A stretch of 64,000 nt of DNA from Balneolaceae bacterium (GTDB lineage Bacteria; Bacteroidota; Rhodothermia; Balneolales; Balneolaceae), in NCBI GenBank assembly GCA_965222205.1, contig OZ244932.1, positions 1,158,896 through 1,222,895 on the forward strand, given 5' to 3'. Positions 1 to 64,000 of this stretch are shown in pieces. The position numbers and the translations under genes were made by a program. The notes beneath the pieces are model-generated. The model was not told the origin of the DNA, ran no database searches, and saw nothing but the letters and a program-made list of their open reading frames with translations. The first letter of the stretch is position 1, and each line of letters begins with the position of its first letter.

Positions 1-1
1 A

Positions 2-307
2 GTGTTTACCTATAGTATTTCTAAATCCGGAATGAATAATATGACCCGCTTTCTTGCAAGAGAATGGGCTCAGCATTCTATTCGGGTAAATGCCTTAATA
101 CCAGGATTTTTTCCAGCTGAACAAAACCGAAAGATCTTAACCAACGAAAGGACAGAGTCGATTTTTAATCACACACCTCTTAAGAGATTTGGTGAGCCCA
201 ATGAGTTATCAGGGGCTGTAATTTGGCTGGCCTCTAATCAGGCGTCATCTTTTGTAACGGGCTCATTGGTTACTGTGGATGGTGGGTTTACGGCAATGTC
301 AATTTGA
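2..307 (+). CDS. SDR-family oxidoreductase, C-terminal fragment (5' end outside window)
   Basis: ORF open to the window edge. IRVNALIPGFF...SFVTGSLVTVDGGF is a typical short-chain dehydrogenase C-terminus. Lies just upstream of uxaC, as KduD/gluconate-5-dehydrogenase-type genes do. Confidence 0.75.
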   Translation: MFTYSISKSGMNNMTRFLAREWAQHSIRVNALIPGFFPAEQNRKILTNERTESIFNHTPLKRFGEPNELSGAVIWLASNQASSFVTGSLVTVDGGFTAMSI

Positions 308-334
308 TCTAATATTTTTCTAGGTAACTCGAAT

Positions 335-1750
335 ATGTCAAATAAGCCATTTATCAACGAGAATTTTCTGCTCCAGAATAAAACTGCACAAAAATTATAT
401 CATAATTGTGCAAAAGATTTGCCCATTATTGATTATCACTGCCATCTCTCTGCCAAAGAAATAGCTGAGGATGTAAACTTCAGAAATTTAACCAGTATTT
501 GGCTGGATGGAGATCATTACAAGTGGAGGGCTTTGCGTGCCTGTGGAGAAAACGAAAGATTAATTACCGGAAAAGCTTCTGATAAAGAGAAGTTTATGGC
601 ATGGGCCAGAACGGTGCCGAAAACTTTAAAAAATCCATTGTTTCATTGGACACACATGGAGCTCAAAAACCCATTTGGAATAACGGATCGATTGTTAAAT
701 GAAGCAAGTGCAGAATCTATCTGGGAAGAATGCAATGAAATGCTTCAACAGCCAGAGTTTTCGACCAGAGCGATACTAAAAAAGAATAAGGTTAAAGTTG
801 TGGGTACTACAAACGATCCGACTGATTCTTTAGAATACCATGCAAAATTGAAGGAACAAGAACTGGGCATTAAAGTGGTTCCTTCATTCAGACCAGATAG
901 AGGAATGGAAATTGAGCAAAGCGAAGAATTTGTAGACTGGGTAAAGAAACTGGAAAAGGTAAGTGATACAGAAATATTCACTTTTCAGGACTTTCTTGAG
1001 GCTTTGAAGCAACGTCACGATATCTTTCACGAGCTTGGCTGCAGGGCATCAGATCATGGAATTGAACGTCCCTACGCTGAATCTTTTTCGGAAAGTCAGG
1101 TTTCTGGGATATTTGATAAGGTGATCCGAAAGAAAGTATTGGAAAGTCGTGAAGTGGAAATATTTAAATCTGCTTTTTTGTATTACTGTGGGATTATGGC
1201 TTCAGAAAAAGATTGGGTGATACAGTTTCATATTGGCCCGATTAGAAATAATAATTCCCGTATGATGAAGAAAGCAGGAAAGGATGCTGGGTTTGATTCA
1301 ATAGGTGATGCGACAATAGGGGAGTCGCTTTCGAAATTATTAAACCGGCTGGATTCCGGTGATAATCTTCCCAAAACAATTTTGTATAACAGTAATCCCA
1401 GAGACAATGAGTTATTTTCTACTATGATTGGAAACTTTCAGGATGGATCTATTCCTGGAAAAGTACAGCATGGTCCCCCTTGGTGGTTTTTAGATCAGAA
1501 AGACGGAATTGAACGCCATATCGAATCTCTATCCAGCATGAGTATACTTTATGAGTTTGTAGGAATGACGACTGATTCCAGAAGTATTCTTTCGTATTCA
1601 AGGCATGATTATTTCCGCCGAATACTTTGTAATATTCTAGGGACTGAGGTGGAGGAGGGGCTACTTCCGGCTGATCTGGATTTACTGAATAGCTACATCA
1701 CCAAAATTTGTTTTACCAATGCTAATGCCTTTTTTGGGTTTGATGCCTAG
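335..1750 (+). CDS. uxaC: glucuronate (uronate) isomerase
   Basis: 471-aa ORF. N-terminus FINENFLLQN..A..LYH..AKDLPIIDYHCHL and overall length are characteristic of UxaC. Confidence 0.9.
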   Translation: MSNKPFINENFLLQNKTAQKLYHNCAKDLPIIDYHCHLSAKEIAEDVNFRNLTSIWLDGDHYKWRALRACGENERLITGKASDKEKFMAWARTVPKTLKNPLFHWTHMELKNPFGITDRLLNEASAESIWEECNEMLQQPEFSTRAILKKNKVKVVGTTNDPTDSLEYHAKLKEQELGIKVVPSFRPDRGMEIEQSEEFVDWVKKLEKVSDTEIFTFQDFLEALKQRHDIFHELGCRASDHGIERPYAESFSESQVSGIFDKVIRKKVLESREVEIFKSAFLYYCGIMASEKDWVIQFHIGPIRNNNSRMMKKAGKDAGFDSIGDATIGESLSKLLNRLDSGDNLPKTILYNSNPRDNELFSTMIGNFQDGSIPGKVQHGPPWWFLDQKDGIERHIESLSSMSILYEFVGMTTDSRSILSYSRHDYFRRILCNILGTEVEEGLLPADLDLLNSYITKICFTNANAFFGFDA

Positions 1751-1888
1751 TCAGTAGTTGACCGTAAAGTTTTTTACACCTTTTTTCGAGACTTTATAAG
1801 GTCATAGCTCGTCTTATTATTATAATCTCGCTGGTCATCTGGATAACAGGATGCTTTTCGGGTTTCCTCTCATACAAACAGATATACT

Positions 1889-4276
1889 ATGTTTAAAAAT
1901 TATCTACTCACTTCGTGGCGAAATCTAGCCAAATATAAAGGCTACACTGCTGTTAATCTTATTGGTTTAATACTCGGAATTTCAGCTTTCATTATTCTGG
2001 GACTATATGTTTGGGAAGATTTAAGTTTCAATAAGTTCAACTCAAATTATGACAGGATTGCCCGGGTTGTAACTATCGATAAAGCACGTGGAGTTTCTTC
2101 ACAACGGGTAGGAGTTTCGTATCCCGCTCTTGCAACTGCCATGAAAGATAATATACCGGAGATTATTGAAACTACACGAATTATGGGACAGAGTACGAAT
2201 CCCATAAAAGTAGAAAACGAATATTATGATGTTGATGGCAGATACGCTACAGAAAATGCTTTCTTTAAGATATTCGATTTTGAGTTAATCGAAGGGGATT
2301 ATGAAGATGTTCTTACACAACCTCAAACCGTAGTTATTACAAGAGAATTCGCCCTGAAGGTTTTTGAGAGTACATCAGTTTTAGGGGAATCTATAGAGGA
2401 TCAACAAGGTACATTATATGAAATTGTAGGAGTTGTGGAAGATGTGCCACCCAGTTCACATTTTCAGTTTGAGATTTTACAGGCTTTAGTGCCCAGCCCG
2501 GATCAAGAGGGATTTGCACAGTTTCTTCAATCGTGGAATTCTATAAGTGTTCAAACCTATGTGTTGTTTGATCAGCCCAGAGATGTTACGCCTTATGCCG
2601 ATAGGCTTCGCGAAATTGCTATGGAAAATGGCGGGTATGAAATGTTTTTCCCAACCCTCCAGGCACTTGAAGACGTTCATCTGAATTCATCGGATGTGCT
2701 TTTTGAAATTAATAACCGGAAAAGCGACATGAGCAACGTTTTCATTATGTCAGCGATAGGGTTATTAGTGTTGATTCTGGCATGTTTCAACTATGTGAAC
2801 CTGGTTACTGCTCGTTCCTCATCCCGTGCTAAAGAAATTGGAATTCGAAAGGTAGCCGGAGGTGTCAGAGGGCAGCTCATCGCACAACATCTTACGGAAT
2901 CAATATTTCAGGTAGTTTTAGCGTATCTCGTATCAATAGTAATTGTCTATTTTTCAGTTCCTTTTTTCAATGATACTTATTCTCGTTATGCAGATGTGAG
3001 TTGGTTATTGGATCCTGTGTTTATTGTATCATCGGTAACCGGAATTATCTTTATAGGTTTCCTATCAGGATTATATCCTTCCTTAGTTCTTTCGTCTTTC
3101 ACTCCATCTGCGGTACTAAAAGGGAGCTTTCGTGCTGGCTCTAAAGGAGCCATGCTTAGGCACTCTTTGGTGGTATTGCAGTTTATGATCTCCGTTGCTT
3201 TGCTGGCAGGAACTCTCGTTGTTTACCAACAAATGGAATTTATCTTTAATGCAGATTTGGGTTATGAGCGTGAGCAAATACTTACATTAAATACCGGGCA
3301 GGTAAGTAATGCAAATATATCGGTCACTTTGTATGAGGAATTATCTAAAGTTCCTGGAGTTATTTCTGTAGGAGCAACATCTTCGCAAATAGGTTCCGGT
3401 TACGGTCGTTCAGGTGTAAATCCGGAGGGCATTTCAACCGATGAAAATATCATCAGCAGTGTAACAAGTATTAATGAGAACTATATTCCGACCATGGGGA
3501 TAGAAATGGCAGAAGGGAGAAGTTTTTCAGAGGCTTATTCTGATTCAGGAAGATCGGTTATCGTAAATGAAGCATTTATTAATATGCTTGACTGGGATGA
3601 AGGCGTTGGTAAGACTCTTACATTCGGTGCTACTGGAAATAACCCCACCACCCTGGAAATTGTTGGAGTTACCTCAGACTTTCATTTTGCGACTGTAAAG
3701 CACGAAGTTGAACCACTGATTATGTTCTATGGTCGTTCCTTACCAATTGTATCAGTAAAAATTGCTACTGAAAATATGCCATCTACAATATCAGGATTAG
3801 AGGAAACATGGGATGCCATAATAACAAGCACTCCATTTGACTATACTTTTTTGGATGATTCCTTTGCCCAAACGTACAGTACAGAGCAAACACTATCCAG
3901 AATTATCCGACATTTTTCAATCTTAGCAATTTCAATAGCAGCAGTAGGGCTTTTTATTTTGTCCGTTTTCACCGTTCAGCAACGAAGAAAAGAGATTGGC
4001 ATTCGAAAAGTGCTGGGCTCTACTACTCAGGGAATAAGCTTACTTTTAGGCAAGGATTTTCTAAAATGGATTTTGATTTCAAACATCGTTGGATTACCAA
4101 TTGCCTGGTTTCTGCTTGGGGAATGGCTCTCAAACTTCAGGTACAGAATTGAATTGGGTATCACTCCTTTTTTGCTTGCTCTGATCATTTCTATGGTTAT
4201 CGCAGCATTAACAATAAGTATTCAATCCTATAAAGCTGCCACTGAAAACCCAGTTAAGAGTTTAAGAAGTGAATAA
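1889..4276 (+). CDS. ABC transporter permease, FtsX/MacB-like (two FtsX modules)
   Basis: 795 aa. N-terminal TM helix, large periplasmic domains, and two repeated FtsX-type 4-TM blocks (..RAKEIGIRKVAGG.. and ..RRKEIGIRKVLGS..). Confidence 0.85.
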   Translation: MFKNYLLTSWRNLAKYKGYTAVNLIGLILGISAFIILGLYVWEDLSFNKFNSNYDRIARVVTIDKARGVSSQRVGVSYPALATAMKDNIPEIIETTRIMGQSTNPIKVENEYYDVDGRYATENAFFKIFDFELIEGDYEDVLTQPQTVVITREFALKVFESTSVLGESIEDQQGTLYEIVGVVEDVPPSSHFQFEILQALVPSPDQEGFAQFLQSWNSISVQTYVLFDQPRDVTPYADRLREIAMENGGYEMFFPTLQALEDVHLNSSDVLFEINNRKSDMSNVFIMSAIGLLVLILACFNYVNLVTARSSSRAKEIGIRKVAGGVRGQLIAQHLTESIFQVVLAYLVSIVIVYFSVPFFNDTYSRYADVSWLLDPVFIVSSVTGIIFIGFLSGLYPSLVLSSFTPSAVLKGSFRAGSKGAMLRHSLVVLQFMISVALLAGTLVVYQQMEFIFNADLGYEREQILTLNTGQVSNANISVTLYEELSKVPGVISVGATSSQIGSGYGRSGVNPEGISTDENIISSVTSINENYIPTMGIEMAEGRSFSEAYSDSGRSVIVNEAFINMLDWDEGVGKTLTFGATGNNPTTLEIVGVTSDFHFATVKHEVEPLIMFYGRSLPIVSVKIATENMPSTISGLEETWDAIITSTPFDYTFLDDSFAQTYSTEQTLSRIIRHFSILAISIAAVGLFILSVFTVQQRRKEIGIRKVLGSTTQGISLLLGKDFLKWILISNIVGLPIAWFLLGEWLSNFRYRIELGITPFLLALIISMVIAALTISIQSYKAATENPVKSLRSE

Positions 4277-4399
4277 TGCTATTTTATTTCTTAAAATGAG
4301 TCCGGAGTTACCATTTAATGATGTTTTATTTATAAGATAATTTAACCACATTAGATTAAACTCTTTAGTACAATTAGGGGTGTACATAATTAGTATTGA

Positions 4400-7300
4400 T
4401 TGGATTCTATGCTTAAAGCTTTCAGGTTTACGCTTTTCTTATTTTTTATTGGGGTTCACAGTTTAGTTGGGCAGGAAATGTCTATACGGTTTGAGCAGAT
4501 TACCACTCAGGATGGTCTGTCTCAAAGTACTGTTAACGATATACTTCAGGATAGCAGGGGATTTCTTTGGTTTGCTACTGAGGATGGATTGAACAGGTAT
4601 GATGGGTATGAATTCAGAATCTACAGAAATGACCCGTATGATTTATTCTCTATTTCAAGCAATCAGATTTCCAGCATTATTGAAGATAAAAGTGGAGCGA
4701 TTTGGGTAGGCACAAAAGGAGGAGGCCTAAACAAACTGGATCGTGAGCAGGATCGGTTCATGCGCTTTATTCATGATACAGAAGATTCAAAATCGATCAG
4801 CCACAACTATATAAACGCACTTTTTGAAGATGAAGCCGGTGTTATCCTGGTGGGAACCCAAAGTGGGTTAAATATTTTGAATCCCGAGACCAATGAGTTC
4901 AGTGTATACTCTCAGATGGATGAGAATATTGCGCTAAGAGAAGCCCGAATTACTACAATCTTTAAAGACGGCAATGATTTTATCTGGATTGGAACAGAAC
5001 AACAAGGCTTATTCAGGTTCGATCGATTAAACGGTGAAATTAAACGATTCGAAAAAGGGGGTAACGGAACATCCAGGATTTCTGATAACTGGATAGTTAC
5101 TTTATATGAGGATAAACAAGGTATACTTTGGGTGGGTACTCAATCAGGAGGGCTTTTACGTTATGATACAGAGGCTCAAACATTTACGAGTTTTACCTCA
5201 GTAAATTCCTCAAACTCAAGTATCAGTAATAATTGGGTACTTTCATTATTCGAAGACTCCCGTGGAACCTTTTGGGTAGGCACACTGAATGGCTTGAATA
5301 TTCTGAACCGTGAAACCGGAATGTTTACCAGCTTTATTGATTTAAATTACCCCATCAATCTAAGTAACAACTCAATATCAGCTCTGTATGAAGATCGCTC
5401 GGGAGTTTTTTGGGTTGGGACAAGAAATGGGGCACTGAACAAGTTTATTCGTTCTTCATCAGAGAGTTTTACCGTTTATCAGAATGATCCTGCTAACTCA
5501 AATAGCCTTTCTAATAATAATATTTGGGCGATAGCAGAAGATGATGAATTCAATGTCTGGATTGGTACTCAGGGAGGGGGAGTTAACAAACTTAATCCGC
5601 AAACAAATATTTTCGATAAGTACCGGAGCGACCCCACAGACCCAAATTCGCTGACAAATGACTTTGTAAATGCTATAATCAAAGATAGTAATGGAACCAT
5701 CTGGATTGGTACTATTGACGGTTTGAACCGGTATAATAAATCCACCAATGATTTTACCCACTTTAAAAATGATCCCAATGACTTACAAACAATTAGCGGG
5801 AATATCATTACTACTATTCTTGAAGACAGCAGAGGAATAATCTGGATTGGAACTTTGAATAATGGACTTAATGCCTATGATCCTGAAACAGGGGAGTTCC
5901 GTAGATTCCAGAACAATGAAAATGATCCCACGTCCATTAGTCATAATAAAATATGGTCGATGTATGAAGATCGCAGAGGAGTTTTTTGGGTTGGAACTCA
6001 TGGCTTTGGATTAAACAGGTATGATCGTGCCCGTGGCAACTTCACCAGATTTACTAATAATCCCGATAATGAACGTACTCTGAGTGATAATTTTGTAAAT
6101 GTAATTACCCAGGATGCCGAAGGTACTCTTTGGGTAGGTACGATCAATGGACTGAACAGATTTAATGAGAGTACTCAGACTTTTACAAGATATACTACTA
6201 ATGATGGGCTTCCGAATAATGTGATTTACGGCATAATAGAGGATTATCGCGGGCATCTTTGGTTGAGTACTAATAGCGGAATTGCAGATTTTGACGCTAA
6301 AACAGGATCTGTGAGAATATACGACAGAGGAGACGGGCTTCCGAGTAACGAATATCGATTTGGAGCATACCATAAAGGAAATGATGGTTCGCTTTACTTT
6401 GGAGGTATTAACGGGATGGTTGTTTTTAAACCGGATAGCATTCGTGATAACCCCTACATCCCTCCTGTTGTAGTAACAGATTTCCAGATTTTTAACGAAG
6501 ATGTAATCATTTCAGCAACTGATTCTCCCCTTAAAAAATCTATAATTGAAACAGATGAAATAGTTCTTACCTGGAGAGAAAAAGTTATTTCTTTCGAATT
6601 TGCTGCACTTCATTTTGCTGCACCAGAGCAGAACCAATACCAGTATAAGATGGAAGGTTTTGACGATGAGTGGCAAGATGTTGGAAATCGGAGATTCGTA
6701 TCCTACACCAACTTACCTCAAGGCTATAATTACACATTTCGTGTTAAAGCATCTAATAAAGATGGTATTTGGAATGAAGAGGGGACTGAAATCAGATTGA
6801 AAATACTTCCTCCCCCATGGAAAACGTGGTGGGCATACAGTCTTTACTCCTTTTTGGGTGCCGGGATGTTAATTGGATTTATCAATTTTAGAATTGCAAA
6901 AGAACGAAAGAAGAAAGAGCAAGTAGAGCAATATAATGAAGAGCTAGAAGCTTTGGTTAAAGAGCGAACCATCCTTCTTGAAAATGAGAAAGAAAAAAGT
7001 GATGCCCTTCTCTACAACATGCTTCCAAAAGAAATTGCGGATGAAATCAAAGATAAAGGTTCAGCAGCACCGAGAAGGTATGAAGAGGTAAGTGTGCTTT
7101 TTACCGATTTTGAGAACTTCACTTCTACGGCAGCTACAATGTCTGCCAAGAAGCTTGTAACCGAGATTAATGAGATTTTTGAAGCCTTCGATAATATAAT
7201 GGAAGAGTATGGACTTGAGAAAATCAAGACTATTGGGGATGCATATATGGCGGTATCAGGTCTGCCTAGTGAGAAAGAAGATCACGCGGTTACATGTGTG

Positions 7301-7645
7301 AAGGCAGCGAAAGAAATGCAGAATTATATTCATGAAAGGAATGAAGATGCTGCTGTTAAGTGGAGAATGCGCATCGGTATTCACAGTGGCAGTATTATCG
7401 CGGGAATTGTTGGGAAGAAAAAGTTTACGTACGACATCTGGGGCTCTACGGTTATCCTTGCAAGTAGAATGGAAGAAGTAGGTGAAATCGGGAGAGTGAA
7501 TATATCTGCCACTACCTGCGATTATGTTCAGGAACATTTCAGCTGTGAATACAGAGGGAAAGTAAGTGTTGAAGGGCAGGGAGAGATGGATATGTACTTT
7601 GTGGGTGAAGAAATAAAAGCTGTTGAGCCTTCTTCTCAGAAATAA
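4400..7645 (+). CDS. sensor protein: two-component-regulator propeller repeats + Y_Y_Y domain + TM + class III adenylate/guanylate cyclase
   Basis: 1081 aa. Many repeats of the ..D..G.(L/I)W(V/I)GT..GL..(Y/F).. type, a TM helix (WWAYSLYSFLGAGMLIGF), a coiled coil, then a cyclase core (VSVLFTDFENFT...KTIGDAYMAVSG...IGIHSGSIIAGIVG). The TTG at 4400 may be replaced by the ATG at 4409 as start. Confidence 0.85.
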   Translation: MDSMLKAFRFTLFLFFIGVHSLVGQEMSIRFEQITTQDGLSQSTVNDILQDSRGFLWFATEDGLNRYDGYEFRIYRNDPYDLFSISSNQISSIIEDKSGAIWVGTKGGGLNKLDREQDRFMRFIHDTEDSKSISHNYINALFEDEAGVILVGTQSGLNILNPETNEFSVYSQMDENIALREARITTIFKDGNDFIWIGTEQQGLFRFDRLNGEIKRFEKGGNGTSRISDNWIVTLYEDKQGILWVGTQSGGLLRYDTEAQTFTSFTSVNSSNSSISNNWVLSLFEDSRGTFWVGTLNGLNILNRETGMFTSFIDLNYPINLSNNSISALYEDRSGVFWVGTRNGALNKFIRSSSESFTVYQNDPANSNSLSNNNIWAIAEDDEFNVWIGTQGGGVNKLNPQTNIFDKYRSDPTDPNSLTNDFVNAIIKDSNGTIWIGTIDGLNRYNKSTNDFTHFKNDPNDLQTISGNIITTILEDSRGIIWIGTLNNGLNAYDPETGEFRRFQNNENDPTSISHNKIWSMYEDRRGVFWVGTHGFGLNRYDRARGNFTRFTNNPDNERTLSDNFVNVITQDAEGTLWVGTINGLNRFNESTQTFTRYTTNDGLPNNVIYGIIEDYRGHLWLSTNSGIADFDAKTGSVRIYDRGDGLPSNEYRFGAYHKGNDGSLYFGGINGMVVFKPDSIRDNPYIPPVVVTDFQIFNEDVIISATDSPLKKSIIETDEIVLTWREKVISFEFAALHFAAPEQNQYQYKMEGFDDEWQDVGNRRFVSYTNLPQGYNYTFRVKASNKDGIWNEEGTEIRLKILPPPWKTWWAYSLYSFLGAGMLIGFINFRIAKERKKKEQVEQYNEELEALVKERTILLENEKEKSDALLYNMLPKEIADEIKDKGSAAPRRYEEVSVLFTDFENFTSTAATMSAKKLVTEINEIFEAFDNIMEEYGLEKIKTIGDAYMAVSGLPSEKEDHAVTCVKAAKEMQNYIHERNEDAAVKWRMRIGIHSGSIIAGIVGKKKFTYDIWGSTVILASRMEEVGEIGRVNISATTCDYVQEHFSCEYRGKVSVEGQGEMDMYFVGEEIKAVEPSSQK

Positions 7646-10290
7646 TAACCAAGATTAAATGAAGGCTGAATTCCAAGGTCAAAAACATTAGTCCTGGCTG
7701 ATGCCTGAATATCCCGATTACGGGTTTCTACTCTGATTTGCTTTACTTCTGTATACCAGGGATTTTTTCTGTTCAGGACATTGTAAACCGAAAAAGTGGC
7801 TCTGAATTTCCCCGATTTCAGCAAGCCTGAGTAACTAAGGGTAGCATCAACTCTGGAGTAAGCAGGTAAACGTGGACTCTCTTCCTGACGCTGTAAATTT
7901 AACCGGTTTTGGGCTCCGCTACCATACATCCAGGAAATGAAGAAATCAAAGTTACTGGAAAGGGCCAGCTCAGATACAAACGAAAACTGATGTCGACGAT
8001 CCCATTCAGCATAAAAATATTCCCCGTTATTAATTTGATCATTTTTAAGTTGAATGGAGGAGAGGGTGTAAGACGAATTTAATGTAAGTGCACGAAAGCG
8101 ATTGTTAACTAAAAACTCTATCCCTTTTCCAAGACCTGTATTTTCAAAAAACCAAGGCACTTCACTGTTTCTGAATGTGGTAGAAATAAGACCGGTATTT
8201 AATTCATGAAAGCGAAGGTTCTCATAGTTTTTCAGATATCCTTCTACCTGGAAATAAGTGTGATCGAAATATCTGAATTTTAGTTCAGCGGAATAGTAAT
8301 TAACAGCAGATGGAGGTTGGTCTTCATTTGTCAAAATCCAGAAATCTGAGCTGTTGATGTTATAAAATTGAAGCCGATTCAGAAACTGGTAGTTCCGACT
8401 AACACCGGCTCCAAAAGAAATGATACGATCGGTGAAAAATTCAGCCTTAATTCTTGGAGACCATCGCAAATACCTGCCATTGCTGAAGTAGTGGATTCGA
8501 TTCCCGAGGTTTAAACTCAGGTTTTGGAAGGAAGAAATGTCTACCTGATGGAATACATCCACAAGTTGACTGGTTCTTCTGCTCAAAAACGAATTTCGGA
8601 TAATACTCCGTTCGACGTACTCCACATCGAAATTGCTATAGCTTACTCCATATTCCATAGAATATCTCTCAAAAGAAGAAAAGAAGGATTGTTTGAGGGA
8701 GAAATCCTGAAGTGAGTTCTGAAGAGTAAGTTCCGCAATAATACTGGAATCGGGATTATTTCGATTTCCGTTATCATCGTTGTTTTGCGTTCTGGTCGGG
8801 TATTCAAAATCTCCTTTTGAGTACCTGCTTCCATAGTCACTGAAACCTATATTAGTAACAGAATAGGTATTGGGGGTTAGCTTAGCATTGTAATTAGCCG
8901 ACACAGTATTTGTTTGCCACTCATTGTTTGTTTCATACAATTGAATAACATCGGTTTGATCTCTCAGATACTGTTGAGACGCATTATCAAAACCAACGTA
9001 CCCGCTTAGTGAAAGTTGATTGCCATTTCTGGTTTCAAAATGAAGTTTACTGTGAAGATCATAAAACCGGGCATCTGTATTTTGTACGTCGATAGGATTT
9101 AAAGTGATTTCCTCGATAAAGCGCCCTGGAATTTCACGATTGAAGAAAATATCAGCTGGACGGTTAACATCTAGCCCGTATTCAATCAGTTTCTGGTTAT
9201 TCATCCAATTGATTTCATCCATCAAAGAAATCCTTCCGGAAACCAGCCAGCTTGATGTTCCTTTTGAAAGAGGTCCTTCTAAGGTTGCTTTAGTTGCGGT
9301 GTTACTTAACCCAGCCGAGCCTTGAATTTTATTTAGTGATCCTGTTCGTGTAATCAGAGAAAGAGTTCCTCCCAGAGGCGCCTGGAATTGAGCCGGGGTA
9401 ACATCGTAATAAAAGCCACTGGTTTTCAGGACATCGGGGTTCATCGCATCCAGCAAACCAAATAAATGACTTTGATGATATACGGTTTGTCCGTCCAGTA
9501 AAACCTGAAATCCATCCGAAGCACTTCCACGGATGTTAATTCCATCATTTACCGCTGAGCTTAACGAAACCGAAGGGAGCATTTGGAGTGACCGAACCGC
9601 ATTGGTTTCTCCCAAAGGACTAAAAGCTCCGACTTTAATCATGCCCGAAAGCACGGTGTCTGAAGCATTGTAGAAATTCACTCCTTTAATCAGTATTTCT
9701 TTGCCGCTGAAGGGCTCTGGCTCAAGGCGAATAGATACGTCTTTCCATATCTGATCATCTTGAAAAGAAAGGGTAAAAGTCTGCGGCTTATATCCCACAA
9801 AAGAAACTAAAAAAGAAAGCTCTTTAGAATCGGTGTTCGTAGTGATAGTAAACGTGCCGGATGGGGTACTCGAAATCCCAAAAAGCTCACCCCGATCTCT
9901 CCAGGATATTGTTGAGTAAGGAAGTCGCTCACCCGTGCTGGCATCAAGAACATAACCGTTAATCAATATCGTTTGAGATTCTTGCTGTTCGGAAGTTGCA
10001 TAGACAAGAGCCTGGAATCGATCAGGATCTACTTTAAGGCCTATATTCTGCTCTCTGAGACGTCCTGTAAGCTCATCCAGCAAAGACCCCTGGTTTGCCG
10101 TTAATGTAATTCTAACGTCAGCTATTAAGGCTTCTCGATATAAAAAACGGTAGGAGGTCTGCTTCTCAATATCAGCAATCACCGAAAGCAAAGGTTCATT
10201 GGAATAAGAAAAGTTCTGTGCCTCCGTCTCAGATTGAACAATGAAAAGAAACGCGAACAATACACAGAGTATGCGAATCGGGTTTTTCAT
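7636..10290 (-). CDS. TonB-dependent receptor with N-terminal STN signalling domain and carboxypeptidase-regulatory-like domain
   Basis: 884 aa with signal peptide, STN-like segment, CarboxypepD_reg-like segment, plug/barrel, and a C-terminal aromatic residue (..NLGYYF). Immediately downstream of fecR. Confidence 0.85.
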   Translation of the reverse strand: MKNPIRILCVLFAFLFIVQSETEAQNFSYSNEPLLSVIADIEKQTSYRFLYREALIADVRITLTANQGSLLDELTGRLREQNIGLKVDPDRFQALVYATSEQQESQTILINGYVLDASTGERLPYSTISWRDRGELFGISSTPSGTFTITTNTDSKELSFLVSFVGYKPQTFTLSFQDDQIWKDVSIRLEPEPFSGKEILIKGVNFYNASDTVLSGMIKVGAFSPLGETNAVRSLQMLPSVSLSSAVNDGINIRGSASDGFQVLLDGQTVYHQSHLFGLLDAMNPDVLKTSGFYYDVTPAQFQAPLGGTLSLITRTGSLNKIQGSAGLSNTATKATLEGPLSKGTSSWLVSGRISLMDEINWMNNQKLIEYGLDVNRPADIFFNREIPGRFIEEITLNPIDVQNTDARFYDLHSKLHFETRNGNQLSLSGYVGFDNASQQYLRDQTDVIQLYETNNEWQTNTVSANYNAKLTPNTYSVTNIGFSDYGSRYSKGDFEYPTRTQNNDDNGNRNNPDSSIIAELTLQNSLQDFSLKQSFFSSFERYSMEYGVSYSNFDVEYVERSIIRNSFLSRRTSQLVDVFHQVDISSFQNLSLNLGNRIHYFSNGRYLRWSPRIKAEFFTDRIISFGAGVSRNYQFLNRLQFYNINSSDFWILTNEDQPPSAVNYYSAELKFRYFDHTYFQVEGYLKNYENLRFHELNTGLISTTFRNSEVPWFFENTGLGKGIEFLVNNRFRALTLNSSYTLSSIQLKNDQINNGEYFYAEWDRRHQFSFVSELALSSNFDFFISWMYGSGAQNRLNLQRQEESPRLPAYSRVDATLSYSGLLKSGKFRATFSVYNVLNRKNPWYTEVKQIRVETRNRDIQASARTNVFDLGIQPSFNLGYYF

Positions 10291-10296
10291 AAATGA

Positions 10297-25980: not shown

Positions 25981-26475
25981 CTAGTTTTTTTGTTTAATTC
26001 GTTGAGTTTCAGGGTCATCCAGTTTACCAACCGGCTCTACAATCCATGTGGTATTATCGCGATAAACGATGCGTACCTGAGTTCCGGCAGGTATTTCTCC
26101 CTCCATAGAACGAGCCTGCCATGAAATCCCCTGAAAGCGTATTCGGCCTTCGCTGGATAAGTCATCAATAGGTTCAATCACGTCTACGATTTGATCCATG
26201 GCTTCGAAATCCTCATCAGCCACTTTGAAACTACTTTCACCACCAAAATACTTTTTCAGGAAGGGTAGGGTTGCAACGGTTAATACAGCAGAGGTGAGAA
26301 ACCATGCCAAAGTTGCAGTGACAGGATCGTCCAAAAATCCAAGGAATCGGACAATGCCAACAAGTAGTCCACTGAATCCTAAAATCACAGCCATACCACT
26401 TGGAATCGCCCATTCGAGCGCCATTAGTATAATTCCACCAATCAAAAAAATCCAGGTAAGCGTTTCTCCGTCCAT
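25981..26475 (-). CDS. NfeD-family membrane protein
   Basis: 164 aa with three TM helices plus a C-terminal OB-like soluble domain. Classic NfeD-SPFH operon partner. Confidence 0.8.
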   Translation of the reverse strand: MDGETLTWIFLIGGIILMALEWAIPSGMAVILGFSGLLVGIVRFLGFLDDPVTATLAWFLTSAVLTVATLPFLKKYFGGESSFKVADEDFEAMDQIVDVIEPIDDLSSEGRIRFQGISWQARSMEGEIPAGTQVRIVYRDNTTWIVEPVGKLDDPETQRIKQKN

Positions 26476-26568
26476 GATTCTTTAACTCTCATTCTATTGA
26501 ACAGGTAGATACCAAATTGAGAGCAAAAAATCTCAACTTCTTGGCATTATATTTGCCAAATTATCATC

Positions 26569-28353
26569 ATGAGTAAAACGGATGAAAAAGAGAAGCGTGG
26601 CCTGAAAAGCCTGAAAGAGACGCTGGTTAAAATTTTTGCTTTAAGTAAGCCGTATCGGGGTCGATTTTATACCGCAACGGTTTTGGTATTGATTGGTTCC
26701 GGGATTTGGCTTTCCGTTCCGTTAGGACTTCGTGAATTATTGGATGCTGTTTTTGAACAGGGTGATGAAAACCTGCTCAATCTTTTAGCTATCGGTTTGC
26801 TTGGGCTTTTTGTGCTTCAAGTCGTATTTACATTTACAGGAAATTACTTTTTAGAGTGGGTTGGAGAACGAGTAGTTACCGATCTGCGAAAAAAACTGTA
26901 TGAACATCTACACTGTCTTGGGTTTCGGTTTTTCGCTGAGCGCAGATTGGGAGAGATCACTTCCCGGCTAACCAACGATGTAGGTTCCATCCGTACTGCC
27001 TTAACAGACTCACTTCCCCAATTGCTCACCATTTCTTTTTCTATGATTGGTTCGGTTTCATTGATGGTGTTGCTGAACTGGAGATTGAGCGCAGTGATTT
27101 TTGCTACTGTTCCTTTTGTCACGATAGCTACTCGATATTTTGGTCAGAAAATCAGAAAACTTTCCAGGGGAATTCAGGATGAGTTAGCCGATTCGACTGC
27201 GGTAGCCGAAGATGCTTTAGGTGCCGTAAGATTAGTCAAAGCATTTGTGAGGGAGGATTACGAAGTAGATCGATATTCTTCAGCCATAGAAAAGTTATTC
27301 AAAACTGTTCGTCGAAAAGTGGTACTTACTCAGTTCTTCTGGTCGGGAGTAGGAATCATGTTCATGGGCACTCTGGTAGTGATTTTTTGGTATGGGGGAA
27401 AAGAAGTACTTGCAGACCGACTTACTGCCGGAGATTTAGTCGCTTTCATTATTTACGCTTTGAATATATCCCGATCCATCAGTCAAACTTCGAGATTGTA
27501 TACGGCAGTAAATACCGCAGCAGGTGCTTCAGAGCGTATATTTGAATTACTGGAAGAAGTTCCTGAAATCAAAGATCGAGAGGATGCTATAGAACTCGAT
27601 CATATTGAAGGAAAGATTAGTGTGGAAGGATTGAATTTTGCTTATGAGGATGATCGCGCAATTCTAAAAGATATTTCCTTTGAAGTAGAAGCAGGGCAAA
27701 CTATTGCATTGGTAGGGCCTAGTGGTGCGGGTAAAACTACGCTTCTCAATTTAATTCCAAGATTCTACGAAGCACAGGAGGGTAGTATCAAAGTGGATGG
27801 GAATGAAATAGAAGATGTTAAGGTGAAATCCTTACGAGAGCACATTTCGATTGTGCCTCAGGAAGTGCATTTATTTGGCACCAGCATCAAAGAAAATATC
27901 AAATACGGAAAACTGGATGCAACCGATGAAGAGATAGAATCGGCTGCAAGAGATGCCAATGCGCATGATTTCATTTCTGAAATCCCGAAGGCTTATGATG
28001 CAATGATCGGAGAAAAGGGAGTAAAGTTAAGTGGTGGCCAAAGACAGCGATTAGCAATTGCGAGAGCAATCCTGAAGAACCCAAAAATATTGCTTCTTGA
28101 CGAAGCCACTTCTTCACTCGATTCTGAATCAGAAGCTCAGGTTCAGGATGCGTTGTACCGTTTGATGAAAGGTAGAACGACCTTTGTGATAGCGCACCGA
28201 CTTTCAACGGTTCAGCATGCAGATCGAATTCTGGTGCTGGATAAAGGTGAGATTGTAGAAGATGGAACTCATCAACAGCTATTGGCATCAGGTGGGTTAT
28301 ATAGTCACTTGTATGAGCTGCAGTTCAGAGATTTGGATATGGATGCGGTTTGA
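26569..28353 (+). CDS. ABC transporter, fused permease/ATP-binding protein (MsbA/exporter type)
   Basis: 594 aa with a 6-TM domain, Walker A GPSGAGKTT, signature LSGGQRQR and Walker B ILLLDEATS. Confidence 0.9.
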   Translation: MSKTDEKEKRGLKSLKETLVKIFALSKPYRGRFYTATVLVLIGSGIWLSVPLGLRELLDAVFEQGDENLLNLLAIGLLGLFVLQVVFTFTGNYFLEWVGERVVTDLRKKLYEHLHCLGFRFFAERRLGEITSRLTNDVGSIRTALTDSLPQLLTISFSMIGSVSLMVLLNWRLSAVIFATVPFVTIATRYFGQKIRKLSRGIQDELADSTAVAEDALGAVRLVKAFVREDYEVDRYSSAIEKLFKTVRRKVVLTQFFWSGVGIMFMGTLVVIFWYGGKEVLADRLTAGDLVAFIIYALNISRSISQTSRLYTAVNTAAGASERIFELLEEVPEIKDREDAIELDHIEGKISVEGLNFAYEDDRAILKDISFEVEAGQTIALVGPSGAGKTTLLNLIPRFYEAQEGSIKVDGNEIEDVKVKSLREHISIVPQEVHLFGTSIKENIKYGKLDATDEEIESAARDANAHDFISEIPKAYDAMIGEKGVKLSGGQRQRLAIARAILKNPKILLLDEATSSLDSESEAQVQDALYRLMKGRTTFVIAHRLSTVQHADRILVLDKGEIVEDGTHQQLLASGGLYSHLYELQFRDLDMDAV

Positions 28354-28382
28354 AAATACTAAGCATTGAGCACTCTATGGTT

Positions 28383-28409
28383 GTCATTCCGGGCTTGACC
28401 CGGAATCTG
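28383..28409. repeat. REP-like GTCAT...ATCTG hairpin
   Basis: gtcaTTCCGGGcttgaCCCGGAAtctg. A related inverted copy lies at about 28466-28503. Confidence 0.5.
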
Positions 28410-28651
28410 TTAATACAGACTCGGTATTTAATAAAATTTATTCATATCTAAGTATCTTTATTCACAGATGCTGGTTCTTCGGAAGTATCCTCAGAATGAT
28501 TGATTTGATTTCGGTTCTTCTTCCTCCAATGCTCTGCGTTGGAGGGTTTTTGTTGTTTTAGTTTTAAGCGAAGGATTAAAACCCTTCGCTTGTCATCCAT
28601 GTATATGTCATATAACCTATCTAAGGGCAGGAAGGAATGACTTATTCAAAA

Positions 28652-29713
28652 CTAATTATCCGCGTTATAAGCTTGAATGACTTCCGAATAACTCATGTCA
28701 ACAAGTAAGCTACGGTCATCCAACACTTTAAGAAACTCTACCGGAACACTGGCATTATAAAGCCCAATTATTCCAGAATAAGAAAAGGTATCCAAAAAAC
28801 CGGCAGATTGAAGAGAGTTCAGGTAAGTGATAGGAACACCACCATTAAATAACCCGATTACCCCGGAGTACGAGAATTCTTCCAGAAAGCCACTACTATT
28901 CATTTCATCAAGGTAAGAAGTAGGAACTCCCCCGTTAAATAATCCAATTACTCCTGAGTATGAGAAATCATCCAGATAACCCGCTTGTTGCATCTGATTC
29001 AAATATGGAATAGAAACTCCACCATTATATAATCCAATGAGTGCTGAGTACGAAAACTCATCGAGGTAACCAGCCTCACTCATTTGATCAAGATACTGGG
29101 TAGGAACATCTCCATTGTATAACCCGATAATTGCAGAATAGGAGAAATCGTCCAGATATCCGGCTGCATCCATTTGATTTAGATACTCAATAGGTACATT
29201 TCCATTATAAAGACCAATAATGGCTGAGTATGAAAATTCATTAAGGTAACCTGCGTCACTTAACGTAGTTAAATATTCAAGAGGTACACCGCCATTATAC
29301 AATCCTTGTATTGCGCTTCCAGAGAATTGATTTGGAAAGGCTACATTGATTTGTTGGAGGTAGTCAAGGTATTCGGTATTTATCTGTTGTATTGCCGGAG
29401 GAGCCGGAGGAGCCGGGAAGCTTTGAATATCCGGTACATCAGGAGCTGCAAATTCCGGTACGTTTACTTCTACATTAAACCCATCATCATCAAACACAAA
29501 TACGGAGGCGGGACCACCAATTAAAAACCATGCGCCTGCAATAGCTGAGAATAAAAGAATTGCGATTAGATTTCTCTTCCTACTTGGCTTTGGATAGTTA
29601 ATGTCATCTTCAGGTAGTTGTTCTTGTCCTGGAATTTCATTGGCTTTTTCATCAATGTATTCATCAAGATCAAAGTCTGGTGAGTTTCCGCTGTTTCTGA
29701 ATCTTTGTGCCAT
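28652..29713 (-). CDS. membrane-anchored protein with about eight 30-aa tandem repeats (paralogue 4 of tandem family)
   Basis: 353 aa. N-terminal acidic DFDLDEYIDEKA motif, one TM helix, then repeats of FSYSAIIGLYNG.VP.EYL.QM..AGYLD.. Confidence 0.75.
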   Translation of the reverse strand: MAQRFRNSGNSPDFDLDEYIDEKANEIPGQEQLPEDDINYPKPSRKRNLIAILLFSAIAGAWFLIGGPASVFVFDDDGFNVEVNVPEFAAPDVPDIQSFPAPPAPPAIQQINTEYLDYLQQINVAFPNQFSGSAIQGLYNGGVPLEYLTTLSDAGYLNEFSYSAIIGLYNGNVPIEYLNQMDAAGYLDDFSYSAIIGLYNGDVPTQYLDQMSEAGYLDEFSYSALIGLYNGGVSIPYLNQMQQAGYLDDFSYSGVIGLFNGGVPTSYLDEMNSSGFLEEFSYSGVIGLFNGGVPITYLNSLQSAGFLDTFSYSGIIGLYNASVPVEFLKVLDDRSLLVDMSYSEVIQAYNADN

Positions 29714-29719
29714 AATTGT

Positions 29720-30586
29720 TTAATTACTCATTTCCTGATACGCTTTAACAATATCATCTGTCTCAACTTTATCAAGTAAGCCAAGCTGCTCTAATTGTTG
29801 TAAAAAGCTGGTGGGAATTTTGGCGTCATGAAACTTTTGAAGGGATGAATCATCAAATTTTTCATTTAAACCCAATCTGGTAAGCTCTGATGAATATTCG
29901 ATAAAACTGGAATTTACATCAAGGGCTTCTTCAGCTACTCTTTCTGCTCCCGATAGTTCAACCTCTCTTAGGTTTCGTAATTCTTCAAGCGCCTCCTGAA
30001 TTCCAAGTTGACTCGCCTCACCTATTACTTCTCCAAATTCAGGTGAATTACCAATTCCTTCCAGAGCTTCCATTGCGGTTCTTAATGCAAATTCCCGGAG
30101 TTCATTCATTTCTTCCATATTTTCAAGTCCGGAAATGCTGCTTTCGAGTTCTTCAAGCTCACTTAACCGTTCGAGTTCTCCTAGTTCAGCAAGTCCTTCG
30201 AGCTCACTAAGTGATTCAAGTCCTTCCAAAGAGCTAAGCTCAGCAAGTTTTTCCAATTCGTTCATATTTACGACCTGAGCTCCATTTCCGGGATTAATTT
30301 CTATAACCAACGGGTCAGGAGCAGGGGCAACGTATCCAGCTTGATACTTTTCTATTCCAAAGATATTACCGTACACCTGTAGCGGGTTCCAATTATTGAA
30401 ATAGAGAAGGGTAAGGATTCCAAATCCAAAGAGGAGTACAGTATTTCGAAACCAGCTTGATTTTTCCGGCTTAGTCTCCGACTCAAGCTGGTCATTATGT
30501 TTCCCGGAGTTTGCTTTTTCGTTGATGTATTCATCAAGATTAAAGCTACCAGGGTTTTGATTTCTATAAGAATTTCGTTCGCTCAT
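29720..30586 (-). CDS. membrane-anchored family member with Leu/Glu-rich low-complexity ectodomain (paralogue 3)
   Basis: 288 aa. Same N-terminal FNLDEYINEKA motif and TM helix. The centre is LEKLAELSSLEGLESLSELEGLAELGELERLSELEELE. Only one C-terminal repeat-like unit. Confidence 0.7.
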   Translation of the reverse strand: MSERNSYRNQNPGSFNLDEYINEKANSGKHNDQLESETKPEKSSWFRNTVLLFGFGILTLLYFNNWNPLQVYGNIFGIEKYQAGYVAPAPDPLVIEINPGNGAQVVNMNELEKLAELSSLEGLESLSELEGLAELGELERLSELEELESSISGLENMEEMNELREFALRTAMEALEGIGNSPEFGEVIGEASQLGIQEALEELRNLREVELSGAERVAEEALDVNSSFIEYSSELTRLGLNEKFDDSSLQKFHDAKIPTSFLQQLEQLGLLDKVETDDIVKAYQEMSN

Positions 30587-30588
30587 TG

Positions 30589-31515
30589 TTAGTTATTTTG
30601 ACCATCGATGCGGTAAGCATCAACAACAGATTGAGATGACATATTTTCTAATAATCCACGATCGGCTAGACCTTTGATAAATGAAATTGACACATTATTA
30701 GTATACAATCTTGAGATGGAAGTACTACCAAAATCATTCATTAATCCCTGATTTGCCAAATCAGCAATATAAGATGAGGGCACATTATTGGAATATAGTC
30801 GTGAGATGGAAGTTCCACCAAATTCATCTATTACCCCAGCGTTCTTAAGATCATTGATATATTCGAAAGGAACCTGATTTGAATATAAAGTAGAAATGGA
30901 ACTGCTACCAAAGTTATCAAGTAGGTTAGCATCTTTGAGCTGTTCCAGATATTCAAAGGGTATATTATTAGTATACAATCTTGAGATTGAGGTTCCACCA
31001 AAATTATCAAGAATACCAGCCTGGCCCAGTCGATCAATATATTCGACCGGAACATTGTTTTGATATAATCTTGATAGGGAAGAGCTTCCAAAGTCATCCA
31101 GATATCCCAGCTCGTTAAGCGCAGCCATATAATCTGTGAAACTCATATCAAGATTTGAAACCCCCGGTTGAGGTTCCCGAACGGTTATTTCAGGGATATC
31201 GACATTAATATCTGGAATATCCACATTGATTGGAGGGATTTGAATATTTATGCCTCCTGCTTGCTGAGTTTGAGTGATTTCCTCACCAAAAAAGAAATTG
31301 TACGCGTTACTCGGACTCCAATCAAAGTACCATAGAAAGGAAGCGGCGCTAACCGCACAAATAAGGATCAGATTGCGGGTAAAAGAAGTGGATTCAATTT
31401 CCTGCTCTTCCGTATCCGGTTCCCGAGTCTGTTCCGATTGTTCAGCTAGGTAATTATCCAGATTAAAATCCGGATCTTCCTGGTTTGGTGATTTATTAAA
31501 TCGTTGTTTTGACAT
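30589..31515 (-). CDS. membrane-anchored 30-aa-repeat protein (paralogue 2)
   Basis: 308 aa. DFNLDNYLAEQ motif, TM helix with FDWSPSNAYNFFFG, and repeats FG.(S/T)S(I/L)SRLY.NNVP.EYI..L..AG.LD. Confidence 0.75.
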   Translation of the reverse strand: MSKQRFNKSPNQEDPDFNLDNYLAEQSEQTREPDTEEQEIESTSFTRNLILICAVSAASFLWYFDWSPSNAYNFFFGEEITQTQQAGGINIQIPPINVDIPDINVDIPEITVREPQPGVSNLDMSFTDYMAALNELGYLDDFGSSSLSRLYQNNVPVEYIDRLGQAGILDNFGGTSISRLYTNNIPFEYLEQLKDANLLDNFGSSSISTLYSNQVPFEYINDLKNAGVIDEFGGTSISRLYSNNVPSSYIADLANQGLMNDFGSTSISRLYTNNVSISFIKGLADRGLLENMSSQSVVDAYRIDGQNN

Positions 31516-31526
31516 AATTCAGTAAT

Positions 31527-32450
31527 TTAGTTGCCCTCTGCTGCATATAAATCGACAATATCAACGAAACTAAGTTCGTCGATTAACCCTTTAGACTTTA
31601 ATTCGTTAAGAAACTCGACTGTTACACCATTTTCAAAAAATTCGGTAATGTCTACAAAAGAAAGATTTCCTATATATCCATTTTCTTCCAGCTGTCTCAG
31701 ATAACCCATAGATACATTAGCAGAATAAAACTCGGTGATATCAACGAAAGAGAGTTCATCAAGTATGCCAATTTCATTGAGCTGATCCAGGTATTCGAAA
31801 GGTACATTGTTCTCATAGAATTCTGTGATATCAACAAAAGAGAGGTCATTCAGATAACCTGCTTGATCTAATGCCTGCAAATATTCTATAGGAATTCTAC
31901 TGTCATAGAACTCAGAGATATCTACAAAAGAGAATTCTCCAAGTAAGTTCGGTTCATCTAATGCTTCGAGATATGAAACCGGTACCCCTGAACTATAAAG
32001 CTGGCGTGCATCAAAACCGGAGAGTTTGTTATCTCCTATAAGATTTTTCTCTCTTAACTCAACCAGATAGTCAACTGCCGATCCTTCGGAAGGTTCAGCT
32101 GTTGTTTCAAATTCCGGAAATCGGGGAGCTTCGGAAACTACCGTTTGTTCTATATCTGGAGATGCCGTTTGGCCACCTTCCTCAAACACAAGAATCGGAT
32201 TTTCCCCTTCAAAAAAATAGTTATACGCGTTGCGTGGACTCCAGTCAAACGTCCACAGGAAAATGGTTGTAATAACTGCTAAAACCAGCAACGAATTTTT
32301 GATAAGATCGGAACGTTCTTCAAAAACTTCTTCAATTTGATCTTCTGATTCGGGGTTTTGAGCCTTTTCGTTCAGGTAACCATCCAGATCGAAGTCAGAA
32401 TCAAGATCATTTTTAAGTGGACGGTTTTTAAAATTTCCCTTTTGTGCCAT
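31527..32450 (-). CDS. membrane-anchored 30-aa-repeat protein (paralogue 1)
   Basis: 307 aa. DFDLDGYLNEKA motif, TM helix with FDWSPRNAYNYFF, and repeats LSFVDITEFY.NNVP.EYL.QL...G.L.. Confidence 0.75.
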   Translation of the reverse strand: MAQKGNFKNRPLKNDLDSDFDLDGYLNEKAQNPESEDQIEEVFEERSDLIKNSLLVLAVITTIFLWTFDWSPRNAYNYFFEGENPILVFEEGGQTASPDIEQTVVSEAPRFPEFETTAEPSEGSAVDYLVELREKNLIGDNKLSGFDARQLYSSGVPVSYLEALDEPNLLGEFSFVDISEFYDSRIPIEYLQALDQAGYLNDLSFVDITEFYENNVPFEYLDQLNEIGILDELSFVDITEFYSANVSMGYLRQLEENGYIGNLSFVDITEFFENGVTVEFLNELKSKGLIDELSFVDIVDLYAAEGN

Positions 32451-32523
32451 AATATTTTTTTGGAAAGAGTTCTGTTGAAAGACGAGTATAGCACAGTGAT
32501 TGTTTCAATTTAGCTCAAGGCTA

Positions 32524-32555
32524 TAAAAAAAAGCCCTCCGTTATGGAGGGCTTTT
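32524..32555 (-). terminator. rho-independent terminator after the vWA gene
   Basis: On the minus strand reads aaaAGCCCTCCataacGGAGGGCTtttttttt, 8 nt after the stop codon at 32563. Confidence 0.75.
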
Positions 32556-32562
32556 CAAGGGC

Positions 32563-34461
32563 TTAATTTTTTGATTGCCCCTGCCAGAGCAATTCTGCTA
32601 GTTCAGCAATCTTTATGAATTCAGCCCTATAGCCCTGATCATCTTCACCTTTTCCGTACTTGGCAAGCTGAGTAACCATATCGAAGGTGGAGGTTCCTTT
32701 AAACTTAGAGTCTCTGAGCAACATCCCAAACGAAGCAACTGATGCTGCAAAAGATAGATTTTCAGAAAGCTCTGTGTTTAATTGTTTCTTATTCACAACT
32801 CTGGAAATTAATTCGCTGCGGTCTCCATCCGGTTGTTTGTAGCGGAGTTTCACGGTCATGATTTCATCACTGAACCCCCCAACAGGGTTTGTCGGAGTTT
32901 GATACTTGAGCGGGTCTACATCGGTAAGATTATTATCGATTTCAACTCCGGCAGGAATTACTTCATAAAGAGCTGTTACCGTATGTCCGGAACCAAGCTC
33001 TCCGGCATCTTTCTTATCATCATTGAAGTCTTCATCTGCTAATAAGCGATTTTCGTAACCAATCAAACGATACGCCTGAACGTTTTGAGGATTGAATTCT
33101 ACCTGAATTTTAACATCTTTAGCAATCGTATGAAGAGTTCCACCCATTTCTGAAACGAGCACTTTTTTGGCTTCAAGCAAATTATCGATGTAATAGTAGT
33201 TTCCATTTCCGTGATTGGCGATTTTTTCCATTTTGGAATCTTTCAGATTTCCGGTTCCAAAACCCAATACAGAAAGAAATATCCCGTGTTCTCTCTTTTC
33301 TTCAATCAATTCTACCAAAGCTTCGTCATTAGAGACACCAACGTTGAAGTCTCCGTCGGTAGCAAGGATCACGCGATTATTGGCATCCTCCCGGAAGTTT
33401 TCCATAGCTACTTTATAAGCCTGCTGAATCCCTGCCGCTCCGGCAGTAGACCCGCCTGACTGGAGTTTATCTAAGGATTCCAGAATGGTTTCTTTATCAT
33501 AGCCTGAGGTTGGAGGAAGTACCAGACCCGAACTTCCTGCATATACTACAATCGAGACATAATCTTCTTCCCGGAGCTGATTGACAAGTAGCTTAAATCC
33601 CCTTTTGAGAAGGGGGAGTTTGTCATAAGAACTCATTGATCCTGATACATCCAACAGAAAAACCAGGTTGCTTGGCGGGAGATTATCTGCTTCAATTCTT
33701 TCTCCCTGTATTCCAATTTGAACAAGGTGATGTTGAGAGTTCCAGGGAGCAGAAGCAACTTCAGTATGAACTGAAAAAGGGCTATCTCCAGTTGGTTCAG
33801 GATAGTTGTAATTGAAATAATTGATCATTTCCTCAATACGAACCGCATCCGATGGAGGAAGGTAGCCATCGGTAATCATCCTGCGAACATTTGAGTAGGA
33901 AGCCCCGTCAACGTCGATAGAGAATGTTGAAAGAGGTGTTTTCTGAGCCCAGTTAAATACGTTTTCAGAAATAGCATCGTATTGTTCGTTCACTAAGGGA
34001 GGGGCAGCATATAGGTTACCACTTCTCTGAATAGTAACTCCCGGGGAACTTTGAACCATAACAGATGAGCTTACTTTTTGGGACTCAGCATGATCTGCCT
34101 CAGCTGAAACAACTATTTCTTCTAATCCAAGTATTTCCGGTTTCAGTTGAATGACCAGATTTTGGACTCCTTCTTTCCCCACTGTGATCTTCTGCTCAAT
34201 GGTGGCGTAACCAATGTATTTAACCATCAATGTATGAGTACCTGCAGGCACTACGAGTTTGAATTTTCCATCAATATCAGTTGAAGTATTTAGCTTTTCT
34301 TCCTTCACGTATATCAATACAGATGGAAGAGGCTCCTTTGTATCAAAATCTAAAACCACACCTGAGATAACAACTTGCAGGTTTTTCTCTTGATAGTTTG
34401 CAATGGATGATTCGAAAATGGGAGAGAGCGCGAAGAGTAACGTAGCAATCAGAAGCTTCAT
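32563..34461 (-). CDS. von Willebrand factor type A domain protein with N-terminal carboxypeptidase-regulatory-like domain (YfbK-like)
   Basis: 632 aa with signal peptide and CarboxypepD_reg-like beta-sandwich. vWA MIDAS motif (LVFLLDVSGSM), then a conserved C-terminal extension. Confidence 0.85.
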   Translation of the reverse strand: MKLLIATLLFALSPIFESSIANYQEKNLQVVISGVVLDFDTKEPLPSVLIYVKEEKLNTSTDIDGKFKLVVPAGTHTLMVKYIGYATIEQKITVGKEGVQNLVIQLKPEILGLEEIVVSAEADHAESQKVSSSVMVQSSPGVTIQRSGNLYAAPPLVNEQYDAISENVFNWAQKTPLSTFSIDVDGASYSNVRRMITDGYLPPSDAVRIEEMINYFNYNYPEPTGDSPFSVHTEVASAPWNSQHHLVQIGIQGERIEADNLPPSNLVFLLDVSGSMSSYDKLPLLKRGFKLLVNQLREEDYVSIVVYAGSSGLVLPPTSGYDKETILESLDKLQSGGSTAGAAGIQQAYKVAMENFREDANNRVILATDGDFNVGVSNDEALVELIEEKREHGIFLSVLGFGTGNLKDSKMEKIANHGNGNYYYIDNLLEAKKVLVSEMGGTLHTIAKDVKIQVEFNPQNVQAYRLIGYENRLLADEDFNDDKKDAGELGSGHTVTALYEVIPAGVEIDNNLTDVDPLKYQTPTNPVGGFSDEIMTVKLRYKQPDGDRSELISRVVNKKQLNTELSENLSFAASVASFGMLLRDSKFKGTSTFDMVTQLAKYGKGEDDQGYRAEFIKIAELAELLWQGQSKN

Positions 34462-34641
34462 AATAACACCTCTTGGTTAATTAAAGATAACAGAGATACA
34501 ATACCGGTATAGAACCGGGACTTGTATCACATGTGAATGTTATTAAGAGGAATAACTCCTGTGAAAATTCTTATCACATTTATTTTGTACTAAAAAAGTT
34601 ATTTTTCCAGAATAGCTAATGAAAAAGCGGCAACTAAATGA

Positions 34642-35592
34642 CTATAAAAAAATGTTGGAAAGAGTAGAGTTAATATCTCTTTCCAAAACAGGCTTAAATT
34701 CTGATCCCGTTAACATCTGGAATAGCTCTGAATAACGTTCAAAAACCTCAAAACGGAATTCATTGGGTAAATCAGGGAGCGTTTGACCGTCAAGTCCCTG
34801 AAAGTTCTGGCTCATCAGCCATTCTCTGAGAAATTCTTTTGATAATTGTTTTTGCGGTTCTGCATTAGCTTGCCGCTTTTCGTATCCATCCAGATAAAAG
34901 TAACGGGAAGAATCAGTAGTATGGACTTCATCAATTAACGTTAATTCCCCTTTGTACATACCGAACTCATATTTGGTGTCAACGAGAATTAATCCCTGCT
35001 GTGCGGCTATTTCAGTTCCACGTTCAAATAATTTGAAAGCTACATTTCTAATCTGGTCCCAAAGTTCTTCATCAACAATTCCTCGCTTCAAAATATCCGC
35101 TTCGGAAATATCCTCGTCGTGACCTTCGGTTGCTTTGGTAGCAGGAGTGAGGATTGGGTTAGGAAACCTTTGGTGTTCTACAATACCTTCAGGGAGTTGA
35201 ACTCCACATAATGTTCTTAGTCCGGATTTATAGGTTCGCCATGCGTGCCCGGTTAAATAACCTCGAATTACTACTTCAATAGGAACTGGGGAGCATTTCT
35301 TGGCAATGGTAACGTTCGGGTGAGGAACGCTGAGAATATGCGTAGGGACAATATCCTTCACCTTTTCAAAAGAAAATGCAGCCATTTGATTTAAGATTTG
35401 CCCTTTAAAAGGAATAGCCTGGCGCATGATATAATCAAAAGCCGAAATACGATCAGTAACAACAATGCCCAGTTTTTCTGGAGTCAATTCATATACTTCA
35501 CGAACTTTCCCTTTGTATTTTGATAAGCCCGGAACGCTGGTTTCAGTAATGCAATGATCAAGAGCTTCTTGTTTGCTAAATAAATTACTCAC
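34642..35592 (-). CDS. purC: phosphoribosylaminoimidazole-succinocarboxamide (SAICAR) synthase
   Basis: 316 aa. Motifs ..GKVREVY...L.IV.TDRISAFD.. and ..LILVDTKYEFG.. are typical of long-form PurC. Confidence 0.88.
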   Translation of the reverse strand: MSNLFSKQEALDHCITETSVPGLSKYKGKVREVYELTPEKLGIVVTDRISAFDYIMRQAIPFKGQILNQMAAFSFEKVKDIVPTHILSVPHPNVTIAKKCSPVPIEVVIRGYLTGHAWRTYKSGLRTLCGVQLPEGIVEHQRFPNPILTPATKATEGHDEDISEADILKRGIVDEELWDQIRNVAFKLFERGTEIAAQQGLILVDTKYEFGMYKGELTLIDEVHTTDSSRYFYLDGYEKRQANAEPQKQLSKEFLREWLMSQNFQGLDGQTLPDLPNEFRFEVFERYSELFQMLTGSEFKPVLERDINSTLSNIFL

Positions 35593-35597
35593 GCTGT

Positions 35598-36608
35598 TCA
35601 GGCTTTTTCTGTTGATCCCCGTTCTACAAGAATTGGATTAATAGAAGTTTGGAATAGTTTTTCATCAGGATTCTTGATAATTGCAGCAAGTCTGGCAGTT
35701 GCCTGTGTCCCAATGGTATGCATCTGCTGATCGATAGTGGTTAGATCCATGTACTTAGTCAGTTTGATATTATCATATCCCATGATAGCGATATCTTCGG
35801 GAACTTTGAGTCCAAGTTTAGATAGGGCGTGTAAAGCTCCAAGAGCCTGAGTATCATTGGCACAGAACACAGCATCAGGGAATTTGCCCATTTTATCAAA
35901 TTTATAAATAGCCTCAAATCCTGTTTCTTCGGTAAATCCAGCATGTTTTGTTGTATCTCCGGCAACAAAAAGATCTTTATCGATCTTCATTTTGAAATTC
36001 TTAAGCCCATCTTTAAACCCACGTTCTCTCTCATCAGAAGATCTCGTTTTAACTGGAGTTGTAATCATCCCGATGTTCTGAAACCCTTTTTTGACCAGAT
36101 GTTCTGCTGCCATATAACCGCCTTTATAGTCATTAACCATAAAATAATTATAGGAAGAGTGTGAAGCGTTAACAAGAACAACTGGCACCTGAGTAGACTG
36201 AAGATGTTTATGGATAGTTTCGCTTACATCAATCGAAAGAAGGATTAGTGCATCAGCAGTTCCACGATCAAAAAATCCAATAACTGCTTCCTCCGGATCC
36301 TTAGAGCCCGTGTTATATAAGATGATATCAAGATCCATTTTTTTTATTTCATCTTTTACTCCTTTCAATACCTCATTAAAGAAAGGGGTTGTAAAAGAGG
36401 GAACGGCTACGGCCAATAATTGAGGTTCTTTGCTGGCCAGTTTTCGGGCGCTCACCTGGGGTCTGAAATTCAGATCATCAATTGCCTTTTGAACCTTCGT
36501 TTTGGTCTCCTCAGAGACATTAGGAGAACTGTTTAATACTCTCGAAACCGTTGAAATTGCCACGCCTGCATTTTTGGCTACTTCATAAATAGTTACTTTT
36601 TTATTCAT
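35598..36608 (-). CDS. LacI-family transcriptional regulator
   Basis: N-terminal HTH (VTIYEVAKNAGVAISTVSRVLN) plus a periplasmic-binding-protein-like sensor domain. Confidence 0.88.
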   Translation of the reverse strand: MNKKVTIYEVAKNAGVAISTVSRVLNSSPNVSEETKTKVQKAIDDLNFRPQVSARKLASKEPQLLAVAVPSFTTPFFNEVLKGVKDEIKKMDLDIILYNTGSKDPEEAVIGFFDRGTADALILLSIDVSETIHKHLQSTQVPVVLVNASHSSYNYFMVNDYKGGYMAAEHLVKKGFQNIGMITTPVKTRSSDERERGFKDGLKNFKMKIDKDLFVAGDTTKHAGFTEETGFEAIYKFDKMGKFPDAVFCANDTQALGALHALSKLGLKVPEDIAIMGYDNIKLTKYMDLTTIDQQMHTIGTQATARLAAIIKNPDEKLFQTSINPILVERGSTEKA

Positions 36609-36783
36609 AAACCGTAGATAGAATACTTGGTTTTATTAAAAAATCGTGGGTATAGCTGTATTTAAGCTAATGAATTTAGCCCATGGAGTATAATCAACTT
36701 ATAAAGAAGATGTAATCGCTTAAAAAAAAATATTTATTCCTTAACCTTGGAACTTTTGGTTGGCTTATTAGCATTATGATGGC

Positions 36784-37758
36784 ATGTCTGTATTACTTCG
36801 CATACCATATACAATGCTTCGTCCGATTTATGAAAGAACATCGTTCCATAGATCGGTAATTGAGGAGATCCCCGATACAGATTTAAGACCTGCGTATTCT
36901 CATTGCCGTGCAATTACTCGCTTCTATGCGAAGACTTTTTATATGGCTACACGCTTCTTACCCAATGAAAAGCAAAGAAGCATTTTTGCAATCTATGGAT
37001 TGTGCAGATATCTGGATAACCTTGTTGATGAGTTTGAAGATTTGGCAGAAAATCAAAGCCTCGATATCAATGAAATTGATAGCAAACTGAATTCCTTCAA
37101 ACAAAGCCTTATTGCCATCTATAAAGGACAGAGATCTGAAGATCCAATTTTAGCGGCTTTTGCTGATACTCTTAAAAAATACAACATACCAATAGACCTC
37201 CCTTTTTTATTGATAGATGGAGTTCGTTCTGATTTAGATAAAAACAGATACAATAACTTTCAGGAGCTATATGATTATTCTTATAAAGTAGCATCAGTTG
37301 TTGGCTTGATGACCAGTAGAGTTTTTGGGTATGAGGATGAATCAGCGCTTGAATATGCCATAGACCTTGGAATTGCGATGCAGCTCACAAACATTCTGCG
37401 CGATGTTGGGGAAGACCTCGATCGGAATCGAATTTATCTTCCGGAAGATGAACTTGCCATGTTTGGTGTTACAGAGAGAGATCTACTTAATCGAGATAGT
37501 TCAGAAAACTTCATAGAGTTAATGAAGTTTCAGGTAAATCGAGCCAGAAAATATTACGAGAAAGCAGATAAAGGTATTTCAATGCTAAATAAAGATAGCC
37601 GCTTACCGGTGTATTTAGCCCGTTACAACTACAGCAGAATTCTCGATAAAATTGAAGAGAACAACTACGATGTATATAGCGAGCGAGCCTATTTAAACAG
37701 CTTTGAAAAATTTACCATTCTTCCCCGGATTTTTATAAAAATGAGAGTCGCGAGTTAG
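36784..37758 (+). CDS. phytoene/squalene synthase family protein
   Basis: Motifs ..C..ITR.YAKTFY.A.RFLP..KR..IFAIYG.CR..D..VDE.. and ..NILRDVGED... are present. Start may be the internal Met (MLRPIYE). Confidence 0.82.
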   Translation: MSVLLRIPYTMLRPIYERTSFHRSVIEEIPDTDLRPAYSHCRAITRFYAKTFYMATRFLPNEKQRSIFAIYGLCRYLDNLVDEFEDLAENQSLDINEIDSKLNSFKQSLIAIYKGQRSEDPILAAFADTLKKYNIPIDLPFLLIDGVRSDLDKNRYNNFQELYDYSYKVASVVGLMTSRVFGYEDESALEYAIDLGIAMQLTNILRDVGEDLDRNRIYLPEDELAMFGVTERDLLNRDSSENFIELMKFQVNRARKYYEKADKGISMLNKDSRLPVYLARYNYSRILDKIEENNYDVYSERAYLNSFEKFTILPRIFIKMRVAS

Positions 37759-37814
37759 AATTAACTGGTAGAGAAAGAAGCCATTAATTTTTACTTTCCA
37801 AGAAAAGGATAACT

Positions 37815-39299
37815 ATGGCTCAAATTAAAAAAGTACTAATCGCTAACAGGGGAGAAATTGCAGTTCGGGTAATACATACCTGTAGGGAACTTAACATTAA
37901 AAGTGTAGCAGTTTATTCCCGTCCAGATGAATTTGCACCTCATGTTCAACTTGCTGATGAATCTGTTTTTATAGGTGAAGCGGCTTCTTCAGAGAGTTAC
38001 CTGGTAATGGATAAAATTATTGACGCGGTAAAGAAAACCGGAGCAGATGCAGTACATCCGGGATATGGATTCCTGAGTGAGAATGCAGAGTTTGCAGAAC
38101 GTTGTAAGAAGGAGGGAATAATATTTATCGGGCCAGAACCTAAAGCTATTCGCTTGATGGGAGATAAAACCTCTGCAAGAGAGTTGGTTACCGAGTATGG
38201 GATACCAACACCTCCCGGACTAAAGAGTACTCTTGAAAGTATTGAAGAAGCAAGAGAAGTAGCCAAAGATGTTGGTTTTCCAATTTTGATAAAAGCTTCT
38301 GCCGGTGGTGGAGGTAAAGGCATGCGGATTGTGTATGATGAATCTGAATTTAATTCGAGTATAAAAGCGGCTAAATCTGAAGCAAAAAATGCTTTTGGTG
38401 ATGACAGGGTTTATATCGAAAAATACTTGGAGGAGCCCCGGCATATTGAGTTTCAAATAATGGCTGATACTCATGGAAATGTAGTTCATGTATTTGATCG
38501 GGAATGTTCAATCCAACGGCGGCATCAAAAAGTAATCGAAGAAGCCCCAAGTACTTTACTCACAGATGAACTTCGTGCAGAAATGGCTAAAGCTGCGATT
38601 AAAGCCGCAAAATCCTGCGACTATGTAGGCGCGGGAACCATTGAATTTTTGGTAGACAAACACATGAATTTTTATTTTCTGGAGATGAACACCCGTCTCC
38701 AGGTAGAACATCCTGTCACAGAAATGATTTCCGGATTAGACTTAGTAGCTGCTCAGATTGCAGTGGCTGAGGGTAAGGAACTCCCCTTTAAACAAGAAGA
38801 CATCCAAAAAACGGGACATGCGATCGAATGTCGGATTTATGCAGAAGATCCTGAGAATAATTTCCTGCCTAGTACTGGACTTTTAAAGAAGCATCGAATT
38901 CCGTCCGGAACAGGTGTGCGGGTTGATGCCGGAGTTGAAGAAGGTCAGGAGGTTACGATCAATTATGACCCAATGATATCTAAATTGACTGTTTTCGGTT
39001 ATGACAGGGAGGATTCCCGAAAAAAAATGCTTAGAGCATTACAGGAATATGAAATCACAGGTTGTAAAACCACCATTCCATTTTGTGAGTATACACTTAA
39101 ACATGATGCGTTTATTTCCGGTAAATATGATACACACTTTGTGAAAGATCACTTTAATCACAAGGAGTTAAGCAAGGGAGCTTCTGATGAAATTATTGGA
39201 TTAGTTGCAGCATTATTAAAACAAAACCAACAAACCGAAAACATTTTAGTTGAATCAATTAAAACAGAGGAATCGAGATGGTGGAGTAACCGTCGTTAA
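37815..39299 (+). CDS. accC: biotin carboxylase (acetyl-CoA carboxylase subunit)
   Basis: 494 aa. Motifs KKVLIANRGEIAVRVI, the ATP-grasp GGGGKGMRIV, and EMNTRLQVEHPVTE. Confidence 0.9.
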   Translation: MAQIKKVLIANRGEIAVRVIHTCRELNIKSVAVYSRPDEFAPHVQLADESVFIGEAASSESYLVMDKIIDAVKKTGADAVHPGYGFLSENAEFAERCKKEGIIFIGPEPKAIRLMGDKTSARELVTEYGIPTPPGLKSTLESIEEAREVAKDVGFPILIKASAGGGGKGMRIVYDESEFNSSIKAAKSEAKNAFGDDRVYIEKYLEEPRHIEFQIMADTHGNVVHVFDRECSIQRRHQKVIEEAPSTLLTDELRAEMAKAAIKAAKSCDYVGAGTIEFLVDKHMNFYFLEMNTRLQVEHPVTEMISGLDLVAAQIAVAEGKELPFKQEDIQKTGHAIECRIYAEDPENNFLPSTGLLKKHRIPSGTGVRVDAGVEEGQEVTINYDPMISKLTVFGYDREDSRKKMLRALQEYEITGCKTTIPFCEYTLKHDAFISGKYDTHFVKDHFNHKELSKGASDEIIGLVAALLKQNQQTENILVESIKTEESRWWSNRR

Positions 39300-39300
39300 T

Positions 39301-40227
39301 ATGAATACAGAAAAAAAAGAACTCTTTGAGCAATTAAATAAACTCGATACAGAGCAAAAAAACGAAAATACTAAAACAATTGATTTGGCAGAACCTCTGG
39401 AGATTGCCAGATTGATGAATCAGGAAGATCAAAAAGTTGCCGAACAGGTAAGCACACGTCTAAGTGAGATTTCTGAAGCGATTGAGCTTGTTAGTGAAAG
39501 TTTCGCTTTGGGAGGTAGGTTACTTTACTTTGGAGCCGGAACCAGTGGCAGACTTGGAGTGCTAGATGCATCTGAATGCCCGCCAACTTTTGGAGCTGAT
39601 CCTGAGCAGGTTCAGGGATTTATTGCAGGTGGAAAAGAAGCCATGTATGTAGCTCAGGAAGGTGCTGAAGATTCAGAAGAAATTGGAGCTACCGATTTAA
39701 CCAAAGCTCAGGCTACCAACATTGATGTTGTTTGTGGATTGGCTGCCAGTGGTAGAACCCCGTATGTGCTAGGTGCACTAAAAAAAGCACAGGAACTTGG
39801 AATAAAAACCATATTCATCACTACTGTGCCTAAACTTCAACTATCAATTCCGGCTGATATTGTAATTGATGTCCCGGTAGGCCCCGAAGTTATTATGGGA
39901 AGCACACGTTTAAAAAGTGGTACCGCACAAAAAATGGTTTTAAATATGATTACAACCGGAGCTTTCATAAGGCAAGGAAAAGTTCTGGAAAATGTGATGG
40001 TAGATTTGAAACTCTCAAACAAAAAACTTGAAGAACGTGCTAAACGAATTATAATGAGTTTTGGGAACGTATCTTATGAGCAATCAGAAGAACTAATTTC
40101 TTCATCTGGAGGACATGTTAAAACAGCGTTGGTAATGTCGTTATTAAAAGTATCTAAAGAAGAAGCTTCCAAATTATTAAAAGAGAACAATGGGTTTATC
40201 AGGAAAGCACTTCAGCAAGCAGAGTAA
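39301..40227 (+). CDS. murQ: N-acetylmuramic acid 6-phosphate etherase
   Basis: SIS domain (YFGAGTSGRLGVLDASECPPTFG...; ..GSTRLKSGTAQKMVLNMITT..). I use the ATG at 39301 rather than the upstream start that overlaps accC. Confidence 0.88.
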   Translation: MNTEKKELFEQLNKLDTEQKNENTKTIDLAEPLEIARLMNQEDQKVAEQVSTRLSEISEAIELVSESFALGGRLLYFGAGTSGRLGVLDASECPPTFGADPEQVQGFIAGGKEAMYVAQEGAEDSEEIGATDLTKAQATNIDVVCGLAASGRTPYVLGALKKAQELGIKTIFITTVPKLQLSIPADIVIDVPVGPEVIMGSTRLKSGTAQKMVLNMITTGAFIRQGKVLENVMVDLKLSNKKLEERAKRIIMSFGNVSYEQSEELISSSGGHVKTALVMSLLKVSKEEASKLLKENNGFIRKALQQAE

Positions 40228-40955
40228 TGAGCAAAGTTCTATTCAGTATTTATGTTTGGACATGCTATGTGGTGTTATTTCTAATTTTTTTTGTACTGAT
40301 ATCACTCATTTTCTTGTTCACATTCCCATTCGATAAATACCGGCGTATCCCCAATAAAGTGTTGGGAGTAATGGCAGGTTTCATGGTTCGTTTAAGCCCC
40401 GGTTGGAAAATTAAAGTGACCGGTCAAGAGAAATATGATCGGTCGAAACCTACCATATTCATCGCAAATCACGAAAGTTTTATTGACATACCACTTCTGT
40501 ATGAGTTACCATGGAGAATGAAATGGGTTGTTAAACATAGTATGGTTTATATCCCTGTGATGGGTTGGATGGTTAAGCTAACCGGGCAGTTAACAATTAA
40601 TCGATCCAATAAATCTGCTCTAAAAAAACTGTCCAATTTAGTGCAACCTCTAAAAGATCTGGTACCGGTAATGATTTTTCCGGAAGGCACGCGTTCGTTG
40701 GATGGTGAAATCCAATCATTTAAAAATGGTGCCTTTTTAGTGGCTATGGAACATGGATTTAATCTACAGCCCGTTGTGGTTGATGGCCCTTATCGTATTT
40801 TAAAGTCCGGTTCGAAATTACTTTCACCAAAAGGTAATTTGAACATCTCTGTACTTGATCCTATTGATGTAAGCCGTTTCGACAATATGAGTGATTTGAA
40901 AACGTATGCAAGAGATAAGATTATTGAAGAGCAACAGCGACTTAGAAATTCTTGA
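40227..40955 (+). CDS. plsC: 1-acyl-sn-glycerol-3-phosphate (lysophospholipid) acyltransferase
   Basis: Motifs NHESFIDI and FPEGTRS are present, with an N-terminal TM helix. Confidence 0.82.
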   Translation: MSKVLFSIYVWTCYVVLFLIFFVLISLIFLFTFPFDKYRRIPNKVLGVMAGFMVRLSPGWKIKVTGQEKYDRSKPTIFIANHESFIDIPLLYELPWRMKWVVKHSMVYIPVMGWMVKLTGQLTINRSNKSALKKLSNLVQPLKDLVPVMIFPEGTRSLDGEIQSFKNGAFLVAMEHGFNLQPVVVDGPYRILKSGSKLLSPKGNLNISVLDPIDVSRFDNMSDLKTYARDKIIEEQQRLRNS

Positions 40956-41635
40956 GAAAAAAAATAATAGATACCTTACTTTCATCGCCTCATTACCATC
41001 ACAGAGTAATGGCATCTGTTATTGTTGCTCAGCTGATAATCATTTCTGTGTTCAGGTTATGGCCCGAAATGGAATATGAACGACCAGTATTCGATAGCTT
41101 TGAAAAAGAAGCAATTATTGTGGAAGAGATGATTGTTACACGGCAAGCCAATGCCCCTGCATCTCCACCAAAACCCCAGGTTCCTATCCCTGTACCAAAT
41201 GATGAGGTTATTGAAGAGGATATTCTGGAATTCACGGAATTGGATGACTTATTGAATACTGATCCTCTCAGTGAGTCGATTACGACAGGGCAGAGGGGGG
41301 ACGAGGAGCTGATATCAGGAAATCCTGATCGTCCGCCAAGAGTAGTAAAAATTGTAGAGCCTGTTATTCCCGATGAAGCTAAACGGGCAGAAATCAAAGC
41401 AGTTATAGCTGTGAATTTCACAGTGCTTTCAGATGGAACGGTAAAAGAAGCCTATATTGCAGAAATTCGGCTTTATGATCAGAATGGAGAAGATTATAAT
41501 GTTGTAGGTGATATCGGATATGGACTTTTGGAAGCCACATTAGAAGCTGCGTACCAATGGAGGTTTCGCCCTGCTACCGATGATGGGGAGAAAGTTGGGG
41601 CTTATACTCAGGATGTGTTCACTTTTGGCTTTTAA
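40952..41635 (+). CDS. TonB-like energy transducer
   Basis: 227 aa with a TM anchor, a Pro-rich linker (PASPPKPQVPIPVP) and a C-terminal TonB-type domain. Confidence 0.7.
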   Translation: MRKKIIDTLLSSPHYHHRVMASVIVAQLIIISVFRLWPEMEYERPVFDSFEKEAIIVEEMIVTRQANAPASPPKPQVPIPVPNDEVIEEDILEFTELDDLLNTDPLSESITTGQRGDEELISGNPDRPPRVVKIVEPVIPDEAKRAEIKAVIAVNFTVLSDGTVKEAYIAEIRLYDQNGEDYNVVGDIGYGLLEATLEAAYQWRFRPATDDGEKVGAYTQDVFTFGF

Positions 41636-41690
41636 ACATTGCTAAGGGATAGGAATAATTCTATCTTTGCCGCCCTTATTGATTTTCAAC

Positions 41691-41794
41691 GGAGAGGTGC
41701 CGGAGCGGTCGAACGGGCTCGCCTGGAAAGCGTGTGTGCCTCACAAGGGTACCGAGGGTTCTGCCGAAGGCATCCCTGCGGGAGAATCCCTCCC
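41691..41794 (+). pseudogene. tRNA-Ser(GGA) fragment: 5' 71 nt, a 22-nt insertion in the T-loop, then 11 nt of T-arm; no 3' acceptor strand
   Basis: Identical to the intact tRNA up to GGTTC (41761). Next comes tgccgaaggcatccctgcggga, then gaatccctccc. The sequence then continues aaatgtt instead of tctccgca. Confidence 0.8.
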
Positions 41795-41801
41795 AAATGT
41801 T

Positions 41802-42059
41802 ATGATATATTACGCCTATATTTTAAAAAGTAATTATGATGGGACTTACTATTATGGTAGTTCATCGGATGTTATATCAAGATTAAAAGCTCATAATAAA
41901 GGCAAGTCCAGATATACAAAGGGTAGGAGACCCTGGGAATTGCATTACAAGGAAGAGTTTAAAACCAGAACTGAAGCTGTGCAAAGAGAGAGGTTCTTTA
42001 AAAGTATTGATGGGAGAAATTGGTTGTTGGAGAATCAAATCATAACACGGAAAGAATGA
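41802..42059 (+). CDS. small GIY-YIG nuclease family protein
   Basis: 85 aa. MIYYAYILKS..DGTYYYGSSSDV..RL..HN.G....YTKGRRPW.L.Y.E.F....A..RE...K is a GIY-YIG (UPF0213/URI-type) pattern. ATG lies 7 nt after the tRNA fragment. Confidence 0.8.
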   Translation: MIYYAYILKSNYDGTYYYGSSSDVISRLKAHNKGKSRYTKGRRPWELHYKEEFKTRTEAVQRERFFKSIDGRNWLLENQIITRKE

Positions 42060-42129
42060 GATCAAGATAGATTTCCATTGCTAAGGGATAGGAATAATTC
42101 TATCTTTGCCGCCCTTATTGATTTTCAAC

Positions 42130-42233
42130 GGAGAGGTGCCGGAGCGGTCGAACGGGCTCGCCTGGAAAGCGTGTGTGCCTCACAAGGGTACCGAGGGTTC
42201 TGCCGAAGGCATCCCTGCGGGAGAATCCCTCCC
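42130..42233 (+). pseudogene. tRNA-Ser(GGA) fragment, second copy
   Basis: Identical to 41691-41794 (unit 2 of the tandem repeat). Confidence 0.8.
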
Positions 42234-42240
42234 AAATGTT

Positions 42241-42498
42241 ATGATATATTACGCCTATATTTTAAAAAGTAATTATGATGGGACTTACTATTATGGTAGT
42301 TCATCGGATGTTATATCAAGATTAAAAGCTCATAATAAAGGCAAGTCCAGATATACAAAGGGTAGGAGACCCTGGGAATTGCATTACAAGGAAGAGTTTA
42401 AAACCAGAACTGAAGCTGTGCAAAGAGAGAGGTTCTTTAAAAGTATTGATGGGAGAAATTGGTTGTTGGAGAATCAAATCATAACACGGAAAGAATGA
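42241..42498 (+). CDS. small GIY-YIG nuclease family protein (identical second copy)
   Basis: Translation identical to 41802..42059. Confidence 0.8.
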   Translation: MIYYAYILKSNYDGTYYYGSSSDVISRLKAHNKGKSRYTKGRRPWELHYKEEFKTRTEAVQRERFFKSIDGRNWLLENQIITRKE

Positions 42499-42568
42499 GA
42501 TCAAGATAGATTTCCATTGCTAAGGGATAGGAATAATTCTATCTTTGCCGCCCTTATTGATTTTCAAC

Positions 42569-42656
42569 GGAGAGGTGCCGGAGCGGTCGAACGGGCTCGC
42601 CTGGAAAGCGTGTGTGCCTCACAAGGGTACCGAGGGTTCGAATCCCTCCCTCTCCG
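42569..42656 (+). tRNA. tRNA-Ser (anticodon GGA)
   Basis: Acceptor stem GGAGAGG/CCTCTCC, anticodon loop CUGGAAA (GGA at 42603-42605), long variable arm, T-arm GAGGG-TTCGAAT-CCCTC, discriminator G. CCA is not encoded. Confidence 0.9.
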
Positions 42657-42990
42657 CATAGTTATCTCAAAATCAAAAGAGTTAAGATTCTTAGTGTAGT
42701 AGCTTACTAGCGCTACTTAGAACTGAGGTAAAAAAACACCGGGGTTCTGCCGGGGGAATCTTTACCCCTCATCTTTCCCTCTTTTTTTCCTATCCAAAAC
42801 TTAACGCAAATAAATTACAGACTTTAAGTTTTTATTTGATAATTTGAGGCATCAATAACTCAAGATGGCTTAGGTTTTTCGCGGTACAACTATTATTGCA
42901 ATTTAATTTTGTTTCAGACCTTCCTTTCTTAGGTTTTCATATAACATAAACTGAATGCCGATTTCAACAATAAACTCAAATTTATAACAG

Positions 42991-45306
42991 ATGCGTAATT
43001 TTAAGCTGTTAACAATCTGGGGTTTAGCTCTCGTCCTGATTACAGGATGCGAGGTTCCTAAAAAACCAGATTTTACAACCTCACATACATTAGAAGCACC
43101 CATACTGATCAATAAAGAGTTTCAGTTCCTTGGCGGGGGAGGATCAGTAGAAGTACTGATTGATACCACTAAAGGGGAATTCGATTCACTTTTCACCTTA
43201 GATCCAACAAATAGTCTTATCAGTATATCAAAAGAAGAAGATTTTGATTTCGGGGATTTAAACGATGCGATTCCGGAAATCAGTACTGATGAAACAAGCT
43301 TCAATTCTCAGGTAGGAGAACTTGAGCTGGGAAGTTTTTCTTCTAGTGCCGGGAATCTTGGTGAAGCTAACTTTGAAGATCTAACTGGAATTGGTGCAGG
43401 TACTGTCTCTGCTGGAGATCCTGTTCCTCCTCAGGTTATATCCCCAAGTGTAACAATTGATTTAGATACAGATTTCTTTGAAAGTGCAACCTTCAAAAGC
43501 GGTTCTCTTGATATAGTTCTTGAGAATAACCTGGGATATAATTTAGATGACATCTCTATTACCCTTATTTCTGATCCAGATCCAAATGTAGGTGGAGATG
43601 AAACTGATCTAGTTAATAACGGAACCGGAGCCTTATCTGATGGAAATCAAGCAACGGTAAGTTTGCCTTTTAATAATGGAGATCAACTTGCAAACCCACA
43701 GGTAAGGGTTTCGATTGCATGGACTTCGTCTGTAAACCCGGCTAGTGCAGATTATCAGGAATTTCAAAGATCTCCTGTTTCTTTAGTTGTAGTATCTGCG
43801 GGTGGCAACAATCTTATTGCGTCTCAGGTAACTGCTGCCCTGGAAGGTCAGGATTTCTCAACCAGCAGCACTACTACTTTTGATGCTACCGAATTTGTGT
43901 TTTCTGATCCTTCTCATTATGTAGAATTGGAATCAGGAATTATAAATATCGATCCGATTGTGAATGGACTCGATCTTACCATTGACTCTCTGATTATATC
44001 ATTCCCAAATATTCGAAGAGGGCCTAATTATTTGCCAGGTGATTCTTTAAGAATAAGATATATCCCGGGATTGGATCAGATTCAAAGAAGTTCAACCTCT
44101 CCTGCAAAAGAAAGAGACTTGGCTGGCTTTAGATTGTATGCACTGAATAATGAGATTGAGTACAATATTTATGCCGTAACTGAGAATACTCAGGATGCCG
44201 CACCCGGAGATCAAACCAGGGTTATCAACGAAAATGACGAGATAAGCTCTGCTGTTTCTATAGAAAACCTGAGGATTGCGGAAGCTTTTGGAGAAATTGT
44301 TGCTCAAAATGTAATTCTTGGTGATGATGATCCTTCTAATGGAACGGATGTTCTTGATCTCTTTAACGAAACCGAAGTTGAATTAATCGAAATTGATGGT
44401 TTAGAAGATTTATCATCTCAGATTAGTGGACTGCAATTCACACAGGCATCGTTAAGTATTAATTATGAATCGAATATTGGCGTTCCAACTACCATTTATG
44501 GAGCCTTTCTGGGTGTTAATGGGGACGGAGAAGAAGTTTATTTAAATGGAAAGGAAGGTGGAAACGCGGAAGTTTTTTCTACTGATCCTATTGATGGTTT
44601 ACAAGTTAACGGAGTTCAGATTCCGGCAGATTCATTAATCAAATTTGAATTGGAAACCAGTAATTCCGGTCTTCAAATGTTCTCTTTGGTATTCGATTCT
44701 ACAAATTCTACTGTAAATGAATTTTTGAATAACCTACCGAGTGAAATAAGATTTATTGGTAAAGCAGTAGTAAATGAAGACGGAACCGAAGCAACTATTT
44801 CCACACCTCTGGATTTTGACCCCGCATTCAGCATCGATTTGCCTCTGGCATTCAGAACCACAGAAGAAACGGTATTTACAGACACTACTGAAACAGATGC
44901 CCTTCAGGATCTTCCAACTCCAGAAGATGAAGCGAACTTCTCTGAAGGTTTGTTAGTACTGAGTTATGAAAATGGCTTACCGCTTGGGTTTAGTTTAAGC
45001 CTTACCTTTTTGGATGAAAATGATGCGGTTGTTACAACCTTACCACAAGACGCTTCAACCGGAGGTCAATACGATCTTACAGGGGCTATTGTAAATGAAA
45101 TAACCCGCTTTGCAGAGACTCCTTCTTCAGGCAATATTCAGATTGCTTTAACCGATGCGCAATTAAGTGAGCTTTACCGGACTACTTCAATCATTATTGA
45201 ATCGAATCTGAGAACAAGCCTGAATGAAGAGGTTAAGTTCAAAGCCACGGACTCAATAAAATTGAGTGTGAGCGCGAAAATCAGCATTCAAAATACCGTA
45301 AACTAA
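42991..45306 (+). CDS. large hypothetical lipoprotein
   Basis: 771 aa with lipobox (LITGC). Acidic, Asn/Ser/Thr-rich, predicted beta-rich. No family recognised. Confidence 0.6.
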   Translation: MRNFKLLTIWGLALVLITGCEVPKKPDFTTSHTLEAPILINKEFQFLGGGGSVEVLIDTTKGEFDSLFTLDPTNSLISISKEEDFDFGDLNDAIPEISTDETSFNSQVGELELGSFSSSAGNLGEANFEDLTGIGAGTVSAGDPVPPQVISPSVTIDLDTDFFESATFKSGSLDIVLENNLGYNLDDISITLISDPDPNVGGDETDLVNNGTGALSDGNQATVSLPFNNGDQLANPQVRVSIAWTSSVNPASADYQEFQRSPVSLVVVSAGGNNLIASQVTAALEGQDFSTSSTTTFDATEFVFSDPSHYVELESGIINIDPIVNGLDLTIDSLIISFPNIRRGPNYLPGDSLRIRYIPGLDQIQRSSTSPAKERDLAGFRLYALNNEIEYNIYAVTENTQDAAPGDQTRVINENDEISSAVSIENLRIAEAFGEIVAQNVILGDDDPSNGTDVLDLFNETEVELIEIDGLEDLSSQISGLQFTQASLSINYESNIGVPTTIYGAFLGVNGDGEEVYLNGKEGGNAEVFSTDPIDGLQVNGVQIPADSLIKFELETSNSGLQMFSLVFDSTNSTVNEFLNNLPSEIRFIGKAVVNEDGTEATISTPLDFDPAFSIDLPLAFRTTEETVFTDTTETDALQDLPTPEDEANFSEGLLVLSYENGLPLGFSLSLTFLDENDAVVTTLPQDASTGGQYDLTGAIVNEITRFAETPSSGNIQIALTDAQLSELYRTTSIIIESNLRTSLNEEVKFKATDSIKLSVSAKISIQNTVN

Positions 45307-45319
45307 AGGAAGCAGAATA

Positions 45320-46837
45320 ATGAAAAATTTAAGACTCATTTTTACGATTTGTTTTGCACTTTCAGCTGCTTCCTTAGTAGCTCAAAGCAGGCACTATAGT
45401 TCAGCCACTCTTGGTATGGGTGGTGGTGGAACTGCATTTATCGATGGATATCATGCAAATTTCCTGAACCCGGCAAACCTGATGATTGATAATACGGGAA
45501 GGAAACCAAAGCGAAGTATTGGGTTAATTGGTGGTATTGGATTCAGAGCTGGAGGTACACTTCTTAATTTCGATGTGTATGACCAGTACTTAACTAAGGG
45601 ACTTACTATTAATGGACAAACCCGCGTTGACATGTTAAACGATTGGTTTGGTGCGGATCAGAATAATACCAGAGACCTTGCCGCGACATTTTCTGTTGTA
45701 CCCCTTGGCTTTTCTAACAGAGGGAACAAAATGGCGTTTAGTTTTGCAACACGGGTTAGGACAACTCAGGATATTACTGTTAACAAAGGTTTGATGGAAC
45801 TAGCTTTTTACGGGTTCGATTCCGACCAGTTTGGCACTCCGGGAGTACCAATTAACTTTAATTCCAGAACATTATCGTATGCAGCCTTCTCTGTTGGGTA
45901 CGCAATGGAGCTACCTGTTCCTTTAACTGGTTTGATAGAGAAGCTTCCATTTATCAACGGGATAAAGCTTTACGCAGGTGTTGCTCCAAAATATCTGGTG
46001 GGTATTCAATCAACTGAGCTGGATTTTACCTCAACTCTTACCGTTGACCCCGTAACAGGTTCAAGTGAGGGAGGGATATCTCATGATTTCGAGTATTCTC
46101 TGTTCACCTATGGAGATTTGTCTTCGCAATTATCCGATTATGCAGCTGCACGCGAATTAGATCCGGATGCTAAACTGGATGATTTTCTGGATTATGATGG
46201 TTCTGATGCCGGGACTTTAGGTTCAGGTTTTGGGCTTGATCTTGGTGTAACTGCTGAGATAGATGTTTCTCTTCCAGCTCTTGGAATACTTGGTAAGAAA
46301 CAAGTACTAAGGCTTGCAATGTCAATTACTGACTTGGGTAGTATCAGCTATGATGAAAACCCATCCCGTGTTACCGCCGCAGGTATAGCTAATATAGATG
46401 GTGATGTTGGTGATAAAACTCCGAGTGAATATTTTGAAGATCTTGCGGATAGTCTTCAGAATGATGTATACGGAGGATTTACTTCGCAATCTACTGAAGC
46501 TCAAAAATACAGTCTGCCCGGAATGTATAACTTTGGAGCAGCTCTAACTCTTGGTAAACTAACTACTACACTTGACTATGGTTTTGGCTTCAATGACATA
46601 GGAACGAATAGTGAACGTAGTGTTCTTACTTTAGGAGCTGAATATAGATTCCTTAATTTTATTCCTATAAGAGTTGGAACCAGATTAGGGGGATATTCTT
46701 CTACGGCCTACTCTGTTGGAGCAGGAATTGATTTTAGGTTCTTTGAATTCACTGTAGCTGCTTCCACAGTAGCGAACTCAGCCGAAAATGGCAGCTCTGC
46801 AACTGTAGCATGGAGTGGATTGGTATTCCGTTTCTAG
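45320..46837 (+). CDS. putative outer-membrane beta-barrel protein
   Basis: 505 aa with signal peptide, alternating beta-strand pattern and C-terminal ..GLVFRF. Sits 13 nt downstream of the lipoprotein gene, so co-transcription is likely. Confidence 0.6.
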   Translation: MKNLRLIFTICFALSAASLVAQSRHYSSATLGMGGGGTAFIDGYHANFLNPANLMIDNTGRKPKRSIGLIGGIGFRAGGTLLNFDVYDQYLTKGLTINGQTRVDMLNDWFGADQNNTRDLAATFSVVPLGFSNRGNKMAFSFATRVRTTQDITVNKGLMELAFYGFDSDQFGTPGVPINFNSRTLSYAAFSVGYAMELPVPLTGLIEKLPFINGIKLYAGVAPKYLVGIQSTELDFTSTLTVDPVTGSSEGGISHDFEYSLFTYGDLSSQLSDYAAARELDPDAKLDDFLDYDGSDAGTLGSGFGLDLGVTAEIDVSLPALGILGKKQVLRLAMSITDLGSISYDENPSRVTAAGIANIDGDVGDKTPSEYFEDLADSLQNDVYGGFTSQSTEAQKYSLPGMYNFGAALTLGKLTTTLDYGFGFNDIGTNSERSVLTLGAEYRFLNFIPIRVGTRLGGYSSTAYSVGAGIDFRFFEFTVAASTVANSAENGSSATVAWSGLVFRF

Positions 46838-46859
46838 ATATAAACTACTAGCGTATTTA

Positions 46860-46891
46860 AACCTCATGCAGTTTCTGCATGAGGTTTTTTT
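46860..46891. terminator. bidirectional rho-independent terminator between convergent genes
   Basis: aACCTCATGCAGtttCTGCATGAGGTttttttt. An A/T run on both sides serves both strands. Confidence 0.8.
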
Positions 46892-47987
46892 ATGTGGCAA
46901 AATCGAGTCGATTGATACTTATTTCTTCAGGCAGCTCTCTGCTTTCTAGCAAATACTTTTTCATATATTCTGCGAGATAAGCTGAATAGAGTAGCCCCTT
47001 AGAGCCTAATCCTGCAAATATATACATATTTTGGTGGGAGGGATGCTCACCCAGAATGGGCATTCTATTTGGAGAAGAAGCTCGCACTCCCGCCCATTGA
47101 TGAACTACCTTGGAATTACTATGTAATTGAGGAAGAACTTTATGAAATCGACCGAGAAGATAATCAAGGCCTTGTTGATCTGCATTTTCATTGTCAAAGG
47201 AATGTTCGTAGGTACTACCCAGAACAAAATGAGTTGGGTTCATTGAAGTCATGTATCCACGTGCTGAAATAGCATGTTTGAAGGTTAATGGAGATTCAGG
47301 CTCCAAAACAGCTAATTGACCTTTGACAGGGTGAATAGTCAGGTCTTTCCAAAACCTCGTTTTAATAGTAGATGCTCCGGTAGCAAAGACTACGTGTTTA
47401 GCTTTGATGGAGTCTATATTAGTAAAGTTTAGCCGCCACAAGTCGTTTCTCTTTTCTAAAGAATAATTTCTGTCATAAACCTGATGGATGCTTTGCTGAG
47501 AAAGATAATCAGCAAAAGATTTTAAATAGGTAGTAATATCCACGGTTAATCCGATGGGCAGCCAAACACCTCCATCTACACAATTTATTCCGGGATGAAA
47601 TGCTTTTAATTCGTCCTCATCTTTCCATTCGATCCAGCCTTCCGGCCAATCCTGAGAATGAAAATTTTCATTCATTCTGGTGGCAATTTTTCCTTCCATA
47701 GCAGGTCGGAGCACCCCTGTTCGTTTATAAAATTGAACGGGAGAGGTATTCTGAATTAATTCCAAATTCGCAAGAACTTTAGTATAACAGAGTTCTGCTT
47801 CCCATGATTTAGATGCATACCTGCCTGTTGCCGGATTGACCAACCCAAGGGGAGTACCTGATGCACCTGCTGCGACTCCATTAGGATCAACCAGACAAAT
47901 AGATACACCTTCTTTCGAAAGCTCATAAGCAAGTGAAATACCGGCAAGACCAGCTCCCAGAATGCAAAAGTCGAAGTAATTTCTCAT
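46890..47987 (-). CDS. FAD-dependent oxidoreductase (DAO family)
   Basis: N-terminal dinucleotide fold FDFCILGAGLAGISLAYEL. 365 aa. Confidence 0.8.
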   Translation of the reverse strand: MRNYFDFCILGAGLAGISLAYELSKEGVSICLVDPNGVAAGASGTPLGLVNPATGRYASKSWEAELCYTKVLANLELIQNTSPVQFYKRTGVLRPAMEGKIATRMNENFHSQDWPEGWIEWKDEDELKAFHPGINCVDGGVWLPIGLTVDITTYLKSFADYLSQQSIHQVYDRNYSLEKRNDLWRLNFTNIDSIKAKHVVFATGASTIKTRFWKDLTIHPVKGQLAVLEPESPLTFKHAISARGYMTSMNPTHFVLGSTYEHSFDNENADQQGLDYLLGRFHKVLPQLHSNSKVVHQWAGVRASSPNRMPILGEHPSHQNMYIFAGLGSKGLLYSAYLAEYMKKYLLESRELPEEISINRLDFAT

Positions 47988-48611
47988 TCAACTAGTTCTC
48001 TTTTGACTGAGCCCGAAGAGATAAACGTTACTCCCGCATCTTTCATCACATTAATAGAAGCTGCTTCAGAACCGTTCAGATCTATCGCCTTAACCGCGTC
48101 ATCAATTAAAAAAACTTCATAGCCCAATTTTATGGCGTCCAGAGCGGACCATTTCACACAAAAGTCAGTTGCTAATCCACACAGAAAAAGCTTTTTAATT
48201 TCAAGTGACGAAAGGAAGCCATCCAATCCTGTTTTAGTTTGGTGGTCATTTTCAAAAAAGGCAGAATAGGAGTCGATTTCTTTGCGAAATCCTTTTCTGA
48301 CTATTATCCGTGTTTCATTCGTTTTTAAATCCGGGTGAAATTCTGCGCCGTGAGTTCCTTGCACACAATGATCCGGCCATAAAACCTGTTCGCCATAATC
48401 CATTGAAACAGTTTCATAGGCTGATTTTTTTTTGGTGATTTGAAGCAAATGAAGAATGATCCAGAGGATGCCAGTCCTGCGTTTGAATCACTTGTTTAAA
48501 ATAGGGGAGAAGCGTGTTGATGGTGGGTACAATTGTATCACCTTGGGGAACTGCAAGTTTTCCACCCGGACAAAAATCATTTTGAACATCAATAATCAAT
48601 AATGCGTCCAT
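47984..48611 (-). pseudogene. pncA: nicotinamidase/pyrazinamidase, reading frame broken in an A9 tract
   Basis: Two ORFs (48414..48611 and 47984..48448) together give a complete isochorismatase-fold PncA (LLIIDVQNDFCPGG...TQDWHP..H.SFASNH and ..VLWPDHCVQGT.GAEFHPDL..). The frames switch at T9 (plus strand) 48425-48433. Confidence 0.75.
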
Positions 48612-50011
48612 TAGTTATTCTCCTTAATTAATCGGTCTCTTAGCTCTCCAAGTTTCCGGCTGATGCCAACCTTGTATACATGAGGGTTATCAAATCTTCT
48701 GTGTTCCTGACTCAATTTTTGCAAACGGGATTTAGCATACGCTGCACTTTCCTGAGCGGAAGGCAATGAAATTTGTAGCTCTCCACTGGCTATAACTTTG
48801 GACGGCAACTCAGTAGCTTCAAAATCTTTAGTTGAGGTTGTTTTAGTAGGAAAGTGGGGGTGCTGAATTGTCGTAGCAGATTCTTCGTCAAATAAAAGGA
48901 TTCCATCACAATAGAAAGTGCCATCATTATTCAAGTAACGGATTACTTTTTTTGAAGCTGGGAGTGTAATCTTTTCAACATTCTCAGAAATCTTAAGGGT
49001 TGGTTTGCCTGCAACAGAACTAAGTTTATAAACCCCATCCAAAGCGGGGTTATCATAAGCCGTAATCAATTTTGTTCCTACACCAAATAGGTCTATGGGT
49101 GCTTTCTGCTCAGTCAGACTTTTGATCAGGAATTCATCAAGCTGATTGGATGCGGCTATCTTAACGTAACTTAAACCGGCTTCATCAAGCTGTTTACGTG
49201 CTTTTTTTGAAATATAAGCAAGGTCTCCACTGTCTAAACGAACAGCCTTTAGTTTATGCCCTTTTGCCTCTAGTTCTTTTCCAACTTTAATCGCATTTGG
49301 AATACCACTTTTAAGAGTGTCGTAAGTATCAACCAGCAATACCGTAGAATCGGGGTAATGCTCCGCATAAGTTCTGAACGCGGTAAGTTCATCATCAAAA
49401 GCCTGAATCCAGGAATGGGCCATAGTTCCGCTCACATCCAATCCAAAAAGAAGACCGGAATATACGTTTGAGGTTCCATTCAATCCGCCAATAACGGAAG
49501 CTTTACTGCCGTGAATACCTCCCAATCCCTGAGCTCTTCGTAATCCGAAATCTAAAACGATTTTATCACCGGCTACTTCTCTTATTCTTGCTGCTTTCGT
49601 TGCAATCAAAGACTCATAATTGAGGATATTGAGTAATAATGTTTCAATAATTTGACCTTCCAGAATATTTCCCTCAACCCTGAGTACAGGTTCATTCGGA
49701 AAAATGATTTCTCCTTCTTTAACGGAATAAATATCCCCTTTGAATTCAAAGGTTGAGAGAAATTTTAAGAAAGGATCTTTGAATCCCTGTTCTTTTAGGA
49801 AAGCAATTTCTGCTTTTGTGAAGCGAAAATCTTTTAGCAGTTCCAGAAAATCTGTTAAGCCTGCAAATACCACATAACCTCCGTCAAAAGGGCATTTCCT
49901 GAAGAAATAATCAAAGGTAGCTTTCTGAGCATGTTTCCCGGATAGAAAATATCCCTGGGCCATAGTGAGCTCATAAAAGTCGGTATAGATGGCTGGGTAT
50001 TTTGGATACAT
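48611..50011 (-). CDS. pncB: nicotinate phosphoribosyltransferase
   Basis: 466 aa. TDFYELTMAQGYF... is typical of NAPRTase. Its stop codon overlaps the pncA start codon by 1 nt (48611). Confidence 0.88.
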   Translation of the reverse strand: MYPKYPAIYTDFYELTMAQGYFLSGKHAQKATFDYFFRKCPFDGGYVVFAGLTDFLELLKDFRFTKAEIAFLKEQGFKDPFLKFLSTFEFKGDIYSVKEGEIIFPNEPVLRVEGNILEGQIIETLLLNILNYESLIATKAARIREVAGDKIVLDFGLRRAQGLGGIHGSKASVIGGLNGTSNVYSGLLFGLDVSGTMAHSWIQAFDDELTAFRTYAEHYPDSTVLLVDTYDTLKSGIPNAIKVGKELEAKGHKLKAVRLDSGDLAYISKKARKQLDEAGLSYVKIAASNQLDEFLIKSLTEQKAPIDLFGVGTKLITAYDNPALDGVYKLSSVAGKPTLKISENVEKITLPASKKVIRYLNNDGTFYCDGILLFDEESATTIQHPHFPTKTTSTKDFEATELPSKVIASGELQISLPSAQESAAYAKSRLQKLSQEHRRFDNPHVYKVGISRKLGELRDRLIKENN

Positions 50012-50083
50012 AGATTCTGTAGTGAAAATAAAAAAAGCTTCCTGAAAATCAGAAAGCCTTTTGGTTATAAATAGTTCAATGGA

Positions 50084-50725
50084 TCAACCACGGTAGTTTC
50101 TGCGCTCGATCAATTTTTTGATTTTCTTGTTGCCAATCCAAACCTTTTGGTTGGTTTCTACATTTACAAGTTCCAGATTTACAGTATAGAACACAGCAAG
50201 TGTACGATTATCTACGGCTTCATCTACAATGGAATTGATATTTCCAATCATCATAAAATCAGCTCCGAGCTCTTGCGCCATCTTCTTAGTTGTTTCGTAA
50301 GAAGCATTGGTTTGTTGGTCAGCGCGTTCTTCACGTACCTGTTGGCGTTCTTGAGAGCTTGCTACTACGGAAACCGAGCCTGAGTTCACAAAAGCTCGTT
50401 CCATTTCCTTGGTGAATACTTCTGTATCTATGTGCTCCATGCTTTCATTTCGAACTCTGCCCAGTATGAGAACAGGTGGCTGTTGGTTGTTTCTGCTGAA
50501 TTGATTGAGCCATGGCTTTGTGAGGGCGTCGCTGATCATTTCTTCTGCCACGAGACGGGCATCAGTGTCGTTCCATTTTCCGGAAAGATCAGTGGTTGAG
50601 CCGGGATCAATCCGGGTAACTTCGTTCGAAGGGCGGCAAGCGGTTATTAGCATTGCCAGCATAATGATGCTTAAAAAAGAATATTTCATAGCGGTGATTT
50701 GTTTGTTTTTAGTATTAATGTTCAT
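50084..50725 (-). CDS. LpoB-like (COG3417-type) lipoprotein
   Basis: 213 aa with lipobox (LITAC). ..DLSGKWNDTDARLVAEEMI...L.LGRVRNES.EHIDTEVFT..ME.A..NSG resembles penicillin-binding-protein activator LpoB. Assigned from memory of the family. Confidence 0.55.
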   Translation of the reverse strand: MNINTKNKQITAMKYSFLSIIMLAMLITACRPSNEVTRIDPGSTTDLSGKWNDTDARLVAEEMISDALTKPWLNQFSRNNQQPPVLILGRVRNESMEHIDTEVFTKEMERAFVNSGSVSVVASSQERQQVREERADQQTNASYETTKKMAQELGADFMMIGNINSIVDEAVDNRTLAVFYTVNLELVNVETNQKVWIGNKKIKKLIERRNYRG

Positions 50726-52047
50726 TTTGAATAAATAGATTCGATAAGTTCCAGTTCTGTATTTTCAGTGATATCAACTTCATACTCCTCAGAGTAGAGC
50801 ACTCTGCCTGTATTTGAAAGATATTCAAGCGTTACCTTATTCGTGCCTGGCGGTAATTTTATTACATTCATCCATGCTTGTCCGGGTAGGGTTTGCCAGC
50901 CTCTTAAATCTGCTTTCTCGCTTGCTTCCTTAAAAATGAAGCTGGCAATACTTGCTAACAGACCCAGGTTCTCGTTTTCATCTTCTATCACTTTTGTGAT
51001 GAACTTTGATCCCCCGGCTTTAATCAGAGATCGTAATAATGCTCTGGTATATATGATGGGTTGCTTAGCTTGGTAAACATCTTTGGAAACCAAGTCCATT
51101 TCTTCAATCAGGTGGAGGTTTATATCTTCTTTTCCATTTATGTTCACCCGGACTCCGGAAACCTGGGTTGGGTATAACTCAATAGAAGGAAAAGAGAACT
51201 TTAAATAATAATCTTCATCCCAAAGCCTGATATCCTGCTGAAATTTGATGGGAGACTGCCCCGTAAAGCTGGTTAGTAAAACGTTATAGGATTCAGGTTC
51301 TCGGATTTGAGCAAGATTGGAAACATCAAAGGGCGCATAATTTCCAAGCTCAGCTTGTTCTTTAAGAGCTATTCTAAGCTTCTCAAATTCAATCCTAGCA
51401 TTGTCAGGTCGCCCTGTTTTTGCATACAAAACCGCCGACAAATAATGGCTGAAAGCGCTGTTCTGAATATTTACTTTGCCCGAGGACCACTCTGCTTTAC
51501 CTGTTGTATCCGCTTTTGATAGAGCGTCTGCAAGGCCTTTAATCTTAATATCCAGTTGTTCCATTTTGAACGACATCCTGCGGGTTTCAACCAATGCGCC
51601 TTCCCAGTCTTTCTGATGAACATAATTCAAGGCTTTAAATGCATTCAGATAGATGTTTTCGTAAGGTTCACCATCGTAAGCCAGTTTGTTATCGTTGCTT
51701 AAAAAAGATGCGAATCCTCTGCTTATACTCTTGGTATAGTTATTTTCGATTTCAATCTCAGCTCGGTTCAGAAAGGCGGTGCTTGAATCGTAATGCCCCG
51801 AGAAATGATAAATTATTCCGTTTTCGAGGTTCCAAAGAACCTTGTCTTTCGATCGGTAAAGGTTTTTATCGTCAAACTTGTTGAGGAGCAGTTGTGAGCG
51901 CTCATAATTCCCATCAGTAAATGAATCCCGAAGTTCATACTGGGCATCGTCCAGCATATACGAATGGCATCCAATAGATAAAAAAATAACCCCTGCCAAA
52001 AACAGCTTTGATATAAAGCGATAGATATGATTATTCCCAGATAGCAT
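50722..52047 (-). CDS. hypothetical lipoprotein (helical-repeat N-terminal half), operon partner of the LpoB-like gene
   Basis: 441 aa with lipobox-like SIGC. Overlaps the downstream gene by 4 nt. Confidence 0.55.
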   Translation of the reverse strand: MLSGNNHIYRFISKLFLAGVIFLSIGCHSYMLDDAQYELRDSFTDGNYERSQLLLNKFDDKNLYRSKDKVLWNLENGIIYHFSGHYDSSTAFLNRAEIEIENNYTKSISRGFASFLSNDNKLAYDGEPYENIYLNAFKALNYVHQKDWEGALVETRRMSFKMEQLDIKIKGLADALSKADTTGKAEWSSGKVNIQNSAFSHYLSAVLYAKTGRPDNARIEFEKLRIALKEQAELGNYAPFDVSNLAQIREPESYNVLLTSFTGQSPIKFQQDIRLWDEDYYLKFSFPSIELYPTQVSGVRVNINGKEDINLHLIEEMDLVSKDVYQAKQPIIYTRALLRSLIKAGGSKFITKVIEDENENLGLLASIASFIFKEASEKADLRGWQTLPGQAWMNVIKLPPGTNKVTLEYLSNTGRVLYSEEYEVDITENTELELIESIYSK

Positions 52048-52087
52048 TTTAAATTTCTAAGCTTCTCCCATAAGTTATAAATCCCGT

Positions 52088-53749
52088 TTGTATATTTGCA
52101 TGATGATTGAGCCCGAACAAATGTACGTTAAAAAAAATCCGTTGTTATATCACATTTTAGTGCTAGTAGTTGCTCTCACTTTTTTGTCTTGTGCAACCCC
52201 TTCAGCTCCATCCGGTGGACCTAGTGACCAGAGTGGTCCGGAAATTCTGGAAACGAAACCGGCATCAGGCACTACGAATTTTAAAGGGAATAGGTTTGAG
52301 TTTCAATTTTCTGAATTTGTGAGTCGCGCCTCCATTCAGAATAACATTACCGTAGAACCTGATCTGGGTCTGGAATATAAAACCAGCTGGAAGCGAAAAA
52401 GGTTAATTATTGAGTTTGAAGACGAATTACCGGATTCAACGACAATTATTTTAACATTAGGAGCTGATATAACCGATACTAAGCGAAATAAAATTGGGTC
52501 ACCAATAACGTTAGCAGTTTCTACCGGAGATGAGATTGACCAGGGAACGCTTACCGGAAGGATCAGAGTCGCCCATACCGGCGAAGCAGCCGAAGGAGCT
52601 AAGGTTTTGCTATATAGATCTCCAATTGATCTCAGTGCAAAAGCAAGTTATCAGGCTCAAACGGATACCGGTGGAGTATTTAACTTCTCGTATTTGAGAG
52701 AGGGGAACTATCAGGCTTTGTATGTGGATGATCGCAATCGTAATAAGATTTGGGATCAGGGAAGTGAAGCAGCTCAGCCTTTCAACAAAGAAATCATTGA
52801 GTTGGAAAAAGCAGGCTCTGACACTCTGAATATGTTATACATTGTACTACGGGATTCTTTAGCTCCAAAATTGCAAGGTGTTGGATTGTTCTCTTCCAAA
52901 AGAATGCGCTTACGATTTAATGAGAATATTGAACTTAAGAATAATGCTTCTCTAACAGTATTGGACTCTCTGGGGAATACTTATTCTGAGTCGTACCCGC
53001 TCTACATTTCAGAAAAAGACTCTTACGTTCTTTTCGCTCAGAGTGAAGAAGACCTCAACGAAAATGCTTTGTATTCTCTTTCTCTTGAGGGAATTACCGA
53101 TGAGTTTGGAAATGCATCACTTGCAGATGGAATCGAATTTGAAGGAAGCGCTCAGGAAGACACCACACTACAAAGAATTATTGAGCATCGAACCAAAAAC
53201 GGAATATTTCCTTCTCAAGCTATTGAAGTGTTGTACGCTGCTCCTGTTAACGATCCAATGATAACCGATTCCATAGTAGTAGTTGAAGGGAATGTCTCTT
53301 TTAATGATTGGCCTGCCATTAAAACAGAGCGAAATGTACTGTTTATTGAGCCACAGGAAGAGACCTGGGTTGAAGGGATAGATTACCAGTTTTTGATATG
53401 GAATCCTGCAACTCAACGAAGACAACTGCTGGAACCCGAAATATGGGACATCCCCGAACTGGGAGAAGTAAGTCTCTCATTGACAGATGAAGATTCTACC
53501 AGCATGATCTCATTTTCGTTAATCAATGAAAATATTGGTTTTGAAATAGATTCTGTTTTTACTGGCTCCATTATCCTGCAAAACCTTGCTCCGGTAAGTT
53601 ATCAGCTCATCGTTTTTAGAGATGAGAATGGAAATAACCAATGGGATAGTGGAAGTATTATTCCTTTTGAAGCTCCTGAGCCTTATTATCTGCAACGAAA
53701 TATAAATGTGCGAAGTGGCTTTACTTCAGAAATCTTTATCGAGTTTTAA
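52088..53749 (+). CDS. Ig-like-domain lipoprotein
   Basis: 553 aa with lipobox (FLSC) and an SbsA/Big_5-like segment (PEILETKPASGTTNF....F.F.FSEFV). Start is uncertain, since several Met codons lie near the N-terminus. Confidence 0.6.
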   Translation: MYICMMIEPEQMYVKKNPLLYHILVLVVALTFLSCATPSAPSGGPSDQSGPEILETKPASGTTNFKGNRFEFQFSEFVSRASIQNNITVEPDLGLEYKTSWKRKRLIIEFEDELPDSTTIILTLGADITDTKRNKIGSPITLAVSTGDEIDQGTLTGRIRVAHTGEAAEGAKVLLYRSPIDLSAKASYQAQTDTGGVFNFSYLREGNYQALYVDDRNRNKIWDQGSEAAQPFNKEIIELEKAGSDTLNMLYIVLRDSLAPKLQGVGLFSSKRMRLRFNENIELKNNASLTVLDSLGNTYSESYPLYISEKDSYVLFAQSEEDLNENALYSLSLEGITDEFGNASLADGIEFEGSAQEDTTLQRIIEHRTKNGIFPSQAIEVLYAAPVNDPMITDSIVVVEGNVSFNDWPAIKTERNVLFIEPQEETWVEGIDYQFLIWNPATQRRQLLEPEIWDIPELGEVSLSLTDEDSTSMISFSLINENIGFEIDSVFTGSIILQNLAPVSYQLIVFRDENGNNQWDSGSIIPFEAPEPYYLQRNINVRSGFTSEIFIEF

Positions 53750-54660
53750 TGAAAGAACTAATAACTCAATACATTCCAGAAATTTGGCATTTACCGATCA
53801 TAATAGGGCTGGTACTAATAGTCACTATAATTATAGCGTCTTTAACCAGGAGGTTGTTTAACAAGGCAATTAAGAAGGCAGAGCTTGGAGAAAGTGAAGC
53901 GCATGATTTGACGAATCTTAAGTTTTTAAAACGAGGAGTTTCGGTAATCATTTATTTAACGGGTATTAGCTTTGCTATTTATATGATACCAACTCTTAGA
54001 GTGGTTGCCACCTCGTTACTAGCAGGTGCCGGTTTATTTGCTATTGCAATTGGCTTTGCTTCTCAACAAGCACTTTCAAACATTGTTGGCGGGGTTTTTA
54101 TAGTGATTTTTAAACCCTATAAAATCAACGACAGGCTGCAAATCCGAACAGATTTAACCGGTGTTGTAGAAGATATAAACCTGAGACATACGGTAATCCG
54201 AAACTTTGAAAACAAGCGTATAATCATACCAAATTCGGTAATCAGCGATGAAGTTCTTATAAACTCGAACTACAACGATGACAAAATTATCAGATGGATT
54301 GATATTGGAATAAGCTACGATTCAGATATTGACCTGGCCAGAAAAATTATGCAGGAAGAGATAGAAGCTCATCCGAATTTCATCGACAACCGCACAGAAG
54401 AGCAAATTGAAGAAGGAGCTCCTAAAGTTCCGGTAAGACTTCTAACATTAGGAGACTTCTCAGTTAATTTACGTGCATGGGCTACTGCTGCCGATCCTCC
54501 GTCTGCATTTGTGATGGGAACTGATTTACTGGAGAGTATCAAAAAAAGGTTCGACAAAGAAGGTATAGAGATTCCGTTTCCTTACCGAACCATTGTGTAT
54601 AAGAAAGATTTAGAAAATCCCGGAGAAAACTTACCGGTAGATCGTTCTGACAAAGAATAA
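53749..54660 (+). CDS. mechanosensitive ion channel (MscS family)
   Basis: 303 aa with three TM helices and the pore-helix motif (..ALSNIVGGVFIVIFKPYKINDR..). Confidence 0.85.
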   Translation: MKELITQYIPEIWHLPIIIGLVLIVTIIIASLTRRLFNKAIKKAELGESEAHDLTNLKFLKRGVSVIIYLTGISFAIYMIPTLRVVATSLLAGAGLFAIAIGFASQQALSNIVGGVFIVIFKPYKINDRLQIRTDLTGVVEDINLRHTVIRNFENKRIIIPNSVISDEVLINSNYNDDKIIRWIDIGISYDSDIDLARKIMQEEIEAHPNFIDNRTEEQIEEGAPKVPVRLLTLGDFSVNLRAWATAADPPSAFVMGTDLLESIKKRFDKEGIEIPFPYRTIVYKKDLENPGENLPVDRSDKE

Positions 54661-54742
54661 TTTATACGGTATAAATATTCTGTTTTAAGCCTTGCTAAAT
54701 CCCTATCTTTGGAAACGCTTCCACGAATAGAAAACATAGCAG

Positions 54743-64000: not shown

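Follow-up and report, generated by a model that had tools for sequence, protein, structure and literature searches.

A tandem array inside a tRNA-Ser(GGA) locus was found in the window (the whole 64-kb stretch of DNA analyzed), and we read it, with slightly more confidence than doubt, as a small selfish cassette consisting of a nuclease gene, a disabled tRNA with a twin hairpin, and an intact tRNA. This arrangement of ORF, disabled tRNA, and intact tRNA appears to be undescribed: no account of the tRNA linkage of the nuclease family or of the twin hairpin was found in the literature, and a phylogenomic paper on GIY-YIG nucleases (PMC1564403) is silent on both.

Structure of the array and comparison with empty sites

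The sequence-only reading had described a 439-bp tandem unit ending in the intact tRNA-Ser(GGA), and this description was borne out by Tandem Repeats Finder, ARAGORN, and Rfam. Positions 41637–42639 form one array with a period of 439, 2.28 copies (2.3 according to Tandem Repeats Finder), 100% matches, and no indels; the units start at 41637, 42076, and 42515 on the plus strand. The unit is made up of 54 nt of upstream DNA, tRNA nucleotides 1–71, a 22-nt T-loop insert, 11 nt of T-arm, and an 85-aa GIY-YIG ORF. Each 439-bp unit contains 125 nt of host sequence, which is repeated, and 314 nt of foreign sequence (segment B). The features of the locus are listed below; L143–L146 are related genomes in which the site is empty.

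41637–41690, +: upstream spacer copy 1, 54 nt, the same in all three units and homologous to the spacer of the empty sites in L143–L146
41691–41761, +: 5' arm of disabled tRNA copy 1, tRNA-Ser(GGA) nt 1–71, ending in the T-loop GGTTC (71/71 match to 42569–42639)
41762–41783, +: twin mini-hairpin insert 1, TGCC-GAA-GGCA then TCCC-TGC-GGGA, between T-loop C56 and G57 (sequence, covariation)
41784–41801, +: 3' remnant of the T-arm, gaatccctccc (tRNA nt 72–82), plus the 7 nt aaatgtt (sequence comparison)
41802–42059, +: GIY-YIG ORF copy 1, 85 aa plus stop, Slx1/UPF0213 type (Pfam, PDB, AlphaFold2, catalytic residues)
42060–42075, +: 16-nt spacer closing the foreign 314-nt segment B (sequence, empty-site alignment)
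42076–42514, +: unit 2, 439 bp, 100% identical to unit 1 (repeat analysis), with spacer 42076–42129, tRNA nt 1–71 42130–42200, twin hairpin 42201–42222, remnant 42223–42240, ORF 42241–42498, and spacer 42499–42514
42515–42568, +: spacer and promoter copy 3, 54 nt, for the intact tRNA (repeat analysis, empty-site alignment)
42569–42657, +: intact tRNA-Ser(GGA), sole functional copy (ARAGORN; Rfam, 53.4 bits; identical in the empty-site genomes)
42657–42771, +: second insertion, ~115 nt, without an ORF, directly 3' of the tRNA (absent from L143–L145 in the alignment; partial repeat)

As had been proposed, the first 71 tRNA nucleotides recur in units 1 and 2 (41691–41761 and 42130–42200) and are followed by the two-hairpin insert tgccgaaggcatccctgcggga (41762–41783 and 42201–42222) and by 11 nt of T-arm corresponding to tRNA nt 72–82. 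The heptamer aaatgtt stands in place of the acceptor 3' strand and leads straight into the ATG of the ORF. The window copies lack the acceptor 3' strand, so removal of the insert, as of a tRNA intron, would restore no complete tRNA. Only the third unit continues into a complete tRNA: tRNA-Ser(GGA) at 42569–42657 was the single intact tRNA that ARAGORN and Rfam reported in the window. Neither ARAGORN nor the tRNA model of Rfam (E ≤ 1) called the disabled copies, and an Rfam search of the window returned only the intact tRNA, both at gathering thresholds and at E ≤ 1. Shuffled sequence would be expected to contain the pattern of the twin hairpin 0.0 times per 64 kb. Spacer copy 1 contains ATTG at 41638 and, after 20 nt, TATCTTTG at 41662–41669, a promoter-like motif of the Bacteroidetes type. 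A sigma-70 promoter scan gave no more matches than shuffles, and a plus-strand scan of the locus found no terminator.

The earlier idea of an integration event proved to correspond to a real insertion polymorphism. In four related Balneolaceae genomes (L143–L146), the order is TonB_C, a 54-nt spacer, tRNA-Ser(GGA), and a homolog of the 771-aa gene; the cassette is absent, neither the GIY-YIG gene nor the twin hairpin was found at this locus, and the tRNA is identical to the intact tRNA of the window. Thus, the cassette is an insertion, and its distribution (filled in the window and in L001, empty in L143–L146) is a presence/absence polymorphism of the kind expected for homing endonuclease genes. 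In L001, which belongs to the window's own lineage, the twin hairpin is identical at 22/22 positions, and the flanking DNA is 71–79% identical. The repeated 125 nt could be aligned from end to end with the empty-site spacer and tRNA, the tRNA part being identical. The imported replacement of the tRNA 5' part that had been envisaged therefore gives way to a target duplication of host DNA. Unequal recombination, offered earlier as the other option, agrees with the data: the 100% identity of the second unit fits a recent exchange between the 125-nt repeats, and similar arrays occur elsewhere.

The second insertion, which was recognized from the empty-site comparison only, closes with a decayed T-arm whose twin hairpin has shrunk (GGGGTTC-tgccgggg-GAATC, 42741–42760). 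It is probably, although this assignment is tentative, the relic of an older downstream cassette. Local alignments searching for a decayed ORF or tRNA copy 3' of the intact tRNA scored no better than shuffles.

Partial tRNAs could also be attL/attR remnants of phages or conjugative elements, with the GIY-YIG gene as left-over cargo. The tRNA genes are classic integration sites; a part of the tRNA is duplicated in the process, and arrays arise when integrations follow one another. Crossover within tRNA genes reportedly (Williams 2002) takes place at three sublocations, in the anticodon loop, in the T-loop, and at the 3' end. In addition, of the disabled copies at two other loci (L035 and L050), the proximal one has decayed less than the distal one. 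We nevertheless consider this origin very improbable. The units are only 63–440 bp long and have neither an integrase nor other cargo, the GIY-YIG gene being the sole domain-bearing ORF in the 439-bp unit. The flanking genes are the same as at the empty sites, the duplicated part is the 5' portion with the promoter and not the 3' end, a structured 22-nt loop insert is not carried by such scars, and the viral contigs, phages, and plasmids searched gave no match.

The GIY-YIG protein and the twin hairpin

The 85-aa ORF that had been reported 7 nt downstream of the T-arm was confirmed in both units (41802–42059 and 42241–42498) and matched the Pfam GIY-YIG family PF01541 (E = 2.3e-13, 50.7 bits vs. 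a cut-off of 22.6). Sequence matches to PDB entries 1zg2 (E = 7e-8) and 1ywl (E = 7.5e-7) were also obtained. The AlphaFold2 model (pLDDT 95) has strands at residues 3–10, 16–21, and 45–53, which form the three-stranded sheet of an alpha/beta fold. A Foldseek search with this model returned GIY-YIG structures only, the best being UPF0213 (1zg2, 5.9e-5), Slx1 (7cq3, TMq 0.69, rmsd 1.4 Å), and HIGLE (7wme), with weak matches to I-TevI and UvrC (E > 0.5). Residues Y6, Y17, Y18, G19, and E63 are invariant in 43 homologs, and R27 and H31 are present in at least 90% of them. Judged by its sequence and predicted fold, the protein belongs to the structure-specific Slx1/UPF0213 clade and not to the clade of phage homing nucleases. 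It is a single catalytic domain and has no separate DNA-binding domain of the kind that gives homing endonucleases long-site specificity; a C-terminus of the form RERFFKSIDGY-x-WLK is distinctive of the subfamily.

Intact copies of the ORF outnumber broken ones (71 vs. 7), and dN is 0.11–0.35 with dS saturated; together with the conserved catalytic residues, these values indicate that the ORF is functional. Searches of NCBIfam, PADLOC, and PHROGs gave no match to the protein. A tblastn search of phage and plasmid collections with the family protein was also negative, and thus no vehicle for horizontal spread was seen. Lineages of the ORF run parallel to tRNA type, a pattern that vertical inheritance, and not homing, could have produced.

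Annotation of these loci deserves separate mention. The window's protein is annotated as 130 aa, as gene callers run the ORF upstream across the pseudo-tRNA. Since gene callers overextend the ORFs and tRNA finders miss the disabled copies, such loci are systematically mis-annotated.

The T-loop had been regarded as the insertion site of a GIY-YIG element; instead, it holds a separate, conserved 22-nt twin-hairpin module. Redundant tRNA copies also carry this module in their D-loops and anticodon loops, and many module loci have no ORF. Its usual site in disabled copies is between T-loop C56 and G57, and in the window and loci L001–L021, it is confined to tRNA-derived sequence (T-, D-, and anticodon loops). 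In the disabled copies, the 22-mer interrupts the T-loop, and the intact tRNA of the same locus keeps TTCGAAT. We also considered immunity through resistant T-loop variants in the intact tRNAs and rejected it, as 114 of 133 intact neighbors keep the canonical TTCGAAT.

Covariation among 76 distinct modules supports two hairpins, each of 4 bp with a 3-nt loop. In the alignment, 97.3% of the cells are paired, and eight pairs change on both sides (four in the T-stem and four in the mini-hairpins); the covariation score was 0.367, compared with 0.130 in shuffles, and was reached by 0/500 of them. Insert positions 2 and 10, a free N-N pair, are Watson–Crick in 63 of 67 distinct 22-mers, with three pair types. 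A single long hairpin, into which the 22-mer and its flanks fold at minimum free energy, was rejected: columns 10/29 are unpaired in 56 of 76 modules, and none of the pairs that this fold makes within the insert shows compensatory change. Each half of the 22-mer is self-complementary, and the halves are not complementary to one another. The module is pseudo-symmetric under reverse complementation (loop 1 RAA, loop 2 mostly TTY, flanks TTC and GAA).

These features raise the question of a system acting at the RNA level, in which the disabled copies would be functional structured RNAs (leaders, decoys, or antitoxin-like repeats) bound or processed by the GIY-YIG protein, with arrays serving dosage. 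Its nearest counterparts would be type III toxin-antitoxin pairs or modules that use tRNA decoys for defense or anti-defense. Slx1-like domains have been noted in fusion with the tRNA methylase TrmH (PMC1564403), which points in this direction. All parts of the locus lie on the same strand with no terminator found between them, and the ATG abuts the 3' end of the tRNA or pseudo-tRNA, which makes co-transcription very likely. The covariation in the hairpins reveals selection for a single strand that folds, and the non-Watson–Crick exceptions on the sense strand favor G-U-compatible over C-A combinations by 5 to 1. Moreover, short structured tandem repeats beside a nuclease gene recall ToxIN. 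We still judge an RNA-level system unlikely. To our knowledge, all GIY-YIG enzymes characterized to date are DNases; the presence/absence polymorphism and the foreign T stems described below point to DNA mobility; an RNA-only motif does not need reverse-complement pseudo-symmetry; ORF-less arrays adjoin many tRNAs with no nuclease gene nearby; and the PADLOC search gave no match.

Recurrence of the cassette across genomes

The association of small GIY-YIG genes with tRNA genes, noted for the window, was general and strong in the homolog loci surveyed. At 16 of 22 homolog loci, the ORF has a tRNA on its own strand no more than ~40 nt away, with a disabled second copy of that tRNA nearby that carries the 22-nt twin hairpin. 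All loci found with the protein have tRNA-derived flanks, except for a distant match in Clostridium (L020), which is a typical UPF0213 homolog with no tRNA context. A pattern scan for the T-loop form yielded at least 120 further metagenome contigs, among them tandem arrays that lack an ORF and follow many types of tRNA, and no match in viral contigs. The three-part pattern occurs at >140 loci in four phyla of the FCB group, frequently in tandem arrays. With I denoting an intact tRNA, O an ORF, and D a disabled copy, the architectures were I-O-D, D-O-I, I-O-D-O-D, D-O-D-O-I, I-D, and I-D-D-D, on one strand throughout. The ORF-less units consist of a T-arm with the twin hairpin plus the acceptor 3' strand and follow many kinds of tRNA.

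Arrays in independent contigs have unit identities of 87–99% (for example, 89–91% in L028 and L141; L120 is D-O-D-O-I), and such arrays cannot, therefore, be assembly artifacts. That the window's genome really has a single unit, the second being made by the assembler, would agree with the 100% identity of the two copies. However, assemblers usually collapse tandem repeats and do not create them, the array sits in a 3.69 Mb contig, and arrays of diverged units exist elsewhere, so that we give this explanation hardly any credence.

The T stem of the disabled copy differs from that of the intact neighbor in 54 of 89 comparisons, and in 46 of these 54 it still pairs, which suggests that some disabled copies are of foreign origin (examples are L050, L035, and L071). 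In L026 and L084, the disabled copies have all stems present. The duplicated segment in L022 includes ~8 nt of downstream host flank. Because duplicated segments include host flanks, duplication in situ fits better than simple import by homologous arms.

Passive duplication is a further explanation, under which slippage or unequal crossing-over made tandem copies of a housekeeping Slx1-like repair gene that merely shares a transcript with a tRNA, and the extra tRNAs decayed as pseudogenes. It would account for the 100% identical units with their 125-nt direct repeats on the flanks and for ORF clades that follow tRNA type, and UPF0213 proteins are indeed widespread, single-domain, and without proven selfish behavior. 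Random decay, however, does not put one covarying 22-mer at one particular nucleotide in well over 100 loci across phyla. The empty sites in close relatives, the ORF identity of 54–71% across phyla (84% for L001), the T stems foreign to the neighboring tRNA, and the lack of tRNA context in Clostridium also argue against passive duplication, which we regard as improbable.

Proposed mechanism and closest known systems

The insertion duplicated 125 nt (promoter and tRNA nt 1–71), so that each nuclease gene lies behind its own copy of the tRNA promoter, with a tRNA-like leader. According to the favored reading of a selfish cassette, expression would come from the tRNA promoter, and the intact tRNA would keep the host alive. 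The nuclease may break or nick tRNA genes at loop-coding sites resembling TTC|GAA, the T-loop motif also preferred by phage SegB, and recombination repair between repeated tRNA segments might then copy the cassette into empty tRNA genes. Unequal exchange would produce arrays such as the two identical units described here. The twin hairpin is predicted to split TTC|GAA and to close the 7-nt loop, otherwise open, as a three-way junction; it would thereby mark or protect (plug) the dispensable tRNA copies, and it could persist only in these because a working tRNA would be killed by it.

Several observations count against a selfish cassette. The 85-aa protein has no DNA-binding domain that would confer site specificity, and the 22-mer is placed precisely with no target duplication. 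In addition, most intact neighbors keep an open TTCGAAT loop, and hence a loop-cutting nuclease would attack the working gene of the host and every other tRNA gene. The host flanks within the duplicated segments, the ORF clades that follow tRNA type, and the negative phage and plasmid searches count against it as well. As a tentative possibility, the 22-nt twin hairpin may itself be a mobile or templated DNA unit, placed by the Slx1-like nuclease or by cut repair at N-T-N|R-A-A loop-coding sites of dispensable tRNA copies and folding into a closed three-way junction. The system would then be a two-component tRNA-gene parasite with autonomous and non-autonomous forms spreading across FCB-group phyla, the hairpin would be the smallest mobile unit known, and a near-universal tRNA sequence would be its landing pad.

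If the cassette interpretation is correct, tRNA genes in much of the Bacteroidota-Ignavibacteriota-Balneolota-Calditrichota group host an unrecognized class of very small selfish cassettes, and the widespread, function-less UPF0213/bacterial Slx1-like proteins gain their first concrete biological context. The link between GIY-YIG nucleases, T-loop DNA, and segmental amplification would extend from phage SegB to chromosomes via an unrelated fold clade. A system of <450 bp would also become available in which to study target recognition by a nuclease that is no more than a catalytic domain, as well as the placement of a structured 22-nt insert to the exact nucleotide.

Among known systems, SegB, which has a C-terminal DNA-binding domain, resembles the cassette in being a GIY-YIG gene among tRNA genes and in forming tandem tRNA-plus-nuclease units. 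It is a free-standing GIY-YIG homing endonuclease of the tRNA gene cluster of phages T4/T6, and its homologs are significantly associated with tRNAs (PMC2330249; PMC13096335). It cleaves within tRNA genes with a preference for the motif RAWTSGAAC, the reverse complement of the T-loop GTTCSAWTY, and without it the tandem amplification of a segment with tRNA and segB, which depends on recombination, does not take place; a C-terminally truncated variant has also been described (PMC13096335). The association of GIY-YIG genes with tRNA genes had been called mechanistically unexplained, which no longer applies to SegB, for which a mechanism was published in 2026 (PMC13096335), but still applies to the Slx1-like chromosomal family, for which no explanation was found. 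SegB differs in being larger, phage-borne, and of the I-TevI/Seg clade, whereas the protein described here is a bare 85-aa Slx1/UPF0213 domain whose cassette lies in the chromosomes of FCB-group bacteria and was not found in the phage collections searched. No disabled tRNA copies and no twin-hairpin insert are reported at SegB loci.

The UPF0213/YhbQ/Slx1-like proteins (PDB 1zg2 and 1ywl), Slx1, and HIGLE provided the best sequence and fold matches and share the same minimal domain and catalytic residues. Slx1 and HIGLE cut branched DNA, which would fit the three-way junction predicted for the twin hairpin. Typical UPF0213 members, however, are single genes without tRNA context (such as L020) whose function is unknown or repair-related, whereas the subfamily described here is tRNA-linked, presence/absence polymorphic, and distinguished by its own C-terminal motif.

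Tyrosine-integrase elements likewise insert in tRNA genes, preserve their function by partial duplication, can build up arrays, and use the symmetric loop regions (anticodon loop and T-loop) and the 3' end. Unlike them, the cassette has no recombinase and is 10 to 1000 times smaller; what it duplicates comes from the host and may be the promoter together with the 5' part, and the redundant copy carries a structured insert. In the collaborative homing of F-CphI and the cyanophage psbA intron, as with intron-encoded GIY-YIG enzymes, a short insert lies exactly at the presumed nuclease site and would immunize the copy, and a neighboring nuclease gene promotes spread. The 22-mer differs in lacking self-splicing intron features; it cannot, therefore, reside in a working gene, and a spare tRNA copy is needed.

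The REP/BIME sequences with RAYT transposases and the MITEs are also very short, structured palindromic units that occur in tandem clusters and have a protein-coding (autonomous) form along with many protein-less forms. The enzyme class is different, however; the units described here occur strictly in tRNA-derived sequence, and the 22-mer has neither terminal inverted repeats nor a target-site duplication at C56/G57. Finally, archaeal multi-intron tRNA genes have insertions of ~20 nt in the D-, anticodon, and T-loops, but the corresponding splicing endonuclease is absent in bacteria, the insert described here forms two hairpins and not a bulge-helix-bulge, and the copies that carry it are truncated or chimeric, with an intact gene alongside.

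The array and the empty tRNA-Ser(GGA) locus

Tandem Repeats Finder returned a single array at 41637-42639 (period 439, 2.3 copies, 100% matches, zero indels), with units starting at 41637, 42076 and 42515, as the sequence-only reading had placed them. The anatomy proposed there was also borne out: units 1 and 2 carry tRNA-Ser nucleotides 1-71, ending at the T-loop GGTTC, followed by a 22-mer, 11 nt of T-arm (gaatccctccc), 7 unrelated nt (aaatgtt) and an 85-aa ORF assigned to GIY-YIG by Pfam (E = 2e-13), and only the third unit holds a complete tRNA, the sole one in the 64-kb window. The interrupted copies were not recognized by ARAGORN or the Rfam tRNA model at E <= 1.

Features of the tRNA-Ser(GGA) locus in the window
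Units 1 and 2, first element: upstream spacer, 54 nt
Units 1 and 2, after tRNA nt 71 (T-loop GGTTC): 22-mer TGCCGAAGGCATCCCTGCGGGA
41802-42059 and 42241-42498: 85-aa GIY-YIG ORF
42569-42657: intact tRNA-Ser(GGA) (ARAGORN and Rfam)
42657-42771: downstream addition of about 115 nt, directly 3' of the tRNA end, terminating in GGGGTTC-tgccgggg-GAATC

Gene callers annotated the ORF at 41667-42059 and 42106-42498 (+), with a TTG start and 130 aa, spanning the pseudo-tRNA. Many database homologues are 96-144 aa rather than about 81 aa long; this probably reflects the same upstream over-extension, in which case the N-terminal "extensions" would come from translation through pieces of tRNA.

Four Balneolaceae contigs with tRNA-Ser loci lacking the unit (L143, L144, L145, which is CP051242.1, and L146) were reached through orthologues of the upstream TonB_C gene; their TonB_C proteins are 74-87% identical to that of the window. 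All four have the order TonB_C, 54-nt spacer, sequence-identical tRNA-Ser(GGA) and homologue of the downstream 771-aa gene; at this locus, neither a GIY-YIG gene (0/4) nor the 22-mer (0/4) was found. The cassette (the ORF and a disabled tRNA copy beside the intact tRNA) is thereby established as a presence/absence polymorphism. Relative to the empty sites, the window contains two additions, namely two copies of a composite segment, A + B, upstream of the intact tRNA and the stretch of about 115 nt downstream. Segment A, 125 nt long, is host sequence that starts 2 nt past the stop codon of TonB_C and extends to T-loop C56; the suggestion that the element had imported a replacement tRNA 5' part therefore did not hold. 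Segment B is foreign and 314 nt long; it consists of the 22-mer, the T-arm remnant and the 7 nt after it, the ORF and 16 nt of spacer. The end of the downstream addition resembles a decayed T-arm whose insert has shrunk; by alignment alone, this similarity is not significant. Integrase scars, a reading of such loci as traces of integration, fit the comparative data poorly.

The 125-nt host target duplication supplies a promoter and leader. Its 54-nt spacer, in the window as in the empty sites, holds ATTG, 20 nt and then TATCTTTG, which we take to match the Bacteroidetes -33/-7 promoter consensus. Since this promoter-like motif lies inside the repeated spacer, each ORF is preceded by a tRNA promoter copy of its own, and no terminator was found between that copy and the ORF in the window units.

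The same locus is filled in L001, where the ORF is interrupted by a stop codon and the two A copies are 53/56 identical. The insertion junctions are common to the window and L001, and relatives closer to the window have the locus empty. Divergence between the two is about equal across the ORF (76% nucleotide identity), the spacer (77-79%) and the TonB_C 3' end (71%); the 22-mer is identical (22/22), and inside each genome the A copies match one another completely or almost so. These comparisons fit an old cassette with repeats that are still recombining and with precise loss, in other lineages, by A-A recombination; alternatively, this tRNA-Ser site may have gained the cassette repeatedly. The second, 100%-identical unit of the window appears to be a recent expansion.

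Elsewhere in the window, a full-length Rfam whalefall-1 RNA (RF01762) lies at 60288-60343 (+), scoring 57.2 bits where the gathering score is 37 (E = 1.5e-12). This motif was first described from metagenomes; here it occurs in a Balneolaceae-like genome.

Linkage to tRNA genes and cassette architectures

The association of the small GIY-YIG ORF with tRNA genes is general. The homologue set (n = 22) comprised 21 loci from a protein scan of the genome collection (Balneolaceae, Ignavibacteria, Bacteroidia, Saprospiraceae and Caldithrix; 54-84% protein identity) and one from a 5.16-Mb Marinoscillum contig. Further tRNA-GIY-YIG junctions, which the sequence-only reading had proposed seeking, were found in 16 of the 22 loci, with a same-strand tRNA (Ser, Glu or Gln) no more than about 40 nt from the ORF; at some loci the tRNA 3' end abuts the ORF start (...ctctccgcATG). 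The distant Clostridium UPF0213 homologue L020 had no tRNA context, and at all other loci the tRNA is present in a further copy, partial or whole, with loop insertions of about 22 nt.

In 120 metagenome loci among the matches listed, all parts lie on one strand. With I for intact tRNA, O for ORF and D for disabled copy, the forms seen among these matches were I-D, I-O-D, D-O-I, I-O-D-O-D, D-O-D-O-I (L120, the arrangement of the window), I-D-D and I-D-D-D. The three-part architecture is established as conserved across phyla, and tandem arrays are frequent. About half of the 146 pattern matches listed have a GIY-YIG match within 600 nt; the remainder are ORF-less. Behind an intact tRNA (Arg, Val, Pro, Ala, Gly, Leu, Met and others) these have tandem units, numbering from one to four or more, each made of an AT-rich spacer, a T-arm with the insert and an acceptor 3' strand (63-nt units in L137, 92-nt units in L098). 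Units within arrays are 87-99% identical, so the arrays are real and able to persist; assembly error fits the comparative data poorly. In L140, further tandem repeats (7256-8287, periods 99 and 483 nt) share a contig with such an array. Downstream of tRNA-Ala in L035 and tRNA-Val in L050, the tRNA-proximal of two ORF-less units has a clean insert and the distal one a decayed insert; this polarity, seen in two cases, would agree with successive insertions at the end of the tRNA rather than with random unequal crossing-over.

The T stem of the disabled copy is unlike that of the intact neighbour in 54/89 distinct comparisons and still pairs in 46 of these 54, among the matches listed. In L050, L035 and L071, the disabled copy matches its neighbour only over the last 9 nt or so, and some disabled copies are therefore not local duplicates; passive duplication as the origin of the copies fits the comparative data poorly. 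In a few loci, a whole tRNA carries the insert with no intact copy nearby. At L026 4643-4675 (-), and in the identical stretch around L084 979-1011 (-), it lies in the T-loop of a complete tRNA-Cys(GCA)-like gene with all stems intact, matching acceptor and T stems included, and no intact tRNA within 700 nt; this could be a redundant gene that has been killed, or it could hint that the insert is tolerated or removed. The tRNA-Met(CAT)-like sequence at L086 3428-3460 (+) is chimeric, with flanks that do not pair, a junction exactly at the insert and a terminator thereafter, which suggests that the insert is where two different tRNA-derived sequences become joined.

The 22-nt twin hairpin

The 22-mer has the consensus T-S-C-C-R-A-A-G-G-S-A then Y-Y-C-C-N-N-N-G-G-R-R, corresponding to two hairpins with 4-bp stems and 3-nt loops. 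In the 174 kb that make up the window and L001-L021, it is confined to tRNA-derived sequence, and the pattern is expected 0.0 times per 64 kb of shuffled sequence. Insertion occurred without target duplication, at the following sites.

Insertion sites of the twin hairpin
T-loop: GGTTC/GAATCC, between C56 and G57
Anticodon loop: CTNG/AAA
D-loop: GGTT/GAAG and GGTC/GAAT

The collection scan found the T-loop form in at least 120 metagenome contigs and zero viral contigs. At positions 2/10, the pair unconstrained by the search pattern, 67 distinct 22-mers among the matches listed gave C-G 31, G-C 22, T-A 10 and 4 exceptions. Among the matches listed, 76 distinct modules were 97.3% paired, with both-side changes in 8 pairs (4 in the T stem, 4 in the two mini-hairpins); the covariation score was 0.367 versus 0.130 in shuffles and was reached by 0/500 shuffles. 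The same modules contradict a single long hairpin, which is the thermodynamically preferred fold. A three-way junction without unpaired linkers is predicted for the 22-mer when the T stem and the flanking TTC and GAA are included. The restriction of this structured insert to redundant tRNA copies is established. Other palindromic inserts in disabled copies include a twin hairpin nested within another (L044, downstream of tRNA-Glu), a D-arm insert in L018 (about 2815-2835) that is a perfect palindrome of 20 nt, cctgcctgccggcaggcagg, a T-stem hairpin of 19 nt in L022 (3287-3305) and a longer composite insert (downstream copy of L016).

The nuclease and the proposed mechanism

The 85-aa protein aligns to UPF0213 structures 1zg2 and 1ywl and is a catalytic domain alone, with conserved catalytic residues. 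Its AlphaFold2 model (pLDDT 95) is closest to UPF0213, Slx1 (TMq 0.69, rmsd 1.4 A) and HIGLE; I-TevI and UvrC are far poorer. Of 78 full-length ORF copies, 71 are intact, dN is 0.11-0.35 with saturated dS, and ORF clades track the type of neighbouring tRNA. The protein had no match in NCBIfam, PADLOC or PHROGs, nor, by tblastn, in plasmid and phage collections. Neither the tRNA linkage of this GIY-YIG family nor the twin hairpin is described in the literature searched, coverage of which was incomplete, or in the GIY-YIG phylogenomics paper.

We suggest that the nuclease introduces breaks into the DNA of tRNA genes where loops are encoded, and that recombination between tRNA repeats spreads and amplifies the cassette. 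Because the twin hairpin splits exactly a SegB-type T-loop motif and closes the loop, it is read as a putative plug or immunity mark, one that may survive only in dispensable tRNA copies. The main rival is an RNA-level role of the disabled copies. The intact tRNA of the window keeps TTCGAAT, and the intact T-loops of L137 (tRNA-Val) and L096 (tRNA-Arg) are non-canonical (TTCGACT and TTCAAAT), their disabled copies carrying GAATCC. T-loop variants were rejected as a general immunity route, since canonical TTCGAAT dominates the intact tRNAs beside cassettes (114/133 among the matches listed).

For a mechanism of nuclease breaks and repeat recombination, the closest precedent is phage SegB, which cleaves within tRNA genes at RAWTSGAAC; a tRNA-plus-segB segment is amplified in tandem by a recombination-dependent process that needs the nuclease activity of SegB (PMC13096335). 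The SegB motif is the reverse complement of the T-loop motif split here by the twin hairpin.
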